64,000 nucleotides of DNA from an uncultured virus (IMG/VR IMGVR_UViG_3300005201_000018) (lineage: Duplodnaviria > Heunggongvirae > Uroviricota > Caudoviricetes): the IMG/VR virus record IMGVR_UViG_3300005201_000018. The stretch is one strand, 5' to 3'. Position numbers and translations under genes: made by a program. Positions 1 to 64,000 of this stretch are shown one piece after another. The stretch's first letter is position 1, and the number at the start of each line of letters is the position of its first letter. Under the pieces are notes generated by a model, which was not told where the DNA came from, did no database searches, and saw only the letters and a list, made by a program, of their open reading frames with translations.

Positions 1-115
1 TGATATATACCTACCTGTAGAGAGCTCGGTAGTGGGGACTATGCGGGGTGGTGAAACTCCTGTGGATTCCCCGCCGAAGAGCCCACCGGACAATCCCAAA
101 TCCTTATCTTTCAAA

Positions 116-143
116 ATTATACCACAGAAAAAGAACTTGTCAA
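116..143 (-). promoter_or_regulatory. Consensus sigma70-type promoter pointing left out of the window
   Basis: Minus strand TTGACA(143-138)-16 nt-TATAAT(121-116), with TG extended -10. Confidence 0.75.
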
Positions 144-274
144 GTGTTTTTTGCAAAATTTATTTATTTTTTTCTAAATTGTCTCAAAAATGGCTCAAAA
201 ATCGCTAAAAAACAGCTCAAGTTATCCTAAAACCTGGCCGATAATTGTTGCGCGGAGGGAAAGGATGCTAAAAA

Positions 275-1741
275 GTGCAAGGCACAACCACACTCCTCAC
301 TACGCACGAAATGGCCTACGCTCTAGATATACACCCGTGCACACTGGAAGCCCTGGTAAACAACGGTATTATACCGCATACCTATATACAACCGCCAGGC
401 TCTGACACTAAGCAAGTCCGTTTTAATCCATACAGCGTGGTCGAATGGCTCCAGTCTGAACCACAGATCAAAAACTTGACAGGAAAAAATTACCTTGACG
501 GTCTGCGCAAACAGTATAAAACATACAGTCCTACCATCCGGGCTCTTAAAAACCTTAATGCTCAATTTGCACCAAAACGTGCGCCAAAAGGCTACAGCTT
601 GAGTAAAGTCCCAAGTAAAAAATACGGATTTTTATATTACGTCCGATATATCAGGAACGGAAAACTTATCCCTTCCAGATGGAATACACATACTAACAAT
701 CTTAAAGCAGCCGAACAATTCGCCCGGAACAACAGAGGAGAAATACTCACCGCTTATGACGCCGGGCGCACCGACTACGCAAATAGTATCCTCCGTATCA
801 TGGAGACGTATTATGAAAAAGACTCGGAATACCTCGAGGACGCGATGGACCTTGGAAGGAACTTCTCCGATAGAACACGCGCCAACTATCTTGGCGTAGT
901 CAAGAATGAATTTGTACCATTCCTCAAAGCGCGTGGCGTTAAATGTTACGCCGATATAACCCTAAAGATTATTACGAAATTTAGAATACACCTGCGCCGA
1001 AAAGGGAACAAACCACAATCCGTTAATAAGTATTTCGGCGCAATAAGAACGATGTTCGATCATCTTATGTCAGACGGCGTGATTCCTGACAACATAACGA
1101 AAAAAGTAAAAGCCCTTGACGAAGAAAAGTATATAAGGCAACGCGGCTGTTACGAAATTAGTAAGTTGTACGGTATATTCAAGCGCAAATGGCGCGACGA
1201 AATAGCGTACTTACTATGCCTGATAATATACAGCACAGGTCTCCGCAATAGTGAAATAGAAAATATAACCCTCCAGGATATCATTAAAATTAAAACGTGC
1301 AGGTTTATCAATGTTAAGACAAGCAAAACAGTCAACGGTGTACGTATCGTGCCGCTACATCCGCTTGTTTACCAGAAAATAATTACATATGCAAAGAAAA
1401 ATGCTAAAACCGCTGATGAGACGATCTTCTGCTTTCCTGGGCGCAAACACGATGAGTTCTACAAACGCGCCAATCTAACCCTCGGCAAGCGGCTACGAAT
1501 GACTGAAGCAAACCTTGAAGCTGAAAATATAACGTTCTACTCCGGCAGGCACTACTGGAAAACCCTTATGAACGCGCACGAACTAGGCGACATTGAAGAA
1601 ATCTTCATGGGCCACAAAGTCAGCGCCGATGTCGCAAAACGCTACAACCACCGCGATAAACAAGGACAACAGCTTGTGCTTAAAAAAGCACGGGAAGTCT
1701 TTGCTATACTGGATAAAACGTTATTTAAGCAAAGAAGCTAA
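275..1741 (+). CDS. int: Tyrosine recombinase/integrase with N-terminal excisionase-like HTH
   Basis: GLRNSE (R), KT (K), YSGRH, MGH, RYNH (Y) catalytic motifs; N-terminal LLTTHEMAYALDIHPCTL HTH-like segment. Confidence 0.9.
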   Translation: MQGTTTLLTTHEMAYALDIHPCTLEALVNNGIIPHTYIQPPGSDTKQVRFNPYSVVEWLQSEPQIKNLTGKNYLDGLRKQYKTYSPTIRALKNLNAQFAPKRAPKGYSLSKVPSKKYGFLYYVRYIRNGKLIPSRWNTHTNNLKAAEQFARNNRGEILTAYDAGRTDYANSILRIMETYYEKDSEYLEDAMDLGRNFSDRTRANYLGVVKNEFVPFLKARGVKCYADITLKIITKFRIHLRRKGNKPQSVNKYFGAIRTMFDHLMSDGVIPDNITKKVKALDEEKYIRQRGCYEISKLYGIFKRKWRDEIAYLLCLIIYSTGLRNSEIENITLQDIIKIKTCRFINVKTSKTVNGVRIVPLHPLVYQKIITYAKKNAKTADETIFCFPGRKHDEFYKRANLTLGKRLRMTEANLEAENITFYSGRHYWKTLMNAHELGDIEEIFMGHKVSADVAKRYNHRDKQGQQLVLKKAREVFAILDKTLFKQRS

Positions 1742-2006
1742 AGGTTCTGTTTCAAAACGCTTTCGCAATTCTGGAAGTTTAGACCTGAAGGCACACTTGT
1801 CGTTGTTTTTATAATAAGAACAGTGCCCGTCCGGTATTTCGATACAAAACAAACACTCGTTTTCACGGAGTTTTGTTATACAGTCCGACTGCATCTGTGC
1901 TAAGTCTTTCATAAAACTTATCCTCCTTTAATCAGCTTGTGCTTAAAAAGCACGGGAAGTCTTTGCGATATTGGACAAGACGTTGTTCAAACAGAAGAAA
2001 CCTTAA
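1670..2006 (+). repeat. Diverged direct repeat of the integrase 3' end (1670-1738 vs 1933-~2000)
   Basis: cagcttgtgcttaaaaa(a)gcacgggaagtctttgc... occurs twice. Confidence 0.9.
1721..1912 (-). CDS. Small Cys-rich hypothetical protein
   Basis: 63-aa ORF with AAGGAGG RBS. Confidence 0.6.
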   Translation of the reverse strand: MKDLAQMQSDCITKLRENECLFCIEIPDGHCSYYKNNDKCAFRSKLPELRKRFETEPLASLLK

Positions 2007-2356
2007 CCAGTCAACACAAGGTTAAAAAGGGCACGTTCACGGAATTCATCAAGATTGATCCATCCGTATGTTGTATAAACTTGCGGTTTACCATTGAAAT
2101 TACGGCAGACCTGATCTGGATGCCCAGGATAAATTTTACCACCCGAAAGTGCGGCTAATTCTTCAAGGCTGTTATACGGTACACCTGTTTCCTTGTACTC
2201 CCCTTTTGTCTCTAACGGTTTCCACATATCCCTCACACCATGACACCAACTGTGTGGCTCCTCTGCCTTATCGGTACAAATACCGTTTTGGTTGTACGCA
2301 CAGCTAAAATCTTCACATTTCCCACCGCAACTATCGGCACGCATAGTATCACACAT
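2003..2356 (-). CDS. Hypothetical protein, Cys-rich N-terminus
   Basis: 117-aa ORF in the leftward gene run. Confidence 0.6.
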   Translation of the reverse strand: MCDTMRADSCGGKCEDFSCAYNQNGICTDKAEEPHSWCHGVRDMWKPLETKGEYKETGVPYNSLEELAALSGGKIYPGHPDQVCRNFNGKPQVYTTYGWINLDEFRERALFNLVLTG

Positions 2357-2368
2357 TTTCCTGTCCCC

Positions 2369-2911
2369 TTAACTTTGATTGTACAACAGTTTCTCGATCT
2401 CATCAACCGGTTTCGTAAAGATAGGGTAGTATTCCTTATCCTTCAAGCAGATACACACGCAATCAATCACCTGTTTTCGCATCTTCTCCACAAGGTACTT
2501 GTACACCGAAAGCTGCCATGTTACATAGTCCCTTTTGAAGATGCCTTTTTTAATGTCGAAAAGCATAAGCCCGTCGCCTACTGAAAGTACAATGTCAATC
2601 GCCGACGCATACTTATCGAAATCAGAAATTAAAACCTCTGAATGTAGTTGCCCATTGGGGTATTCTTTACGAAGCGTTTCTACCAGCCACTGAACGCCGG
2701 GATGTACACTTCCAGGGTCTCCCGTCTCAATCCAGCGCTGTATGGCCTTATGAACATGGATACCCTCCTCTGCGTGTTCCCCTACGAACTCGTTGTTGTA
2801 CTTTAGCCCTAACTTTTTAGACACCAAGCCGGTAATGCCGGAAAGCTGCTTCCCCTTGTACCAGTACTCGTGTTTCTGTTCGTCAAATGTAACGCCTGGC
2901 GCTAGGGTCAT
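2369..2911 (-). CDS. PD-(D/E)XK (Cas4/RecB-like) exonuclease
   Basis: FDEQKHEY, GIHVHKAI, SE...ID...DIK and WQLSVY motifs. Confidence 0.75.
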   Translation of the reverse strand: MTLAPGVTFDEQKHEYWYKGKQLSGITGLVSKKLGLKYNNEFVGEHAEEGIHVHKAIQRWIETGDPGSVHPGVQWLVETLRKEYPNGQLHSEVLISDFDKYASAIDIVLSVGDGLMLFDIKKGIFKRDYVTWQLSVYKYLVEKMRKQVIDCVCICLKDKEYYPIFTKPVDEIEKLLYNQS

Positions 2912-3156
2912 ATCTCATCATCCTCCAAACCAATATAAACTACTCCTGTACCACGCTTAGTAGCATACAGCAGATTATCGCTACCAGGTATAGACTTTAC
3001 TTTTATCAGTTGGACTACTGTAGCACAACCAAGTGCTTTATAGTACGCGCTGCTATCGTCATCCACCTCATCACAGCAACCTTCACATTCACGTAGCACA
3101 ACTAACGCATCTTGCGGCATAGTGCCCAAACACGCTATCAGATCCTTTACGCGCAT
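2908..3156 (-). CDS. Hypothetical protein
   Basis: 82-aa ORF closely coupled to neighbours. Confidence 0.6.
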   Translation of the reverse strand: MRVKDLIACLGTMPQDALVVLRECEGCCDEVDDDSSAYYKALGCATVVQLIKVKSIPGSDNLLYATKRGTGVVYIGLEDDEI

Positions 3157-3157
3157 A

Positions 3158-3871
3158 TTAGGCCCCCTTCTCGAACAACCCTACCACAAAATTAAGCTCC
3201 GGGTTCGTAAGCGCCTGTATATCCTTATACTTCTTTCGCAGTTTGGCAACAGCGCTTCTTTCGTTAGGCATCAACAGCCGATACTCTAACCCCTTCAAAC
3301 GCTCCGCTACTGCCGGACTTGCAAAATGCTGCGCGACCGGTATATCCATGTAGCCGGGCTTCTTGAACAGAAGAAGGCAGGAGAGATATACACTGTTGTA
3401 GAACCAATCCAGGTCGGCGCCCTGCTTCAGTTTTGGGACAGCTAACTCGGTCTTCTCTGCCTCAAGAGCTGCAATCATTGACTCATAGAAGTCAAAATGC
3501 TCCATCGCCCAGGGGTCCATGGGCACGCCAAGCCTGTCTGCTTCGGTCTTAATTAAGTCCGTTAATATGTCAGGATCAAAGCAATGCCATACAATATACG
3601 GATTAAAACGCGTCATCCGTACCGTGTTGTCCCTTGTCTCAACAAACAGAGGCTCCTTCGCCAGACCATTCGTGTATAACGTGTCGTTGATGTTCACAAG
3701 AAGCCTAACGGCAGCGTCCCCGATATAGCTCTCGTGCACCTCACCGGTAACGAATATCCTTGCCGCTACCTTGTTTTTATCAGCCAAGGCTGCTATCACT
3801 GCCTGGTCCTCTTCTTGCATTTTGCCCCTGGTTGTCCAGGATTCCTTTTCCATAACCTCTCCTTTTTCCAT
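3158..3871 (-). CDS. Hypothetical protein
   Basis: 237-aa ORF; alternative start at 3853. Confidence 0.7.
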   Translation of the reverse strand: MEKGEVMEKESWTTRGKMQEEDQAVIAALADKNKVAARIFVTGEVHESYIGDAAVRLLVNINDTLYTNGLAKEPLFVETRDNTVRMTRFNPYIVWHCFDPDILTDLIKTEADRLGVPMDPWAMEHFDFYESMIAALEAEKTELAVPKLKQGADLDWFYNSVYLSCLLLFKKPGYMDIPVAQHFASPAVAERLKGLEYRLLMPNERSAVAKLRKKYKDIQALTNPELNFVVGLFEKGA

Positions 3872-3877
3872 TGTACT

Positions 3878-4282
3878 TTACTTCTCTCCCTTTGTCGAGC
3901 CTTGATTTACCTGGACCTTAAACTCCGGCCTATACTCGACGTGTTCGGCAATGACCACAACCTTAGATTCCTGTTTTCCACGGGCACCCTGCCAACGATA
4001 TTCTCTAAGCCGCCCGACGACTCTGACACCCCTGCCTTTTTTGCCTAAGTTCTCTGTCGCTTGTGCCAACGTGCCCCACACCTCAACGGTAAATTGAGAC
4101 ACTTCCGCACACCGCTTATTTGGCGCATCCGGATCTCGTTCACACCTGTATGATACAATATCAAATGTGCCGACAGGTGTTCCTTTTGGCGTTGTCCGAC
4201 ACTTCGGATCATCGGCAAGCGTCCCTTCAATTAGGACGCTGTTCAGATTATTCATGCAATCTGAATTATTATCTTTGCTCAT
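3878..4282 (-). CDS. ssb: Single-stranded DNA-binding protein, spirochaete-type short form
   Basis: NNLNSVLIEGTL..DP, VEVWG.LA, KKGRGVRVVGRL, VIAEHVEYRP OB-fold motifs. Confidence 0.9.
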   Translation of the reverse strand: MSKDNNSDCMNNLNSVLIEGTLADDPKCRTTPKGTPVGTFDIVSYRCERDPDAPNKRCAEVSQFTVEVWGTLAQATENLGKKGRGVRVVGRLREYRWQGARGKQESKVVVIAEHVEYRPEFKVQVNQGSTKGEK

Positions 4283-6196
4283 TGTTCTCCTCCTTTACTT
4301 CATCGCACCGGCAGCTAACGATACGTTTTTCCTCGTCGTCGCTGTCGAAAAACTCACAATCTTGACACGCTGTCGAACTGACGTTGGTTAGCGAATCCAA
4401 GTACACATGTTTATACGGACAACGCGTTAAGCACCTTCCGAAGGTGCCTACTTTGTAATGTATTTTCCTCATAAGTCCTTCATCTCCATTAACGTCGCAA
4501 CGTCATTGAGCATTTGTGCAAGCTCACGTAAATTCTCTGGTTTTGTTGTACGCATCCCAGGGACAGTAACTTGTGCACAATTTTCTTCCTGAATGAGTTC
4601 AACATTCCCCATCACCGTGCTGTAGCTATGCTTTGTTATCGTTTCCCTTTTAACCGCCATTCCTCTCCTCCTTACTCGTCATCTAGCTCTTTAACCGCAG
4701 CTACTTTAACACTCAAATCAAGGTTGTCAAAAAGCGCGTTACCACCTACAACCGACTCCACATACGCTAGTACGTCATCTACGGATTCAATCGTAATACC
4801 ATTTTCATGACATATACCCCACTCAATTATAAGACCAACCTCACACCTCATGGCTCACCTCCTTATGTGCGATAAACATTTCTGCATCTGACCTGTTAAT
4901 AAACAAGGCAACAATCTCGTAACCAAGTTCCTCGTCGCCGCCTAACACGTTATACCAGGTATCAAAATCCTCTGCGGACAATGCTGTCCCTTCCTTAATT
5001 ATATGTTTCATAAATCCTCCTTTAATTTACACAAAAAGATGGCCTCATCCAGCGTCAAGCGTAAATCTATCTCCGGTTTCATCCCTATTCCTCATTTGGC
5101 GGTAACAGCCGCCTGCCACATGAGGGGCAATGTTTCAGTTGCTCCCAAATAACACCTTCTTCATCCACAAACCATAAATGTCCACACACGGGGCAATCTA
5201 TCTTATTGTTCATGCGGCTGTACTTCCACCGCAGCGGCTCGCCAAAATCACGCTCCCACTTTTCGTTCAGGGCGGCAGTTGTAAAATCGCAGAATTCGTT
5301 GAACAATTTTATATCATTTTTAAGCCCGAAAAAGTTATGAAAATACGCCCTTAGTAACGGTTTAGGAGAATTGTTATAAGTACCGTATATTAAGTATTGC
5401 CAGTCAGAACCGGTGCCACGGACAAATGGCGACTTTAACAGTTCTTTAAGCGTTGTTGGTTTCATACAGTCTCCTTTGATAGGTAATTCAAAGCCGCCAT
5501 ATATTGTTCTTCATTACACTTTACCTGAACCAGTAAACCTTGTACCGTTAATATATCAGCATAAGAATTTAACTTTGTGCCTCTATCACGGAATCCAATA
5601 TGGGGAACAAACTGCATCCTAACTATCACACTCATTCCGGCCTCCAGCTTGCAAGAATTGTTTGTATACAAGTAGGACAATAATGCTTATCTAAATTCTC
5701 ATTTACTGTCCAGCCGTGCTCTTTTGCTTCTTTATACAAAAAGTTTGCACCCAGTTTTTCGGCATCTTCTTTTTTGCACCTACCCCCTTCTATGATACAG
5801 CCGCAACAGTTGCACTTCATTACTATCGCCTCGTAGACATCGGTACGTTCTTCAATTAAAATCATTGTTTGGCCTCCAGTCATCAGGCGGCGGCACGGGC
5901 GGATCGGCGATGACAACGGCAGGGCTTCTTTCTACGATGACAGAGCTTTTGTTATATTCGCCTAATACCCAGCCTGCATTACCCATAAAAGAAACAAAAA
6001 TCCACACAGCGCCCTTTTCAGGATACGCCTTCCCCGTGCGCTTTTCGTACTGCTCCGGCGTTTCGTAGTCGGGAACAGCTTCAAAAACATCAAGAACTCT
6101 ACAAAAAGGACATAAATGCTCATCTTCAGACAACAAATTTATTTTGTCATTACCTGCCCTGTACTCGCTCCCGCAGTTTTTACAGTAGTATTTCAT
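4269..6196 (-). other. Run of small hypothetical genes, several with CxxC zinc ribbons (4269-4472, 4469-4660, 5085-5465, 5462-5680, 5632-5865, 5852-6196)
   Basis: Closely packed minus-strand ORFs, several with start/stop overlaps and GGAG RBSs. Confidence 0.65.
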
Positions 6197-7157
6197 ACCT
6201 TCACCCCTGTTATCTCTTCAAACACTCCTTTGTCCAAATGCGGCATTTTCCGTATGGCATTACGTTCAGCAAAAGAAAGATTACTCCAGAATATCTGCCA
6301 TGATTTTTTGTATGACATATGCCGGTAATCACCGAACTTCCCAGTACTGGTACGCACCCTGTACCTTACAAGGTTAAAACGTTCACAAATCATATACCCC
6401 AGCGAGTTGGTCAACTCCCTATACTCGCTCTCTGTAAGAGACTTATTAAATGCCTCATAGGATATTCTCTTAGACATGAATACACCTGCGGAGTTATTAC
6501 AGGCATTAAAGTTGCCGCTGTTCCGGTCGCCGCTGTTCCGGTTGCCGCTGTTCAGGTCGCCGCTGTTCCGGTTGCCGCTGTTCAGGTCGCCGCTGTTCCG
6601 GTCGCCGCNNNNNNNNNNNNNNNNNNNNNNNNNNNNNNNNNNNNNNNNNNNNNNNNNNNNNNNNNNNNNNNNNNNNNNNNNNNNNNNNNNNNNNNNNNNN
6701 NNNNNNNNNNNNNNNNNNNNNNNNNNNNNNNNNNNNNNNNNNNNNNNNNNNNNNTGTTCCGGTCGCCGCTGTTCCGGTTGCCGCTGTTCAGGTCGCCGCT
6801 GTTCCGGTCGCCGCTGTTCAGGTCGCCGCTGTTCCGGTCGCCGCTGTTCAAAATACCCGTATTATTTTTTCCAACATTAACCAAGGATAAAACTTCCTCA
6901 CGGCTCAACTCGCGTACAATTTTGATATGATCTGTAACGCTCTTATCGCCCTCAGTAATAACCTCTCCAAAAGCTTCAACTTCACACACCCGACAGTCGC
7001 GTAAATTATAATACCCTTCTATGTCGCTCAAGTTTTTGCAGAAGTGAAAACCTCTGTTGCATAAAGAGATTGGTAGCTCATCTCGATACTCATTCCCAAC
7101 CTCATACTGGAACCCCCTACACGTTAAATCTTTGTCAAAGCCTTTATACCCTTTCAT
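6193..7157 (-). CDS. Phage pentapeptide (NSGDR/NSGDL/NSGNR) repeat protein spanning an assembly gap
   Basis: MKGYKGFDKDLTCRGFQYEVG N-domain, then the repeats, then NFNACNNSAGVF reading in frame into ORF 6193-6477; frame across the N run is assumed. Confidence 0.8.
6511..6850. repeat. 15-bp tandem repeat array (ccgctgttc[c/a]ggt[c/t]g) with internal N gap
   Basis: Seen on both sides of the gap at 6609-6754; true copy number unknown. Confidence 0.95.
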
Positions 7158-8249
7158 ACCAAAGCCCCCTCTTCCTGCGCCTGCTTCAACCTTATATACT
7201 CATCTGCGTCTTCCTTGCTTCCAAATAACGCAATACCCTTACCCGCATCGGCAGTATCGCACTCATCGTAGCGATAAACCTCAAAGTACTCATCAGTTCC
7301 AAATACCCCGTGGTAGTATGGGTATTTTGATATTCCATAACTCATAATTCCTCCTCAACAGCCGGATAAATAACTTCCGAAACATCACGCAAATCATCCA
7401 GTATAGGCGCGGCATCATAGCTATCAAGATACGCCACTAACACTTCGTAAGCCTGCTCATCTGTCAAATCTGGGCGCACTTGCTGCACATCTTTTATTGA
7501 CCACGGCACACAAATACGCTCGCGCTCATTCTCCAAATCACAGCTTCGCACATCAATACCATATTTTTCCCACAACTCACTCACTGCCATTTCCCTTGCT
7601 TTGTCTTCGGTCAAATACTCCTCCGTAAACAGCAATTTCACGGTAAATGACAGCTCAAATGTCTTTTCCATTTTTCCTCCTTACCATTCTGCCCGGTACG
7701 GCGTATTTTTCACCTGCTTAATGATCTCCCGGATTCGTTTCTTTGATAACGTACCTTCGTCCATATCAATTCCAAGCTGGTCATACACATAAATCCTTGT
7801 CGCTTCGATGAACGCGACTACTAAAAATGTATCTTCACAATTTGCCCGCATCTCTACATAACGATCATCGCCATACGTGTTACAAGCAAACTCAAACGCG
7901 CTATTAACCCAATGCAGATGTCTGCGAACAAAATTATCTGCCTCAACATTAGAGTAGAACATAACGCCATCACAATTCTCTGTTTCCCATACACGATCTG
8001 GCAACTCGTCAGCGGTCAACTCACCATTACCAATATCGCCAAGCGTATCCAATACCTTCCCACGGATATAGTCGTCAATGTCGTCATCCGTAGCCATGCG
8101 CCGGAGGACCTCCTGCTGTTTCTTTAGCAACAAAGTCCCACAATTCGGACAGTAGCGCGGTTGTGAAAAACACAATCCTCCCAAATCGACGCAACATTCT
8201 AGACACGTCATATTTGCCATAAAAACCTCCTTCTATCCTTGCTATTCCT

Positions 8250-8280
8250 TACGCAAAAAAACACTGCTTACGTGAAAAAA
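8250..8280 (-). promoter_or_regulatory. Early motif copy 1
   Basis: Plus strand TACGCAAAAA...TACGTGAAAAAA, upstream of gene 7681-8220. Confidence 0.8.
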
Positions 8281-9930
8281 TAAAAAGCAGAAGAAAAGTG
8301 CGCGCTTCATTACCCTGTAGCATAGGCACACCCCACCAGGTCGTGTTTTCTTCTGCTTTTAATTACGCATAGAATTCGACCACGTAACAGTCTCCGTCAA
8401 AAATATCCTTGTACATAATTTCAAGCGCACGTACTATCTCGCCACTATCTGCCATATCTCTTACGTCGGACGCGACGCCTAAATTACGGAGCGCATGACA
8501 GATTGCAGAAGCAACCTTGTTGTACCCGTACCCACCTGCTTTACCGACGCTGTGTGTACAAAAATCCCCACGGAGCCAAATAATTGCATAGTACACAGAA
8601 GCTCCCGAACTTCTCCCTGTGTACACACGTACGTCTATCACGGCGCTACCTTCTGACTTTCGCAGCACCTTATACCCACGGACGATCTCCTTACTTCTTA
8701 TATTACCAATATCCGGGTATACCCCTGTACTTAAATTGTACTGGTAACACTGACCGTCTTCCCTTTGTACGTTAAACACGTCATTTTTAACCATTTTGCG
8801 CCTCCCTGTGCGATTCAAACTTTCCTTCGCAGATAAGCTGCCACACCCATTTAGCGCAATCAAGCCTGCTGCTATTGGTGCTCATCTTTGTTACTGCCAC
8901 CCACGGCACATCATAGCCGTCTACGGTAATCGTCTCACTTGTAATCTGCATTTCCGGTCCGTCTTTCACCTGTACACCGACAAGCACATCATGCTTCATA
9001 CAGACATGAGAAAAGCGCCCAAGTAGTTTTTCTTTGCCGCGATTAAGTGAACCTGTTGCTTCCCTAATCTCCCCACTGCCTGACGGCATCAGCTCCCAGC
9101 TTGCCATATCATAACCCCCTTACGCTATTGCTTCTTCCGCTTCTTCCGGCACAAACTCTAAACAATTTTCAAACGCGCCGTTGCACACCAAATCATCCTC
9201 AATGTGCCACCTGAAGTCCTCTGACCACAACTCTCTATCCGTCTTCCCGTCAAGACCGGCCTCGTCATCCCACATGAGAAAATCCAAAGCCTGCCATATA
9301 GACCGCTCCCAGTCCTTTGAGTATTCATCTAGCCACTTTGTGTTAACATTCCAATCGTCAAGATTATTCGCCATCCAGGACCAAAATCCGTCATAGCTGC
9401 TATACTGCTTATGCAAAAAAGCGTCAAAGTCGCTCCGCTCTCTGCACATGGTGAACAGCCGCTCAATCTCTTTCAAGCTTATAGACAATTCAAATACTGC
9501 CGCGTCCCCTGCGAAATTGTACTCCCTCGGCCTGTCTATACCGGTAAACTTCGCCTTGGCCTTTATGCCGCGCTCTTTTATCCTCTCATTGAAAGTGTCT
9601 AACCATGCTTCACTTATTATTTTGCACGCCTTCCAGGAGTTACATTCATAATGTCCCTCTTGCCATTCAGGGTTCCTTACCCGCAACTCCGTTATATCGA
9701 CGAAAGGTACCGTATTATCCGCTTCATTGAACAACGGCATTTGGCCCTCTTCATGGATATACTTACCGTATCTGTTGTCATCATCGTTGTGCCACTCATT
9801 GGCGTCTTCTTCCAGGCGCTCCATAAAGCCGTCAAACTGCCAATACATATCCGGCTGTATTACCGAAAATAGATTACTTGACATCTTGAGTTTCATATTA
9901 CCCTCCTGTTGTTTTTTCTCCCTCATCCTT

Positions 9931-9961
9931 TACGCAAAAAGCGCTTGATTACGTGAAAAAA
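9931..9961 (-). promoter_or_regulatory. Early motif copy 2
   Basis: Same bipartite motif, 19-bp period. Confidence 0.8.
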
Positions 9962-11496
9962 TAATTTTTATTCTATTGCTTCGTATGCGTCCATATCTGT
10001 TATGTGCGTATCATCATCCCCGGCTATATGCCTTTCAAGATGTCTCACTACAGAGTCGATGGCATAGTCCTCATCTTCTGCTTCCACATTATAGACCTCT
10101 ATGGTTACTTTTACGTTGTATTTCACAATGCCACCTCCCAATCAACCGGAATATATCCGTCAGCACACCGCATTTTTATTCCCCAGCACGCTTCGTACTC
10201 TTCTATGACTGTTCTCCTTTGCCCTGGAGTCAAATCGGAAAACTTTATCCTTGTACCTGCATAGAAACTGCTTTTTTCGCCTTCCCCATGATAGTAGTTC
10301 CCATTTTGCGACATACCGACATAGTACACACGCCCGATATACGGATTTTCCTTTACCGTTCTTGGTAATTGCCAGATGGAGTATTTCGTAAAGACAACTG
10401 TCCAGGCATCTTGTACCCCTTCTCGCAGTGCCTTCTTGCTCACAAAACAAGCTATGTATCGCGGCGCAAAATCTTTAATATGCGTTATGAGCTTACCATG
10501 CCTTCCGGGTTTGGTTATGGTGCCTACTGTCATACCGGTTCCTTATGCCCCTTACGCCTGGACTCCCTTGCCTTATGCAAGGCGTCCATTTCCTCTGCGG
10601 AATAGTGCGTAGGCTTTGCCTTACCGAAACACCCCTTGTGAAACGCTCTTTTACCGTGGTACTTCTTTGTAGCTACGGTTCCGGGAAACGATTCCTTATA
10701 CATACATATCCTCCTTAATTAAACTAAGGCCGCCATGATCGTCTTCATACCACACGTTCGGCCAAAATCGCGCTGTGTCCATAGACAGTTTTATAACCGT
10801 TATAGCGTCGTCGTATGACGGATAACTGCCTAACCCCTGCCCTGGAAGATACCGACCCCGGTATAACTGCCCAAAGGCCCTGTGTCGTACATGATATAGT
10901 CGCCGTCTTGCGGCTCTAATGTGCCAAGTTCTGCCATACATTCCTCACTACGCGCCTACTTCCACAAGCGCCTTCCGTGTCTTTACCTCGGTATATTCCT
11001 CATCAACAACCTTATAATCCCTTGCCATACGCACCGTCTCAAGAAGTATGTCCTCTGCCAGGCGATCAAAATCGCGGATAAGTTTCACTCTGTCTCGTAA
11101 CTGATCCATATCCCAATCAGCAAAGTCCTCTCCCTGATCCACCCCACGGCCACAATACACACCGTCCTTTCCTTTTCCTTGGTATAGCACTAAATATCCA
11201 CTTGACCTGCCATTAAACCCTGCCTGCCAGGTATAGCTATGTTCTTCCGCAAAGAGGGCTACAAGATCATTTATCTGCCACCAGTATTCTTCACACTCTA
11301 TGAGTTCAAACACTTTACTCTCTACTTCGCCAAATCCTGCCTCATAGATCTTCATGTTGTGTGCGTAAGAAGTGGACAAATTATGCGAACCCATTGTGTA
11401 ATACCTGAAATGCCCTGCAAGGTATTCTATCATTGCCTCCCTTGACTGCGTGTCAACTTCCTGTATAAATGTTTTCATAAAACCTCCTGCATTTAC

Positions 11497-11527
11497 TACG
11501 CAAAAAACAACTGCCTACGTGAAAAAA
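11497..11527 (-). promoter_or_regulatory. Early motif copy 3
   Basis: Same motif just upstream of the RBS of 10948-11478. Confidence 0.8.
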
Positions 11528-12855
11528 TCTTCTCCCTGTAATTTAGCGTTAACATACTCCCTGAAAATACGCTTTGCGGCGCGGAATCCATAGAAAACAT
11601 ACCGCTGCTTAAAATACCGTCCATCCTCTGCCCGGTATGACAGTGTAAAACCGTCAACAGGGTGCCGCATGAACATAATATCCTTATACCGTATGCGTTC
11701 TTTACGCATGATTGTGTACCTCCTGCCCGTTATCCTTGCGGAAATAGGCGCAGTGCCCATGCAACCCTCCGTTCACGGGTCTCTTACGGTACAGACTCCA
11801 TGCCTCTACCATCTTTATGCCATGATCTGTCATGCTTTTTATATGGCCGGCATCACGCACCCCAAAGTTTGCCATGGTATCCCCAAAAAAACGCATCGTC
11901 TTCCTGTTGAAAAAATACCCTTCTGGATTATTGAACTCATAGAGCTGCTTTAATTCACTCGGTGTCATACTACCTCCTTGAAGTACCGCTTCAAAAAAGC
12001 GCCTGTCTTCCGGGCAGAAAGAAAACGATCCTGCTTATTGCTCCAGGTGAAATGGTACTTCCGTTCTTCCCCGGAATACACCACAACACAATTCATGTGA
12101 TGACACGAGTCATAATACCTGCCTTCATACTTTGCCTTCCGCATACAATTCCCCCTTACACTATAGTTATCTGCTTTACGCGCAGACCTGCCTTTACGCA
12201 AAGTTCACACGCACTTTCCCAGCTCGCAAAATAGAGCACCTTGCCTGCCTTCCTGCCCGGAAACTTCCTGGGCTGCTTTGCCTGCCATATTCCCCTGCCG
12301 GGTTTTTCCTTAACACTTACCCGATACATTACCGCCTGCCTTTATGCTATTTGGATCCAGCCTTCTTCCTTGTCCGGCTTGCCTGCACCAATTTCAGCAC
12401 ATAATGCATAGATCCTCCGTGATGTACTCGGCGCTCCAAACCATCCTTGCCAGTTTATAAACACACCTTCTGTGCCAGACCGTGCAATAGCGTTGCCATG
12501 GTAAAACCAATACATTAACCTGTCGCCTGCCATACCGCTACATACCACGCGATCCCTCGGCCCTGGACAACCTTCTTTGCCATTTATCAAAAGCCGTATA
12601 GCCTGTTCATGCACCTTCCGCATAATTTGCCCCCTGTACTATCTTGTCCACTATGCTGCCGGCTTGCTGCTCTGTGATACCTGCACGCCTCCAGCCGGAC
12701 TGCTTAACCATATCCGCAAGCCATTTTGTCGCATGGCGCTTACCCACAAGTTTGTATGCAACCATTACCCGGTTAGTAATACGCTTATCGCTTACTATCC
12801 ATGATTCTGTCTCCTTTAGGTTCAGGTCTCTTGTCATATAACCCCCGTCATTTAC

Positions 12856-12886
12856 TACGCGAAAAATTGACATTTACGTGAAAAAA
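12856..12886 (-). promoter_or_regulatory. Early motif copy 4
   Basis: TACGCGAAAAA...TACGTGAAAAAA. Confidence 0.8.
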
Positions 12887-13258
12887 TAATTGAAAAAAAA
12901 CACACAAGCTTTTTAATTGAAACGATAGGCGCGGGGTATGACCCCCGCCATGTATACGCTTATGCCTTACTGCCTATCAGGGTAAAGGTGAGTCCGGTTT
13001 GGTAACGCGCATCAGGATTTGCGGGGTTTGTTACCTTGCCCGTTGCAAAAAATCCGACACTACCCGTGGAAAAATCTTTAGCCGTTGCATACATACGGCC
13101 CCATTCACGCCCTTCATTATCGGCTATAATAACCGATAATGACGCCGGGGCTTTGTTATCCCTATACCCTTGTTTCTTGTTTGCCATATATACTCCCTTA
13201 CATGATATATAAACCGGGCTTGTTGCCGGGCTTATCCCTATTTCCGATGATCACTTAC

Positions 13259-13359
13259 TACGCAAAAAATCGCTGATTACGTGAAAAAATAATTTTGATT
13301 TGCTCTTTTGCTTTTTAGTGTGCACCTACTACGCAAAAATCGCCGATTACGTGAAAAAA
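13259..13359 (-). promoter_or_regulatory. Early motif copies 5 and 6 (13259-13289, 13330-13359)
   Basis: Two tandem near-identical copies. Confidence 0.8.
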
Positions 13360-13600
13360 TAATTTTGTTGTCTATACTATGTAATACACTTATATGACTA
13401 CCTAGTGTATAGTGTGTACTACTGTACTCGTACTATGTACTATATAGTATCAAAATTAAATTGCAGGTAAAATATGTTAGTGTGGAAACATGAATAAATT
13501 TGAAAAGTAGATATATGTTTTTATTCCGTTTTTAAGGCATATTTTATGGATTGATCATAGGCGCAAAAAACACAAGCAGATATTTTTAGATCACAAAAAC

Positions 13601-13630
13601 ATAGTACCACAAATAAAAATGGTGTGTCAA
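13601..13630 (-). promoter_or_regulatory. Sigma70-type promoter toward the early cluster
   Basis: TTGACA-18 nt-TACTAT with TG extension. Confidence 0.55.
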
Positions 13631-13928
13631 GTGATTTTATAAAACTATTTTATAAAACTATTTTAACCGTTAAATCATCCCTTACTGTATAATACACTTA
13701 ATGATACTATATAGTATGGGTAACAAAGAAGAAAGAATTTTAAGAAAATTCCCGATTTTCTCCATTTTTCCCATACCCCCAAATAACTTTTTTTCAATTT
13801 GTACTTTTGAAATTTATTCAGGTTTACACATATACAAATTTTAACTGCGATTAAAAATAAGCCCCCCCGGCCGGCGTTTTCCTCTGTTTTTTGGGTATTT
13901 TGCAAAATTTTTCGGCTATTTTACAAAA

Positions 13929-13959
13929 TTTTTTCACGTAGTCGGGGATTTTTTGCGTA
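13929..13959 (+). promoter_or_regulatory. Early motif copy 7, opposite orientation
   Basis: TTTTTTCACGTAgtcggggaTTTTTTGCGTA pointing at gene 14236. Confidence 0.8.
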
Positions 13960-14158
13960 TAGTGTGAGGGTGATACATAATACACACTATACAGATTGAG
14001 CCACGGCGGGGGTAAATAGGGTTTTTGGGCCGATAAGCGCCGCAAGCCCCGGATCCCCCGGATCCCCTATTTTTAGGAAATTTAGGAAATTTTATAAAAC
14101 TTTTTGAGTTTTTTCCAAAAGTATACTAAAAAAAAAGTATAGATTTTGCAGAGAAGTA

Positions 14159-14187
14159 TTGATCTTTTTTTATCGTTGTGGTATATT
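14159..14187 (+). promoter_or_regulatory. Sigma70-type promoter of the 278-aa gene
   Basis: TTGATC-17 nt-TATATT with TG extension. Confidence 0.65.
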
Positions 14188-14235
14188 ATAAGTAACAGAC
14201 GGTCAATCTGTAATACATTTTAGGAGGTTACTATT

Positions 14236-15072
14236 ATGAGTAACAAGTTATCAGAGCGGGATATGGCGCGCGTTAACGCTTGCGCTATACTGTTTTTGGC
14301 TAGTAAGCGGGCTCCAAGGATCCAGCAGATTGCGGATGCCAAAGGCATAAGCCTAGGTGATGCCGCAACCATGTATACTTTGGGCGCGCTCAAGCGGGCC
14401 AAGCGTCAAGGCGCCAGGACCTATGGTGAGGCATTGGAGCGCTTAGAGGCCGAGCAAGTAGGGGATCGGGGGAACAAAATCACCCGGACGGCGAACGCCG
14501 AGCGATTAAGCCGGACGGTTAATCGGATTAACCGGGTTAACGCCGGGGACAAGATCACGATCGACGGTGTCCAATACGTGCATGATTATGATCAAATCGT
14601 AACCGTTGACGGCGTAAGGGAGGCGATCCCACACTTTGCGATTATGGACAAGGTAGAGGGGGAGCCCCGGACGTGCAAGGTTATGGGCACGTTATATGCC
14701 CAATGGGAGGAGCGCAAAGCCAAGAGCGATCCGGCAATCCAGGCCGACACGTGGATCAATTTGGAGTTGTTGCAAGCCGAGCGCCAAGGCGTGGATGCGA
14801 TCAATAACGTCATTGACAATAATCTGCGGCTTTACTTTGCCGATTATGCGGCCCGGTTATCACGTACCGCGCAACGGCGCTTGTACGAGCTTGCAACATC
14901 GGACACCGATCCGGCCTACTTAATGGGTAAGGCTAGAGATGCGGATAATAAGGCTATGCGCCGCGCCGCATGGGGTGCTTATACTTTGTATAGCGGCTTC
15001 CCGCATCGTGAGAGCATTTCCGGCGTTGAGTTTATCAATCTTGTAAGGCAGCACGTACAGGCCCCGGCGTAG
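14236..15072 (+). CDS. Hypothetical 278-aa protein in a monocistronic unit; candidate regulator
   Basis: AGGAGG RBS, own promoter and terminator, GC-rich compared with its flanks; function unknown. Confidence 0.8.
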   Translation: MSNKLSERDMARVNACAILFLASKRAPRIQQIADAKGISLGDAATMYTLGALKRAKRQGARTYGEALERLEAEQVGDRGNKITRTANAERLSRTVNRINRVNAGDKITIDGVQYVHDYDQIVTVDGVREAIPHFAIMDKVEGEPRTCKVMGTLYAQWEERKAKSDPAIQADTWINLELLQAERQGVDAINNVIDNNLRLYFADYAARLSRTAQRRLYELATSDTDPAYLMGKARDADNKAMRRAAWGAYTLYSGFPHRESISGVEFINLVRQHVQAPA

Positions 15073-15080
15073 GTATACCA

Positions 15081-15123
15081 ATAGGCTAGTGGTGCAAGCG
15101 GGTACCACTAGCCTATATTTTTT
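15081..15123 (+). terminator. Intrinsic terminator
   Basis: 13-bp stem ataggctagtggt/accactagcctat followed by a T run. Confidence 0.85.
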
Positions 15124-15301
15124 CCTTGTGGAATTTTACCCAGGAAAAATAATGGCTTGCCTAGAACTGTTCATCGCGCGGGATTTGGGCAAAAAGGTAA
15201 AATACAAAGAAAAAATTGTTTTTGTTTTTTTCTAAGCTTACCGTATGGTTGGCTAAACTTTTGTTTTTAAGTGTGCCGTAAGGCACAAGAGGAGAAGGAT
15301 T

Positions 15302-15544
15302 ATGCGTACTGTAGTTGTTGATGGTGAAGAGCGCAGGATTGCAAGTTTAAGCCCAAAGCTTGAAATATCTGTTGAGTTTACAGATAAGGCAGCCGCACTC
15401 GGCTATCGGCTGTTTTTAGCTGCACATTATGACGAGAGGCCATTATTTTTATTGAGACATCTTTGTGATGTACTTGAATTCACCAACAGTGATGCTTACA
15501 TACTCCGTTTTGACAAGGAGGATTCTTATGAACGAGCTAGTTAA
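15302..15544 (+). CDS. Hypothetical protein
   Basis: 80-aa ORF with purine-rich RBS, overlapping the next gene. Confidence 0.65.
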   Translation: MRTVVVDGEERRIASLSPKLEISVEFTDKAAALGYRLFLAAHYDERPLFLLRHLCDVLEFTNSDAYILRFDKEDSYERAS

Positions 15545-16442
15545 AATCATTGAGTACGACTCTCGACGGTTGGTTGACGCACGTGACCTACATAAGAGAC
15601 TGGGTGTTAAGTCTCGCTTCAACGACTGGATCAACAACAGAATTAAAAATTATGCTTATGTCGAAGGAGAAGATTTTTTTCTTGAAGCAAAAAAGCAGAG
15701 CGATAGTCGTATTTGTGATTATCTCATTACAATGGACGTTGCAAAGGAGCTTGCTATTGTTGAGAACAACGAGAAGGGCAGAGAAATTAGACGGTATTTA
15801 ATATCGTCAGCAGAGGCATGGAACACACCTGAAAAGGTTATCGCCCGCGCAAAACAAGCAGGTGCGATAATACTAACAGAAAAGGAAGTCGAGGAGTTTG
15901 AGTTCCTTGCTGAAGGCATGGCCGTTACTCCGTTCCCGGAATGTAGTCTTAAAGGGCTGCCGGCAAATGTGTGGCGTATTTGGACATCCAATGAAGAAGG
16001 CGGCAGAGTCTACATGCTACAATCCAAAGAGAGCAAGCTTACACGTTGGATACATATCTACGATGCTAATGGAAAGCATATTCGGATATTTATGACAAGG
16101 TGGAGTGACCGGTATAATCAGTGGATGGATTATGATTCAATCCAGCGATTGCAGAAAGAATATCTTTCCACGCTTGGAACGTGGGGTAAAAGAGAGCGTG
16201 TGCAGTTCACTGATTACTTTAGGTGGAGAGCGTCCATGATTAAGGCTGGGAAAATAAACCTCCAAGTTGAGGATAAGAGGGACAAGGCTGTTGAGGAAAT
16301 CAGCGCTCCTAAAGCTGGAAGCGCTGCTCCAGAAAACGTGCTTCCTTTCGAGCCGCCTAAGCGCAAGCGGAATTTCTACAGAGATGAGGTTACGGGAGAA
16401 CGGGTCTTTTACGACGACGAGGAAGCAAGCGCGGCGACTTGA
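15528..16442 (+). CDS. AntA/AntB-type antirepressor domain protein
   Basis: VDARDLHKRLGVKSRFNDWI, DYLITMDVAKELAIVENNEKGREIRRY, AWNTPEKVIARA; AAGGAGG before ATG 15528. Confidence 0.85.
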   Translation: MNELVKIIEYDSRRLVDARDLHKRLGVKSRFNDWINNRIKNYAYVEGEDFFLEAKKQSDSRICDYLITMDVAKELAIVENNEKGREIRRYLISSAEAWNTPEKVIARAKQAGAIILTEKEVEEFEFLAEGMAVTPFPECSLKGLPANVWRIWTSNEEGGRVYMLQSKESKLTRWIHIYDANGKHIRIFMTRWSDRYNQWMDYDSIQRLQKEYLSTLGTWGKRERVQFTDYFRWRASMIKAGKINLQVEDKRDKAVEEISAPKAGSAAPENVLPFEPPKRKRNFYRDEVTGERVFYDDEEASAAT

Positions 16443-16473
16443 TTTTTCTTCTGCTTTGTAGTATATTTTAATT

Positions 16474-16551
16474 TGCCGCTGGGAATCGGCCCACCTTTTT
16501 AGGTAGCCTCCTGTAAGATTGACCGTCTACAGGTTCCCAGCGGCTTTTTTT
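16474..16551 (+). ncRNA. Putative antisense small RNA 1, three-way junction
   Basis: Promoter TTGATT(16439)-17-TATATT; 11-bp closing stem 16475-85/16534-44 plus T7; two internal hairpins; complementary to the 14197-14230 leader. Confidence 0.7.
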
Positions 16552-16616
16552 GTAGGCAAGCCTTGAAAGTGTTGACATATATCTGCCTATAGGGTAAATT
16601 GAGGCTGGAGGTCAAA

Positions 16617-17102
16617 ATGGCTGAACAAATACCCCCTACCACTGATTATCGACAGCAGGTAGCAGCTTACGAGCGTAAACGTAAGATATATGGCGATACT
16701 ATGCGTTTGTGGGAAATGTTTGATAAAACAAGTTCCGAAATGGATGCCAGGTTTGATAAAGTACTTTTTACTATTGCGGCAGGGTCGTTTGGTTTGTCAT
16801 TCGTGTTTATCGACAAGTTCGTCCCTGTGATCGGTAAAGCCGTATGGCCGTTACTGCTTATGATCTCGTGGGCACTTTTTGCGCTTTGCCTTATTGTTAT
16901 GGTTATTGGTCACCTAATGAGCGCAGAATCATGGCGTAAGCAGCGTGATCAAGTTGCTAAGGACATGTTTCTTCAGTTTGACGGTAAACCGGTGGAAAAT
17001 AAGCCGACAAAAGATAGTGTGTCGCCGTGTAATTATATCGCACTTATTTCTTATATAGGCGGTATCGTATGTCTATTATGGTTTGTACTGATAAATCTGT
17101 AA
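16617..17102 (+). CDS. Three-TM membrane protein, moron-like
   Basis: Three hydrophobic helices; own promoter TTGACA(16572)-17-TAAATT; GGAGG RBS. Confidence 0.8.
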   Translation: MAEQIPPTTDYRQQVAAYERKRKIYGDTMRLWEMFDKTSSEMDARFDKVLFTIAAGSFGLSFVFIDKFVPVIGKAVWPLLLMISWALFALCLIVMVIGHLMSAESWRKQRDQVAKDMFLQFDGKPVENKPTKDSVSPCNYIALISYIGGIVCLLWFVLINL

Positions 17103-17200
17103 TTGTGCCCGGCACAGACAGCAAGCCTTCTTCCACGCCAATACCTGCACCACCGCTGCCTCCCCCTCCTTCGCCTCCCCTACCGTCTGAAGATAGTTGA
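17069..17200 (+). CDS. Putative 43-aa proline-rich peptide
   Basis: MSIMVCTDKSVIVPGTDSKPSSTPIPAPPLPPPPSPPLPSEDS; AGGCGG upstream; below the ORF-track cutoff. Confidence 0.5.
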   Translation: MSIMVCTDKSVIVPGTDSKPSSTPIPAPPLPPPPSPPLPSEDS

Positions 17201-17257
17201 CCTGTTTTGTAAGCATTTTGTGGTAAAAGGCAACCTCCTCGCGGAAAATTTGAACTA

Positions 17258-17291
17258 AAAGTATTGACTTTTGCGCTTTTTGGTGTACGTT
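17258..17291 (+). promoter_or_regulatory. Late promoter motif 1
   Basis: AAAGTA-TTGACT-16 nt-TACGTT. Confidence 0.8.
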
Positions 17292-17297
17292 CTTTCC

Positions 17298-17978
17298 ATG
17301 CAAAGAAAATCACAAAAGAAGCCGGATATTTTAGAGCCGCTTCCAGAAAAAGATAGTCCTGGGTATTTTCGCGCCTTGGTGAACAACTGTGTCCGGGCGT
17401 ACGAGAAATCATCTAACGACGGCCTTGCGTTGGACCTTTGCAAGGTAGCGGACAAAAAATTACGCGCAATGATTCTTAACGACGAGGAGTACAAAGTAGA
17501 AACAAAGAATATATACGCAAGACAGCGCATTGAGGAAATGGAGGAAGTCGAGTATTTGGCATCTGTTGCGGCAAATGGTGGCATGGATGAAGACGAAGAA
17601 GATGATGATGATGACCATTATGCGCCGAGGGATGGGGAAAGAAAGCCGAAAAAACTCACGGGCGTGGATAAGGACATGATAAATATGCAGTTCAAAGCCG
17701 CGCAGATGAAACGGGAATTGCGTGCGGAGCTGTCGAAAGCGGAAGGAGACAACGAGCGGGACGCCATCAACTTCATGTTTATTCCCATCACCAGGGAGGA
17801 GTTTGAAGAGTTAGCTACGGTTGAAATAAATCAGGGGTCTAACGACGCGGACTTTGACGCCCTCATGGGGGCGAAGGAAGAAGTGCCGTCAGGAAGCCTC
17901 CAGATGAAAGGAAGCACAAAGCTGCAAGATGAAGACTATTTCGACGTGCTTCCTGACGGTGAGATTGTTGAGAGGTAA
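17298..17978 (+). CDS. Probable terminase small subunit
   Basis: Directly upstream of terL; assigned by position only. Confidence 0.55.
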   Translation: MQRKSQKKPDILEPLPEKDSPGYFRALVNNCVRAYEKSSNDGLALDLCKVADKKLRAMILNDEEYKVETKNIYARQRIEEMEEVEYLASVAANGGMDEDEEDDDDDHYAPRDGERKPKKLTGVDKDMINMQFKAAQMKRELRAELSKAEGDNERDAINFMFIPITREEFEELATVEINQGSNDADFDALMGAKEEVPSGSLQMKGSTKLQDEDYFDVLPDGEIVER

Positions 17979-17980
17979 CA

Positions 17981-19345
17981 GTGAAAAATGTTCTTGTGTT
18001 GCCGCATCAGTCTCATTATATGCAGGCTCCTGGCTTGTTTCCTGAAATTAGATGGTTCTTTCTTTGTTGCGGCTATGGTGCTGGAAAAACGCGTGGAGAT
18101 GTTTTTGCGTTAAATAATGACATTGTACGGCTTCAGAATAGGCGGGACAGAGCCGGGGATTATGTTCGGCTTATGGTTTGCGGGTTTACATTAAGCCACT
18201 TGGAAAAGACGCTGCTCATTTATTTTAGACAATACCTTATAACGAGTAAAACGGTTTATGTTGAGAACAAGAAATACAATGTTTTTACGGTTGGGACCGT
18301 TACCATTATTTTGCAGCCGCTTGAAAATCCAGGCGACATATTTGGCCTTGATGTTCATAAAATATATGTTGAAGAAGCCGACGAGCTTACGACGGATAAA
18401 ATGCTTGAGGCTACCAAGGCGCTTAACGAACGCTGTCGGCAGGTGATACCTGGTGAGCGGCCTCCCTGTGTCTGCTTTGCTTCAACATCCCAAGGCCAAA
18501 AGGGTCTATATGCGGTGTATAACCATTTTAAGAAATCTGGCATAGGGTTTGTATTGATACGCGGAAGGACACAGGATAACATATTTCTCCCTAAAGAACT
18601 GATACGCGACATGCTAAAGACATACACGCCTGAAGAACGCAAGGTGTTCATGGAGGGTATGTTCCTGGCTATCGCTAAGGGCCGGGTGCTGCCGGGGTTT
18701 GATTGGGAGCGTAATTACCTATCGTATGACCTCGATGAGAAGGTACTCCCAGGTGAAACAATTTTGTGGGGGCAGGATGTAAATACCGGTTATAATCGTG
18801 GGTCTGCGTATGTGGTGCGCGATGGTGTGATATACGCGCTAAAATACTATGACTTTGCGGATTTGATGGATGCCCCAAGGGTCGTGCGGCACGACTTCCC
18901 GGAACAGCGGATACTGTGGCTTCCTGACGTTACGATTAAGGATTCGTTCAGGTCATTTAAGGATGAGCTGCGCCGGTACGGTATAAAGATAATATATCGG
19001 AAAAAGAGTCCGTCCGTAGAGGATTCCAGCTTTCTTGTCAGCAAGCTATTTTACCTGAACCAGCTTATGGTATGTAAGATTGCGAGGGATTTGGCCGAGG
19101 CGTGTAGTACCGCTATGCGGGATAAGGATAATAAAATCCCCAAAGGAATAGGCCAACGGTCCCCGATCCATGCGATCGACGGGCTGCGCTATGTCTGTAC
19201 GTTTGCGGTGATTAAGTACCCCGGTTTTGAGAACATTAAGCGGCTGATAGTGGACAAACGGGCCTCCCTACGGAACGAGCCGGATGAGGGCTTAGTAAAG
19301 GATCTAGGCTCCGGTTATACGGAAATTTCCCCTGAAGCCCTATAA
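17981..19345 (+). CDS. terL: Terminase large subunit
   Basis: Walker A CGYGAGKT, Walker B YVEEAD, nuclease GQDVN and HAIDGLRY. Confidence 0.9.
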   Translation: MKNVLVLPHQSHYMQAPGLFPEIRWFFLCCGYGAGKTRGDVFALNNDIVRLQNRRDRAGDYVRLMVCGFTLSHLEKTLLIYFRQYLITSKTVYVENKKYNVFTVGTVTIILQPLENPGDIFGLDVHKIYVEEADELTTDKMLEATKALNERCRQVIPGERPPCVCFASTSQGQKGLYAVYNHFKKSGIGFVLIRGRTQDNIFLPKELIRDMLKTYTPEERKVFMEGMFLAIAKGRVLPGFDWERNYLSYDLDEKVLPGETILWGQDVNTGYNRGSAYVVRDGVIYALKYYDFADLMDAPRVVRHDFPEQRILWLPDVTIKDSFRSFKDELRRYGIKIIYRKKSPSVEDSSFLVSKLFYLNQLMVCKIARDLAEACSTAMRDKDNKIPKGIGQRSPIHAIDGLRYVCTFAVIKYPGFENIKRLIVDKRASLRNEPDEGLVKDLGSGYTEISPEAL

Positions 19346-19362
19346 AAATCTTTTTTTGCCTT

Positions 19363-19396
19363 AAAGTATTGACTTTTTGCTTTTTCATAGTACGGT
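19363..19396 (+). promoter_or_regulatory. Late promoter motif 2
   Basis: AAAGTA-TTGACT-16 nt-TACGGT. Confidence 0.8.
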
Positions 19397-19402
19397 TTCT
19401 GC

Positions 19403-21250
19403 ATGATTTCCTGGTGGAAGACTGTTTGGAGAATTATTAGGAGCGCAAGAACTTCGACTTGTTATAATGGCGAAGCTGTGTCGGTCAGGTGCAGCGACAG
19501 CTTTAAGGGCCTTCCTTTATCTAAACAACAAGAAATAAACGACTTAGTCGAGAATGAGCAGATAAATATGTTCACAAAATACTGTGGCAAGCCGGATACA
19601 GTGGACGACTTAAAACAACGCGCCGGAAGGCTGACGCCGCTCATTTTGAATAATTATCAGACAAACCAGCCGGTGACGGCGACGGTACGCGATGCGATCA
19701 TGAACTTGCCGACTATGTCCAATGTGCCGGGGCAGGACCCGGCGACGATCAACATGGTTACGCCGAATGTGTGGATCGGGCCGTCAGAAGCAGCAGCCAT
19801 CTACAGTCAGAAAGGGCTCCCCGAAACGATTATCAACAAGAAGGGCAAATCGCCACTTCTGAATGGGGTACGGATTAAGAACCCCAAGCTTACTCCGCAG
19901 CAGGTTGATGCCGTAAATGAAGACATCGTGCGGAGTGACTTTACGGTAAAGGTGGTGGTAAAAGGGCTTTTGCACAGCTTGATATATGGTGGCGGCCTTA
20001 TGTTCCCCATATTCAAGAACGACAGCCCGGTAACGATGCACCTGCCTATGGATACCCTGCTGCGGTACGGCATTGTCGGCAAGGGGTGTGTTGACCACTG
20101 GGTAACGCTGGACCGCTGGAATTGCGTGCATATTCCGAATTGGAACCCGTGCGCGAAAGATTTCGAGTTCCCTAAGCATTATTACGTACCGTTCCTTGGG
20201 GCGCACGTTGCCGGAGAGCGGTGCGCGAGGGTTATTACAGCTCCGCAGGTTGGGTATTATGCCATGCTGATGACGCTTGGCTGGGGGATCTCTGACATAC
20301 CTGGCTGGCTTGAGTCGGTATATAACTATCATGCGGTCATGGCCGCTATTCCTACCATGATAGCGCAGATGTCGCTTATTGTACGCACGCTCAATGTTGA
20401 CAGTTATCTGGCGACGGAAGGATGGGACATCCTAAAAGATATTGATTTGGTTAACACGGCAAAAATGCGCGAGGCGTCACCGCACAACATGATAAACATG
20501 GATGTGGTCGGCGACCTGAAAGCACTGCAGCGCGATTTTGGGGAGGTCCCGAACCTGGTACGCCTCATCCGGCAGGACTTAGGCGGGCGCTCTGAAATCC
20601 CTGAAGAGCAGCTTTTTTCCTGTGAGAGAGGGGCTTTTTCATCCGGTGACTCGTCGTCGGGTGCCCAAGAGAAGCAGTGGGAGGGTGTGCGGCAGCTCCA
20701 CCGCACGGTGTCGTCACAGCTGAAGAACATCGCAATGATCGAGGTAATCAACGTTCTTGGGAAGGACAGAGGTATTCTTTCTGCCCTTCCGTACACAACT
20801 ATCGAATTTGACACACCGGCGATACTAAATCCTGAAAAACTGTCTGAAATCGGTACTAATTTTGCTAAAGCACTCTTTGATACGACCGGCTCTGGCGTCC
20901 CGATTGATGCCGGAATAGAGATTGCACGGTCTTTTGCTGCTGAAGCTTTCACAGTTGATTCTGACCTTTTGGAGCGGTTAAAGCAGTATCAGGCAAAAAT
21001 TGACGCCCGTGAGGAAGAAAAACACGCAAAAGAGATGGAATTGTTACAGGCGCAGGTTGATTTAACCAAGAAGCAGGCTGCACATGTGGGTAATGATACT
21101 GGTACTACAGGCACTACTACCGGTGGTACACGTAAGGTAGGTAAGAGTTCGGGGTATACCCGTATGGAGCAGCATAAGCACGAAAAGACGCGGGGGACCG
21201 GCGCAAGGCGGCAGGGGCTGCAAAAACTTGAGGGAAAAAAGTTGCGATAA
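19403..21250 (+). CDS. Portal protein (DUF1073-like)
   Basis: Follows terL; SLIYGGG, TLDRW, WGISD and EIPEEQLF motifs. Confidence 0.8.
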   Translation: MISWWKTVWRIIRSARTSTCYNGEAVSVRCSDSFKGLPLSKQQEINDLVENEQINMFTKYCGKPDTVDDLKQRAGRLTPLILNNYQTNQPVTATVRDAIMNLPTMSNVPGQDPATINMVTPNVWIGPSEAAAIYSQKGLPETIINKKGKSPLLNGVRIKNPKLTPQQVDAVNEDIVRSDFTVKVVVKGLLHSLIYGGGLMFPIFKNDSPVTMHLPMDTLLRYGIVGKGCVDHWVTLDRWNCVHIPNWNPCAKDFEFPKHYYVPFLGAHVAGERCARVITAPQVGYYAMLMTLGWGISDIPGWLESVYNYHAVMAAIPTMIAQMSLIVRTLNVDSYLATEGWDILKDIDLVNTAKMREASPHNMINMDVVGDLKALQRDFGEVPNLVRLIRQDLGGRSEIPEEQLFSCERGAFSSGDSSSGAQEKQWEGVRQLHRTVSSQLKNIAMIEVINVLGKDRGILSALPYTTIEFDTPAILNPEKLSEIGTNFAKALFDTTGSGVPIDAGIEIARSFAAEAFTVDSDLLERLKQYQAKIDAREEEKHAKEMELLQAQVDLTKKQAAHVGNDTGTTGTTTGGTRKVGKSSGYTRMEQHKHEKTRGTGARRQGLQKLEGKKLR

Positions 21251-21270
21251 TTCGTAATTATTTTTAGTCA

Positions 21271-21304
21271 AAAGTATTGACTTTATGAAATTGTGTTGTA
21301 CGGT
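21271..21304 (+). promoter_or_regulatory. Late promoter motif 3
   Basis: AAAGTA-TTGACT-16 nt-TACGGT. Confidence 0.8.
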
Positions 21305-21341
21305 GCAGGTAGAATCGTTGAGGGAGGACGGGTAAAAGCGT

Positions 21342-22595
21342 ATGAATACGGTAGTTCAGACGAACGATAGTTCGGCGCAGCTTGCGGTTAAAGACGCTGT
21401 ATTGGCGCGTTCTGGTATTTATCTGTACTCCCGTGCTGACGTTGAGGAGATGGGCTTAAAGCCGGTGCAGGATAAGATGCTCTATCGGGAGTATCGTCCG
21501 GCAGGTGTTTTGGTGCAGGCGAAAGACAAGTTTAACTTGGTACCTGTTCCGAAGAACCATCCTCCGGTTGACATTACTGCGGACAATTTCCACCAATATG
21601 CTTCGGGCGTGGTTGGTGGTCCTATCGAAGCAGTACCCTTGCCTGACGGTGAGATTGGGCTACAGGGTAAGATAGCGTTTTTTACCCGCGATGCTTATGA
21701 CCACTATATGTCGGGGAATAAGGAGACCAGTGCCGGGTACGGAAAGAAGATCGTGTACTCGGAGGACCCCGATAAGGACGGGTTCGATTGGGTATTGACA
21801 GGTATTACGTCGGTTAATCATGTTGCAGTGCTGCCGGAAGGTCGTGGGGGGAGTAACGTCCGCGTTATGGATAAGGCAGCAAAAGTAAATAGTAATGGAG
21901 GTACAGAGATGTCTGTTAAGGCTAAGAGCGGATTCTTGCAGTCCTTATTCGGTATAGGGAAGGCAAAAGACGAGAAGTTCAAATTCTCGGAAGTGCTGTT
22001 AGGTAGTGTGGCTAAAGTTCACACGTTGGATGCCGCAGGGCTTGAAAAAGAGGTTGGCGCGGTAATGGCTCACGTTAACTCTTTGGGCGACAGTGAAGCG
22101 AAGGAAGTTCTTGTTGGCGCGGTGACGGACTGTTTCAAACACCCGGTTGAGGTGCTTGCGCAGAAAGACGCTATCTCAAAGAAACTCGATGAGCTGTATG
22201 CGAAATGCCAGGACGCTGATGTCGAGGTGGTGAGCCGTATTCTTGATTCTGCGGATAAGAAGGATGACGACAAAGCTGGCAAAGACGATGAAGCCGACGA
22301 AGATGGCAAGAAAGATGCCAAAAGTAAGAAGGACGACAAAACCGACGCGAAAGACGCTGCTGGGTTTGACTATGCGAAAGCCATTGATGCCGCCGTTGAA
22401 AAGGCTGCGGCTGTGTTTGCCAACGGGCTTGACGCAAAAATCGACGCCAGCGTAAAGAAAGCGCTCGGTCTTGGAGATGATAAAGACGACAAGAAGGGCA
22501 CTGATGATCGCCAGGTTGATGCCGATTCGACAGATAGCAGTGCAGTTGATAGCGATGCCTCGTTTGTAATGACGGGCATTTGGGGAAATAAATAA
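21342..22595 (+). CDS. Head maturation protease/scaffold (DUF2213-like)
   Basis: ARSGIYLY, YRP, NHP, ETSAGY, NHVAVLPEGRGG; acidic/Lys-rich C-terminus. Confidence 0.85.
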   Translation: MNTVVQTNDSSAQLAVKDAVLARSGIYLYSRADVEEMGLKPVQDKMLYREYRPAGVLVQAKDKFNLVPVPKNHPPVDITADNFHQYASGVVGGPIEAVPLPDGEIGLQGKIAFFTRDAYDHYMSGNKETSAGYGKKIVYSEDPDKDGFDWVLTGITSVNHVAVLPEGRGGSNVRVMDKAAKVNSNGGTEMSVKAKSGFLQSLFGIGKAKDEKFKFSEVLLGSVAKVHTLDAAGLEKEVGAVMAHVNSLGDSEAKEVLVGAVTDCFKHPVEVLAQKDAISKKLDELYAKCQDADVEVVSRILDSADKKDDDKAGKDDEADEDGKKDAKSKKDDKTDAKDAAGFDYAKAIDAAVEKAAAVFANGLDAKIDASVKKALGLGDDKDDKKGTDDRQVDADSTDSSAVDSDASFVMTGIWGNK

Positions 22596-22610
22596 GGGAG
22601 GGTAGAAAAT

Positions 22611-23348
22611 ATGCCGTATGCTCCGGTAGATCCTGGGATGATTGGTCCCGGTATGCCTTTAGATCCTTCAAATTTGGAGGCTCTATACAGAGGCTTGAAT
22701 AAGACAAACGGTTTTGTTATGCGGAATGTGGATGGACGTATTCCTGCATTAAAGCAGCCTCTTGGCCGGTTGAAAGTCGATGGCGCAAGTGTGCTGGCCG
22801 ATGACGGTATCGTGCCTTGGGGAAACGCGCTCTGGCGCGATATAGCTACAATGGGAACGGCTCCCGGCATTGCACATGCACAACGGCCCACAAAAGCTTT
22901 TTTGTGCGGTGTGCTTGAGTTTAACCAGGGTTGGCAGGCCGGGCATCCGGTTGCTCCTTACGGGCTTCCCGATTACTCAAAAGGGTCAATCGTAACGAAA
23001 GGTCTTGTTGGCTACAAGACAGCAATGCCCGAAGTTGGTGGCGGGGAAGATTATCTTGCGTACCTGAAAGGGGATGCGACGATGAATGTTCCGGCTGCAC
23101 GTACCACATACAACGAGTGGATTACGGCGTATACTGCCGCAGACGACGGCGCAAAGCTTGGTCTGTTCTTTGAGAATGAGACAGGCTTCCCGATTGTAGT
23201 CGTTGTGCCAAAGCTGGCATTTACCACGGATGGCGACGAGGTTACACCCAACACGGTTGAACCTGTTTTGGAAGGCGCAACGTTTGCCGGTTTCGCTGTG
23301 GTGTTTGAGAAAGAAAACGAAGCTGTTTTCTTTGACATCAATCTCTAA
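22611..23348 (+). CDS. Probable capsid cement/decoration protein
   Basis: Position between protease and major capsid. Confidence 0.5.
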   Translation: MPYAPVDPGMIGPGMPLDPSNLEALYRGLNKTNGFVMRNVDGRIPALKQPLGRLKVDGASVLADDGIVPWGNALWRDIATMGTAPGIAHAQRPTKAFLCGVLEFNQGWQAGHPVAPYGLPDYSKGSIVTKGLVGYKTAMPEVGGGEDYLAYLKGDATMNVPAARTTYNEWITAYTAADDGAKLGLFFENETGFPIVVVVPKLAFTTDGDEVTPNTVEPVLEGATFAGFAVVFEKENEAVFFDINL

Positions 23349-23364
23349 GAGGAGGGTTAGATAG

Positions 23365-24915
23365 ATGCAGAGTTCAATCATTAACGTTTCTGGTCCTCTT
23401 TCGAGTTTGCAGCCGAAATGGGAAGAGTTGCTTTATGGAATGTATCCCGACCACTTTGATAATGGGTCAATAGCAGCGATACATGTGGGGGCCAACGACC
23501 ATGCGGCTGTCGGCACAAAAGGCGGTTATAAGATACGCGGTAATGCTGTGCAGCAAAGTGCGTTGTATCTGGAACTGCCTGAAAAAATGTTTCCGTCAAG
23601 GATATTAAATCCTGAAGCTCGCGCTGCGACGGTTACAACCAGGGTTATGGATAAAGTAGCGGCGCACGCGCATGATCGCGTAATGCAGCTCATGTCTCAA
23701 GGGAAGACTCTTGAAGAGGCACAAGCGACTGTTGCAGACAGTATTGCGAAAATCGGTTACTTTGACTCGAAGATTGGGAAATATGTTGCTGAAGCCGTCA
23801 TCAAGGGAGTCAATGACTCGGCGCTTTCTGGTTTGGCGACCCCGATGTGGAACGTTACGCAGATACCCAAGATTTTCAAGCAGCCGTATTTGAAGGGCTA
23901 TGCCGACAGGCTTGTCTCCAAAATGGGCGCTCCGAATGTCTGGGCCGACTTAATCCAGATTTTCACAGCCTCTTACGAAGGAGCTGCAAGGCTGTCTAAC
24001 GTAGCGCACGCTTCGCAGCAGTTTAATACGTCTGTTGCGGCAAAACGCAAAACGGGGACCATGCTCTCCGAAGTAATCAACCTGGTTATTGACTATGAGA
24101 CACAGTCGCCTGACGAGCAGATGATAGCAGGTCAGGGCGCGTGGCTCGTAAACAACACATTCGGCGACATGGAAGTGTTCGCAAACCTTATACTCGAAAT
24201 CCTGATGAATACGCTCATCTATTTTGGACATGACGAAACAGGTTTTGACGGTCTCACCCAGATTGCTGTTCGGGATGACTGCTACACGCAGTACCCCAGC
24301 GACCAGCCGACAGCTGAATACCTCTGGCAGCACGATGGCGCCGGCCCTGGTACGCCGGTTGACGATTCTGTCGGCGCTACACTGCTCCTCATGCTGAATC
24401 ATCTTGTCGCGGATAAGTGGCAAGAACTCAACTTCCTGCCGACCGAGTGTAAAATCAATTGCGGTACGGATCTGTACAAAGCACTGAAGTTCTCAATGCT
24501 CAACAAACAGTACAACCAGAACAACCCGCTTTCGATCATCAATACCGCGTTTGAAGCTGGGAACAAGATTATCGGCACCATGGCGAGCAATTCCGGTGAT
24601 AAGCTGTCCAGCGTCTTCGAGCTTTGCCCCGATCCAATGCTTGACGCCAACACGCCGTTTAACGCTACAGACGAAGACTTGATGATGATCACCTTCCCGT
24701 CGTTCCAAACGGCGCTGGAAGTTAACAACGTGCTTTCCGACCTAGTTATGATGCCGATGCTGATCGACAAAATGATTCTTCCTTCAGCGCCTGGGTATAG
24801 GGACGGTATTGTACGAAGCTGCCTGAAGCGTATTGGAAGCCTGTTGTGTCCGATTCGTAAGACAGTTCATGTCATCACCGGCATGGGCCGGAATAGCCGG
24901 TACGTTGGACCGTAA
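23365..24915 (+). CDS. Major capsid protein
   Basis: Size and position; NTLIYFGHDETGFDGL HK97-like spine-helix end; strong RBS. Confidence 0.75.
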   Translation: MQSSIINVSGPLSSLQPKWEELLYGMYPDHFDNGSIAAIHVGANDHAAVGTKGGYKIRGNAVQQSALYLELPEKMFPSRILNPEARAATVTTRVMDKVAAHAHDRVMQLMSQGKTLEEAQATVADSIAKIGYFDSKIGKYVAEAVIKGVNDSALSGLATPMWNVTQIPKIFKQPYLKGYADRLVSKMGAPNVWADLIQIFTASYEGAARLSNVAHASQQFNTSVAAKRKTGTMLSEVINLVIDYETQSPDEQMIAGQGAWLVNNTFGDMEVFANLILEILMNTLIYFGHDETGFDGLTQIAVRDDCYTQYPSDQPTAEYLWQHDGAGPGTPVDDSVGATLLLMLNHLVADKWQELNFLPTECKINCGTDLYKALKFSMLNKQYNQNNPLSIINTAFEAGNKIIGTMASNSGDKLSSVFELCPDPMLDANTPFNATDEDLMMITFPSFQTALEVNNVLSDLVMMPMLIDKMILPSAPGYRDGIVRSCLKRIGSLLCPIRKTVHVITGMGRNSRYVGP

Positions 24916-24926
24916 GGAGATAACAG

Positions 24927-25682
24927 ATGAGTGACGATGCAAAATTTGTGTACGTTCAGAACGTGCATGGCAAGCCAATTACGTGCAACATAAGGGACAA
25001 GAGCGGAAGAGTCACTGCGACAAAGAAGTTCATGCCTACTTTGACGGAAAAGTTTTCCGGCAGGGTGCTGCACACAGGCTACGAAAAGCTCACCCAGGAA
25101 GAGTATGAAGCCTTGCGTGAGACTTCAAGGACATTCAAGGTTTACTCTGGTGAGACTGGCAAGGCAAAACTTCTTGTGGTTCACGACGAGCTTCCGCCTG
25201 ACGCAAAATCTCCGCATGAAGCCCTTGCTGACGCGCGGAAAGGCGCGCAGAAGGCCAAGGCAGAGATTGCAAAGCTGAAGACCGAAATCACAGGTCTTAA
25301 AGCAGCGCTGCTTGACGCACAAACCAAGTACGGCCAACTTTCTTCTGCTTCAAGCGATGAAGAGAAGCTTAGGCCACTGAATGACAGGATCACTGAACTT
25401 GAAACCCAGCTTAAAGAAGGGTCTGGACCGCTTGAAGAAAAGATTGTTGAACTTCAAAAACTTGTTGACGAGAACAGGCCGCCTGAAGACAAGACGGTTG
25501 AGCTACAGGATGTTCTGGATGAGTTCGATGAGCTTAGTGAAGTGTTTGCGTCGAAAGTTCTGGAATTGGTCGGAAAGGATAAGCGTGTTAGAGAACTTGT
25601 TGATACTTTCCGCGCAGAGCGCAAAGACTTGCTTACTGCCGAAGAGTCGGATGACATTGAGGAGCAAAAGGACTCCGAGTAA
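24927..25682 (+). CDS. Coiled-coil hypothetical virion or assembly protein
   Basis: 251-aa ORF with heptad pattern. Confidence 0.65.
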   Translation: MSDDAKFVYVQNVHGKPITCNIRDKSGRVTATKKFMPTLTEKFSGRVLHTGYEKLTQEEYEALRETSRTFKVYSGETGKAKLLVVHDELPPDAKSPHEALADARKGAQKAKAEIAKLKTEITGLKAALLDAQTKYGQLSSASSDEEKLRPLNDRITELETQLKEGSGPLEEKIVELQKLVDENRPPEDKTVELQDVLDEFDELSEVFASKVLELVGKDKRVRELVDTFRAERKDLLTAEESDDIEEQKDSE

Positions 25683-26164
25683 TGGAAGCGATATTTGTAG
25701 ATGGCAAACCGGCGCAGATTACGGTTTACGATTTTCGCCGGTTCCACCTACAATCGTTTCCGGCGTTAGCGGAAGAGGAGTATGACACCTTAATCGCTGA
25801 TGCTATTGACATTGTGTATACTATGTTTCCTGGCGTTGGCGAAATGTGGGATATGCACCGTAATAAGCAGATCTGGTTTGATAAGACGACGTTGTGTTAC
25901 CGGCTGTTGACCTGCTGGTATATAACGGACAGGTATCCAGAACTGTCGCCAAGTTACACGTCCTTAAATGGCGTGCCGCTTGAGCAAAAGAAGGTTGACG
26001 GAGTAATGCTGAAGTTCCAAAGGGAGCTTGCGAAGTATGCTTCGGCGGCAGCGATGTTGAACCCTATGCTTGGGCTGCGGAGTAATGATTTTGGCCGGAA
26101 GGCGTTGATGATGATGCAGACAGCACCAAGGCGCGCTTTGTTGCGTTTGGTGCGTGTTGTGTAA
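25682..26164 (+). CDS. Head-tail adaptor (DUF4054-like)
   Basis: DFRR..FP, LLTCWY and SNDFGR motifs; position. Confidence 0.6.
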   Translation: MEAIFVDGKPAQITVYDFRRFHLQSFPALAEEEYDTLIADAIDIVYTMFPGVGEMWDMHRNKQIWFDKTTLCYRLLTCWYITDRYPELSPSYTSLNGVPLEQKKVDGVMLKFQRELAKYASAAAMLNPMLGLRSNDFGRKALMMMQTAPRRALLRLVRVV

Positions 26165-26180
26165 TACAGGGAGGATGAGA

Positions 26181-26495
26181 ATGGCAGAGACAGCACAGTA
26201 TTTTTCTACAAAGTATACGGTGGTAATGAATGGGGTGAAATATATCCCCGCTGTGTGCTACAAGCTCGATGAGACAATAGCGCCGACCATTGCGAAACTG
26301 GTTGAGGCTGGGGAAGCAAAGACGTACGCCGAAAAGGTACGGTTCGTGAACGGCGCTCCGTTGCCGGCAAAGAAACCTGAAGTTGTGCGGTCTGTAGTAA
26401 CGCAGTCTGAAGTTGGGCAGTCCGGTGTTGGTATTGCGGATGTTTTGGCCGCTGTCCGTAAAAATAAGAAGAGCGGCCAAAAGGATTTTGAGTAG
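26181..26495 (+). CDS. Hypothetical protein
   Basis: GGAGG RBS before ATG 26175/26181. Confidence 0.65.
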   Translation: MAETAQYFSTKYTVVMNGVKYIPAVCYKLDETIAPTIAKLVEAGEAKTYAEKVRFVNGAPLPAKKPEVVRSVVTQSEVGQSGVGIADVLAAVRKNKKSGQKDFE

Positions 26496-26905
26496 TGCCA
26501 GCCTATGGGGATATGCTTGCCGCATTTCCCGAACTATTGGCAACATACGAGGTTTTTAAGATGAAGCCTCGTGTTGGCGGCGGGTATGGTGAGCGCTATG
26601 ATAAGCGCAAAGTGCGCGGGTATTGGTCGTGGCGAAAACAAAGCAAGATGGATGAAGAAGGAGATCTAAGGACTCCTAATCATCAGGCCACGTTTTGGGC
26701 GCAGAGTTATTTTTTGGGTAAAAAAGTTCTGGTTGGCCAGAACGATCATGTTGAGGTTGACGACAAGATATTTGTATGCGTCGATGACCAATCTTTTATG
26801 AAGGAAGGCGGTTTTTATAAATGCCTGATGCAGCGGCTGGCAGGGCCAACCGACAGGCAAGTTACCAATAGGAGCGTAGATGGGGCTATTGCAGCGGACT
26901 ATTAA
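26495..26905 (+). CDS. Probable head closure protein
   Basis: Position and beta-rich 136-aa sequence. Confidence 0.45.
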   Translation: MPAYGDMLAAFPELLATYEVFKMKPRVGGGYGERYDKRKVRGYWSWRKQSKMDEEGDLRTPNHQATFWAQSYFLGKKVLVGQNDHVEVDDKIFVCVDDQSFMKEGGFYKCLMQRLAGPTDRQVTNRSVDGAIAADY

Positions 26906-27734
26906 CAGAACACGGTTTTACCGGCCTACTCTTGCTAAACCAACTAAGGGCGAGCTTATGTTTGCACAAGAAAGCCTTGATCGGAGCTATAGGCGTAATA
27001 CTGAAAAGGACGTTTCTATTTTTGATTTTGTTGCTTCAAATACAAAACATCCTATTATGACGCGCCGGATTGCAATGCAATACATGAAAAGACCGGAAGA
27101 TTTTGAGCCTGATTTTTTTCACATGGGAAAGTTTCAGATAACATATAATTTCTCATCTGCTATCCGTAAGAACATGTTTCCTACAAGAGGCTTTCTGCCT
27201 GGCATTAAACCGGTAGGAGAATACGGCGCGTCGGGTTGGTCGTTCAGGATGCTCTATGAATATTTATGCGTCTCATATAATTGCGAGGTTCCGTTCATTG
27301 ATACATATTTTGATAAAGTCTTTAGCACAAGATCGGTCTATGCACGATTTTTGGCTATCTACGATGAGATACAAGATGCAATCAATAATGAGCAGTTTAA
27401 CATGCTTCAGGATGTTCCGCTTAAAGCTGACGGTACGCCCGATATGCGGTATGCGGCGTCGAAGAAGTTTATGGACTTTGCTGTGTGGAAAGATAGTTCC
27501 GTTAAGGAGACTTGCAAAAAAATAGCCGCTGACATACGGCACGACATTGAAGTTTGCTTGTCTACAGGGAGGATTCCGCTGCAAGGGGATCAAACAGGCA
27601 GAACTGTTTCACGTGCAACAAAAAAAAGGCGTCGTAAGTTTGTTGGGCTTAATCCTAACAGGTTATTTTATGCTTCAGGACAGCTCATCGAACATTTGAA
27701 CGTGTACATCGAGATAGGAGATAAAGCGGCATGA
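26880..27734 (+). CDS. Probable neck/tail completion protein
   Basis: C-terminal SRATKKRR...LFYASGQL motif; start uncertain. Confidence 0.5.
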   Translation: MGLLQRTINRTRFYRPTLAKPTKGELMFAQESLDRSYRRNTEKDVSIFDFVASNTKHPIMTRRIAMQYMKRPEDFEPDFFHMGKFQITYNFSSAIRKNMFPTRGFLPGIKPVGEYGASGWSFRMLYEYLCVSYNCEVPFIDTYFDKVFSTRSVYARFLAIYDEIQDAINNEQFNMLQDVPLKADGTPDMRYAASKKFMDFAVWKDSSVKETCKKIAADIRHDIEVCLSTGRIPLQGDQTGRTVSRATKKRRRKFVGLNPNRLFYASGQLIEHLNVYIEIGDKAA

Positions 27735-28285
27735 GTGTAGAGCTGACTTATAAAGGTGTAACTTTCGACACTGTCCGCGCGGCGCTCTGTGCCACGTACT
27801 TTTTGTATGACGGTATGTCGCAAGAGGAATGGCGTGAGGCGTTAACCTATGTTGTTCCTATGCAGCACAATTTTGCTAATCCGATTGAGCCTGGAAGCCA
27901 GGATACATGGATTCAGTTCTGGGTTGATGAGGATGATAGGTTGACACAGGACTACAATACCGGCGCACAGAATCAGACCGTGAAACAAGCGGGTATAACA
28001 GTCAGGTTCCTCGGAGTCCGTGCTGAAGTGTGGGCCAAGGCGTTTCATCACCTGATAAAGCGAAAGTCGGTTGAAGCGTATTTCCTGGAATACTGCAACG
28101 CGACAATACTTGATTATATCAGTCCTATTATTCCGATTAACGTTGACTATTTTGGGGCGAACACAACAATAGCGCATGATTTAAGTTTTGAGCTTTCATA
28201 CGATGAAAATATGGAGTTCGATTGGGAACCGCTTAACTACATTTCCATACCGGATGGGAAGATAGCTGGTTCAATAGATACATGA
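27731..28285 (+). CDS. Probable tail terminator
   Basis: Position before the sheath gene; ATGA overlap. Confidence 0.5.
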   Translation: MSVELTYKGVTFDTVRAALCATYFLYDGMSQEEWREALTYVVPMQHNFANPIEPGSQDTWIQFWVDEDDRLTQDYNTGAQNQTVKQAGITVRFLGVRAEVWAKAFHHLIKRKSVEAYFLEYCNATILDYISPIIPINVDYFGANTTIAHDLSFELSYDENMEFDWEPLNYISIPDGKIAGSIDT

Positions 28286-28335
28286 GGAAGGGTTTCTAGG
28301 GCTTCGTTATATGTCATGCCTAAAACATATAACGA

Positions 28336-30015
28336 TTGAATTATAATGTCAACGGTAATTGCAAGGCAGTGGAGGGTGAAATTATCAATTATAATTTTTT
28401 GGGATCTATTGCGGAGCGCAAGATGCACTTCGCAAGTTCAGTAGAGGTAATTGTTGACGAAAAGAACGAGTTGTTTAACGCAATATCGATCTATGTACCT
28501 GCGTCGTTGGCACCTGCCAACATAATTGACTGGGACCCGGCGTGGGCGACAGCGGATAAACCTGCTGTGTTTACGTGCGTTGTGAGCAATTATGCGGAGG
28601 TGATGACGGGAAAACTTCTTAACCAGTGGCAGGACGTGTTCCGCACGGACACTAACGTCGCAGTTATACTTCATCTGATTGTGTTTCAGGATGACAGCAC
28701 AACCGACGACCTGTGGAGCATTGATGACGCAAGTATCAAGTTTAAGCCGCTCACCGACGCGTTCAACAAGCTGTTCTATATTTCGTACATCAAAACAATG
28801 TTTGACGAAAGTTATGACGGAAAAGCGGGTATGTCACCGGCTCTGCCTGGTACTGCTGCGACAGCTGTGATACGTTTCACAAACCCGACAAACGCAGACG
28901 TTACGCTTCCGGCAGATGTGTACACACTCAATGACGGTGTGAAAGACTGGACTATTGAAGTGCCTGATCCAATCGTTATCTCGGAAGGCGACGGCGTCTC
29001 AATAGCTATCACAGCCACAACGGTCGGCAACGACGCAGCGCTTGCGGCAGGGCCGGTTACGCTGGGGGATATATCGCCTGCTGTTCCAAACGAGCTTACG
29101 GCTGCGATTCTTGCCATAACGCAGGGCACCAACCCGCAAGCTCCGGCAGCCGTGCCTTCAAAGTTTTTTGACTTTTCTCTTTGCCTTGCGTATTTGTGCA
29201 AGCAGAATTTGCAGCTTTCGTATTTTGTCAACATGGTCAAAATATCTTATCTTGACCAGAAGCCAAATCCTGACGATGCCTGCTTAATTAGGCTTAAAAC
29301 AACTGCGGAAGAGAAAGAAGCCATGCTGTCTATCAGCAGTGGCGACAGGACAAAGTATTACTGGGGTGCGTTATATTTAATGAACTGCATCCTAAATACG
29401 TGGACGGTGGTACATTCCGAGCCGGTCAATATTATTCCGCTCATTTTGGCGGCGTGGTTCGAGCGGCGCAACTCATCCGGGCAATTTGTTGGAAACAAGT
29501 TATCTATGCTGCGCTTGCGCGACGCGAAGATTAAACCGCTTGGCTTCCCGTCTTGGCTTAATAGCGAGGTTAACGAGAACGACGCAAAAGGTTTTGATCT
29601 TCTTGACGCGAAGAATGTCGGCTATCTTTGCACCATTGCGGATAACACGCCGCAAGAAAGCTGCCTGTCAAGTGCAAGAAGCATTAGCGGCATGCCTGTA
29701 GCTGCCATGATGATTTCAAAGTTTGTTGACTATACGTCATCCCAGCAGTGCGCGAAGTTGCTAACAGAGTCTGACACATTGACAAATCCGGTACTTACCA
29801 ATGAAGAAGCGTATACGCAGATTCAGGATATTCTTTTTAAGAATGTCGCTTTGTTTGCCGGGACAAAACGTATCTCGAACATACAGCTAAAGTTTCCTCC
29901 GTTCCCGATTGCGAAGGTGAGTCTTCGGGCGCTGGTGGCAACCGGATCGTGGGAAGCATCGTATACCGATGACTTGGATGAAGTAACCGTTACCGGCGGT
30001 ATTACCGCTTCGTAA
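28336..30015 (+). CDS. Tail sheath protein (start uncertain)
   Basis: ~550 aa before the tube gene; C-terminal LDEVTVTG; internal Ig-like insertion. Confidence 0.7.
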   Translation: MNYNVNGNCKAVEGEIINYNFLGSIAERKMHFASSVEVIVDEKNELFNAISIYVPASLAPANIIDWDPAWATADKPAVFTCVVSNYAEVMTGKLLNQWQDVFRTDTNVAVILHLIVFQDDSTTDDLWSIDDASIKFKPLTDAFNKLFYISYIKTMFDESYDGKAGMSPALPGTAATAVIRFTNPTNADVTLPADVYTLNDGVKDWTIEVPDPIVISEGDGVSIAITATTVGNDAALAAGPVTLGDISPAVPNELTAAILAITQGTNPQAPAAVPSKFFDFSLCLAYLCKQNLQLSYFVNMVKISYLDQKPNPDDACLIRLKTTAEEKEAMLSISSGDRTKYYWGALYLMNCILNTWTVVHSEPVNIIPLILAAWFERRNSSGQFVGNKLSMLRLRDAKIKPLGFPSWLNSEVNENDAKGFDLLDAKNVGYLCTIADNTPQESCLSSARSISGMPVAAMMISKFVDYTSSQQCAKLLTESDTLTNPVLTNEEAYTQIQDILFKNVALFAGTKRISNIQLKFPPFPIAKVSLRALVATGSWEASYTDDLDEVTVTGGITAS

Positions 30016-30034
30016 ACAAAGGAGGAGAGTATAT

Positions 30035-30838
30035 ATGCCTTACGGAAATAACAGGGCAGCGGCACACCCGCGCGCCACGTTTCAAACAGCTGGCGGCTGT
30101 ATTATTAAATACCGGCACCCATATTTATCAGGACAGATAAACGGCGTGGGTACAGACGAGGTGGACGTATCGCGTGCGCTGAAGCTCAACGAAACATTCC
30201 TTGACGCTAATCCGGCACAGGATAACGCTATCATGGAGACATTGGTTGACGGGTCAACGATAACTATTACAAATCATCTGCTTTCAGGCACCCTATCGCT
30301 TCAAGTGCTTAGGACTACCGGTCTTGTTGGCACAGGAGACTTTATTGCGGCGCTGCACCTGGTTATCGCGTCCAAGGATGGCCTAGGAGGAACACTCACC
30401 GTTATTGAGACAATTGACGGAAAGCGTCTTGTAACTATTTTTTACGGTGTTTCCTGTAAGCAGGTTCCACATTTGAAGAAAGCAGGTAATGCCGTCATCA
30501 CATACCCTGTTACGCTTAACTATGCCGGTTGGGTGCAGGGCGTGTCTGCGAATCTTGCGGTTAATGAACAGCATATCTGGGCCGTTGGCAACAAATACGG
30601 ACTTAGCGGCGTCTATAAACCGTTTGCTATCCAGGAAGCGGAAAACGATGCTGATTTCTACGGTGGCAAGCCACTTCCTGCCGCAGTTGTTAGTAAAGAC
30701 GGAACTAGTGTGTATACCGTTGGAGCAGACAACGCTGATAGTCCTTCTGGAGACCGGGAGGACACTGCTGTACTTCCTGATCCAGGGGACGGGGTATCAG
30801 ATACACCAGAGCCATCGACGCATACCTGGGAGACATAA
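30035..30838 (+). CDS. Tail tube protein
   Basis: After sheath; DGS..ITN...SGTLSL tube-like motif; strong RBS. Confidence 0.65.
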   Translation: MPYGNNRAAAHPRATFQTAGGCIIKYRHPYLSGQINGVGTDEVDVSRALKLNETFLDANPAQDNAIMETLVDGSTITITNHLLSGTLSLQVLRTTGLVGTGDFIAALHLVIASKDGLGGTLTVIETIDGKRLVTIFYGVSCKQVPHLKKAGNAVITYPVTLNYAGWVQGVSANLAVNEQHIWAVGNKYGLSGVYKPFAIQEAENDADFYGGKPLPAAVVSKDGTSVYTVGADNADSPSGDREDTAVLPDPGDGVSDTPEPSTHTWET

Positions 30839-30850
30839 AAAAGGGGTCCC

Positions 30851-30908
30851 ACGGGCAGCGGGCAGGTTTCAAACTCCTTGTCCTGCCTGCTGCCTGTTTT
30901 TTATTTTT
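30851..30908 (+). terminator. Terminator-like hairpin with anti-RBS segment
   Basis: 16-bp stem 30851-66/30882-97 (with G-U pairs) followed by T runs. Confidence 0.7.
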
Positions 30909-30931
30909 ACAAGGAGGACAAGGAGTTCATT

Positions 30932-31120
30932 ATGGGCGAAGATATACGGCAGTTTCATAACCCAGAGGATAACTGCATCTACTTTTACGATAAGCGGAAA
31001 CAATGCTATCGAAAGATTTGTGATGTAGCTTCGTTTGCTGATCTACCAAGCGCAGTAAAACAACAGATTGTTGCTGCGAAGAAAGATGCTGAAAGCATAG
31101 TTGGTCTGCCAACTGAATAA
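30932..31120 (+). CDS. Small hypothetical protein
   Basis: Double AAGGAG RBS before ATG 30932. Confidence 0.65.
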   Translation: MGEDIRQFHNPEDNCIYFYDKRKQCYRKICDVASFADLPSAVKQQIVAAKKDAESIVGLPTE

Positions 31121-31138
31121 CAACACAAGGAGATTTAT

Positions 31139-31824
31139 ATGAGCGAAAAAACTATCCAGGAAGCAGTGCGGGAAATACCGAAATCTTTTATTCTCGATGC
31201 CTCTGTTTTCGATATGCAGGAAACCTACGAGATAATGAAAGAGGACATAAAGCAGAACCGCATTGAGTTTCAGTTTCCTGAAGGATTAAATCAAGTTGAC
31301 CTTCTTGAAGAGTGCCGTGCGCTTTCAAAGCTCGATGACTTTGACACCATGTATGACTTGACTATGCAGATGCTTGAAGGAAAGCCGCTGCTTATCTTGA
31401 TAAAGAATTATGACGGGTCAAAAACAGTGCTTGCCAACTTCCAAATTACCGACCGGTACATGAACTTACGCGGGGAGGAGGCGATTAACCGCTACCCTAT
31501 TTTGGTAACATGGTTAACCGAGTTTATTGGGGTGCACCTCTCAAAAAAATTTCCGGTGCCTACAGGAAGTCAGCTGCAAGCGCAGGCACCGAAGAACAAC
31601 AAGGTTCGCAGCAAGAGAGCGCAGCAAGCAACTTCATAATTAAAGAACATTTTGGAGAAAATGTGCTGCTCTATGTGTGCTATGACTATTTTCACGAGTT
31701 GCATAGAAGTCCGAAGGACTGGCAAGATGTTTTTGACTTCTTAAAGTATAGCAAGACAAAAGGATCATTGAAAGAAGCCGCTTTTGAGGCGGCAAAAGCA
31801 GCATCGGGGGCAAAAAGTGGATAG
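31139..31824 (+). CDS. Tail assembly chaperone (31139-31639) with probable -1 frameshift extension to 31824
   Basis: Precedes tape measure; A AAA AAA at 31543-31549; open -1 frame to 31824. Confidence 0.6.
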
Positions 31825-34606
31825 GACTACATCTCGGCGGATGTTCAATGAATTTTCCTCTGAAGTTGACCTTAACAGCCCTGACGGTATGCTGCGGTCA
31901 AAAGATGTAGACAGTTATATTGAAAATGCTCTGAAGCCGCTTTTTGAAGAAGGAAAGGCATTTAAGCAGGTTCGAGTTAATAGGCGAACTGGGGCCAGGA
32001 CAACTCGTTATGCCTTTCAGGGCGGAAAAAAAATACAAGATAGCGTAAAGGCAGTCCTTGATAATATGCACGCAGCGCTGGGGTACGATGTTGACCCTGC
32101 GACAGGCAACGTGATGGGCACAAACGCGCCGCCGCCCATGTCGATAACAAATTTAGGCAGACACAACTACAACGAGACCAGGGAGCGAATCCTGGACCCA
32201 CGTACTGCCGCAGCTATTAAGGCACAAGCCCAGCGCGTTGGCGGATCGTCAACGACAAACAAAGCGACAGGTATCACAACTACACTTGTCCGGGCAGGAC
32301 TGTCGGGTGAAACACGTGCAATGCGCCAACTGGTTGACGATACTGATCAAAAGTATCTTGAAGGCCAGCTTCCTTCTTCTGCTTTAGCTGACGGCGCAAG
32401 CCCTGCTTCTGTACAGGAACGTGCGAGGGCGAAAGTTAACAGGCGTGAGGCTATAAGGGATGCCGAGCGACAGGCTAGAGCAGACTATATTCGTTTGAAC
32501 CCTGCGAGTCAGCTTGCTGTTGATGAGGCTATTAGGATGCAACACGTAACAGATAGGGCAACAAGGCAGAGGCTGCTTAGAGCTGAACGGACGCCGGGTA
32601 CACAGGAATTTCAAGGCGCTGTGGATCGTCGCTTACATAAACGCAGCGCAACAAATAAGGCAATGCTGCAATGGGCTAAAAAAAACAAGAAAGATCCGGT
32701 AGCGAAGCAAATACTAAAAGGCGCTAAGGGCGGATCATTGCTTAGTAAAATGAAAAGCGCGGTGTGGTTTACTGCGATTATCGAAACTGTTAAGAAAGTT
32801 TATTCGACGCTCGCTAAAGTGGCGGGTGTTGTATTTAACGTAGGCACCGACTTACATGATATGAAAATGCGTAACGCGGTTTACAACATAACAAGCGGTG
32901 ATGCTAAAGAGATGGTTCTACAAGCAGAGTTTATGCGGCTGCCTGACAGTGTGTTTAGTAATTCGCTTGGTGTACTTAGTTCAATGCTTTCAGGTCCGCG
33001 TGCCGCTGAAGGACTAAACAGGATTCTTACCATAACGGCACCAATGTCTGCGAACCAAGGTAATAAAACCATAGATGAAAGTGTTGCTCTTTTCTTGCAT
33101 GATCACAGGGATAACCCGGTATTATTATTGAAAGCTATACTATCCGAGGCTTTTGCGAACATTGTGGAAGGTGCTGATGAACTCGGCATGGATGTTGGGG
33201 AGTATGCTGCAAGTAGATCGTTGATAGAAAAAATGAGCGAAATTAGCCCGAGTATTGCTGCTATTTTAAACACCATGATCGAAGGTTATCGAGCAGCACC
33301 GGAATTAAAAAACGCTGTTGCCGGTGCTGTGAAAAATGGGAATTGGTACGATGCTGTTAGAGAGATTATTTTTCATGCCGGACGTTCAGAGGCACTAGCA
33401 AAGCTTGCGCCTCAAAGTACACGGAATGTTGCTGACAGTGTGCATGAGTTGATGAACAACATTATAGTATCTCTCAACGGAATGTGGGATGCCTTGTTAG
33501 TAAACTTATTAGCGAGTTTAAAACCGCTTACTTTGTTTGTTGAGGGATTGCTTAGATGGGTAGTCGGTTTACCGGGTGTAAGGAGCATACCTGGCATCGC
33601 TACATTTGCGCACAAATGGGATGAGGAGAACAAAACTCTAAATGACAGTTTACGGGCAGAGAATGATTCTGCCATAAAAGCACAAGAAATTGCGCTAGAG
33701 TTAATGAGTAGCAGATTAGGCGTCGATCCAAAAAAGTTGCCGGACATGATAAGAGATTTCACAGATATAGGGAAACTGCCAGATCAGTTTAAGGCAAAAG
33801 GAGAACAAGGACTAAAGGAATTTTTGGGACTGTTGGTGCTTAAAGGAAGCCTTGAACATAACAAGGATCTGGATACAGCGTTTAATGACGCATACGAAAG
33901 ATACTACGAGGGTAAAGGTATGTCTCTTATTGCTGGATCAACTCTTGATGAAAAAGCAGTGTTTGCCACAGGTTTGGTGCATAAGGCTACAAAACAATAC
34001 TATCATAACGTGTTGAAACCAGCAAATAAATTATTTACACAGGAAGATTATGATAAGGAGATCAAGAGAATAAAGGAAAAACACGTTAATAACGCAAGAG
34101 TAACTGTTCTTCTTCCGGTTCAAGACACAATGTCGTTTGAGCAAGTATGGAATGCAATTAGTGATCCTAGTAGCGAATGGTATGCACCTTATAATAAAAC
34201 AGTCCGGGAGGGTGGTGATAAAGAGCTCGTTGACCAACTCAAAGATGTAAAAGCTATGTTGGACGGTATTTCTGGTCCGACCATGCGCGCAGAAAGATTT
34301 GTAGAAGATCTTATGGATGATGTTGGATCACCATTTGATCTGCTTAATCGAGTTTATTCTGATATGGCAAATCAAAATGCACTTGGTTTGTTAGGTAGTG
34401 CAGAGGCAACTTGGATATTTAACGCTCTGAAAGGAAACCAGGATTTCACACTAACTATAATCGACAATGCCGGCGTAATAGGTCCGCGTGGAAAGCCGTA
34501 TAAATTCACGGGGCAAAATAGATCTCAAGTAACTGTTCAAACTACCTCACGAGGCGGCCCTAGTTTTAGTGCGTCCAGTGAAGCGCCAGGTAAGCCGGAG
34601 TTATAA
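31817..34606 (+). CDS. Tape measure protein
   Basis: ~930-aa helical, Ala/Leu-rich ORF after the chaperone; start uncertain. Confidence 0.7.
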   Translation: MDRTTSRRMFNEFSSEVDLNSPDGMLRSKDVDSYIENALKPLFEEGKAFKQVRVNRRTGARTTRYAFQGGKKIQDSVKAVLDNMHAALGYDVDPATGNVMGTNAPPPMSITNLGRHNYNETRERILDPRTAAAIKAQAQRVGGSSTTNKATGITTTLVRAGLSGETRAMRQLVDDTDQKYLEGQLPSSALADGASPASVQERARAKVNRREAIRDAERQARADYIRLNPASQLAVDEAIRMQHVTDRATRQRLLRAERTPGTQEFQGAVDRRLHKRSATNKAMLQWAKKNKKDPVAKQILKGAKGGSLLSKMKSAVWFTAIIETVKKVYSTLAKVAGVVFNVGTDLHDMKMRNAVYNITSGDAKEMVLQAEFMRLPDSVFSNSLGVLSSMLSGPRAAEGLNRILTITAPMSANQGNKTIDESVALFLHDHRDNPVLLLKAILSEAFANIVEGADELGMDVGEYAASRSLIEKMSEISPSIAAILNTMIEGYRAAPELKNAVAGAVKNGNWYDAVREIIFHAGRSEALAKLAPQSTRNVADSVHELMNNIIVSLNGMWDALLVNLLASLKPLTLFVEGLLRWVVGLPGVRSIPGIATFAHKWDEENKTLNDSLRAENDSAIKAQEIALELMSSRLGVDPKKLPDMIRDFTDIGKLPDQFKAKGEQGLKEFLGLLVLKGSLEHNKDLDTAFNDAYERYYEGKGMSLIAGSTLDEKAVFATGLVHKATKQYYHNVLKPANKLFTQEDYDKEIKRIKEKHVNNARVTVLLPVQDTMSFEQVWNAISDPSSEWYAPYNKTVREGGDKELVDQLKDVKAMLDGISGPTMRAERFVEDLMDDVGSPFDLLNRVYSDMANQNALGLLGSAEATWIFNALKGNQDFTLTIIDNAGVIGPRGKPYKFTGQNRSQVTVQTTSRGGPSFSASSEAPGKPEL

Positions 34607-35038
34607 ACCAAAGGATCTAAATAGCCGCCTCATAGTGTACAATATATCATATTGATACCCTTTTTCAAAAGTTTTGTTGTGCGTCGTACAGTACCCATCA
34701 TCTCGTGAAAAAAAGTTTATGCCAAAATTATAGTCGCCCCCATCATATCGCTCTGGCGATTTTGTTACGAAAATCCTAATGTAGACAGTATTTTCATACC
34801 ATATTTGAATGTAGAGCCTACCATCTGAATTTTTCGTTATAATCTGGTTGCTATCGTAGGCGCGTCCACCTAAAGAAATTATTTCTATATGGAGGCTATA
34901 AAAATTATCGTAGTCATTTTTGTCCACAAATGCCTCGACCTGTTCCATACAGCTCTTTATCGTGTTAGAAGTAAGAGGGCCAGAAAAAGCAACCATGCCT
35001 ACTAAAATAAACACTGCCAAAAGCCAATATTTCTTCAT
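34601..35038 (-). CDS. Secreted/periplasmic moron protein
   Basis: Signal peptide MKKYWLLAVFILVGMVAFS; own promoter TTGAAA-17-TATAGT; antisense to the tail operon. Confidence 0.8.
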   Translation of the reverse strand: MKKYWLLAVFILVGMVAFSGPLTSNTIKSCMEQVEAFVDKNDYDNFYSLHIEIISLGGRAYDSNQIITKNSDGRLYIQIWYENTVYIRIFVTKSPERYDGGDYNFGINFFSRDDGYCTTHNKTFEKGYQYDILYTMRRLFRSFGL

Positions 35039-35105
35039 ACAATTCCTCCTTGTGTCCCTAACTATACCGCTTTACTCACACTTTTTCAACACCCTCCCGG
35101 CAGAT

Positions 35106-35187
35106 AAAAACCCGGCCCTTGCGGGGCCGGGTTGTGGCAGAGGAGGCTATTTCGAACTTTAGTCCGCTGCCGCCTCCCCTAGTGGCA
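35106..35187 (-). ncRNA. Putative small RNA 2
   Basis: Promoter TTGAAA(35221-16)-17-TATATT(35198-93); ~80-nt body with no convincing ORF; GC hairpin plus T5 terminator at 35106-35133. Confidence 0.55.
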
Positions 35188-35241
35188 TCTTAAATATACC
35201 CCTTCTCTTCTGTTTTTTCAACCTATTTTTGTCCCAAATTC

Positions 35242-35269
35242 TTGACTTTTTCACTTTTCATGGTACGGT
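35242..35269 (+). promoter_or_regulatory. Late promoter motif 4
   Basis: TTGACT-16 nt-TACGGT. Confidence 0.75.
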
Positions 35270-35291
35270 TTCGTAGCATGGAGGTAGATAT

Positions 35292-36236
35292 ATGCCCGGA
35301 GGTCCGGTAAACGGCAGTGCATTTTACGGCCTGTCCAAGGATTCTAAAGCCATTATTGTCCCGACAGTTCTCCAGATGGCCACCGACGCCCTGAACTACT
35401 GGACCAGTATTACCTGTCTTTACGACCGCTGGTGGGAGCCGGATTCTGATAAAGTAACCCTCCCTATCTGCATGTTCCATGTCAAGAAAATAACTCCCAC
35501 CCGGACTGTTGAAACCTCCAAAAAGCGCGTAATCCTCTATGAGCCACAACAGGATAACAAGGCCGACACCAAGGATGTGGCTGACCAGATGCGGCGCGGT
35601 GTCGTCCAGACCATTGTAGATAATGCCGTAAAGCAGCCTACAACGTACAATGTGGAGGCCATAGTACCTTTCCAGCCGGTAAGCCGCTATGTAACCGAGG
35701 GCCTTAAAATGATCCCTGATATGGTTACGGCCATGTCTGATCTGGTCGGCGGCGATGTTTCAGCCAAGTTTACCGATGTGTGGGAAACTGCTTTTTCTTC
35801 TGTTTTTGCGGTAAATGAGGTTATAGGGCAGGTAGCGGAGTATGCCGGAAAGCTGCCCAGTATGGATAATGTTTCGTTCATCAATATGAACTCACTTGAA
35901 GCTATGGCAGATAGCTGCCGGACGCTCTGTATGAAGATGTGGACCGGGTTTGACTACAAATACGTAATCATTACTGGAATGACGCAGGATAAACAGCCCA
36001 CAGAGGACGATGTGTTTCGGGTGTCGTTGACACTTCAGGAAATGCCGGTGCTTACGATAGCACGTCCAGGTGATGCCAAACCACCCGCTATCAAGCGGAA
36101 TTTTGCTGTGACTGCTATCAGTGCGACGCAAAGCGCCTTGGTTGCCCCGTTGATTGGCTGGACAGGTGTGAAAAAGGCCGCCAATGATACATTGTCCGCT
36201 AAGGATATGATCGGCGACATGCTGTACGGGAGATAG
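35292..36236 (+). CDS. Probable tail tube initiator/baseplate protein
   Basis: Position; IVDNAVKQP and SLTLQEMPV motifs. Confidence 0.55.
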   Translation: MPGGPVNGSAFYGLSKDSKAIIVPTVLQMATDALNYWTSITCLYDRWWEPDSDKVTLPICMFHVKKITPTRTVETSKKRVILYEPQQDNKADTKDVADQMRRGVVQTIVDNAVKQPTTYNVEAIVPFQPVSRYVTEGLKMIPDMVTAMSDLVGGDVSAKFTDVWETAFSSVFAVNEVIGQVAEYAGKLPSMDNVSFINMNSLEAMADSCRTLCMKMWTGFDYKYVIITGMTQDKQPTEDDVFRVSLTLQEMPVLTIARPGDAKPPAIKRNFAVTAISATQSALVAPLIGWTGVKKAANDTLSAKDMIGDMLYGR

Positions 36237-36238
36237 GT

Positions 36239-36553
36239 ATGGAAATTACGTTAAAGCCAGGGCTGTTCACAAACAATAAGTACGCAGTGTCTTATGGTAA
36301 CAGGGACGCCCTCTTCACTATTGTTGATGAGGAGTTTGCCGGGAACAATACTTTGGGCAGGATTAACAGAATTACGGTCTTGGTACGAATACAGGACAAG
36401 ACCGGAAAAGAAGACGTACGGCTCTGTACAACAGTTATCGGGTTGGGCGACGGGGTTGTCGGCATTTACAGTGAAGACCCGGCGCTAAAGGGTAAAGTTA
36501 TGACAAAGGACAATATGGAATCGTGCGTGGTGGTGCTCTACGAAGATGAGTAA
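36239..36553 (+). CDS. Small baseplate-region protein
   Basis: Position; coupled to the next gene. Confidence 0.5.
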   Translation: MEITLKPGLFTNNKYAVSYGNRDALFTIVDEEFAGNNTLGRINRITVLVRIQDKTGKEDVRLCTTVIGLGDGVVGIYSEDPALKGKVMTKDNMESCVVVLYEDE

Positions 36554-38345
36554 TATTTTTGGCGGGACATTCGTCAAGGAAGGCCAGAAGAGCCTTGAGC
36601 GCGACGCAGATGACCTTTATGACAAAATTATAAACCTCAAGTTTCTGTGTGGAGGAAAGGGAGGTCCCAACGGTACTCCGCGCACCTTTACCATACGCAG
36701 CGACTGGGAAGCTGTGCACCATAAGGACGGTACAACAAGTTTTGAAGTGTGCACTCAAAAGCCTGACATTAAAGTTGAATACAAACAAGTGGCAGACAGT
36801 GTTGCTATTGAGGTAAATATTTATGTCACCAACTATTTCATGGGCGACGGTGATACTTTAGGAGATGACAGTATTTTTACACATGGCGGCGAAGCAGTAC
36901 AGTGGTGCACGATACAAATGGGCTACCGTGGGCAGTTTCCAAAGCCGCGCAATATGGATGAGTATTACGCGCTTGCTTCTGAAAAGGACTTACAGCGGGG
37001 AAAGCAAATACGTGCAATGATTTTAACTGCGTACCCGCAATCGTTCCCTCCCGACAGGGTTGTTTACTTCCAGGGCATCATTGGAAACATGGAGACAGGT
37101 TTTCGTTGGCAGCACACAGAAGCCGACCTTGTTCCGGGATATGGAGATCCGCATTTTCCAGAAAAGTTATCAGAAATAGGCGGTTCGTTGTTCCAGCTTG
37201 TAACACGACGTTTTATACGTCCAATTATATACCATAACACAAAACCAACTGAAAAGCAGACTGACAAGGAAATATATGTCTTTGAAGACGAAAAGTGGAA
37301 AAAGATTACTCCTTTAGAGAGCGGTATACTATCTATCGAAGACGCCGAGAAGTACGGCATACTTTGCCACCTTTCAAAAACATTGCAGGAGCTGAAACCA
37401 AATGCGTTGTTTAGTTATGGCGCAACGCCTGAACAGGCTGAAAACATGAAGCTCATACCACCGGCGCAATTTAATGTACAAGAAAATAAGGTTGGCGGCC
37501 AGCTTACCGCCTTTCAACAGGCTTACCCGTTTCTGCGCTGGTATGAACTTATGGACGGAAGCTACTATTTTTATCATGTAAAAGAGAGTGACGAAGACTT
37601 ATGGAGTGATCCGTATGTAAAGGACATGCAGAATGAAGGCAAGGGTGTTGTTCCATTACCGGCTATATATGACATGACGCCTGCCGGCACCAGGAACATA
37701 CGATGTCCATTTGTCTCATTCATAAGCCCTATGACAACGCTTCTTTTTCAAAGCAGGTATATTGTGGGAACCTTAGTAAGCTATTTTTATCCTCCGAAAA
37801 CAAACGCTTTTTTGGCAATTATCAGTGATGTTAAATTTGCCACGGTTCAGGACGACAACATAATGGATATCATGTGCGTGGACTTGCCGCCTAAAGAGGT
37901 TGTGTATGAAAATGGTGCTATCAAGGTACGTAAAAGGCCAACAGAAGTAAAGATAAATAATAAAAAGACATTCCTTACACCTAAAGACTTAGAGTGGGAG
38001 AAGGTAACTTTAACTGTTACAGAGATCGCATCCATTCGTGAGCCGACGCACGTACCGCCGAGTTGGGTATACATAGCCAACAAGGTGTTTTCTACCAAAG
38101 ATGAAGACCGCTGGACCAATGGAACAACTATTACATTAAAAAAAGCACTCGAATACCTTGTCGAGTGGAACCAAACCTATTTCAACGACGGCGCAATTAT
38201 GGCACGCGGTAACAATCCAGAGAATAATGATGTCTTTATAGCAAGCACAGGTATAAAAGTGCCTGTGCTTGAACCGGGAGACAAAATCATTACTAAAAGC
38301 CCGTTCCAGAGCCATTATCCAAACGAAGCGGAGAAAAGGAAGTAA
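36546..38345 (+). CDS. Probable baseplate hub protein
   Basis: Position; IQMGY and VYFQGII motifs. Confidence 0.55.
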   Translation: MSNIFGGTFVKEGQKSLERDADDLYDKIINLKFLCGGKGGPNGTPRTFTIRSDWEAVHHKDGTTSFEVCTQKPDIKVEYKQVADSVAIEVNIYVTNYFMGDGDTLGDDSIFTHGGEAVQWCTIQMGYRGQFPKPRNMDEYYALASEKDLQRGKQIRAMILTAYPQSFPPDRVVYFQGIIGNMETGFRWQHTEADLVPGYGDPHFPEKLSEIGGSLFQLVTRRFIRPIIYHNTKPTEKQTDKEIYVFEDEKWKKITPLESGILSIEDAEKYGILCHLSKTLQELKPNALFSYGATPEQAENMKLIPPAQFNVQENKVGGQLTAFQQAYPFLRWYELMDGSYYFYHVKESDEDLWSDPYVKDMQNEGKGVVPLPAIYDMTPAGTRNIRCPFVSFISPMTTLLFQSRYIVGTLVSYFYPPKTNAFLAIISDVKFATVQDDNIMDIMCVDLPPKEVVYENGAIKVRKRPTEVKINNKKTFLTPKDLEWEKVTLTVTEIASIREPTHVPPSWVYIANKVFSTKDEDRWTNGTTITLKKALEYLVEWNQTYFNDGAIMARGNNPENNDVFIASTGIKVPVLEPGDKIITKSPFQSHYPNEAEKRK

Positions 38346-38349
38346 TAAA

Positions 38350-39399
38350 ATGGACCTAAGCGCTTTCCAACTTCTTAAACACAACGCACGCACCAACACT
38401 GCAACACGCCTCCATGACACACCTATAGTCCACTATGGGCGCATTATTAAAGTGATTGACATACAGACCGTTATTGTGGAGGCGATTATCCAGATTTCAA
38501 TATCAAAAGAGGTATACACTGTTACCCTCCTAAATCTTTCTTCTGCTCTCCTTGAGGTAAACGCATGGCCAAAGATTGGTGATAAGGTCTTGCTGCTCTT
38601 TTTACAACGGCATGATCCTGGAATGTTTGTCTATGAAACGGTTAAAAATTCAGATGCTACCGGGTATAATATGTTCTCTGGTGTAGGAATTTTAATGTCT
38701 ACGGTAAAAGGATTTGCAAGCACCTTACTACAATTTTACGATGATGGCGGCGAGTCTGCTGTGTCAATGAGAAGCAATGCAAAGTGGTCTGCAACATTCA
38801 ATACAGAGCTGGCAATAACATTTTGCAGGGCGGTTTTTAATAGTGAAGATGAAACGCTTATCAGCATGTTCTTTGGTGAAGGTCGTCCACTCATACAGCG
38901 ATTTCTTTCCAAGGTTACAAGGGAATATGGCTGCTGGGAAGACAATGACGGAAATCTCGTTGAGGTTGACGCTGCCGTAACCGAGACGTACAGCCAATAC
39001 GCTCCTATTACCAAGAACATCCAGGGTACGCAAGACTATATAATAGGCACCGATAAAAACGGTAATCCAACCCCGGCTTCCATAGAAGTAGAGCTTGATT
39101 CTGACGCGGATATTATTGTAACCAGTAAGTCCTGTCTTGACGCGGTTTTTAAGGAATCTATAACCCTAAGAACCGACAGTACAGCGCTGATAGAAATTAG
39201 CAATGCTATAGACAGTCTTGGTGCGCTGGTAAGTGAGTTTATTGATTTGGTAACAGAGCTTAATGACATAACAACCAACCTTGACACGACTGGTACTGCT
39301 GCGGCCCAGTCTACAGGGCCTGTGGCCAAGCCGCAATTACTGGCACTTAAAGTGAAGCTTTCAACATTTAAGAGCAAGTGGGGGCAAGTGTTTTCATAA
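38350..39399 (+). CDS. Probable baseplate spike protein
   Basis: N-terminal OB-fold motif PKIGDKVLLLF, beta-rich C-terminal half. Confidence 0.6.
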   Translation: MDLSAFQLLKHNARTNTATRLHDTPIVHYGRIIKVIDIQTVIVEAIIQISISKEVYTVTLLNLSSALLEVNAWPKIGDKVLLLFLQRHDPGMFVYETVKNSDATGYNMFSGVGILMSTVKGFASTLLQFYDDGGESAVSMRSNAKWSATFNTELAITFCRAVFNSEDETLISMFFGEGRPLIQRFLSKVTREYGCWEDNDGNLVEVDAAVTETYSQYAPITKNIQGTQDYIIGTDKNGNPTPASIEVELDSDADIIVTSKSCLDAVFKESITLRTDSTALIEISNAIDSLGALVSEFIDLVTELNDITTNLDTTGTAAAQSTGPVAKPQLLALKVKLSTFKSKWGQVFS

Positions 39400-39418
39400 A
39401 CACGAGTATTTTTGACCA

Positions 39419-39452
39419 AAAGTATTGACTTTTTTGTTTTTAGTGGTACGGT
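39419..39452 (+). promoter_or_regulatory. Late promoter motif 5
   Basis: AAAGTA-TTGACT-16 nt-TACGGT. Confidence 0.8.
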
Positions 39453-39473
39453 TTTGCAGAAGGAGGATTAGGT

Positions 39474-40673
39474 ATGGCGTTGCAGGTTAAAAGCCTTGAC
39501 GAAGAGACAAACGAGCTCGCTGATATATATGATGAGCTTATAAAGCCAAAAAAGCTCTTCCGTAACCACAATAACAAGCTGTATCTGGCACTGCGAGCTT
39601 TTGCAGCCGGAAAAGCTGGTCTTATGGATGCGGCTTTAGCGCTGCATAACAAGTTTGACCCTCGTTATTGTGAGGATATTGACCTTTACTCGACAGCGAA
39701 ACTGGTAGGAACGGAGTTCAAGAAGGGTTCCGGCAGCCTGCTTTATATTACTGTTACCAACACGAGCCAGCAACAGTCCTATGTTCTCTATGCGGGAACA
39801 TACAACTATCAGTCTTCGAGCGGCATGATCTTTTCTTTTGAACTACCGACTGATTATTCTTTCGACCCTGAAGAGGAAAAACTTGTCATAGCTGTTTCAA
39901 GCGAAAAGGGAAAGTTTGAGGTTACAAGCAGTGCCGATATTGCGTTATTCCGTACCGACAATGATCCGATTAACAAAAATTTTTCTTTTTCCTGTCAAGA
40001 CAATGCAGGGCAACTAGGGTATGAGGATGAAACACCATTTGACTTCCGTACGCGCATTTTGAACGATGTAGATCGCCAAGACCATATTAAAGAGCTTGAA
40101 ATAAAAATACGAAATTTGCCGGGTATTCTTGAGTGTACTTTAGTTGTAAATGAGGATACAGTCCAGCAAGAATATGATTCTATAATGTTAGCCCCAAAAG
40201 AGTTGTTGATAATGATAACCGGTTCTCCAACAGATGATATAGCAAGGTTAGTTTGCGAGACCGTACTGTATGATACACATCAGACAGATCCGTCGTTAGT
40301 AACTTATTATTATAACGATTCATACATAAATGGACGTCGTCCTGTTTACTATAAATTCCATGATACTACTGATTTCTCTCTTTCGATAAGCTATGAATAT
40401 AACAGCGACACTCTGAAACCGGCACTAATAGAAGCGGCGATGCTTGGGTTGTTTAAGCCATATACATGTATGGCAACACATCTTTCTTTGTTCAACGAGC
40501 ATGATGCGTATAAAATTTTGCAAAATCTAGATATGCCCGGCGTAGTAATTTTGAACGTCGATGTTTTTAACGACCAAAATGAAGATGTCCCCTATATAAG
40601 GATTCCCAAGACAAGGCTGCCACATTTAACCGGCATATCATTTAGCGCTGTCGTATCAGGAGGTGCTCTATGA
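39474..40673 (+). CDS. Baseplate J-like wedge protein
   Basis: GYEDETPFDFRTRI and IRNLPGI motifs. Confidence 0.75.
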   Translation: MALQVKSLDEETNELADIYDELIKPKKLFRNHNNKLYLALRAFAAGKAGLMDAALALHNKFDPRYCEDIDLYSTAKLVGTEFKKGSGSLLYITVTNTSQQQSYVLYAGTYNYQSSSGMIFSFELPTDYSFDPEEEKLVIAVSSEKGKFEVTSSADIALFRTDNDPINKNFSFSCQDNAGQLGYEDETPFDFRTRILNDVDRQDHIKELEIKIRNLPGILECTLVVNEDTVQQEYDSIMLAPKELLIMITGSPTDDIARLVCETVLYDTHQTDPSLVTYYYNDSYINGRRPVYYKFHDTTDFSLSISYEYNSDTLKPALIEAAMLGLFKPYTCMATHLSLFNEHDAYKILQNLDMPGVVILNVDVFNDQNEDVPYIRIPKTRLPHLTGISFSAVVSGGAL

Positions 40674-41536
40674 AGCAGCCCTTCAGGTATTTTAGGGGTG
40701 AGTTTAACGGAGCATACCTGTATCCTTTAGTGACGTGTCCAAACTATGTGGTAAGCGATATTTTGGATGAGTTTGTGTACCAAGTTCTTCATCAATGGAA
40801 ACTTGCGGATGAGGTAGCATCTGGAGAAATACCTATAAGAGATAAAGATATTTTTAGCGTAGCTCAAATTGGTGGGCTTTGTCAGTTATATGCGTACGGT
40901 ATGTCTTCGTATGGTTCAGTATATTTTACGCAAAGTCACAAAGTTTCAGAACAAGAAAGAAGCGACCGCGGTCTCTTTGATATGGATACAAACCAGTTTG
41001 ATTTTGTTAGAACACAATATGATAGTTATTCTGATGACATAGTAAACGAAGCATCCAGTACCAGACGAATCAGTTTTGTACCTGAAGGTAGAGTTCCGTT
41101 AGGCTATTTGCCGGAAGGCAGTGACTTGTATACTGATGAAGGCGAAATTATGTGGGACAACCTGTTGTCTGAACCGCCGGAGGACGATACTCCTTATACT
41201 CCTTTTTATGGAGAGGAGTTTCTAACGCACGAGAATTTTTTCAAGCAACGAATGTTTTTAACGGTTGAAATATTCAAACTTCTCTTTGAATGTTTACAAC
41301 GCATACGGTACAATGGCCCATCAATAGCGTCTTTCCTTGAGGTAACTCGTATATTGTGTGATGTATATATTTATGACATTGAAATCATTTCTTCCGGCAG
41401 ATTTTCTATTGTACATTATAGCACAGATAGCTCTTTTGACCTAGAAAATAAGGATATGCGTACATTTGCATGGCAAAAGCTGTGCGCACAAAAATTCAAA
41501 CTATTTACGCTTGCGCATAGAGAAGAGGAGGTGTAG
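40670..41536 (+). CDS. Probable baseplate wedge (gpI-like) protein
   Basis: Position between J-like and fibre genes; ATGA overlap. Confidence 0.5.
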   Translation: MKQPFRYFRGEFNGAYLYPLVTCPNYVVSDILDEFVYQVLHQWKLADEVASGEIPIRDKDIFSVAQIGGLCQLYAYGMSSYGSVYFTQSHKVSEQERSDRGLFDMDTNQFDFVRTQYDSYSDDIVNEASSTRRISFVPEGRVPLGYLPEGSDLYTDEGEIMWDNLLSEPPEDDTPYTPFYGEEFLTHENFFKQRMFLTVEIFKLLFECLQRIRYNGPSIASFLEVTRILCDVYIYDIEIISSGRFSIVHYSTDSSFDLENKDMRTFAWQKLCAQKFKLFTLAHREEEV

Positions 41537-41537
41537 T

Positions 41538-43961
41538 ATGTCACTACAAGGTGATCTTCAGCAAATAAAAAGTGTTGTTACCGGTCTTGAAAATAACCCT
41601 GTTGCTCGTCTTGCGTATACCCAAAGCGCTTTTGACGCCGACAATGTGGACGGAGTTGCTAACTTTAACAACAGCGCGGAACAAAACATACCGCTTGCTA
41701 CGAAGACCGATTTTAACCCGACAGTTCTTACAAAAGGTATCCGTGGTGACTGTGCTTCCTATCCACGGAACGCATGGAACCACTATCTTGGCAGAATGTC
41801 CTACAATCTAAACAAATTGGTACAAAAGATTGGTGCTCTAATAACCGTTCTTTTATCTATGTTGTCAAAAGGCGGCTTTAGATATGATAACCAGGCTACC
41901 TATAGTACTGGGAGCATCTGTTATGACATTGATAGTAACAATATAATTACCTGGTATAAGCGTAACAGCACATATTCAAATGGACCTGTTCCGCTTACCG
42001 ATACATATTGGGACGAACTTGCTGATAAGGTTTCCCTGGAAGCCGTTGTTGCAAATGTTGAAAACAGCCTTACGAGTATATCAACAACTATGGCATTAAG
42101 CGCTGCAAAAGGAAAAGAATTACAGGATACTAAGGCTCCTATTAACACTATACTTATGGATGCAGCGGAGTCTAACACGTTACCAAATACGTCGAATACA
42201 GCGCTTACAGCGCTGCTGCAAACAATGCGGAACAATATAAAGCATTTGTTTAACAACAAGGCGAACAAAACAGAGGGTGTTTCTAGCGGTACTGTAGGAA
42301 CTGCGATAAGTACGGCTGTTAAGACTGCTACAGTTGATAATTTTATGTATGCCGAAAGTAATAACAAGCTGTTGATACTCACGTTTACTAATGGTAATTC
42401 TGCTGCTGCAACAAAACTAAATATAAATTCGCAGGGCGACAAGGATATTTGGTACAAAGGTGCACTAACATCAACAACAAACCCGTGGGTATCTCCAGCA
42501 GGCAGCAGTGTTTTATTACAGTATGATACCGCGAATAACCGGTTTAATATCATTGACGATGGGTTGGATAGTAATCGTATAAGCAGTGCAATTACAACTA
42601 CATCAATCAGCACTGCGACAAAAGTGGTGTCTGTTCCTAATTTTATCCTTTCCAGGAGCAGTGGAAAGTTGTTGGCGCTTACATTTACTTACGGTAACTC
42701 TGCTGCTGTACCCGTTTTGAACGTGAATACACAGGGAGCAAAGCCTATCTGGATTAACGGAGCTGTAACGTCATCGTCAAATCTGCTAACACTTGTTGCC
42801 AACGCTACCGTATTTTTTCAGTATGACCTAACAAACGACCGCTTTAATGTTGTCAGTATAGTTGACGGCTCGGCCTATGGGCTTGTTCGTTTCCCTGTTA
42901 TAGCTACAACCAGTAATGTCGCAAAATCCGCGTTGCCCTATACCTACTTTGGTGCCAGTACCGAAGTACATCTTAATAACTACAGGGAAGCCGGAGAGTT
43001 TACCTTTTATAACATATCTTCAAGCTCAACAGGTTTCCCAGCAGGCTTCGGAACAGGGACAGCAAATTCAGCTAGTTTGAAAGTAATATTGTTTTATGGG
43101 GATACTGCCGGACTTCAGATTCTTCGTAAACGTGGAACGCGCCAAAAATGGGAGCGAATCTTTACCGCTGCCAGTACGTTTACAGCATGGGAGCTCGTTA
43201 GCGGGTCTGAAGTAGGCGATGTATATATTCAATACCCTAACACAAGGGAACCGGGTCAAAAGTGGCCTAGTGAAAACTGGGTAGATTGGACGGAACGTGT
43301 TGAATTTTATGAGGTTTCTACAAGTGTACCTGCATATACAACGTATGCTGCAAACCAAAGCTATAATGTCGGCGTCTATGTATTGTATACACACAAGGAT
43401 AAGAGCCAGGAAATATTTAAGTGTAAAAATGCCATTGCAAGCGCTCCTGCCGTACTTGACCCTGTTAACTGGACACCATTGCGTGATGACACAAATGCAA
43501 ACTATGTTACAACGTGTGTAGAGAGAATCAGCATCCAGGCAACATGGGGCGCGACTGCGTCTACTGACTTAGCTATAGGAGTCACAATATCGGGTGCTCC
43601 TGTAAGCACATATAACGGTAAACGCATAACGGGTAGATATACGCCGGGCGGGAAATTCGCTGGGTTTGCCGGTGGAAATAGACCACCGTATATAAATGGC
43701 GGGGTAGCTCCGGATGTCCAGCGGGCCATTACAGGCGCGGCGCAGTGGCTTTATATGGGATACCCGGCCTGGGGTACAAATGTCAGAGAGGGGGCCTTTT
43801 CTTTTGGCGCGGCGCTTGGATCCTTGGCAGGAGAAACGGTTGGTACAGCGGTCAGTGACTATCAAGGCTCTTTGAGGTTTAATTCTGCCGATTCCGTCCT
43901 CACCAGCCCGGAAAACAGTCCGCGTACCATGTCTGTACGCTACTGGAGGCGTGTGGCTTAG
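41538..43961 (+). CDS. Tail fibre with switchable C-terminus (cassette A currently fused)
   Basis: ALSAAKGKEL fibre motif, duplicated LTFT.GNSAA..LN.N.QG.K.IW domain, knob-like segment; ends SPRTMSVRYWRRVA. Confidence 0.9.
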   Translation: MSLQGDLQQIKSVVTGLENNPVARLAYTQSAFDADNVDGVANFNNSAEQNIPLATKTDFNPTVLTKGIRGDCASYPRNAWNHYLGRMSYNLNKLVQKIGALITVLLSMLSKGGFRYDNQATYSTGSICYDIDSNNIITWYKRNSTYSNGPVPLTDTYWDELADKVSLEAVVANVENSLTSISTTMALSAAKGKELQDTKAPINTILMDAAESNTLPNTSNTALTALLQTMRNNIKHLFNNKANKTEGVSSGTVGTAISTAVKTATVDNFMYAESNNKLLILTFTNGNSAAATKLNINSQGDKDIWYKGALTSTTNPWVSPAGSSVLLQYDTANNRFNIIDDGLDSNRISSAITTTSISTATKVVSVPNFILSRSSGKLLALTFTYGNSAAVPVLNVNTQGAKPIWINGAVTSSSNLLTLVANATVFFQYDLTNDRFNVVSIVDGSAYGLVRFPVIATTSNVAKSALPYTYFGASTEVHLNNYREAGEFTFYNISSSSTGFPAGFGTGTANSASLKVILFYGDTAGLQILRKRGTRQKWERIFTAASTFTAWELVSGSEVGDVYIQYPNTREPGQKWPSENWVDWTERVEFYEVSTSVPAYTTYAANQSYNVGVYVLYTHKDKSQEIFKCKNAIASAPAVLDPVNWTPLRDDTNANYVTTCVERISIQATWGATASTDLAIGVTISGAPVSTYNGKRITGRYTPGGKFAGFAGGNRPPYINGGVAPDVQRAITGAAQWLYMGYPAWGTNVREGAFSFGAALGSLAGETVGTAVSDYQGSLRFNSADSVLTSPENSPRTMSVRYWRRVA
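43684..43717 (+). repeat. Inversion site 1, inside the fibre gene
   Basis: caccgtatataaatggcggggtagctccggatgt. Confidence 0.9.
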
Positions 43962-44241
43962 GTAACCCTGCGCCAGTACCTAACGGACATGGTTCTGGGT
44001 GATGCCTCCGGGCCAACTGGGACTGCGAGACCAGAATCAAACTTAAAAGCTGAATTGGCGTTGCTTGTACCGCTACTCACAAGCTGGAAGCCGAATATAT
44101 TGTCAGAGAAAGGAACGCGCTTAAAAGGCCCTGTCAAGTTTTCATCACTAACTGCAAGATGTGCACCGTAGGGTGTATAGGTAAATTGCCCAACTATGGA
44201 TCGGCTAACATCGGGCGCCACCCCGCCATTTATATACGGTG
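43958..44241 (-). other. Silent fibre C-terminal cassette B
   Basis: PYINGGVAPDVSRSIVGQ...SPRTMSVRYWRRVT*. Confidence 0.9.
44208..44241 (-). repeat. Inversion site 2
   Basis: Reverse complement caccgtatataaatggcggggtggcgcccgatgt. Confidence 0.9.
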
Positions 44242-44260
44242 AATTGTTTTAGCCGGGAAG

Positions 44261-44845
44261 TTATGCCGCGCTGATATCCTTTAGTTCCGCGTCAAGTGTC
44301 TTCCAATTTATCCGCAGCGATGCAATTTCTGACTGGACTCTTCGTACCGTTTCATCGGGGTCAGGCTCACCAGGATCAGGTGGTATTCCCAAATATATTT
44401 CGCGGAGTGCCCGGAGTTGCTCCGTTTCTATCCGGCTAATTTCTGCCTCAATCTGCGCAATAGCTGACTGCTTCTCTGCCTTCGCTTCCTCAATCGTATC
44501 AATTATCCAGTGTCTTGTTTGCTGGTCAAATTTTCTGAACGGGTTGTCCGGTGGCACCTCTTTTGTCTCGTTTTCAGCAAGTTCTTCATCGTAGTCATAA
44601 ATATCCCTTGGTGATCCGTCGTGTATATTATATACGCGTCCTTTATTATTTATGCGCTTACCTTGTAGTACGAGATCCGTATCTGATATGCGAAACCAGC
44701 TACCATCAAACCATTCTACCTTGTCTCCAGGAGAACCACCCCAATTTAATGGGTGCCTAATCCAGTCAGCTTCTCCAACCGGTATTTCTCCTCCCTGCAC
44801 ATCGCAAATCCTGCCGTCAACAACTGTATGCCATCCACCATCCAT
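44261..44845 (-). CDS. Probable tail fibre assembly chaperone inside the invertible region
   Basis: GGAGG RBS; EVPPDNPFRKFD....WIID plus C-terminal coiled coil, Tfa-like. Confidence 0.65.
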   Translation of the reverse strand: MDGGWHTVVDGRICDVQGGEIPVGEADWIRHPLNWGGSPGDKVEWFDGSWFRISDTDLVLQGKRINNKGRVYNIHDGSPRDIYDYDEELAENETKEVPPDNPFRKFDQQTRHWIIDTIEEAKAEKQSAIAQIEAEISRIETEQLRALREIYLGIPPDPGEPDPDETVRRVQSEIASLRINWKTLDAELKDISAA

Positions 44846-44908
44846 TTTGTCCCTCCGTTATAAATAGGTTATCACAAAATTATTTATTGTCAAGTGAAAT
44901 AATAAATT

Positions 44909-44942
44909 CACCGTTTATAAATGGCGGAGTGGCGCCGGATGT
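44909..44942 (+). repeat. Inversion site 3
   Basis: caccgtttataaatggcggagtggcgccggatgt. Confidence 0.9.
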
Positions 44943-45171
44943 TAGCAGGCCGATTACCGGCGCTGTTAAAGATGGTCCCAATTATGGCCTTATTTCTTAT
45001 GCTTCCGAGGTAGGTGGAGTATTTCGCAGAGGTTCCGCTACTCCCTATTGCCTTGCCGGCCACGGGCAACCTGGTTACGCACTTGAGATTGATTCCTCCT
45101 TAGTCAACCCCGCCGGCCCGGAAAATTCTCCCAGAACCATGTCTGTGCGTTATTGGCGCAGGGTTGCCTAA
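44909..45171 (+). other. Silent fibre C-terminal cassette C
   Basis: PFINGGVAPDVSRPITGA...SPRTMSVRYWRRVA*. Confidence 0.9.
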
Positions 45172-45418
45172 GCCACGCGCCTCCAGTAACGGACAGAGAG
45201 CGCGCGTGGACTGTTTTCGGGGCCTATTGGGACAACTAGGCCGGAGTGTATTTCAGCAAACGCAGAGTACCCTGGGCCATAGTTGCCACCGCCTGCACTG
45301 CCAACACCGGTTGTAATTACGGCACCCTCGCCATTCGTACACCCGCCGTAGGTTATCGAGTGCTTTCCCCAAATTTCCCTGATAACATCGGGCGCCACAC
45401 CGCCATTTATATACGGTG
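45168..45418 (-). other. Silent fibre C-terminal cassette D
   Basis: PYINGGVAPDVIREIWGK...SPRALSVRYWRRVA*. Confidence 0.9.
45385..45418 (-). repeat. Inversion site 4
   Basis: Reverse complement caccgtatataaatggcggtgtggcgcccgatgt. Confidence 0.9.
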
Positions 45419-45424
45419 AATTAT

Positions 45425-46021
45425 TTATGTCGTTAACCGCTCACGCCTGAACAGTCGGACTGTCTGCCTATGTACACCAAATCGTTCGCCAATCTCGACG
45501 TTATTTTTCCCTTCCAGAACCATTTTCCGTATTTCGTTCTCATGCCCTGAAAGTCTTACGTTCGTAACCCTCCCCGGACGGCGACCGAGCACTTTTCCCT
45601 CTGCTTTACACCGAGCCAGGGCTTCCTTGGTACGTTGCGCGATTAAATTTCTCTCAATTTCAGCCGAAAGTCCAAACGCAAAGGCGAGCACCTTACTCTG
45701 TATATCGTCCCCTAAGCGATAATTGTCCTTTATGGTCCATATTTTAGCCCCTATAGACAGGCAATACTGCAAAATCGACATTATCATAAGCAGGCTGCGT
45801 CCAAGCCTCGACAGTTCAGAACAGATTATCAAGTCGTCCTGTTTAACGGCTTTAAGAAGCGCCCCGAGCATCCTTTTTTCAAGAGTTTTTGTTCCGCTAA
45901 TTGTCTCTTCAATCCACTGACCAACGCATATTTTGTTGTTCGCGCAAAACTGTTCGATTTCAAACCGCTGATTTCTAACTGTCTGCTTATCTGTGCTGAC
46001 CCTTACATATCCATATACCAT
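45425..46021 (-). CDS. Serine recombinase/DNA invertase, Mpi-like
   Basis: YGYVRVSTDKQ catalytic Ser, SELSRLGR, LGDDIQSKVLAFAFGLSAEIER, C-terminal HTH. Confidence 0.92.
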   Translation of the reverse strand: MVYGYVRVSTDKQTVRNQRFEIEQFCANNKICVGQWIEETISGTKTLEKRMLGALLKAVKQDDLIICSELSRLGRSLLMIMSILQYCLSIGAKIWTIKDNYRLGDDIQSKVLAFAFGLSAEIERNLIAQRTKEALARCKAEGKVLGRRPGRVTNVRLSGHENEIRKMVLEGKNNVEIGERFGVHRQTVRLFRRERLTT

Positions 46022-46055
46022 ATACTCCTCCAAAAATTTTGATAAATTTTAGGGT

Positions 46056-46089
46056 AAAGTATTGACATTTGAGAAAAGCATGGTACGGT
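46056..46089 (+). promoter_or_regulatory. Late promoter motif 6
   Basis: AAAGTA-TTGACA-16 nt-TACGGT. Confidence 0.8.
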
Positions 46090-46110
46090 CATGTAGGTTT
46101 TGGAGGCGGT

Positions 46111-46563
46111 GTGGACTTTAAGGTAAGCAGAAAAGAAAAACGCTGGCAGGCAGACGGACCTGTAGACGTTCTTGTAGACAACGTTTGTGATCTATACCCG
46201 GTATTCGCTAGTGACCCAATATACGCCGGCCAAGCCATACAAATTGGTCAGGATACGATTACCGGTCAAGACAGGGAAAATATAGTTATGGATGTCGAAA
46301 TCATTGATGACGACAGGGCTGAACTTTTAGACCGAGCGATGTTTGCGTTAATGAAGCAGCGCGGTGCGGATCCTGTTGAACTAAATGATGGCGTCCAATG
46401 GGCCGAGGCTGTCATAGGCGAAGTACCTCCTTCGGTAATACTCCAGCAAGTTCAGTCTGCTGTTTTTGAAGAAGGGCCTGGAGTACGGGCAACGGCTGCC
46501 GTTATTAAGAACGGCAGCAGAGAGAACTTATTTTTTAAGGTGGAACTTACCAATGCTGTTTAA
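46111..46563 (+). CDS. Possible sheath-initiator/baseplate wedge protein (gp25/Mu gp46-like)
   Basis: GGAGG plus GTG 46111; KQRGADP...DGVQW motif; family call tentative. Confidence 0.45.
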   Translation: MDFKVSRKEKRWQADGPVDVLVDNVCDLYPVFASDPIYAGQAIQIGQDTITGQDRENIVMDVEIIDDDRAELLDRAMFALMKQRGADPVELNDGVQWAEAVIGEVPPSVILQQVQSAVFEEGPGVRATAAVIKNGSRENLFFKVELTNAV

Positions 46564-46579
46564 TGGTTATTTTTTGCCA

Positions 46580-46613
46580 AAAGTATTGACTTCCATTACT
46601 CACATGGTACGTT
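46580..46613 (+). promoter_or_regulatory. Late promoter motif 7
   Basis: AAAGTA-TTGACT-16 nt-TACGTT. Confidence 0.8.
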
Positions 46614-46634
46614 TATGTGTTAGGAGGGGCAGAG

Positions 46635-47351
46635 ATGCAAGGCAAAATTGAGGCAGATTTAGCAACAATACCGCCTATTAACATGGTTATATTTTTCTGT
46701 GGTATTGCGCTGCTGCTTGTGCTAATTGCAGTTATTATACACAAGCTCGGTATTATAAGTATTGGGCCGATAAAGCGCGAGCAACGCGGCCAGTCGTCCA
46801 TGTACAACATGAATGAAGAGAACTACAAGCTGGATGATACGTACCGGAAACAGATGCGCGAAGTAACCAGTAAAATGAAGCGGTATATAAGCAACATATT
46901 TGCCGAGCTGCATGTCTGCACGTTGTCACGGTTAGCTATATCATCGGTTATACTATTCCCGATGTATGAGAGTGTCGCGAATAATCACTTTACCACAGAG
47001 TTGATGCCCGAACAATACGGCGCGTACCGAGAGCGCATTATAGAGGCAATGCAAGAAGAATATAAATCTTTGTCTACGGCCTCAATGGATATAAAGTGCG
47101 GTAGTTCCACTATGCCGTCGTGGAACACCATAGAGAGTCAGATTATTGGATGTATTGATATATGGCTCAAAAAAATCAGCAGAGAAGTCTTACTGTGCTG
47201 TGAGAAGAAGGTTAAGGTGTACAACAAGTACATAGTGGACTTTGAAGCGGCAAAAGATACGTACCGTGCCGGCATCGCCAAAAAATGTGTTGAAAAAAAT
47301 GAAGGGTATATAACGGTACTACGTACCAGAACAAACAGGGGTGCGCTATGA
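46635..47351 (+). CDS. Single-TM protein, candidate holin or lysis regulator
   Basis: N-terminal TM helix; coupled to the endolysin by ATGA overlap. Confidence 0.5.
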   Translation: MQGKIEADLATIPPINMVIFFCGIALLLVLIAVIIHKLGIISIGPIKREQRGQSSMYNMNEENYKLDDTYRKQMREVTSKMKRYISNIFAELHVCTLSRLAISSVILFPMYESVANNHFTTELMPEQYGAYRERIIEAMQEEYKSLSTASMDIKCGSSTMPSWNTIESQIIGCIDIWLKKISREVLLCCEKKVKVYNKYIVDFEAAKDTYRAGIAKKCVEKNEGYITVLRTRTNRGAL

Positions 47352-47977
47352 TTCATTTCGATTTTATTAACGAGGTACTTGCCCTATTTGAAGGCAGTGC
47401 GTATACAAAAGGGTACATACCTTGCAGCGGTGGTACATACTATGGTGGTACGGAACCTGACAAAGGAGAACCGTTAGGTGCATCCGGCGTAACAATTGCC
47501 ACAGGTGTAGACCTTGGGCAACAAACGAGTACCGGTCTTAGGGCTATGGGCCTGTCGTTAGAAACCCTGGCTGTTCTTACTCCATATATTGGGTTGAAGA
47601 AACAATACGCCGTTCAAAGATTGAAGGAAAAGCCGCTCACTATTACGCAAGAGCAGGTAAAGGAGATTGACGATGCGGTACATAAAACATATATCGCCGA
47701 TGCAGCCAGGAAATTTGGGCAGGAACGCTTCGAGGCTGCTCCAAAGGAAGCGCAAGCGGTGGCAGTGTCTCTCTGTTATCAGTTTGGAAATCCGTCCCGG
47801 TTGGCAAGCCCCGGTCTAGGTCTTGCTTGGGACGCAATTAAAGCCGGTAACTATAAAAGTGCAGCGCAGTATTTGACAGATCTAAGACTGTGGAATAAAG
47901 ATCACCAGTTCATAAGCCGCCGGGAACAAGAGGCGGCACTGCTTGGCGCTATAAATGCGATCGGGTTTGCCATGTGA
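47348..47977 (+). CDS. Endolysin, pesticin C-terminal-like muramidase
   Basis: FEG...GYIP, SGVTIATGVDLGQ, PYIGLK, SLCYQFG, SRREQEA. Confidence 0.85.
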   Translation: MIHFDFINEVLALFEGSAYTKGYIPCSGGTYYGGTEPDKGEPLGASGVTIATGVDLGQQTSTGLRAMGLSLETLAVLTPYIGLKKQYAVQRLKEKPLTITQEQVKEIDDAVHKTYIADAARKFGQERFEAAPKEAQAVAVSLCYQFGNPSRLASPGLGLAWDAIKAGNYKSAAQYLTDLRLWNKDHQFISRREQEAALLGAINAIGFAM

Positions 47978-47991
47978 GTTAAGGAGGGGTG

Positions 47992-48363
47992 ATGAATGAA
48001 AAAATTACTTTCCGTCTTTTTATTGTACTTATTGTTGTTGCCTTCTTTTCTGGCGGCGCAGCAGGCTTCTACTTTGGGAGAGGAAATCCTGGCAGACTTG
48101 TGGAATTTGAATCTACAAATAGAGAGCTTGCAGCAACAGTTGGAAGTCTTACAGCAGAACGCGATAGAGAGAGAGCAATTGTTAAGCGAATTAGAGATGA
48201 ACAGACAGAAGAGAGAGAGCTTATTGCAACAGCTATCGGAGCTTGTCGAGCAGCAAACAATAGCGTACAAGGTATCACTGCGAAGGTGGAAATTCTCAAC
48301 GGCCTTATTCGGGACCTTGAGCGCCGGGTTATTGATGATGGCAATTTATCAGGGAGTGAGTAA
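47992..48363 (+). CDS. i-spanin-like protein (N-terminal TM plus coiled coil)
   Basis: FRLFIVLIVVAFFSGGAAGFYFG then a helical charged region. Confidence 0.5.
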   Translation: MNEKITFRLFIVLIVVAFFSGGAAGFYFGRGNPGRLVEFESTNRELAATVGSLTAERDRERAIVKRIRDEQTEERELIATAIGACRAANNSVQGITAKVEILNGLIRDLERRVIDDGNLSGSE

Positions 48364-48367
48364 GTAG
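47996..48367 (+). CDS. Overlapping signal-peptide/coiled-coil/C-terminal TM protein
   Basis: MKKLLSVFLLYLLLLPSFLAA signal; Leu/Gln heptads; hydrophobic tail; AAGGAGG 8 nt upstream. Confidence 0.6.
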   Translation: MKKLLSVFLLYLLLLPSFLAAQQASTLGEEILADLWNLNLQIESLQQQLEVLQQNAIEREQLLSELEMNRQKRESLLQQLSELVEQQTIAYKVSLRRWKFSTALFGTLSAGLLMMAIYQGVSK

Positions 48368-48387
48368 TCCACTACAGGAGGATTGTG

Positions 48388-48825
48388 ATGGGGATTAAGA
48401 AGCTAAATGAGTATCGTGTAACATTTGACGATAACACAGACCAAGCGTTTATGGCTGAAAACGCACGGGCCGTAACGAAAACACTGGAAACAACAGAGCG
48501 CCATATTGTGCAGCTTTCCAGGGTAAAGGTTGGCGTGGGCGTAGAGACGCCAATCCGCAACGTGAAGTTTTTGGTAACGGTAACGCCGGATGGCGCTGGT
48601 GTTAACGGGTGCCGTGCGGTGCCGGATACCTGGGTTGTGCCTGAAGGCACCAAGGTTATCTTTACGGCAATACCGGCAGACGGCTACCAATTTGACGGCT
48701 GGTTCAAGAAGGGCGATCCTGCGGTGCTGTCCAGCAACACGGTGGCCGAGCTGCCGGTTGAGTACCCAGAAGACCCGGAAGCCCTGTACACGGAGTTTGA
48801 GGCGCAGTTCTCGCCTATAGTATAG
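48388..48825 (+). CDS. Protein with an InlB B-repeat-like domain
   Basis: FTAIPADGYQFDGW...FEAQF motif. Confidence 0.65.
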   Translation: MGIKKLNEYRVTFDDNTDQAFMAENARAVTKTLETTERHIVQLSRVKVGVGVETPIRNVKFLVTVTPDGAGVNGCRAVPDTWVVPEGTKVIFTAIPADGYQFDGWFKKGDPAVLSSNTVAELPVEYPEDPEALYTEFEAQFSPIV

Positions 48826-48827
48826 AA

Positions 48828-48872
48828 GAAAACAGGCCGTATTTATGACAAATACGGCCTGTCGGCCTTTTT
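48828..48872. terminator. Bidirectional terminator between the convergent arms
   Basis: 13-bp stem acaggccgtattt/aaatacggcctgt. Confidence 0.75.
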
Positions 48873-49104
48873 ACCGTCGATTTCCAAGGGTAACGCCAAG
48901 CGTAATCACTGCCAAGGCCACTATTCCGACCAAGGCAGCAATTAGCTTCAGCGGCAGGATAAGCTCAAAAATGGTGACAACTGTCACCACCAGGGCCATA
49001 AGCACCAGTGTTGCCACCAGTGTAACAGTCAATACGACAGCTGCTGTAATAAGCCGGTACAGAATACCCACTAAAACCACACCAACGACTTCCTTTACTT
49101 TCAT
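48871..49104 (-). CDS. Small, very hydrophobic membrane protein
   Basis: 77 aa, almost all V/L/I/A/T. Confidence 0.55.
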   Translation of the reverse strand: MKVKEVVGVVLVGILYRLITAAVVLTVTLVATLVLMALVVTVVTIFELILPLKLIAALVGIVALAVITLGVTLGNRR

Positions 49105-49260
49105 TCTTTTACCCCTGTGTCACTGTTATGCGTCAAGTTCTCCTGCCCAACGTCGGCAGTGTTTTTATCAAAGCCGCTCTCGTCATCCACAATTCTCGGG
49201 AGCTCCTTCACCCGCCCCCAGTCCCATTTCGATTGTGGCGTCCGTTCAGACACCCATGGA

Positions 49261-50376
49261 TCATGCATCTTTGCTCTCCTTACTTCTTTTCTTTTTTCTG
49301 TCTGTTAACAACAGCACTATAGACAATGCAAACGGCGCGAGTATGTCGTACAGGCACGCTGGCGCTGCGTATACAAAAAAGCGCGCAACATCCTCCGGTA
49401 TTTTTAATAGACGTGCCAATAATGTGTAGACCGTCTCTTGCGATTTAACAGCTTGCTTGACCAGTTCCGGTCTTGATGACTCAAGATCAACTCTACGCCT
49501 CCGTAAATCGCTCTGTTCACTCTGAACGGCGACAATCTGTTCCTGGAACTCATCGTATCGTCGCCATGACTGACTTCGCCAGTACTGTGATTCAACCGTA
49601 AGCTGTTCTAATCGCCTTTCCGTAGCATTGAGCGCCTCCTGATTTTCGAGCAGCAGTTTCTCATGAGCCACCAGAGCTTCATTGTCTTCAACTGCGACAG
49701 ATACTTTCTCATCGGCAATCCGCTTAAACTGGTTATAATTAACCGTCAATGTTGAAAAAACCGAATATGCTATGATCGCAAATCCGGCAACAACAAATAA
49801 TACACCAAAAAACTTTTGTGCGCCTTTTTCCTGAAGAAAGTATCTTGCTGCTGTAAATGCTGTTCCTGAAAACAGTATAAACATAACACCTGTCATAATA
49901 CCGGTCCACGCCGGCTTGCCGCCCTCGATGAGAAAGATTGACGTATGATATGCCGACATAATTGCGCTCCCTACACCCACCACAGCCATCACAACAGCGA
50001 CAAGAAAAACAGAAGAAAAGAAACCTGGCATTTTACCCTGTTTCTCTTTCGGCGGCTGTTCAGCAGTTATAGCTTCAGCCTCCTTCATTCTTCGGCGCTC
50101 GGTGCGAGCATGTGCTACAAGATCGGCAGTGCCTTTTTTACGGCGCAGTATGCCCGTCGTACATCCATAAGCAAAATCGAAATTGCAGTGTAGCGGATCT
50201 TGTGCGAGCTCCGTGAGCTTCTCTGTAAGGCCGCCGTTCTCGAGCTTATCAAACTCTTCGCGGGAGACAATGACACCCGTCTCAAACAAGACGTGCTTTG
50301 TCCCTCGTATAAACCGTAAGCCTGTGCCTGTGTGAGTATGCACTGTCGGTTTCTTTACCGTTACGTCGTCAGCCAT
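49261..50376 (-). CDS. Multi-TM protein with coiled coil
   Basis: Three TM helices, a coiled coil, then a C-terminal TM. Confidence 0.75.
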   Translation of the reverse strand: MADDVTVKKPTVHTHTGTGLRFIRGTKHVLFETGVIVSREEFDKLENGGLTEKLTELAQDPLHCNFDFAYGCTTGILRRKKGTADLVAHARTERRRMKEAEAITAEQPPKEKQGKMPGFFSSVFLVAVVMAVVGVGSAIMSAYHTSIFLIEGGKPAWTGIMTGVMFILFSGTAFTAARYFLQEKGAQKFFGVLFVVAGFAIIAYSVFSTLTVNYNQFKRIADEKVSVAVEDNEALVAHEKLLLENQEALNATERRLEQLTVESQYWRSQSWRRYDEFQEQIVAVQSEQSDLRRRRVDLESSRPELVKQAVKSQETVYTLLARLLKIPEDVARFFVYAAPACLYDILAPFALSIVLLLTDRKKKRSKESKDA

Positions 50377-50669
50377 TTTTCAAACCTCTCTTGGTACCGT
50401 GCCCCCTGCTTTGTTTCTTCAGGCTTTGAGTACACCCATATATCAGCCTCGGCATCTAAAACCTCCTGTATGTCATTCTTCCACTGTTCACAAAGCCGGT
50501 GCGTAGGGGCTATTATAATGACAGGTAGCTTTTTCTCCAGAGCAATGAGGATCGCGGCCAGTGTTTTTCCGCAACCGCAGTCTACGACAAGTGAAATAAT
50601 TTTCCGTGCCGCGCCGATAGCAGCGGCCTGTAGCTGCCATTTATATGGAGTAAGCGTAGTAAACCTCAT
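50361..50669 (-). CDS. Stand-alone N-terminal SF2 helicase fragment
   Basis: PYKWQ (Q motif), DCGCGKT (Walker A), IIAPT..LCEQW (motif Ia). Confidence 0.8.
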   Translation of the reverse strand: MRFTTLTPYKWQLQAAAIGAARKIISLVVDCGCGKTLAAILIALEKKLPVIIIAPTHRLCEQWKNDIQEVLDAEADIWVYSKPEETKQGARYQERFEKWLTT

Positions 50670-50854
50670 AACTCAACCTCCAATTTAATTTCACAAGCAG
50701 AAAGTTTTATGTCTACAAACTCAAACCTGTCTTCTACTTTCAATACGAACTTATCGCTATAGTTACACTTTGAAATACTTATAACGCAGTAGTACGTGCG
50801 GTAAAGTTCGCCATTGCCATTGTATGTTCTCACCGTCATGCTAGTCCCCCTCTG

Positions 50855-51136
50855 TTAAAATCCTTCAAATGCCGCCTTGGCTAGATCTGGTATCTGCTGT
50901 GTCCTCTCCGCAGTATCAGCCTTCACTCCCTTTAACTCCGCGATAACTTCGGGTCTGTTGCAGGAAGGGCATAGCTCCTCCCATTCGCCGTCTTTGTCTT
51001 TCACACTTGCCCACCCGTTGTCTCTGTCGGTTTTATAATCAACTGCGTCGCGAAATGTTTCAAAAATCTCGTCACAGTCTTCTCCGCAATAGTCACAGGT
51101 AAGCCTAAAGTCATCCACGCCGTGTTTCTCAATCAT
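50855..51136 (-). CDS. Zinc-finger hypothetical protein
   Basis: CDYC and CPSC. Confidence 0.65.
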   Translation of the reverse strand: MIEKHGVDDFRLTCDYCGEDCDEIFETFRDAVDYKTDRDNGWASVKDKDGEWEELCPSCNRPEVIAELKGVKADTAERTQQIPDLAKAAFEGF

Positions 51137-51327
51137 TCCGACCTCCTATTCCACTCCCTGATAGCTTCGACATCGGTTTCCGCAAAAGGCCCCTGTGCAC
51201 CACATGAACACATGACAAAACGCCAACGCTCAAGGATAGTTCCATGCTTATGTTCGCTACCAAATGCAAACTCCTCTTCGTGCTTATTACCACAAAACGG
51301 ACATTTTTCTTTGTCAGTACTAAACAT
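51133..51327 (-). CDS. Lar-like (restriction alleviation) zinc-ribbon protein
   Basis: CPFCG...CSCGAQGP...EAIREWNRR. Confidence 0.7.
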   Translation of the reverse strand: MFSTDKEKCPFCGNKHEEEFAFGSEHKHGTILERWRFVMCSCGAQGPFAETDVEAIREWNRRSE

Positions 51328-51335
51328 ACCACCTC

Positions 51336-52712
51336 CTAATCAAACTTGAAAATCTCTTCCCTGTTTTCAGCACCAATTAACTCTTGCCCAACTCGTATTG
51401 CTTCCCATTGCCGCTCCTCAATAGACCCTGCCGCATAAATCGCATACGCAAACTTTGGAGCGCGAAGCTGTCCCCGCAGTACGCGAGACATAGCCTGATG
51501 ATATTTTTCAACTGAACCGTCGATACAGGTCCAGATGACGTAGGAACAGTCAGATAAGCAGTTAAGGCCGTACGCACCAGACGCTTGGTTCGCAAGAAAG
51601 ACTTGCGCCTCACGGTTCTTAAACCTTTTTTCCGCTTCCTCTTTTTTATTATCTTTCGCACTACCGTCGTATACCACATAGGAGATGCCTGCACCTGTAA
51701 AGGCGTCTGCGCACGCACGTAAGAACAGTTTGCGAGAACTCCAAACAACGACTTGATTTTTTCCCACATCAATTTCCTCCAATAGTTCCATGAGTTCATC
51801 TACTTTCGCGTTTTCCTTAAACGGACGATGCGCAACCTGCCGATCTGGTTTGTTATCCTTATCAGCCCAATCCTTCTTATCATAGTCAGAATCAATATTT
51901 ACAGGTTCAAACCCGTTGCAAATGTCCTGTAAGCGCATCTGGAGTTCCAATGCCGCAGCTTTTCCAAGCACCAGGTTATCCGTAAAGCCAACCTTAATAA
52001 GTTCATTGCCTATCCTTTTTGCCTCTTTCGACAGCTCTACAGGGCGCATAATAGGCTCTTTCACAAATTTGTCGTGCTTAATGTCAAAAATGTCTTCCCG
52101 CTTGACAAATATAGTGTCCGGTGCGATACGACGCAACAGCTCGTTCTTGTTCAAGAAAGGAGTGTATTTCCGATGCCGTATAATATGCTCTTGTTTCGCG
52201 TAGTCTATAGTGTATTGTTTAAAAAGGCTTGACTTTGCTGCTTCAAGCTGCGTTTCACCGCCTCGATTATACGCATTAACAAGTCTGCTCCGTATATTTT
52301 CATAGTCCTTTTGACCAATACACACTCGCCTACCGCGACCAACACGAATAGTCTCTCTTACGCTGTACTTTTCGGCAAACTCCCACATACTTTCAGGGAA
52401 GTAACCTTCTTGAAGGAACTCGTATTGGTCATACACATTCACCGGTGATTTTGACATGAGTGTTCCTGTCATAATGCAGCGGTCGCCGTACTTATTAAGT
52501 TGTTTTATGAGCCGGGTTCTACTTGATTTCTTCTCTTCCTTCATCGGGTCGTTGACCTTGATCTTTGATGATTCATCAAGCACGATGAACGGACGCGTAA
52601 AAACAGAAAGAAACTTCCGTACAACCCATGGGAGGTCGTTGAAGGATACCGTTTTTTGCTGCTTTACGCCTCTAGGAGAGAAAGCTTCGGTGTTAATTAT
52701 TAAGAACTTCAT
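51336..52712 (-). CDS. SNF2-family helicase lacking the Walker A region
   Basis: VLDESSKIK, MTGT, LQDICNG, GAYGLN, QAMSRVLR; no GKT. Confidence 0.85.
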   Translation of the reverse strand: MKFLIINTEAFSPRGVKQQKTVSFNDLPWVVRKFLSVFTRPFIVLDESSKIKVNDPMKEEKKSSRTRLIKQLNKYGDRCIMTGTLMSKSPVNVYDQYEFLQEGYFPESMWEFAEKYSVRETIRVGRGRRVCIGQKDYENIRSRLVNAYNRGGETQLEAAKSSLFKQYTIDYAKQEHIIRHRKYTPFLNKNELLRRIAPDTIFVKREDIFDIKHDKFVKEPIMRPVELSKEAKRIGNELIKVGFTDNLVLGKAAALELQMRLQDICNGFEPVNIDSDYDKKDWADKDNKPDRQVAHRPFKENAKVDELMELLEEIDVGKNQVVVWSSRKLFLRACADAFTGAGISYVVYDGSAKDNKKEEAEKRFKNREAQVFLANQASGAYGLNCLSDCSYVIWTCIDGSVEKYHQAMSRVLRGQLRAPKFAYAIYAAGSIEERQWEAIRVGQELIGAENREEIFKFD

Positions 52713-53005
52713 TGTTTCTTCCCTCCTTTCCCCGATTTCTTCTCGATCTTCTCAAAGCCCATTGTCGTAACGGCAAACTCTGCTATCTCGGAAGCCGTTA
52801 TAATAATTTCTCCTGCCATGTCATAGGTGTGCTGCGTCTTTCGCAGCTGTATAGACTCATAAAGATTGAACAACTTATCCTCCAACCACGAGTACAGCTG
52901 GTCAAAGTCGTGCGGGTAATTACCAATCCGAGGACGACAAGACAACCGGCCTCGCGCCGACTTCATGCCTGCGTTCAGGATCTGACTGCCTCGCTTCTTG
53001 TCCAC
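52709..53005 (-). CDS. Hypothetical protein
   Basis: 98-aa ORF coupled to the helicase gene. Confidence 0.6.
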   Translation of the reverse strand: MDKKRGSQILNAGMKSARGRLSCRPRIGNYPHDFDQLYSWLEDKLFNLYESIQLRKTQHTYDMAGEIIITASEIAEFAVTTMGFEKIEKKSGKGGKKQ

Positions 53006-53031
53006 GTTAGTTTCCCCTCCACATTAGTCCG

Positions 53032-53319
53032 CTAAACAGCAGGCTCTTTCCAGTCTTTGCCAAGTTCTTTATGAACAGTTTTATGACAGGAATCGCACAA
53101 CCACGATACATCAAGCGGCCTTGCGTAATCGTTATGGTGTGCCTGTAACTTACTTGAAGGAATAGATGTCCTGCATCTCTGGCAGTAGGCGGGTTTTACT
53201 AATTTGCCGCGCTGGACGGCTTTTTGTACAAGCCATTTAGCCCTTGCCTGCTCTGGCCACAAGACGTTGTAGTTACGACTCACTTTTCCACCACCACAGC
53301 TAATAGTTTTACCGCACAA
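53032..53319 (-). CDS. HNH-like zinc-finger protein (start uncertain)
   Basis: CQRC...HHNDYARPLDVSWLCDSCH. Confidence 0.7.
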   Translation of the reverse strand: MCGKTISCGGGKVSRNYNVLWPEQARAKWLVQKAVQRGKLVKPAYCQRCRTSIPSSKLQAHHNDYARPLDVSWLCDSCHKTVHKELGKDWKEPAV

Positions 53320-53441
53320 AACTTCTCACAAGGTTTCTCGGTACCGCCCAGCTTCTTACACGCCCTACAAGGCATGCCTATCTCAAGGCTAAGTTGTTGC
53401 GGAAGAACACCAATCCGTTCAGCTAATTGTTTCAATGTCAT
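53280..53441 (-). CDS. Small HTH protein
   Basis: MTLKQLAERIGVLPQQLS; GGAGG RBS. Confidence 0.5.
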   Translation of the reverse strand: MTLKQLAERIGVLPQQLSLEIGMPCRACKKLGGTEKPCEKFCAVKLLAVVVEK

Positions 53442-53814
53442 CAATATCCTCCGGTATTGCAAATTTCAAGTCTTTACGTTCCAAGACCTCTAAAGGACTT
53501 ATATGTACAACACGCTTGCGTGGTACATCCCATGCAAGTATCTCTATAAGAAGTTCTTTGTTACGCTTATAGAACAATGGCTGCGTTGGCTGGAACTCAA
53601 TTACACCTTTCTTATCAGACATTTTGAACTCGGAAAAATAGGCTGGCAGTATACCTGACATGGCTAAAACATCCGGCATACCAGGCTCTTTTTCCTCATT
53701 CTCGATCTCAAAATGCTTAAATACAGAAGTTTTCTTCCATGCCTTCAACACTGCCGCTTTGAAGGCAGCCTCATCCTTGAAAGGACCAGTCACCAACCCC
53801 TTAATAACTTTCAT
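53419..53814 (-). CDS. VRR-NUC/resolvase-like PD-(D/E)XK nuclease
   Basis: PGMPDVL...SEFK...PTQ. Confidence 0.65.
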   Translation of the reverse strand: MKVIKGLVTGPFKDEAAFKAAVLKAWKKTSVFKHFEIENEEKEPGMPDVLAMSGILPAYFSEFKMSDKKGVIEFQPTQPLFYKRNKELLIEILAWDVPRKRVVHISPLEVLERKDLKFAIPEDIDDIETIS

Positions 53815-54760
53815 ACATACCTCCGTAGTATCCATCTTTTGTGGTAGGGAACACAGTCTTCTGCCATTTATCCCGGTTGCCAACAAAATCCTTGGCTTCT
53901 TTAAGCACCTTCTTCTCCTCTTCCATTCTTTTTCTCTGTTTGTTCATTTCTTTTTTGTCAACGTAGTATTCAATGGTGTTTGCGATAAGCCCGTCAAGCT
54001 GTGTTGGTTCAATAGCGTCTAACTCCCAAGATGTTTCCCCGTACTTCTGCATATATTTTGTAAAGCGCGAGTCCGTTATTTTTGCGGGGTTAGGCGGCGG
54101 ATTATACGTCTTTATCTGGTCCATGTTGAGCGCGACACGGTTGATAGTCAGATTTATATTATCAGAAAACAGCTCTAGACGTTCTTGTATATCCCGTGTC
54201 ATGTCTATACCAGACGGATCATGATCACCCAAATGAATAATAGTGCACGGCCTTTCACCGCCAAAAGAAGCAGACGAGAGCCGTTGTGCAGCTGCCCACA
54301 TTTCTGACTGCGATGTATAACCACGGCACGAGAAGCAGGGTACATCAAAACGTTGTGCAACCTGCTCTACAATGCCGATGAGCGCGTCTTTCTCCACCCA
54401 CACTTCTATATACTGCGGCTGTGTGTCCCACAGGTCAATACGATAGCTGTTTACGGCGCTGCTTATAATATCAGCAGGGTTATCCCAGTGGCTCAAGCGC
54501 CGTATGTACCGCGTTCTGTCCTCAATTGCGTGCCAGTCGATAAGCCCTGCAAGCCTGCCATGAGACATATAGTCGCCGACCATTTTGTAGGAACGCTCAT
54601 TGTTGGGGATTATGCCACGAGCGACGAGCTGGTAATAAACTTGGCGTAGTGTAAGGCTATACCCGGCAGCGTCGTACTCCGCAATAATGCTGTTCATTTT
54701 ATTTATCAGCACAAGGCCAGCCCCACGGATTTTAATATCTTGATACTTAATACATGGCAT
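53801..54760 (-). CDS. Topo VI-A/JetD-like TOPRIM protein
   Basis: LTLRQVYYQLV, EVWVEKDAL, CRGY.S, GDHDPSG, WELDA. Confidence 0.8.
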   Translation of the reverse strand: MPCIKYQDIKIRGAGLVLINKMNSIIAEYDAAGYSLTLRQVYYQLVARGIIPNNERSYKMVGDYMSHGRLAGLIDWHAIEDRTRYIRRLSHWDNPADIISSAVNSYRIDLWDTQPQYIEVWVEKDALIGIVEQVAQRFDVPCFSCRGYTSQSEMWAAAQRLSSASFGGERPCTIIHLGDHDPSGIDMTRDIQERLELFSDNINLTINRVALNMDQIKTYNPPPNPAKITDSRFTKYMQKYGETSWELDAIEPTQLDGLIANTIEYYVDKKEMNKQRKRMEEEKKVLKEAKDFVGNRDKWQKTVFPTTKDGYYGGMYESY

Positions 54761-54775
54761 CGTTGTTTTCCCTCC

Positions 54776-55072
54776 TCAATCAATTAGTTCTGAAAAATCT
54801 GTCCAGCCCTTCGACACACACAACAGCGTAAGGTAGCCAAGAATATCCGCTATGTCGTTCTTCCTTAGTTCAGTCGCGTTCATAATCCTACTGCACTTGT
54901 CATCAAGGCGAATAAGGATACCCTCCTCTGCTGGAAGCCTTGAAAATATTCTGTGTGGGTTAACCGCAGAATCACCATACCGCCTATTCTTTTCAAGAAG
55001 AAGATCTGCAAGTGACTTACACACTTGTTTAATATTTTCTTGAGTATTACTTAAAACTTTGCTGTCGGTCAT
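54776..55072 (-). CDS. DUF1599-like nucleotide-modification-associated protein
   Basis: KNRRYGDS, IRLDDK, DILGY. Confidence 0.7.
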   Translation of the reverse strand: MTDSKVLSNTQENIKQVCKSLADLLLEKNRRYGDSAVNPHRIFSRLPAEEGILIRLDDKCSRIMNATELRKNDIADILGYLTLLCVSKGWTDFSELID

Positions 55073-55746
55073 TCCGTGTCCCCCATATCAAAAACGAGCG
55101 GGCATGCTTTCCTGCACTCCTCATACAACGGTATCATCAACGCACGCATGTCAGGATGTGCGGCTTTGCTTATCGCACGCAGCTTAAATATGTGCCGCCA
55201 TTCACGAAAGTTTGCTTTAACGACGATTTCTGTTTTAAGGCAGTTTGGTAATACTGCCCTTGCCTGTTGTGGCACACAGCCATTGCCAAGTAGTCCAAAG
55301 TAATCCCTTTCAGCACTTTCCATCATCCTTTTCCACGAGATGAACTGTAAATTAAACTCATCGGGATGATCATCGGAAGAGAAACTCGGACGAATAAAAC
55401 TACACTCATTACCAAATTTGTCCGCACTGTAGTTACAGTACCTTGTTGATTCCTGCACAAAAGAGCAAAGCCTGTGTCGGACAAGCTCGTGTGATATTCC
55501 TCTATCCGTCACAAAGCGCACAACCATGTTTCCAAACTCAAGTACTGCTTCATGGCCACGTTTAATGATCATTTCAATAAACGCTTTGTAGGAATTATCG
55601 GTTATTCTGTCCTCGGACTTGTACGCTGTCCGTCCTGCCAGCTCTATGAGACGGCACTCATGTTCCCAGGGAGAGTTGTCGTGAAGAATGTCTATCCGCG
55701 TCGGGTATAAAATCTCGTGTACCTGTTCAACAATTTTCATTCTCAT
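55069..55746 (-). CDS. thyX: FAD-dependent thymidylate synthase
   Basis: HEAVLE, RGISHELVRHR, QESTRY, ARAVLP, NFREWRH. Confidence 0.95.
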   Translation of the reverse strand: MRMKIVEQVHEILYPTRIDILHDNSPWEHECRLIELAGRTAYKSEDRITDNSYKAFIEMIIKRGHEAVLEFGNMVVRFVTDRGISHELVRHRLCSFVQESTRYCNYSADKFGNECSFIRPSFSSDDHPDEFNLQFISWKRMMESAERDYFGLLGNGCVPQQARAVLPNCLKTEIVVKANFREWRHIFKLRAISKAAHPDMRALMIPLYEECRKACPLVFDMGDTE

Positions 55747-56173
55747 CCTCCTTTGCTCCTACCAGTGCGGTATGCCCTATAGGAGTCAAACCGCCAAAGA
55801 TACGCTGCAATTTTTTCTCCACCTGCTTCCAGTCAACAAACGGCCTATCAGATAATCTGATGTCATACTTTAACGGACAGCCAAGAGCAGCGTCGTCAAT
55901 ATATATTTGAGCGTATGCCTTAGGCGATGTTGACCAGTCCTGTTTAGGATTTCTGTTAATACCATAAAGCGGTATGTCGTGGTCTTCAAACCAGTACAAC
56001 GCAGCAACGAGATCAAATTTATACGCGTCATTATTGCTCCGCGTTGTCCATAAGATAATCTTGTGTCCCGCGTCAGTTAACCTCTTCAGCACCGGAGCAG
56101 CGCCAATCTCTTTCCCAACATCCGGGTAGTCGTGTGTAACGCACGTCCCGTCGAAATCAACCGCAATTATCAT
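55727..56173 (-). CDS. HAD-superfamily phosphatase-like protein
   Basis: IIAVDFDGT, LWTTR, K, YIDD. Confidence 0.8.
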   Translation of the reverse strand: MIIAVDFDGTCVTHDYPDVGKEIGAAPVLKRLTDAGHKIILWTTRSNNDAYKFDLVAALYWFEDHDIPLYGINRNPKQDWSTSPKAYAQIYIDDAALGCPLKYDIRLSDRPFVDWKQVEKKLQRIFGGLTPIGHTALVGAKEDENENC

Positions 56174-56400
56174 TTCTACACACCTCCGTGAACACTTTTT
56201 CAATGAGTTCCGTAATCTTTTTAACCTCTTCATCGTTAAAGTCAATTGATACTGTCACTGTCATTTTATGTCCTCCCGCTTGATAATTTTTGTTTCCTTA
56301 CACGCCACACACTTGAAAGTCCTAACGATGCTTCCTGTAGAAACAAGCTGCATTGGTTTCTTGCATTTAGGACAATTTTGTTTTTTAGTTTCTTTTTTGT

Positions 56401-58611
56401 TCATGCCGCTCTAGCCTCCTTGACGGTTCTTTCAATAAAGCCCTTCATACTCTCCATTTTTAACACCTTCCCGGTTTCTTTATCTTTCTTTTTCCTTCGT
56501 CCTTTGACATGTCCCCAATCATCCCCTGTTTCAGGATCAACGCGGATAGGCACAGATAGTGGGAACGTATGCTCCATGACTTCCTGTATTTCAGGGAGAC
56601 GTTGTATAACGTTTGCTTTTTTTGGTATCCCAAAATCCAGCTCATCATGGACGGTAAGATACAGCGGGAAAATGTCCAGCAGCCCTTTTTCATCAAGCAT
56701 TACCATTGCCTTTTTGATCATGTCGGACGCTGAACCCTGTATGAGCTTGTTAAATCCTTTATAGGCATCACGCTTGTTAGGAACTCCGTTGTACTTTTTT
56801 AAGTGGCAGTGCCTACCGGCTAATGTTTTTATGTAGCCACGCCCGACAATAACTTCAGAAACTTTATCCATTGTTGCCTTGACAAACGGTGCTCCTTCGT
56901 GGAATAAACCGGTAATACGCTCTGCTTCTTCTTTAGTCCAACCAAATGTTTCCATCATGGTTAAAATCATCATGCCGTACCCAAGACCAAACACACAATT
57001 CTTTGAGTATTTACGCCCGACTTCAATACCGTATTCTTCGTACAATCCAGACACGATGCCCATATACTCGTGGAAATCAAGGTCAGGGTTCTCGTTATAC
57101 TTTCTCCGTATTTCATCTGCGCCTTCGCCAACCGCAAAATGAGCCATTAAACGGTTCTCCTGCCCTGAATAATCAGCTTTTCCCCACAGGCAATCTTCAT
57201 CAGGGATAATAATTTCACGACACAATGTATACAGCTTTATTTCATCAGGTGTTTTAGCAAACAACACTGTTTTTGAAGGAACTTGCTGTAGATTTGGGTT
57301 AGCAGAAGAAAAACGCCCTGTTTGCCGTGCGCCAACAATGTTAAAATCTGCGTGTATGCGATAGTTGTTCTCGCCATGCTTAACGATAAACCGGTCAAAC
57401 TTTGGCCCCAAGAACTTATCTATAATAGAAGTAACCTGCTTTAAGTCTACAATTGCTTTCGCTACTTCGTGTTTTTTCTTCAGTGTGTCCAACGCTTTTT
57501 TATCAATACTTGGATTACAAGTTGTCTCATACCCCATGCTTGCTAAATCGTCATTAGTGCGGCCTGAATACTGCTTTGGCACGAATAAGACAAGCTGCCC
57601 TTTCTGAACCCTTATACTATTGAATACCTCTTTTAGCTGTTTCTTCTGTTCCCAAAGCTCCGGTCCTGAAAAACAATCGCTCTTTTTAAACTTCCTTTCA
57701 CGAACCTGCCAGCCTTTTACCCTTACTTTGCAGCGATAAGGAATACGCTCTGAATCAAACAGCGCAGCTAACTGTTTTGTGGAGTTGAAGTTGACCTTGC
57801 CGTATTTATCCTCAAAATCAGACTGCAGTTTGTCCTGTATTCCTTTTAGCAGCTCATAATTCTTTTTCCGTTTCTTCATGTCTATACGGACGCCGCGCTG
57901 TTTCATGCCGAGGATAACCTTTATAAGTTTGAAGTTCGTTTCAAGTGCAGTTTCAAGGTTGTAAAAATCAAAGTTAGTTAGTGCCTCTGAAGCCTTTCCT
58001 GATGTAATAATTTTCTTTATCAGCTTTTTTTCTAAACTTTTTATAAGCTCACAACGTTCATTAAACATAGTATCGTGGATAATTTCGCGCTGCTTTTCCC
58101 AAATCCGAACCGGCTGATCCGCATCGGAGATGACATATTCTTTTATTTCTTCTTCGTACCCCGCGTCCCACAGTTTTTTAATATGTTTCCTGAAATCGCC
58201 TTTAAGGCCAAGCCCTTCAGCAATAGCTTTTAACGGCTCCGATCCTTTCTTCTCGTTCAGATATTTCCAGGTGAGCGCGTCTAAGCTGTACACCTGGTAT
58301 TCATCAATAGATGCTTCGGCCATAGCAACGTCAACCAAGGCGCATTTAACGTCTTTCGCTTTTAGCTTATGTTCATAACACAGCCATCCGAGGTCGTATA
58401 TGATGTTCGTGCCGACAAGCGTAACATTTGCGTCAAGCAGCAAGTCTTTTACGGTCTTGCCACCATTACCTACCAAGGCCCTTTTAGTACCTGTTTGCGC
58501 GTTGTACAGGCCGGTAACAATGATCTCTCCTTCGCCATAAACCCAAGAAGTGCCTTTGTCGGTCAGATGAGGATCGTATGTTTCGATGTCAATGCCGTAC
58601 AACTTAGTCAT
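56401..58611 (-). CDS. polA: Family A DNA polymerase with 3'-5' exonuclease
   Basis: DIET exonuclease, TGRFSSANPNLQQ, DYSGQENR, RKYSKNCVFGLGYG, TVHDEL. Confidence 0.95.
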   Translation of the reverse strand: MTKLYGIDIETYDPHLTDKGTSWVYGEGEIIVTGLYNAQTGTKRALVGNGGKTVKDLLLDANVTLVGTNIIYDLGWLCYEHKLKAKDVKCALVDVAMAEASIDEYQVYSLDALTWKYLNEKKGSEPLKAIAEGLGLKGDFRKHIKKLWDAGYEEEIKEYVISDADQPVRIWEKQREIIHDTMFNERCELIKSLEKKLIKKIITSGKASEALTNFDFYNLETALETNFKLIKVILGMKQRGVRIDMKKRKKNYELLKGIQDKLQSDFEDKYGKVNFNSTKQLAALFDSERIPYRCKVRVKGWQVRERKFKKSDCFSGPELWEQKKQLKEVFNSIRVQKGQLVLFVPKQYSGRTNDDLASMGYETTCNPSIDKKALDTLKKKHEVAKAIVDLKQVTSIIDKFLGPKFDRFIVKHGENNYRIHADFNIVGARQTGRFSSANPNLQQVPSKTVLFAKTPDEIKLYTLCREIIIPDEDCLWGKADYSGQENRLMAHFAVGEGADEIRRKYNENPDLDFHEYMGIVSGLYEEYGIEVGRKYSKNCVFGLGYGMMILTMMETFGWTKEEAERITGLFHEGAPFVKATMDKVSEVIVGRGYIKTLAGRHCHLKKYNGVPNKRDAYKGFNKLIQGSASDMIKKAMVMLDEKGLLDIFPLYLTVHDELDFGIPKKANVIQRLPEIQEVMEHTFPLSVPIRVDPETGDDWGHVKGRRKKKDKETGKVLKMESMKGFIERTVKEARAA

Positions 58612-58797
58612 TAGGTATGAGCCCTCCTTGTATAGCTGCTTCAATAGTAGTCTTCGCTGCGTCTATATAACCCGCAACATAGAATTCAAACTTTGCGAGG
58701 TCAACGCTGTACACACAAGATGAACACGTCACCTTAACACAGTGGGTGTCATGCTCACACTGCATCCTAAAGCACACTCTTGCCTTCTCTGTCTCGC

Positions 58798-59383
58798 TCA
58801 TCCCCATTGTGCTGCCATTGCCTCCGCTATTCCTTGGTATGTCTTGCTCCGTTCAACGCCCTTGCCTTTCCCGCTGCCCCAATGCCACTCGGTATCAGTG
58901 CGCTTCTTACCGTTCTTATTCGTGTACTCAATAAGGTTCGGCTGCACCACATTTGTTGACTTCAATGGCTGTAACTCATTCAACCAGAGACAAGTCGCTT
59001 TCCGCGTAGGATGCCCAAACTGCAACGGCTGCACAATCTGATCCGGTTTCCGATAGTGCGTTGACATAATACCAATAGGGTTCTCGATAGCCCAGCGACA
59101 TTTTAATTTGGTAAACAGAAGAAAAAATTTCATGCCTTCTCTCTGCTCCTTCTCTTTATCTTTGAACCACCGCGCGCCAGAAACGCATAAATGGGTGCAT
59201 GGTGGAAACGCGAGAACCAAGTCCCAATCTGCGTACATGAGCTTACGCACATCGCACTGGAAGTGCCATTCAGGATGCCCCCCGCTTGTGGGGAGTAAAT
59301 CACATGAAAACGCCTCATGCCCCCCCCCCTCTAAACGCGGCTGTAACTCTACCTGACTCCTCACAGGCGACAAGAACTTTCAC
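58798..59383 (-). pseudogene. Small cytosine-methyltransferase-like gene frameshifted at a G10 tract
   Basis: GTG 59383 MKVLVACEESGRVTAAFR, G10, then HEAFSCDL...FPPCTHL...IENP in another frame. Confidence 0.75.
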
Positions 59384-59517
59384 TCTTCATCAACTCCTAT
59401 AACAAACCCGTTTTCAGCCACCTGCTGTTCATACTCCTCTACTGCTTTTTCATACTCTGCCATTTCTTCGTCATACTGCTCCCAATCACTAAATGAAAAA
59501 TCCGGTTCATCCATTAG

Positions 59518-60060
59518 TTACTCCTTCTTCAACTCAACAAACAAATGCGGCTTAGGCAACACCTTGTGGCACACATAACAACTTTGAAACGGAGGTGACT
59601 TCATCGTTACGCCGTTCTGATCTATGTAGGCTACACGCGGTTTGAGCCACATTATTTCAAGTTTCTTACCCTTGAACAAAGAAAAACGCTTCCCCTCAAA
59701 CAACCCGGCAGTAGCGCCCATGAGCACAGCAAATGGCCTACCAAGGTAAAATAAATGTTCAAACACCTGATCCTTCAACGAGTAGGGCGGGTTAGATATT
59801 ATGTAGTCGTACTGTTCTACAAATTTTGGTGATAAGTTAAAAAAATCTTCTTCATAGAAAGAATCGTGTGCGTTTATATGTGTGCAAAGAACAGTATGTT
59901 GCTCCTTCAAAACTGTGTTAAAAGAACTTGTCTCATGATCAAACGGGCAGAGAATCACGCTGTTTGGCTTCAAGTACGGTAATAGCGGCCTTACCGCGTA
60001 CTCAGGCGTCATCCATTCATCTTGTTTTTTTGTTGCACGCAGCATTGTGGTAACACTCAT
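59518..60060 (-). CDS. Adenine methyltransferase-like protein
   Basis: DEWMTP, CPFD, DFF, ISNPPYS. Confidence 0.7.
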   Translation of the reverse strand: MSVTTMLRATKKQDEWMTPEYAVRPLLPYLKPNSVILCPFDHETSSFNTVLKEQHTVLCTHINAHDSFYEEDFFNLSPKFVEQYDYIISNPPYSLKDQVFEHLFYLGRPFAVLMGATAGLFEGKRFSLFKGKKLEIMWLKPRVAYIDQNGVTMKSPPFQSCYVCHKVLPKPHLFVELKKE

Positions 60061-60302
60061 ATTATTCCCCCCACCACTTATAGATAACTACAAATATAAC
60101 AGCGCAAATAACCCAGACTGCTGTGAACGCACCACTAACAAATGAACGCCAATCCATCACTCTCCTCCCTCATAATTATCATCTTCAATAAGTTGGATAT
60201 TTATTGCCGTTTTGGTAATTTTCAACACAATTCCTACACCAAGTAGACCGCCAATGATAAACACGCCAATATATGACAAGATGAGATTACTTAAAGTGAT
60301 AC

Positions 60303-61808
60303 TCATGCTACCTGCTCCTTTACCAAATCAACAATTCTATCAAGGCCGTAACGCCCTTTGCTTTCCACCAGGTACAACCCCTGCTTTGCGCGGGTGCACG
60401 CTACATACAAAACCCTTAGTTCTTCGTCGATATTGACGAGCGCATTTTTATCAACGGACCTGGTACAATCAAGAAAAACTGTTACAAAATCAGCCTCACC
60501 GCCTTTTACACGATGTGTTGTCGAAAGCAGAAGAAAAGGCTCCTGCTTCGCTAACTCCTCAAGCTTGTCAATCCCATGTTTCTGTATATAGTCAAAATAC
60601 ACATAGCGCCGTTCAGACGGTATTAAGTCACTCTCTATAAAGTCGTCGTTAATATCTTTGATTTTATATTTAGTACAAAAATCCTGCAGGGTTTCTTCAC
60701 TGCTGAAACCTTTCTTGCGAAAATTGTAGTACCGCTTTATTTTCATAACATCGCGCTCGGCAACACAAAAACCTTTTGCCGTGTGGTAGGGAATAGTGTA
60801 CTGTTCAAGACAGTCTATTATCTCGTCCATAAGGCAGTTGTTGCGGAACAAAAGATACCAGCGGTAAGGTGTAAAACCGTTTTGCTTAATATCTTTTTGT
60901 ATCCTTCGTATTAAAATACGGCTGTCTGACAATTCGTCAACAAAACCCTCAACGTCTTTAACCGGCCTAAAGTCTTTATCTATCTTATCTGTTATAAGCG
61001 CAGTAATGCCCTTGGCGAACTTGTATACCGCAATAGGAAGTCTGTAGGACGTTTCAAGTTTCACTGCGTTGTATTTTTTTGCGAGGCAGATGAGCGTTTT
61101 CGGTGACGCACCGGCGTAACTGAAGACACACTGATAGTCGTCTCCCGCTATTACTATCTTTTCACAGAGCGAAAATGCTATCTGGCAAACTTCCCACTGA
61201 AGGAGTGTCAAGTCCTGCGCCTCGTCGATAAAAGCTACTTTTACGTTTACCGGTTTGTTTCTTTCCCTGAACCGCGTTAAACAGTCATGGAAGTCTACCA
61301 AGCTATTTTTTGCCTTAAACAGCTCAAAAGCTTTTACAAGCAGTCTATATCGTTCCTCGTCATACGCAGTATCATGTATGAAAACTCCTTTTGTGCTGCC
61401 GCTTCTTTTAACATCATACCGTGTCAACAGCCTGTCATCCGATGTTTGTTCTTCATAGGCATCTCGTAAACTGATATTGTAGCCGTACTCTTTATTGAAT
61501 TCTTCTATCTTTGCCTTTGTGATTATTGAAGCGTGCTCTAGCCCTAATTCCTTGAAACAAAGCGCGTGCAGTGTCTTAAAGTGCACAAGATCATCTGCTG
61601 AAAGTTGCGGATTTGCCTGTAGCGCCCGTTCAATACCGTGCGCGACGCCTTTACGGGTATATGTCACAAACGCAATCTCATCAGGCCGGTAGACTTCTAA
61701 CAACCTAGCCATTTCGTCCATGATCGCAGAAGTCTTACCGGCACCGGCAGCGGCAAGGCAAACAGTAACATCATTTGTATTGAACGAAAGCGTTTCAGGT
61801 GTTATCAC
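60303..61808 (-). CDS. UvrD/Rep-like SF1 helicase
   Basis: AAAGAGKT, TLHA, IDEAQD, GDDYQ, SYR, HRVKGGE, YVACTRAK. Confidence 0.92.
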   Translation of the reverse strand: MITPETLSFNTNDVTVCLAAAGAGKTSAIMDEMARLLEVYRPDEIAFVTYTRKGVAHGIERALQANPQLSADDLVHFKTLHALCFKELGLEHASIITKAKIEEFNKEYGYNISLRDAYEEQTSDDRLLTRYDVKRSGSTKGVFIHDTAYDEERYRLLVKAFELFKAKNSLVDFHDCLTRFRERNKPVNVKVAFIDEAQDLTLLQWEVCQIAFSLCEKIVIAGDDYQCVFSYAGASPKTLICLAKKYNAVKLETSYRLPIAVYKFAKGITALITDKIDKDFRPVKDVEGFVDELSDSRILIRRIQKDIKQNGFTPYRWYLLFRNNCLMDEIIDCLEQYTIPYHTAKGFCVAERDVMKIKRYYNFRKKGFSSEETLQDFCTKYKIKDINDDFIESDLIPSERRYVYFDYIQKHGIDKLEELAKQEPFLLLSTTHRVKGGEADFVTVFLDCTRSVDKNALVNIDEELRVLYVACTRAKQGLYLVESKGRYGLDRIVDLVKEQVA

Positions 61809-62224
61809 TTTTTACTCCCTATGATAGCTAAAAAATCTGTACCTAATCGTTTTCGCATATTCCACAAATAAAAACGTTGCTTTGCAGGAACCTCCTCATG
61901 CAAAACAAGCCAACGATACAAGTACAACTGCTCGCCGATAGTAAGGTGTATATCGTCACCTTTCCATGTATAGTCATGCAATGCAAAATTGAAACAATAC
62001 TTTCCCTGTCGCCATATACACCCGCCGAGATCAGTGAGGCTTTTAAGTTCTGCTTTTGCCGTCTTCTTCTTCTGCCTAAACACACCGAGACGATCCAATG
62101 TCACAGTCAATCTGCAATCATCAAGCTTCCGATCAGCGTTTCGGAACCATTCAACTATATCGTCAACCGGAATGTCTGCGGTTTTCGGGATAAAGAATGT
62201 TTTAGAACTTAGTATCGTCGCCAC
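61805..62224 (-). CDS. Hypothetical protein
   Basis: Likely GTG start at 62224, between primase and helicase. Confidence 0.55.
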   Translation of the reverse strand: MATILSSKTFFIPKTADIPVDDIVEWFRNADRKLDDCRLTVTLDRLGVFRQKKKTAKAELKSLTDLGGCIWRQGKYCFNFALHDYTWKGDDIHLTIGEQLYLYRWLVLHEEVPAKQRFYLWNMRKRLGTDFLAIIGSKK

Positions 62225-63950
62225 TACCGTCTTCCTCCTCTGCCTTATTCTTCTGTAAAATATCTGCGTCCCCTTCGTAGATGTCGTCATAGAAAGCATC
62301 CATTGCCAAAAGCTCCTCCGTCTCGCTTTTCTTCCAGCACGGTATTTTAATCTCAACACCCTTTGCTGTCTTATACACTAGTTCTGCTTCCGTACACCCA
62401 AAATCTGTCAGCTTTGCATGAAGATTAACCTTATGCAAAGGAATCTTTTCAAGGTTCAAAAACCGCAATAGACCGTCCGTGGTAAAGTAATACACGCCGT
62501 CTGATTTATAAACCTGCCCGACCTTTATTAACGACTGCTGTCCGTTTTGTATCTGTTTATGCGTTAAATATCGCATAACCGCGTTACGCAGCAACGAATC
62601 TTCGGAAGTCTCTGTCCCTTTCGCAACCACTATTTTCCGTTCCTTCAGGCCGTCCATAGATCGATTTGTTATGTCGATCCAGTCCGCTTGTTTTACAACG
62701 TTAGGCGACCAATGAAGATCACGACGGCAAGCAGTCCGTATTTTTGCCTGATTCTCAAAATCATCCACACAATCAATACGTACCGGCCTATAGTCTTCAC
62801 CCTCCTTGACTCGAATTTGCCAGATGTAATACTGCGCTTCATCTGCTGTATCTACAACTTTCGTTAACTCTCCCCAGGAATCTGCCCCGGTAAGATGGTT
62901 GCCTTTATCACGTCCTACCCCAAACTCACGTTGTTTACACAACCTCTTATCGCAATAATCAGCACAAGGCGATTTCTTACACCAGTAGTTGTCCCAATTC
63001 TTCTCTTTGTCGGTAACTGACGAATAAATTGACGTTACCTCTTTTTCTTCTAAAGGCGCTTCAAGACAGCCATTCATCTCATCGAGAAGACCACGAAAAT
63101 CCTCCCGATATTTCTTTTTCAGGTATATCGCCGCAGAAAATAAAAAACAGTTGCGTCCATCGTTTTCTGCAAGAGCGCCTGTTAGCAGAATCATCTGTAT
63201 GCAAAACGGCGCGTCACTATACGGCAGATTCTCCAATGCACCGCGTATCTCCCGTACTGAAGTAAACATGCTTTCGATGATCGGAATAGCTTTTTCTATG
63301 CCTATAAGCTTTCCTTCGGCAGTAAACATCTTATTCTTACAGCCTTTTGCCGTATTATAAAAAGGCAGAAAAAGACAATTAACATTCCGGTCGCCGGGTA
63401 TGAATGTAGCCTGCTTGGGGAACACTTCAACCTTGCTCTTGTTCTTGTCGTTTACATACAGCCTGTTTAGCCCAAACACCTCCACAATTTTATTAAGCGC
63501 TTCAATAACTTTACCGCCTGGCTCTGCTTCTGAAAAAAAGAAATACAGATGCAGGCCGCCTGATTTTGACCGAAACGCCGCAAACTTAAACCCGAACTTG
63601 TATAACTTACGAACAAGCCCGGTAAAAGTTGTATCATACACATCAATGTCAATCGCCGCAAAATAGCAAACATTGTTCTTGTCTTTCGTGTTGCACAACG
63701 GCGCTATGGCAACACCATTACCGCCGTTCAAGTGTTCCCTGTAGTGTTCTTTCGTAACCGGTACTAGGTCCCCCTTCTCAAAACCTTCCGGTATGTTAGG
63801 GAAACTCTTTGTCCCATAGGCTGCAAATCCGCACCACGAAGCCTTTAATTTTCCTTCCTTCTCTACGAAAGGCGCTTGGTGGTGAACATAAAACGCAGGA
63901 TTGCCCTGGAAAAGCCGGTAGAACGCTGTGAGGGTGTTCTCTGTGGACAT
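62202..63950 (-). CDS. AEP-type primase with PriCT-like domain
   Basis: AIDID, SKSGGLHLY, LFLP, GRNCFLF; CxxC cluster. Confidence 0.8.
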   Translation of the reverse strand: MSTENTLTAFYRLFQGNPAFYVHHQAPFVEKEGKLKASWCGFAAYGTKSFPNIPEGFEKGDLVPVTKEHYREHLNGGNGVAIAPLCNTKDKNNVCYFAAIDIDVYDTTFTGLVRKLYKFGFKFAAFRSKSGGLHLYFFFSEAEPGGKVIEALNKIVEVFGLNRLYVNDKNKSKVEVFPKQATFIPGDRNVNCLFLPFYNTAKGCKNKMFTAEGKLIGIEKAIPIIESMFTSVREIRGALENLPYSDAPFCIQMILLTGALAENDGRNCFLFSAAIYLKKKYREDFRGLLDEMNGCLEAPLEEKEVTSIYSSVTDKEKNWDNYWCKKSPCADYCDKRLCKQREFGVGRDKGNHLTGADSWGELTKVVDTADEAQYYIWQIRVKEGEDYRPVRIDCVDDFENQAKIRTACRRDLHWSPNVVKQADWIDITNRSMDGLKERKIVVAKGTETSEDSLLRNAVMRYLTHKQIQNGQQSLIKVGQVYKSDGVYYFTTDGLLRFLNLEKIPLHKVNLHAKLTDFGCTEAELVYKTAKGVEIKIPCWKKSETEELLAMDAFYDDIYEGDADILQKNKAEEEDGSGDDTKF

Positions 63951-64000
63951 AGCAGCCCCCCCCCAGTTAATTTTTAAGCGTTACTACAATCGGACTATCT

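Follow-up and report, generated by a model that had tools for sequence, protein, structure and literature searches.

The locus described here lies in a 64-kb stretch of DNA from an uncultured phage, referred to in full as the window. It holds an orphan gene for a 278-aa protein (14236–15072, plus strand), an Ant-type antirepressor gene with an AntA domain (15528–16442, plus strand) and, beyond the latter, a gene for a 78-nt small RNA (16474–16551, plus strand). The 278-aa protein has 34 metagenomic homologues, and in six related metagenomic phage loci the same RNA is found downstream of a homologue of the 278-aa gene. The comparison set consists of the window and these six loci (L001, L017, L018, L020, L021 and L022; n = 7), all of them uncultured metagenomic contigs, of which L017, L018, L020 and L022 share one contig-name prefix with L019 and are related, not independent, samples. 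L019 is left out of all counts because it holds the gene while the leader and the RNA lie beyond the ends of its short contig. In all loci, the 278-aa gene is a core gene that stands first in the rightward unit and neighbors the packaging genes. The ant gene is found directly upstream of the RNA in six of the seven loci and falls into two different PHROG groups; L022 has no ant. Between the 278-aa gene and ant there is a spacer of 230–400 nt, and it is with the 278-aa gene upstream of this spacer that the RNA is predicted to pair. Just past the stop codon of this gene lies a conserved hairpin (15081–15116, plus strand) whose stems covary in 7/7 loci; it is followed by a T-run in the window only, the run being absent in 6/7 loci. 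Genes for a family A polymerase, primase, helicases and SSB are located on the opposite strand, a 1-kb AT-rich and repeat-dense region adjoins the 278-aa gene, and a tyrosine integrase is encoded in the window. The initial annotation reported no CI-like repressor with a peptidase domain despite this integrase; no repressor or peptidase family is recognized in the ORFs scanned, but most of these ORFs are orphans, and the statement stands only to that extent. The single HTH match in the ORFs scanned, HTH_17 at the N-terminus of the integrase, is sub-threshold (23.1 bits vs a cut-off of 27).

The 278-aa protein is predicted to consist of two helical domains and a beta region. It has no match in PHROGs, none in Pfam at E up to 0.01 (at E up to 1, only a chance-level match to CRISPR_Cse2, E 0.2) and none in NCBIfam at E up to 1. 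Its best E against PDB sequences is 0.06, and the ESM Atlas holds no usable match. When all 34 homologues are searched, Pfam at E up to 1 returns 17 scattered families, 16 of them matched by one member, and NCBIfam returns eight families with one member each (best E 0.005). Foldseek finds nothing at E up to 0.001 in PDB or BFVD for the predicted structure. The best VIA-align Z is 5.3; residues 175–276 align with several LuxR/sigma-region-4 chains at Z 4–5, within noise, and winged-helix parts of a DnaD domain, ORC and MCM weakly resemble the N-terminal domain in structure at Z ~4–5, also within noise.

The predicted promoter of the 278-aa gene (14159–14187, plus strand) reads TTGATC-17-TATATT with TG. 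By inspection, 5–9 nt separate the end of a sigma-70-type promoter from a hairpin in 7/7 loci; this hairpin is at the 5′ end of the leader in every locus, with stems that differ. Its form in the window is ACAGA/CGGTCAA/TCTGT (14195–14211, plus strand), and it contains target site 1 (AGACGGTCAATCT, 14197–14209, plus strand), which is complementary to the apical hairpin of the RNA. Target site 2 is the Shine–Dalgarno region UAGGAGGUUACU (14221–14232, plus strand), which holds AGGAGG. A kissing geometry between leader and RNA hairpins with 7-nt loops had been put forward for site 1. The leader hairpin does appear with a 7-nt loop in the leader MFE, but it is weak alone (5 bp, absent from the centroid; the whole leader has z −0.10, and 80/200 shuffles fold as well), and the loop of the RNA apical hairpin is 5 or 7 nt depending on the register. 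Just upstream of the target promoter there is an operator-like inverted repeat of presumed regulatory function, GTATACT-A9-AGTATAG (14122–14145). Its counterpart in L001 is GTGTACT-A8-AGTACAC, within the promoter spacer, and in L017 it is the palindrome TACTAAAATATTTAGTA. Operator-like inverted repeats being present at the promoter of the target gene, additional control by a protein is probable. The GC-rich island at 13985–14080, considered as a second RNA, folds no better than its shuffles (z −0.22).

The small RNA gene has a putative promoter of its own (16439–16467, plus strand; TTGATT-17-TATATT, sigma-70-type), and TTGAYW-17-TAnnnT is kept before the RNA in 7/7 loci, including L022, which lacks the upstream ant gene. 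The RNA adopts a three-helix shape in which an 11-bp closing stem (P1, 16475–16485/16534–16544) surrounds two inner hairpins (P2 and P3) and is followed by a U7 tail. Promoter search and folding thus bear out the initial annotation, which had given 16474–16551 its own promoter, an 11-bp closing stem, a U-tract and two inner hairpins. The MFE of the RNA is −37.5 kcal/mol (z −5.55), and none of 200 shuffles is as stable. The covariance model scores 92.1 bits at this position and finds exactly one copy of the RNA in seven of the eight sources searched. The U-tract is conserved in the relatives, as are the promoter and the covarying closing stem, in which compensatory changes occur in 8/11 pairs, in an alignment biased towards the structure of the model, to which it was fitted. 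Over 21 intramolecular pairs, 95.9% of cells are paired and nine pairs are changed on both sides, which 0/500 shuffles equal, again in an alignment fitted to the model's structure. Both inner hairpins are conserved, with a UUUU loop and CCUCCUGU; the latter is invariant in 7/7 loci and is part of the anti-Shine–Dalgarno segment GGUAGCCUCCUG (16502–16513, plus strand), which is partly sequestered in P2 and P3 of the folded RNA. The specificity segment AGATTGACCGTCT (16516–16528, plus strand) lies in the apical hairpin. The element was also considered as an intrinsic terminator alone, which is rejected on account of its own promoter in 7/7 loci and its two conserved inner hairpins. No Rfam family reaches its gathering score anywhere in the 64-kb window, and a tRNA/tmRNA search found none. 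The Rfam model of C4 (which we take to be RF01695) has no match at E up to 10 within 13500–17000 and none at E up to 1 in L001, L017, L018, L020, L021 and L022; other families are matched in these searches at chance level only.

Direct comparison upholds the exact complementarity that had been claimed for 16516–16528 and 14197–14209: the two are reverse complements over 13 nt, on the same strand, with 2,306 nt between the arms. The leader is the sole 13-nt exact complement of the 24-nt apical hairpin of the RNA in 64 kb, the next longest being 10 nt. By our own arithmetic, a 13-nt inverted match is expected ~30 times somewhere in 64 kb, so the match alone is no proof; it is raised above chance by its co-variation in related loci. 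A second pairing segment over the ribosome-binding site, beside the loop site and in the correct antiparallel order, had also been described, and it is found as 12 bp including G-U pairs between 16502–16513 and 14221–14232, at −19.4 kcal/mol. When ranked by duplex energy among 42,579 windows of the 64 kb, the leader comes second at −23.0; the best site, at 8738 on the minus strand, is inside an ORF and reaches −24.0.

Co-variation of the pairing sites in related phages had been named as a check on the pairing, and it is found in 7/7 loci. Site 1 is an exact complement of 12–15 nt in each locus, the sequences are all different, and the two copies are always inverted relative to each other. In the fixed register, 88/91 cells are paired and compensatory changes occur at 9/13 positions over the seven loci, whereas slid registers pair only 20–32 of 70–91 cells. 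Non-cognate assignments of RNA to leader give a mean of 56.3 paired cells and a maximum of 69; of 5040 assignments, none equals the cognate one. G-U cells are seen at site 1 in L001 and L021, and L021 has a one-base bulge. The distance between the site 1 copies ranges from about 1.1 to 2.3 kb across loci. At site 2, the GCCUCC segment pairs with the Shine–Dalgarno region over 9–12 bp in 7/7 loci (−15.3 to −20.4 kcal/mol). Its flank co-varies in L001, where UUAC/GUAG becomes UUGC/GCAG, and the pairing is shifted in L022 to ACAGGGGG/CCUCCUGU. A U-G pair persists at site 2 in 5/7 loci; it is absent in L020, and L022 has a different G-U.

The energies of pairing separate cognate from non-cognate partners. 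In the 7 × 7 matrix, cognate duplexes range from −22.1 to −27.1 kcal/mol vs −4.7 to −20.9 off the diagonal, where some pairs are strong, such as the window RNA on the L021 leader (−20.9). The cognate energies sum to −170.6, the best derangement to −94.9. In 6/6 related loci, no site in the whole locus scores better than the leader. With both sites taken together and corrected for accessibility, the net energy is −14.0 to −21.0 kcal/mol in 7/7 loci. Co-folding with shuffled controls, also named as a check, gives a divided answer in the window: the duplex is better than with shuffled leaders (z −5.5, 0/200 as good), but nested co-folding with RNAcofold shows no net gain (ddG 0.0), the RNA's own fold of −37.5 kcal/mol competing with target pairing. 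The RNAcofold result is set aside in favor of duplex and opening energies because the intermolecular pairs cross the closing stem and are not representable in nested form. In L017 and L020, the two long-leader loci, the duplex stands out little from shuffles (z −1.4 with 20/200 as good, and z −1.7 with 8/200, respectively).

Searches for further relatives added no locus to the set. GenBank phages have no blastn match to 13200–17200, and the exact closing-stem pattern occurs in no stretch of the viral contigs. A 15-mer from the anti-Shine–Dalgarno region occurs in 15 stretches of the viral contigs, with the RNA only in L013, which is the same contig as L001. The degenerate RNA pattern gives 15 stretches in genome contigs, none of them a member by the covariance model; the best candidate there (L031, 25.2 bits) was rejected as a plain terminator hairpin. 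The same pattern gives four stretches in viral contigs with one member, L038 (83 bits), which is not counted because its sequence is the same as that of L022. Protein-based scans with query A1 find none in genome contigs and only L001 in viral contigs, and scans with query P0028 find none. A non-exhaustive literature search revealed no description of a comparable RNA, either in uncultured phages or in phages of the Gram-positive type.

The core of the initial annotation, a separate small RNA predicted to pair in trans with the leader and ribosome-binding site of the 278-aa gene, receives strong comparative support. Judging from sequence, the small RNA and the leader of the 278-aa gene very probably form a functional RNA–RNA pair, and it is likely that translation of the 278-aa gene is thereby repressed. 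Taken as a whole, and leaving any role in immunity aside, the reading of 16474–16551 as a trans-acting translational repressor of this gene is a probable one. According to this model, an RNA of ~78 nt would be made from its own constitutive-looking promoter, with its 3′ end at the closing stem and U-tract, and would act in trans on the 278-aa mRNA, whose start lies on the same strand 2.3 kb further upstream. First contact would be between the RNA's variable apical hairpin and the hairpin at the 5′ end of the mRNA (12–16 bp). This contact would then place the adjacent invariant GCCUCC(UG) on the Shine–Dalgarno region (9–12 bp), with the 11–70 nt between the two mRNA sites looped out. The ribosome-binding site would finally be masked, so that translation of the 278-aa protein would be blocked, and with so long a duplex the message may also become liable to decay. 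Because the apical sequence differs in each phage and always fits its own target, each phage would have a private specificity.

A first alternative accepts the pairing as real and does away with the immunity switch: the 278-aa gene would encode an initiator of replication or a growth inhibitor, and the RNA would serve as trans-encoded copy-number or dosage control or as an antitoxin-like brake. This seems improbable, though it is the strongest of the competing explanations. Plasmid incompatibility RNAs have as their hallmark loop–loop recognition with a private, fast-changing specificity, and the private loop–loop specificity predicted here resembles theirs. For instance, CopA/CopT of R1 and RNA I/RNA II of ColE1 make a first loop–loop contact, extend the duplex and occlude the leader or ribosome-binding site, and their fast-diverging loops define specificity groups. 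These plasmid RNAs are, however, cis-encoded and fully complementary, whereas the RNA here is trans-encoded and has a two-site partial match. The AT-rich 1-kb repeat region beside the target gene could be an origin, and L022 keeps the gene and RNA pair without ant; conversely, recognizable replication genes are on the other strand, and the tyrosine integrase means that plasmid-type copy control is not obviously needed. The winged-helix matches of the N-terminal domain are to replication proteins, but at Z ~4–5 they are noise, and no fold match rises above it. The 278-aa gene is also fixed at the head of the rightward unit, unlike an accessory cassette, and at 278 aa its product is far above type I toxin size. 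A type I toxin–antitoxin system, with a toxin usually of <60 aa that is hydrophobic and an RNA that is adjacent or overlapping, is rejected since the target has 278 aa and the RNA is 1.1–2.3 kb away.

It is considerably less likely that the element works in cis, as the terminator of a read-through transcript of the 278-aa gene and ant whose 5′ and 3′ ends pair within one mRNA. The element is on the same strand and downstream of the target in all loci, and it closes the unit with a stem and U-tract. Read-through is plausible because the hairpin after the 278-aa gene has no T-run in 6/7 loci, and P1 C4, which is cut out of a transcript that also holds its targets, is a precedent for an RNA from a target-bearing transcript. 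Against this, a consensus-like promoter is kept at a fixed distance from the element in 7/7 loci, and no coding sequence explains its conservation in L022. Obligatory self-pairing would moreover silence the gene in every transcript, and the spacing of the sites is not constant, at about 1.1 to 2.3 kb.

Still more doubtful is the proposal that the two 13-nt copies are DNA sites bound by one phage-specific protein, with which they change together. Two operators of one regulator would also be expected to co-vary, dyad symmetry surrounds the core in both copies, and the control region has many other operator-like repeats. The copy at 16516–16528 nevertheless lies within an RNA gene, with its conserved promoter, U-tract and eight of 11 compensatory closing-stem pairs, and the copy at the target is downstream of the predicted −10, in the transcribed leader. 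Inverted orientation is kept in 7/7 loci, as antisense pairing needs, and the differences between copies are of kinds that RNA tolerates (G-U in L001 and L021, the one-base bulge in L021). A second complementary segment over the Shine–Dalgarno, with its U-G pair in 5/7 loci, makes no sense as a DNA site. That the 13-nt inverted match has no function at all is refuted for practical purposes: about 30 such matches are expected in 64 kb and the ORF site at 8738 is equally good in energy, but complementarity is kept in 7/7 loci although their sequences differ, and the cognate assignment ranks first among 5040.

The translational repressor model can be set beside the regulatory RNAs of known phages. 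The CI RNA of P4 is a small stable RNA that, in place of a protein, serves as immunity factor and pairs with the phage's own early transcript; it makes transcription end prematurely and derives by processing from the leader of the operon under its control. The pairing found here instead covers the Shine–Dalgarno, and the RNA has its own predicted promoter. The sar RNA of P22 is transcribed opposite ant itself and is hence fully complementary to it, unlike the RNA here, which is on the same strand as its target, 2.3 kb away, and complementary only over 13 nt and 12 nt. A cis-encoded antisense RNA of the sar type is rejected for the window given the same strand, the 2,306 nt between the arms and the partial complementarity. 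As outlined in an excerpt, sar is a 68/69-nt antisense RNA that limits antirepressor synthesis by pairing at translation initiation (PMC12197685).

The nearest parallel is C4 of P1/P7, outlined in excerpts as a 77-nt antisense RNA that acts in trans by pairing around a ribosome-binding site; it controls ant and is the basis of heteroimmunity (PMC12197685, PMC8198154). The RNA described here resembles C4 in being a structured phage RNA of similar length (C4 has about 77 nt) predicted to act, as C4 does, by base pairing, in having its pairing segments in exposed loops with one target over the ribosome-binding site, and in its linkage to an ant operon, as far as the excerpts describe C4 (PMC12197685, PMC8198154). 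The initial annotation's choice of P1 C4 as precedent proves apt, an ant gene lying between target and RNA in 6/7 loci. Two target segments, one of them at the ribosome-binding site, are present as site 1 and site 2 in all seven loci. In the excerpted accounts, differences in the pairing segments of P1/P7 C4 give heteroimmunity (PMC12197685, PMC8198154); here, seven different cores are known, from sequence alone. Unlike in P1, where the excerpt places c4 upstream in the order c4-icd-ant (PMC8198154), the RNA gene here is not at the operon head; it lies downstream of the target and ant and has its own putative promoter. The putative direct target also differs, being a 278-aa orphan and not the 73-aa Icd of the excerpted description (PMC11897509). 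In contrast to C4, the window RNA and its six relatives match no Rfam model, their fold is a three-way junction closed by a terminator stem, and site 1 is formed by a hairpin right at the mRNA's 5′ end.

By analogy with these systems, the RNA module may have an immunity function, at somewhat less than an even chance. With the same reserve, the RNA could determine immunity or specificity in the manner of P1/P7 C4, by acting on the first gene of an ant-containing rightward unit. It is rather unlikely that it is the primary immunity factor, with lysogeny and exclusion resting mainly on RNA. In that case, phages that occur together would be sorted into immunity groups by an 8–10-nt hypervariable core at the apex of the RNA. 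The silenced 278-aa protein would act as a lytic master activator, possibly sigma-region-4/LuxR-like, that reads repeated TTTTTTCACGTAA-type elements before the leftward genes, and a C4-like system would have evolved independently a second time, with both its RNA fold and its regulator family new.

To our knowledge, RNA-based phage immunity comes from a handful of systems, all of them in phages of Proteobacteria (P1/P7 C4, P4 CI and P22 sar). The locus described here appears to carry C4-like logic in a different RNA fold, so far seen only in uncultured phages and absent from Rfam, and its signature is unusually clean in that, in each relative recovered, two distant sites have changed in step. 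If borne out, the RNA would found a new family whose scaffold is modular, an invariant anti-Shine–Dalgarno segment being combined with a swappable specificity loop. It would also provide natural orthogonal RNA–target pairs, for which the 7 × 7 energy matrix indicates where cross-reaction is to be expected, and a way into the study of an orphan protein family positioned where these phages are controlled.

The window comprises most of one phage genome, the contig that carries the target protein being 68,753 bases long in the protein search. A tyrosine integrase is encoded at 275-1741, a minus-strand arm of genes that includes SSB and an exonuclease-like protein runs from 13187 down to 2003, and further replication genes (family A DNA polymerase, helicases, AEP primase and ThyX) occupy the minus strand at 49-64 kb. 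The plus-strand arm, from 14236, encodes a terminase-like protein, a portal protein, a protease and tail genes, and the two arms are separated by a repeat-dense, AT-rich intergenic stretch of about 1 kb (13190-14235; 34% GC). The candidate RNA belongs to the first plus-strand unit: the target-gene promoter (14159-14187), a 42-nt leader, the 278-aa gene (14236-15072), a hairpin (15081-15116), a possible 80-aa ORF, an AntA-domain antirepressor gene (15528-16442), the RNA itself (16474-16551) and an additional promoter (16572-16600) followed by packaging genes. Elsewhere, the stretch just past the tail-fibre-like genes (41466-43961) encodes a serine recombinase (45425-46033, minus strand; Resolvase domain at E 6e-31), possibly an invertase of tail fibres or a second function for integration, and a run of 146 Ns (6609-6754) lies within a DUF7666/pentapeptide-repeat gene (6582-7157, minus strand).

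The protein search returned 34 homologues of the 278-aa protein (alignment A1), all metagenomic and none with a Pfam domain. The relatives' DNA was fetched via protein similarity, so retrieval was blind to the RNA. Viral contigs yielded the locus L001 (60% identity; 1 of 18 pattern stretches confirmed), and metagenome contigs yielded six loci, L017-L022 (37-58% identity; 6 of 138 stretches confirmed). L019 begins within the gene and stops 1.2 kb past it, and for this reason contains neither pairing side; it was excluded from every count, which leaves seven loci (the window, L001, L017, L018, L020, L021 and L022). More family members were sought in species-representative genomes and viral contigs, where none was found; the family is small.

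The promoter, 11-bp closing stem, U-tract and two inner hairpins that the initial annotation ascribed to 16474-16551 were all recovered: TTGATT-17-TATATT precedes the element, which ends in a U7 tail and folds at -37.5 kcal/mol (z -5.55). All seven loci have a TTGAYW-17-TAnnnT promoter and, 5-7 nt after it, a 73-83-nt structured element ending in a T-run, and L022 retains this promoter although its element lies directly 3' of the 278-aa gene with no overlapping coding sequence. A search with R1, a covariance model built on the seven RNA copies, found exactly one copy in each locus (66-92 bits) and none in L019. Intramolecular pairing holds in 95.9% of cells across 21 pairs, with nine pairs altered on both sides and compensatory pairs at 8 of the 11 closing-stem positions, in a model-fitted alignment of just seven related sequences that leans to the model's own structure; none of 500 shuffles reached the observed values, and slid partners paired in only 23-51%. 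The base of the apical hairpin P3 (CCUGUA/UACAGG), the CCUCC segment and the UUUU loop of the inner hairpin P2 are invariant. Judged from these alignments, the relatives have kept the element as an RNA gene. Neither C4 nor any other Rfam family matched the RNA of the window or of the six relatives.

The exact 13-nt complementarity proposed between 14197-14209 in the leader and 16516-16528 in P3 is present. By itself, one such inverted match in 64 kb is unremarkable, about 30 being expected by chance from simple arithmetic. The leader is the sole 13-nt complement of the RNA hairpin within the window (the next longest is 10 nt), and its duplex energy ranks second among 42,579 windows. An intragenic minus-strand site (8738-8765, AAGACGGTCAGTGTTACCAG; 9 nt exact plus G-U) forms a duplex of -24.0 with the RNA hairpin, as good as the leader, and is probably a chance match. 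The leader hairpin, described as a kissing partner, does appear in the MFE structure with 5 bp and a 7-nt loop, but it is weak, and the whole leader is no more stably folded than shuffles (z -0.10).

Across the seven loci, a sigma-70-type promoter ends 5-9 nt ahead of a short hairpin, which is thereby placed at the predicted mRNA 5' end. This hairpin varies in its stems (ACAGA/TCTGT, TAGAC/GUCUA, TAGGT/ACCTA, TAGA/TCTA, TAGT/ACTA) and in its loops, and L017 and L020 carry an additional hairpin inserted within it. Despite these differing sequences, the RNA apical hairpin is complementary to the leader hairpin site of its own locus in 7/7 loci, the outcome of the covariation check that had been suggested. 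The longest exact match is 13 nt in the window, L017 and L020, 14 nt in L018, 15 nt in L022, 12 nt in L001 (16 nt allowing one G-U) and 12 nt in L021, there followed by a one-base bulge and 3 more. With the register fixed from a UAG anchor common to the loci, pairing is standard in 88 of 91 cells and both sides are altered at 9 of 13 positions (n = 7); with the register slid by 1-3, 20-32 of 70-91 cells paired. Over the 1,854 non-cognate assignments (derangements), pairs averaged 56.3 and never exceeded 69, and the true RNA-leader assignment was the single best of 5,040. Duplex energies are -22.1 to -27.1 kcal/mol for cognate pairs and -4.7 to -20.9 for non-cognate pairs; summed over the loci, the cognate duplexes reach -170.6 and the best derangement -94.9. 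When both strands of a complete locus were compared, the leader ranked first as duplex site in all six relatives. As far as sequence comparison can tell, the RNA apical hairpin and the leader site change together. L022 alone has a further 10-nt inverted match (4926-4937, ACTACTAGTG; 6088-6099, CACTAGTAGT), which joins the leader just past the target hairpin with sequence just past the RNA terminator.

A second site had been placed at the Shine-Dalgarno region, and the window RNA indeed pairs there over 12 bp, including G-U pairs. The anti-Shine-Dalgarno segment GCCUCC and its flanks pair with this region in all seven loci (9-12 bp; -15.3 to -20.4 kcal/mol). The flanks track the target, UUAC/GUAG becoming UUGC/GCAG in L001; the site is fully Watson-Crick in L020 (GUAACCUCC), and in L022, with the Shine-Dalgarno sequence GGGGG, ACAGGGGG pairs with CCUCCUGU. 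The order of the two sites is consistent with antiparallel pairing, as first described: the RNA carries its anti-Shine-Dalgarno segment 5' to its specificity segment, and in the mRNA the hairpin precedes the Shine-Dalgarno sequence.

Co-folding of the window RNA with its leader, a check proposed at the outset, gave no gain (ddG 0.0); nested co-folding forbids intermolecular pairs from inside the closing stem because such pairs cross it. The result nonetheless shows that target pairing has to compete with a strong fold of the RNA itself. Against dinucleotide-shuffled leaders, the duplex scored z -5.5 (window), -5.8 (L001), -4.6 (L018) and -5.8 (L021), with 0/200 shuffles as good, and z -2.8 in L022 (1/200); with the long leaders of L017 and L020, the values were z -1.4 (20/200) and -1.7 (8/200). 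Once the cost of opening both partners is included, the two sites together come to a net -14.0 to -21.0 kcal/mol in 7/7 loci, by a rough addition that takes no account of the connecting loop.

An Ant-type antirepressor gene lies directly upstream of the RNA in six of the seven loci (L022 is without one), drawn from two groups: AntA/phrog_5817 (window, L001, L018, L021) and phrog_130 (L017, L020). Downstream of the RNA are a 225-240-aa orphan and then the large terminase. The module order is thus fixed: target gene, optional ant, RNA, packaging. The hairpin after the target-gene stop codon (15081-15116 in the window) is strong and its stems covary in 7/7 loci; a T-run follows only in the window, and read-through from the target gene into ant is therefore plausible. 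After this hairpin comes a conserved TTTACCTGAAAA ... AAAC.GTT ... CGCGCAC, retained even in ant-less L022; hairpin and stretch may form a second RNA or DNA control element.

Operator-like inverted repeats lie at or inside the target-gene promoter (window 14122-14145, GTATACT-A9-AGTATAG; L001 about 975-997, GTGTACT-A8-AGTACAC; L017 about 4862-4880, TACTAAAATATTTAGTA), which by analogy suggests a double control similar to P1. A repeat of about 40 nt, TACGC[GA]AAAAAT...TTACGTGAAAAAATAATT, reads on the minus strand as two TTTTTT[CG]ACGTAA-like half-sites. It lies shortly upstream of minus-strand genes (12848-12891, 13251-13294, 13321-13364, about 9940-9980) and once in the opposite direction (13919-13959), with similar repeats in L017 (near 358, 2115 and 3950), L020 and L021; it has the look of a phage-specific promoter or of a binding element for a regulator. 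The AT-rich control region also contains a 59-nt inverted repeat (13456-13514 with 13797-13855; 80% complementary, arms 282 nt apart), and the 12-nt palindrome TACTATATAGTA is present twice (13438-13450, 13705-13717). A GC-rich island (13985-14080, ending in GGATCCCCCGGATCC and a T-run) was rejected as a second small RNA, its fold being no better than shuffles (z -0.22).

Sequence-family and structure searches recognised no family or fold in the 278-aa protein. Its AlphaFold model (mean pLDDT 74.1) is confident for two helical domains, one at each terminus. Structural comparison repeatedly placed residues 175-276 on helix-turn-helix chains of the LuxR/sigma-region-4 kind; at Z 4-5 these matches are within noise, and the predicted likeness is a lead. 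The initial annotation reported no CI-like repressor with a peptidase domain in the window, which is correct only to the extent that no family of repressors or peptidases came up in the scans; their single HTH match was a sub-threshold HTH_17 at the integrase N-terminus.

A small-toxin system does not fit, the target gene, at 278 aa, not being a small toxin, and sar is cis-encoded, unlike the RNA described here. C4 of P1/P7 is described as a 77-nt trans antisense RNA with complementary sequences in loops that pairs around a ribosome-binding site, controls ant and underlies heteroimmunity (PMC12197685). The P1 operon has the order c4-icd-ant and is also under C1 repression (PMC8198154); the module here differs from P1 in gene order. 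The RNA most likely works like C4, and its gene order and the lack of an Rfam match place it outside the C4 family.

From the RNA and its two-site complementarity, both observed here, we infer the remaining steps. The RNA would be made constitutively, and its apical hairpin would touch the 5'-terminal hairpin of the target mRNA, after which pairing would extend through both stems, releasing the 5' strand of P3 so that the anti-Shine-Dalgarno segment comes to cover the ribosome-binding site. The 278-aa protein would then no longer be translated, the paired mRNA may be degraded, and if the target promoter fired strongly, its transcripts could titrate the RNA and flip the state. The trans antisense logic is known from C4, and the RNA here would be a variant of it. 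The core is variable and would therefore give each phage a private specificity; L017, L018, L020 and L022, whose contig names share one prefix, all differ in it, which is what one expects, by analogy, of an immunity determinant under pressure against cross-talk.

Follow-up and report, generated by a model that had tools for sequence, protein, structure and literature searches.

A tail-fibre gene in the genome of an uncultivated phage, probably a temperate phage of termite-gut spirochaetes (Treponema), ends in what we take, with a probability of about 0.8, to be a programmed multiple-inversion fibre switch (shufflon) of a temperate tailed phage. Within the analysed stretch of 64,000 nt (the window), four like sites in both orientations, four alternative gene ends and an adjoining recombinase were found (Table 1).

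Table 1. Features of the fibre locus, in order of position in the window.
Feature	Position	Strand	Basis or remark
Tail-fibre gene, present form (constant part + tip A), 807 aa	41538..43961	+	ORF; product on record
Tip cassette A (fused to fibre; present state)	43683..43961	+	Open frame, 91 codons
Site 1	43684..43717	+	Within fibre gene, codons PPYINGGVAPDV; 19-mer scan, repeat search, alignment
Tip cassette B (silent)	43958..44242	-	Open frame, 93 codons
Site 2	44208..44241	-	19-mer match 44223-44241; repeat search, alignment
194-aa gene, no family assigned	44261..44845	-	ORF between sites 2 and 3
Tip cassette C (silent)	44908..45171	+	Open frame, 86 codons
Site 3	44909..44942	+	19-mer match; repeat search, alignment
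Tip cassette D (silent)	45168..45419	-	Open frame, 82 codons
Site 4	45385..45418	-	19-mer match 45400-45418; repeat search, alignment
Serine DNA invertase, Mpi family, 198 aa from ATG 46021	45425..46021	-	NF009949, Pfam, PHROG

The fibre gene, which most likely starts at the ATG at 41538, is preceded by baseplate-wedge-like genes (phrog_6). Its product gives a weak Phage_fiber_rpt match (E 7e-4, below cut-off) and has no close or near-identical relatives on record, and its C-terminal 250 aa are homologous to fibres adjoining related invertases. The long fibre frame runs on into cassette A only, and stop codons lie a few codons upstream of the site in B, C and D; cassette A alone is fused to the fibre, as the sequence-only reading had claimed. 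Its description of four open tip frames with a fixed start, a divergent middle and a fixed end is likewise borne out: the frames are open over 43683-43958(+) for A, 43961-44242(-) for B, 44908-45168(+) for C and 45171-45419(-) for D; counted from the conserved Pro codon, they comprise 82-93 codons, and cassettes B, C and D share 46-47% identity with A, with 27 invariant columns that cluster at the start (P.INGGVAPDV) and the end (PE.SPR..SVRYWRRV). The A/B and C/D pairs stand tail-to-tail, the stop codons overlapping by 4 nt in A/B and the C/D pair also overlapping by 4 nt. Receptor specificity is presumed to reside in the divergent middle of the tips; the tip fold was poorly predicted (pLDDT <50 at residues 146-240), so it is an assumption that the variable middle forms an exposed receptor-binding surface.

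Using the 19-mer CACCGTWTATAAATGGCGG with at most 3 mismatches, four matches were obtained in the window, exactly the four sites, where none were expected from 100 dinucleotide-preserving shuffles, and a looser site-family pattern returned the same four matches only, against 0.30 expected. Alignment of the sites and their flanks gave 36 invariant columns out of 71, with a common block covering 34 bp, and the direct pairs D1 and D2 and inverted pairs I2-I5 from a repeat search of the window correspond to the sites. These results uphold the earlier claim of four 34-bp sites in +,-,+,- order and all four of the positions given for them, with the qualification that, for the two minus-strand sites, 44208 and 45385 mark the lower end. 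The left half AATTCACCG is kept in the three silent sites, the fibre site reading AGACCACCG; retention of this untranslated half in silent sites suggests constraint at the DNA level. The best dyad centre of site 1 falls at 43692/43693 (47% complementary, compared with 38% for the next best), which may be regarded as a candidate crossover point only. In three related loci (L140, L002 and L004), the sites within a locus do not agree at the bases of the presumed dyad centre, which means that the true centre is at another place or that some of the relatives are frozen in part. In the window's sites the central AT is palindromic and so would not set directionality on its own.

The recombinase ORF spans 45425-46033(-), and its likely start is the ATG at 46021 (MVYGYVRVS), with GGAGGAG just upstream. 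Its stop codon (45425-45427) is separated from the end of site 4 (45418) by 6 nt, in agreement with the earlier placement of the stop just past that site. Judged on the whole-protein score, the enzyme reached 288.1 bits against the cut-off of 272 with NF009949, the curated NCBIfam equivalog model of the Mpi family, which in a control was above cut-off in 1 of 14 well-known genomes; the invertases of the relatives L002-L006 scored 302-306 bits and that of L007, which lacks ~20 internal residues, 237 bits. Matches to Pfam Resolvase (6.4e-31, residues 6-147) and to the DNA invertase family phrog_125 (1.1e-42) were also obtained, together with weak HTH matches at the C-terminus (residues 161-197; GerE, E 0.0016, below cut-off). 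Gin is the best solved-structure relative (E 3e-13), and in the alignment to Gin over residues 5-158 YVRVSTDKQ pairs with the catalytic-serine motif YVRVSTNDQ. Close kinship with the Din type (Gin/Cin/Hin/Pin/Min) was rejected: the window's enzyme is only ~30% identical to the Gin/Cin/Min group and ~32% to E. coli phage invertases, and in the tree a long branch with 100/100 support parts Mu Gin and P1 Cin from 39 Mpi-family rows. The claim that the enzyme is Mpi-like rather than Gin/Cin-like therefore holds. A relative from a Bacteroides MAG shares 63% identity, and the nearest relative in the tree is L059 (paired at 98/84 support), which carries no such shufflon beside its invertase.

In the proposed mechanism, the phage's own small serine recombinase would pair any two oppositely oriented sites of the four and invert the DNA between them. 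Because the sites lie in frame at the PP(Y/F)INGGVAPDV codons, inversions involving site 1 would join the constant fibre body of 716 residues to different tips of 82-93 residues. Inversion in silico gave fibres of 807 aa with tip A (present state), 809 aa with B (1x2), 798 aa with D (1x4) and 802 aa with C (3x4 then 1x4); the four tips that the sequence-only reading had derived from these inversions are thus reached in frame, while the receptor-binding role that it gave them is an assumption. If the tips set host range, as we infer, one phage lineage would yield virions with four adsorption specificities.

The sequence-only reading had included neither the 194-aa ORF on the middle segment nor a fourth inversion, 2x3. 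The 194-aa protein has no Pfam, PHROG or NCBIfam family match and no close relatives on record; a profile search with it returned 173 cluster representatives at E<=1e-3, and its homologues sit within or beside related shufflons. Its AF2 model is confident (pLDDT 97.3). We read it as a proposed fibre-assembly or fibre-adaptor protein, chiefly from complex modelling: with the fibre C-terminal domain the score was 0.69 (runs 0.69, 0.71 and 0.58), with contact agreement of at least 67% and partner pLDDT of at least 78, compared with 0.00 as the best of three controls. Among reference cases, 116 of the 157 solved complexes scored this high, as did 2 of the 215 mismatched pairs; these counts are only a rough guide here, since the alignments were our own and the fibre was entered as three copies. 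In the predicted docking, the N-terminal beta domain contacts mainly the constant part of the fibre C-terminal domain. DUF4376 was found on 2 of 9 scanned distant relatives, and as leads only, the Atlas lists DUF4376 clusters together with Caudo_TAP_N and its structure rows give TM 0.44-0.56 ('under the bar') against Caudo_TAP and DUF4376 clusters. Membership of Caudo_TAP (PF02413) by sequence was rejected, as Pfam gave no match, hhalign found no relation to Mu U (probability 2%), and just 1 of 65 family members showed a weak match (E 0.0079).

The gene might instead encode a recombination accessory factor or be an unrelated passenger, which we consider unlikely, if far from negligible. It lies inside the shufflon in five loci, antisense to the fibre in four of them (the window, L140, L007 and L062), where it is co-directional with the invertase, and in the sense direction in one; in L005, it adjoins the invertase outside the shufflon. 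This arrangement would suit an accessory factor or passenger, as would the missing sequence link to Caudo_TAP and the fold searches, which returned helical hairpins only. For the latter, no Foldseek match at E<=0.001 was found in PDB or BFVD, and the VIA list was full of matches to the helical hairpin (residues 115-194), so that the N-terminal domain was barely tested. Against it stand the contrast between the complex model and its three controls, the DUF4376 of distant relatives, the Atlas lead, and a length and position beside the switching tip that match U/U' of Mu and P1. If the assembly or adaptor reading is right, this single protein would serve all four tips. The orientation of its gene could change by 2x3, which would flip that gene alone, or by 1x4. 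It is tempting, but doubtful, to extend this to a two-layer switch, in which four tips share one adaptor encoded on a third segment that inverts independently, giving the locus 16 DNA states, in which the orientation of the adaptor gene decides whether functional fibres are made, and which forms a portable module of invertase, adaptor and tips, specific to termite-gut spirochaete phages.

The same design was found in ten further distinct contigs, one of them in a termite-gut Treponema MAG, with homologous fibre ends and with a like site at the head of the cassettes (2-5 per contig). In eight related contigs (L002, L003, L004, L005, L006, L007, L062 and L140), the distance between the end of an Mpi-family invertase and the first site is 30-70 nt, and L140 and L062 repeat the exact layout of invertase, cassette pair, 194-aa gene and cassette pair with the fibre. 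The related phages L002 and L140 are collinear across the invertase (80.5% over 667 nt) and differ by an inversion of the middle segment, which bears the 194-aa gene (85.9% over 469 nt), the homology of the inverted segment ending at the site core. On comparative grounds only, the window's shufflon is probably active. A frozen or decaying shufflon, in which inversion is gone or very rare and the fibre in effect always bears tip A, is an improbable alternative. In the viral and metagenome collections, the exact site pattern had no match and no flipped form of this phage was seen, and the variable presumed centres in L140, L002 and L004 indicate that family members can drift. However, all four of the window's sites share an unbroken 12-bp block (TATAAATGGCGG) and keep the 34-bp frame with at most 2 differences from their consensus, the three silent cassettes are open with both fixed ends kept, and the invertase has its full length and its serine motif and scores higher than the family cut-off. 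Silent cassettes of spirochaete surface antigens are exchanged by recombination or gene conversion. That such homologous exchange swaps the cassettes here, with the recombinase serving another purpose (resolution or a distant target), is most improbable: the fixed ends (34-55 bp at the start, ~50 bp at the end) could suffice, repeats I1 (116 nt, 79%), D1 and D2 are present, and Mpi-family enzymes do occur in other contexts (B124-14 and L059), but the invertase adjoins the first site in those eight contigs, the sites alternate strictly, the non-coding left half-sites are conserved, and the L002/L140 homology breaks exactly at the site core.

Read as a shufflon, the locus resembles Gin of Mu, Cin of P1 and Min of the plasmid-prophage p15B in its phage-encoded small serine invertase beside the fibre gene, crossover sites within the reading frame of the fibre, silent cassettes for alternative C-termini in both orientations, and a fibre-assembly-type gene within invertible DNA. 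It differs from them in using an Mpi-family enzyme and in having a single assembly-type gene, placed on a segment that could invert by itself, instead of one per tip. Din invertases (Gin/Cin/Hin/Pin/Min) need a Fis-bound enhancer inside the invertase gene for inversion, and P1 has such an enhancer annotated. By the annotation of Mu and P1, the window's invertible region is also smaller (~1.7 kb, compared with 3.06 kb for the G segment and 4.26 kb for the C segment), and so is the exchanged tip, at 82-93 codons compared with 335 aa and an accompanying chaperone gene in Mu, in agreement with the earlier claim of a short swapped tip. The master promoter invertase Mpi of Bacteroides fragilis, of the same family by the NCBI curated model, inverts promoter segments in 13 regions scattered over the chromosome (as described in PMC4747536), whereas the window's enzyme is phage-borne and would rewrite a coding end, and the only sites in the 64 kb are the four of the fibre locus. 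TaqI_C specificity ends of Eco57I-type methyltransferases, bounded by inverted repeats beside an invertase, were seen in L032 and L127 and resemble the gene-altering inversions known beside Mpi-family recombinases. Milman et al. 2023 (PMC9881135) described Mpi-family annotation as enriched beside predicted programmed inversion targets (odds ratio 16.1); in the portion of that paper drawn on here, the long-read-confirmed tail-fibre cases are COG5301-type or Mu-like prophage fibres, and Mpi-family enzymes are not tied to fibres.

Multi-cassette fibre shufflons are already known from the accounts of the Min multiple-inversion system and Rin in PMC6109161 and of BV01-like phages in a preprint (PMC13596623, Sept 2026). 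According to the latter, BV01-like phages of Phocaeicola vulgatus carry a recombinase-flanked multi-cassette shufflon of ~1.7 kb over the distal tail-fibre end, active by read data, with three cassettes, six isoforms that differ in stop position, and the 10-bp motif TGGGAGAACT. The two are alike in size, multiple cassettes and flanking recombinase, but the window has four cassettes, the host there is in the Bacteroidaceae, and the motif was absent from all 57 loci examined. Rin of Bifidobacterium prophages, as PMC6109161 describes it, is also phage-encoded and exchanges short receptor-binding modules at the C-terminal end of a gene whose N-terminal part is constant, using in contrast a tyrosine recombinase and 11-bp sites.

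The window's locus is a familiar kind of host-range switch, built with an unusual (Mpi) enzyme family. With a tail-fibre shufflon, a single phage genome can hedge its bets across hosts or receptor variants, and the window and its ten relatives arrive at the same solution with an Mpi-family invertase; the swapped modules are very short (~90 residues) and there is a single shared, predicted fibre-binding protein. The hosts of this phage and its relatives appear to be termite-gut Treponema, for which, to our knowledge, almost no phage biology has been described, and what is known to us of shufflon mechanism derives almost wholly from enterobacterial systems of the Gin/Cin/Min group. The locus, whose sites measure 34 bp, whose enzyme has 198 aa and whose substrate spans 1.7 kb, offers a compact, testable model for the site choice of Mpi-type invertases and for how they might enforce inversion without the Fis-enhancer system of enterobacteria, and for mapping the residues of a small tip that determine which receptor is chosen.

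Allowing up to three mismatches, the 19-nt core CACCGTWTATAAATGGCGG occurred four times in the 64-kb window, with 0 expected from 100 shuffles, and a looser site pattern derived from relatives found only the same four sites (0.30 expected). When the four sites were aligned with their flanks, 36 of the 71 columns were invariant. These results confirmed the four sites of alternating orientation that a sequence-only reading of this DNA had reported. Each site, translated in frame, reads (P/S)P(Y/F)INGGVAPDV and opens a frame that, counted from the conserved Pro codon, runs for 91, 93, 86 and 82 codons in cassettes A, B, C and D, respectively. The four cassettes are 46–47% identical, and their invariant residues cluster near the beginning and within the final 16 residues (PE.SPR..SVRYWRRV), in agreement with the fixed start and fixed end described in that reading. 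A is placed tail to tail with B, and C with D, their stop codons overlapping by 4 nt. Only cassette A continues the long fibre frame, whose 807-aa product is recorded on a 68,753-bp contig, and stop codons stand just upstream of B, C and D. The invertase ORF ends 6 nt past site 4, and the segment between sites 2 and 3 is filled by a 194-aa ORF that the earlier reading had missed. Since the sites, the frames, the fusion of cassette A alone to the fibre gene and the invertase stop just beyond site 4 were all found as claimed, the underlying observation stands.

Features of the window discussed in the text (positions in nt; sites by start position)
Feature	Position	Strand	Remark
Integrase	275–1741		
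Baseplate-wedge-like protein	39474–40673		phrog_6
Fibre frame, through cassette A	41538–43961		
Fibre sub-domain	43329–43487		residues ~40–92 of the 249-aa C-terminal chain
Site 1	43684	+	34-bp element; region 43684–46021
Site 2	44208	-	34-bp element
194-aa ORF	44261–44845	-	
Site 3	44909	+	34-bp element
Site 4	45385	-	34-bp element
Invertase ORF	45425–46033	-	likely start ATG at 46021, behind GGAGGAG
Repeated element, first copy	46040–46094		
ORF	46069–46563	+	
Repeated element, second copy	46564–46618		
ORF	46617–47351	+	
Pesticin-type lysozyme	47348–47977		endolysin candidate; PF16754, 9.9e-27

Inversions were then made in silico between pairs of sites. The inversion 1×2 gave an open fibre with cassette B (809 aa), 1×4 one with D (798 aa), and 3×4 followed by 1×4 one with C (802 aa), so the alternative tips that had been proposed for these inversions come out in frame; 2×3 and 1×4 each turn the 194-aa gene onto the fibre strand. 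An all-against-all blastn for near-identical contigs in other arrangements returned duplicates (L005=L061=L144, L002=L139, L007=L142) and a single informative pair, the related contigs L002 and L140 from one metagenome. The two align collinearly across the invertase (80.5% over 667 nt) and in opposite orientation across the segment that carries the 194-aa gene (85.9% over 469 nt), where their homology breaks off at the GGCGGC of the site that flanks it. The exact site pattern had 0 matches in the viral contig and metagenome contig collections, and no close relatives of the fibre or of the 194-aa protein were found on record. Collectively, we consider the finding real and the mechanism put forward earlier, an invertase-driven inversion that presents multiple fibre tips, its best explanation, with a probability of roughly 0.8.

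When the cassettes, invertase and 194-aa protein served as queries, ten further distinct contigs with homologous fibre ends and like sites were gathered. Two cassettes were found in L003, L005 and L146, three in L007, at least three in L006, four in L004 and L140, and five in L002; L062 has four sites, and L001 carries the fibre and one silent cassette. In 8 of the 10, an Mpi-family invertase ends 30–70 nt ahead of the first site, and L140 and L062 reproduce the exact layout of the window, namely invertase, cassette pair, 194-aa gene, and cassette pair with the fibre. In L002 (sites at 1187, 1719, 2375, 2630 and 3135), two cassettes lie head to tail (WRRVA, two stop codons, RPF...), and the five sites fall into spacer sub-types, two being identical over 39 nt and the others differing; some site pairs of this contig may be unable to recombine. 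At ~2985–2996 of the four-cassette L004, a scaffold NN gap and a short duplicated CCCTTC coincide exactly with one site, where an assembler would break if the population were mixed in orientation.

The fibre-side half-site found throughout the family is AGACCACC, which encodes NRPP, and the half-site of the silent sites is AATTCACC, which lies in never-translated DNA; as it is nevertheless kept there, this sequence conservation argues for a constraint at the DNA level, that is, putative recombinase binding. Over 21 family sites, the best dyad centre was between 43692 and 43693, with a complementarity of 47% (13 bp each side; next best 38%) and the form CCACC-N10-GGCGG. Those central bases, however, are exactly where sites within one locus differ in L140, L002 and L004, and the blocks that stay invariant are ACCCTT(T/C) and GGCGG. 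The site as a simple perfect palindrome around this centre was thus rejected, which leaves 43692/43693 as a candidate crossover point.

The invertase has a resolvase-type catalytic domain (6.4e-31), matched PHROG 125 'DNA invertase' at 1.1e-42, and scored 288.1 bits against the NCBI equivalog model 'master DNA invertase Mpi family' (cut-off 272); of 14 well-known genomes used as a control, 1 gave a score above this cut-off. Gin ranks first among the solved relatives of the enzyme, with an E-value of only 3e-13 and the serine motif aligned, and enterobacterial phage invertases are ~32% identical to the enzyme. A tree of 41 rows was built from the window enzyme, 16 of 54 viral loci, 20 of 80 genome loci, L140, the Bacteroides phage B124-14, Mu Gin and P1 Cin, leaving out the locus L025, which has a stop within its translated match. 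In this tree, a 100/100 branch split Gin and Cin from all other rows, and the window invertase paired (98/84) with that of L059, from a termite-gut Treponema MAG. The profile score and the phylogeny, the two recombinase comparisons suggested by the sequence-only reading, therefore support its view of the enzyme as Mpi-like rather than Gin/Cin-like. The Mpi family proved broad, with relatives encoded by 556 of 602 candidate stretches of the genome collection, in Spirochaetota, Bacteroidota, Pseudomonadota and other phyla, and blastn of the locus against phage records gave a single match, of 242 nt at 69%, inside the invertase gene. The gene of the nearest relative (L059, 7001–7588) lies in an AT-rich stretch without fibre cassettes or a 194-aa homologue, and its 3′ end showed no convincing inverted repeat. 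Among named phages, B124-14 (L056/L058; record 44660–45313) has the closest invertase, with 61% identity and an Mpi-model score of 342.7 bits. That gene belongs to a replication/regulation module, where a nuclease gene and a small 'mismatch repair' ORF border it and no fibre gene is close by.

As a phage genome, the window also encodes an anti-repressor, a portal protein, a head protease and a replication block of helicases, DNA polymerase, primase, thymidylate synthase and topoisomerase. As in P2- and Mu-type tail modules, the fibre gene comes after the baseplate genes. Its product gave a weak fibre-repeat match below the cut-off (E 7e-4) and eight matches in a set of 5.8 billion proteins, of which only itself was close, the next being 58% identical over 33% of the query; the constant fibre part gave three pattern matches in the viral contig collection, none of which was confirmed. 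The monomer model of the C-terminal domain had a mean pLDDT of 61 and fell below 50 in the cassette part (residues 146–240). Fold searches with this domain returned only matches of Z<5, between a 45–50-residue sub-domain and chitin-binding-type modules or phage fibres. The sub-domain is confidently modelled and belongs to the constant part before the switch point, and its best match (Z 4.8, rmsd 1.4 over 45 residues) is too weak for naming a fold. Beyond the invertase gene, a repeated element, AAAGTATTGAC followed ~20 nt on by CATGGTACG, occurs in two copies 524 nt apart, each just upstream of a + strand ORF; it is promoter-like or operator-like and may serve the beginning of the lysis block as a phage-specific regulatory site. 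Two small ORFs without a known family precede the lysozyme gene.

For the 194-aa protein, no Pfam, PHROG or NCBIfam family was matched, tblastn against phage records gave no match, its family profile found nothing below E 0.1 among PDB sequences, and hhalign against Mu U returned a probability of 2%. A profile search collected 173 cluster representatives of its family, 46 of them at E≤1e-30. The AF2 model (pLDDT 97.3, pTM 0.77) predicts an N-terminal beta domain (residues 1–115) and a long helical hairpin (117–193), which dominates the match lists of the fold searches, and these named no family. Three leads point toward fibre-assembly proteins: Atlas structure rows from tail-fibre-assembly clusters at TM ~0.5, DUF4376 in 2 of 9 longer distant members scanned (P0112 and P0118), and a length and gene place that match U/U′ of Mu and P1. 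A weak Caudo_TAP match was present in 1 of 65 members. Other longer members carry NTP_transf_2 (P0033) or DUF2971 (P0088), and the N-terminal beta domain looks modular, joined to varied C-terminal parts.

Three copies of the last 249 fibre residues were modelled together with the 194-aa protein, both supplied as alignments. The complex scored 0.69 (runs 0.69, 0.71 and 0.58), the best of three controls scoring 0.00; among solved complexes 116 of 157 reach 0.69, as do 2 of 215 mismatched pairs, counts that are only rough here because custom alignments and multiple copies were used. Contact agreement was at least 67% and partner pLDDT at least 78. The tightest predicted contacts join residues 14–18 and 38–40 of the 194-aa protein to fibre-chain residues 22–28 and 114–116, which precede the site (chain residue 159) and belong to the constant part. 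The model supports binding of the 194-aa protein to the fibre C-terminal domain and, as the predicted contacts fall in the constant part, fits a single such protein serving all four tips. Five loci have the gene of this protein inside the shufflon: in four (the window, L140, L007 and L062) it runs with the invertase and against the fibre, and in L002 it has the sense of the fibre. In L005 the gene lies outside the shufflon. A promoter and terminator scan of 41000–47000 was uninformative (10 promoter-like sites vs 11.1 expected; 5 terminator-like vs 6.3).

The analysis covered 135 invertase loci, and in 114 the sequence extended 700 nt or more past the gene. In 15 of these 114 (14 distinct contigs), an inverted-repeat arm adjoined the invertase 3′ end; among the loci examined, the fibre-type arrangement was confined to the Treponema-like clade. 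Elsewhere, other Mpi-family invertases (61–64% identical; L032 6590–8300 and L127 4190–6400) adjoin long inverted repeats of 137–160 nt (99–100% identical) that flank a spare TaqI_C specificity domain facing the end of a 1047–1119-aa Eco57I/MmeI-type methyltransferase. This non-fibre arrangement is of the invertible-specificity switch type described by Milman et al. (2023), who report an enrichment of the Mpi-family annotation next to inversions predicted to alter genes (odds ratio 16.1; PMC9881135).

Among known fibre shufflons, BV01-like Phocaeicola phages are described as having an active three-cassette one of 1.7 kb (September 2026 preprint, PMC13596623); the site motif given in that text differs from ours and was absent from the 57 loci searched. 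Rin is described as a tyrosine-recombinase analogue (PMC6109161). In the literature, supplements aside, we found no description of an Mpi-family invertase driving a fibre shufflon, nor of one in spirochaete phages. Judged from its sequence, the window locus is in function a putative fibre switch of the Min/Gin/Cin type, but its invertase belongs to another family and its invertible region is ~1.7 kb, compared with 3.06 kb for the G segment and 4.26 kb for the C segment. That only a short tip is swapped, as had been claimed, is borne out by cassettes of 82–93 codons, where the Mu counterpart has 335 aa plus U. Unlike those systems, the window has one shared, predicted fibre-binding gene, carried on a separate invertible segment. 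Termite-gut Treponema or Spirochaete MAGs supply all of the five best invertase matches (72–77%), and Treponema primitia ZAS-10 comes next; L062 is part of a Treponema MAG, on a contig of 75.6 kb. From this binning and the invertase kinship, the host of the phage is probably a termite-gut spirochaete.
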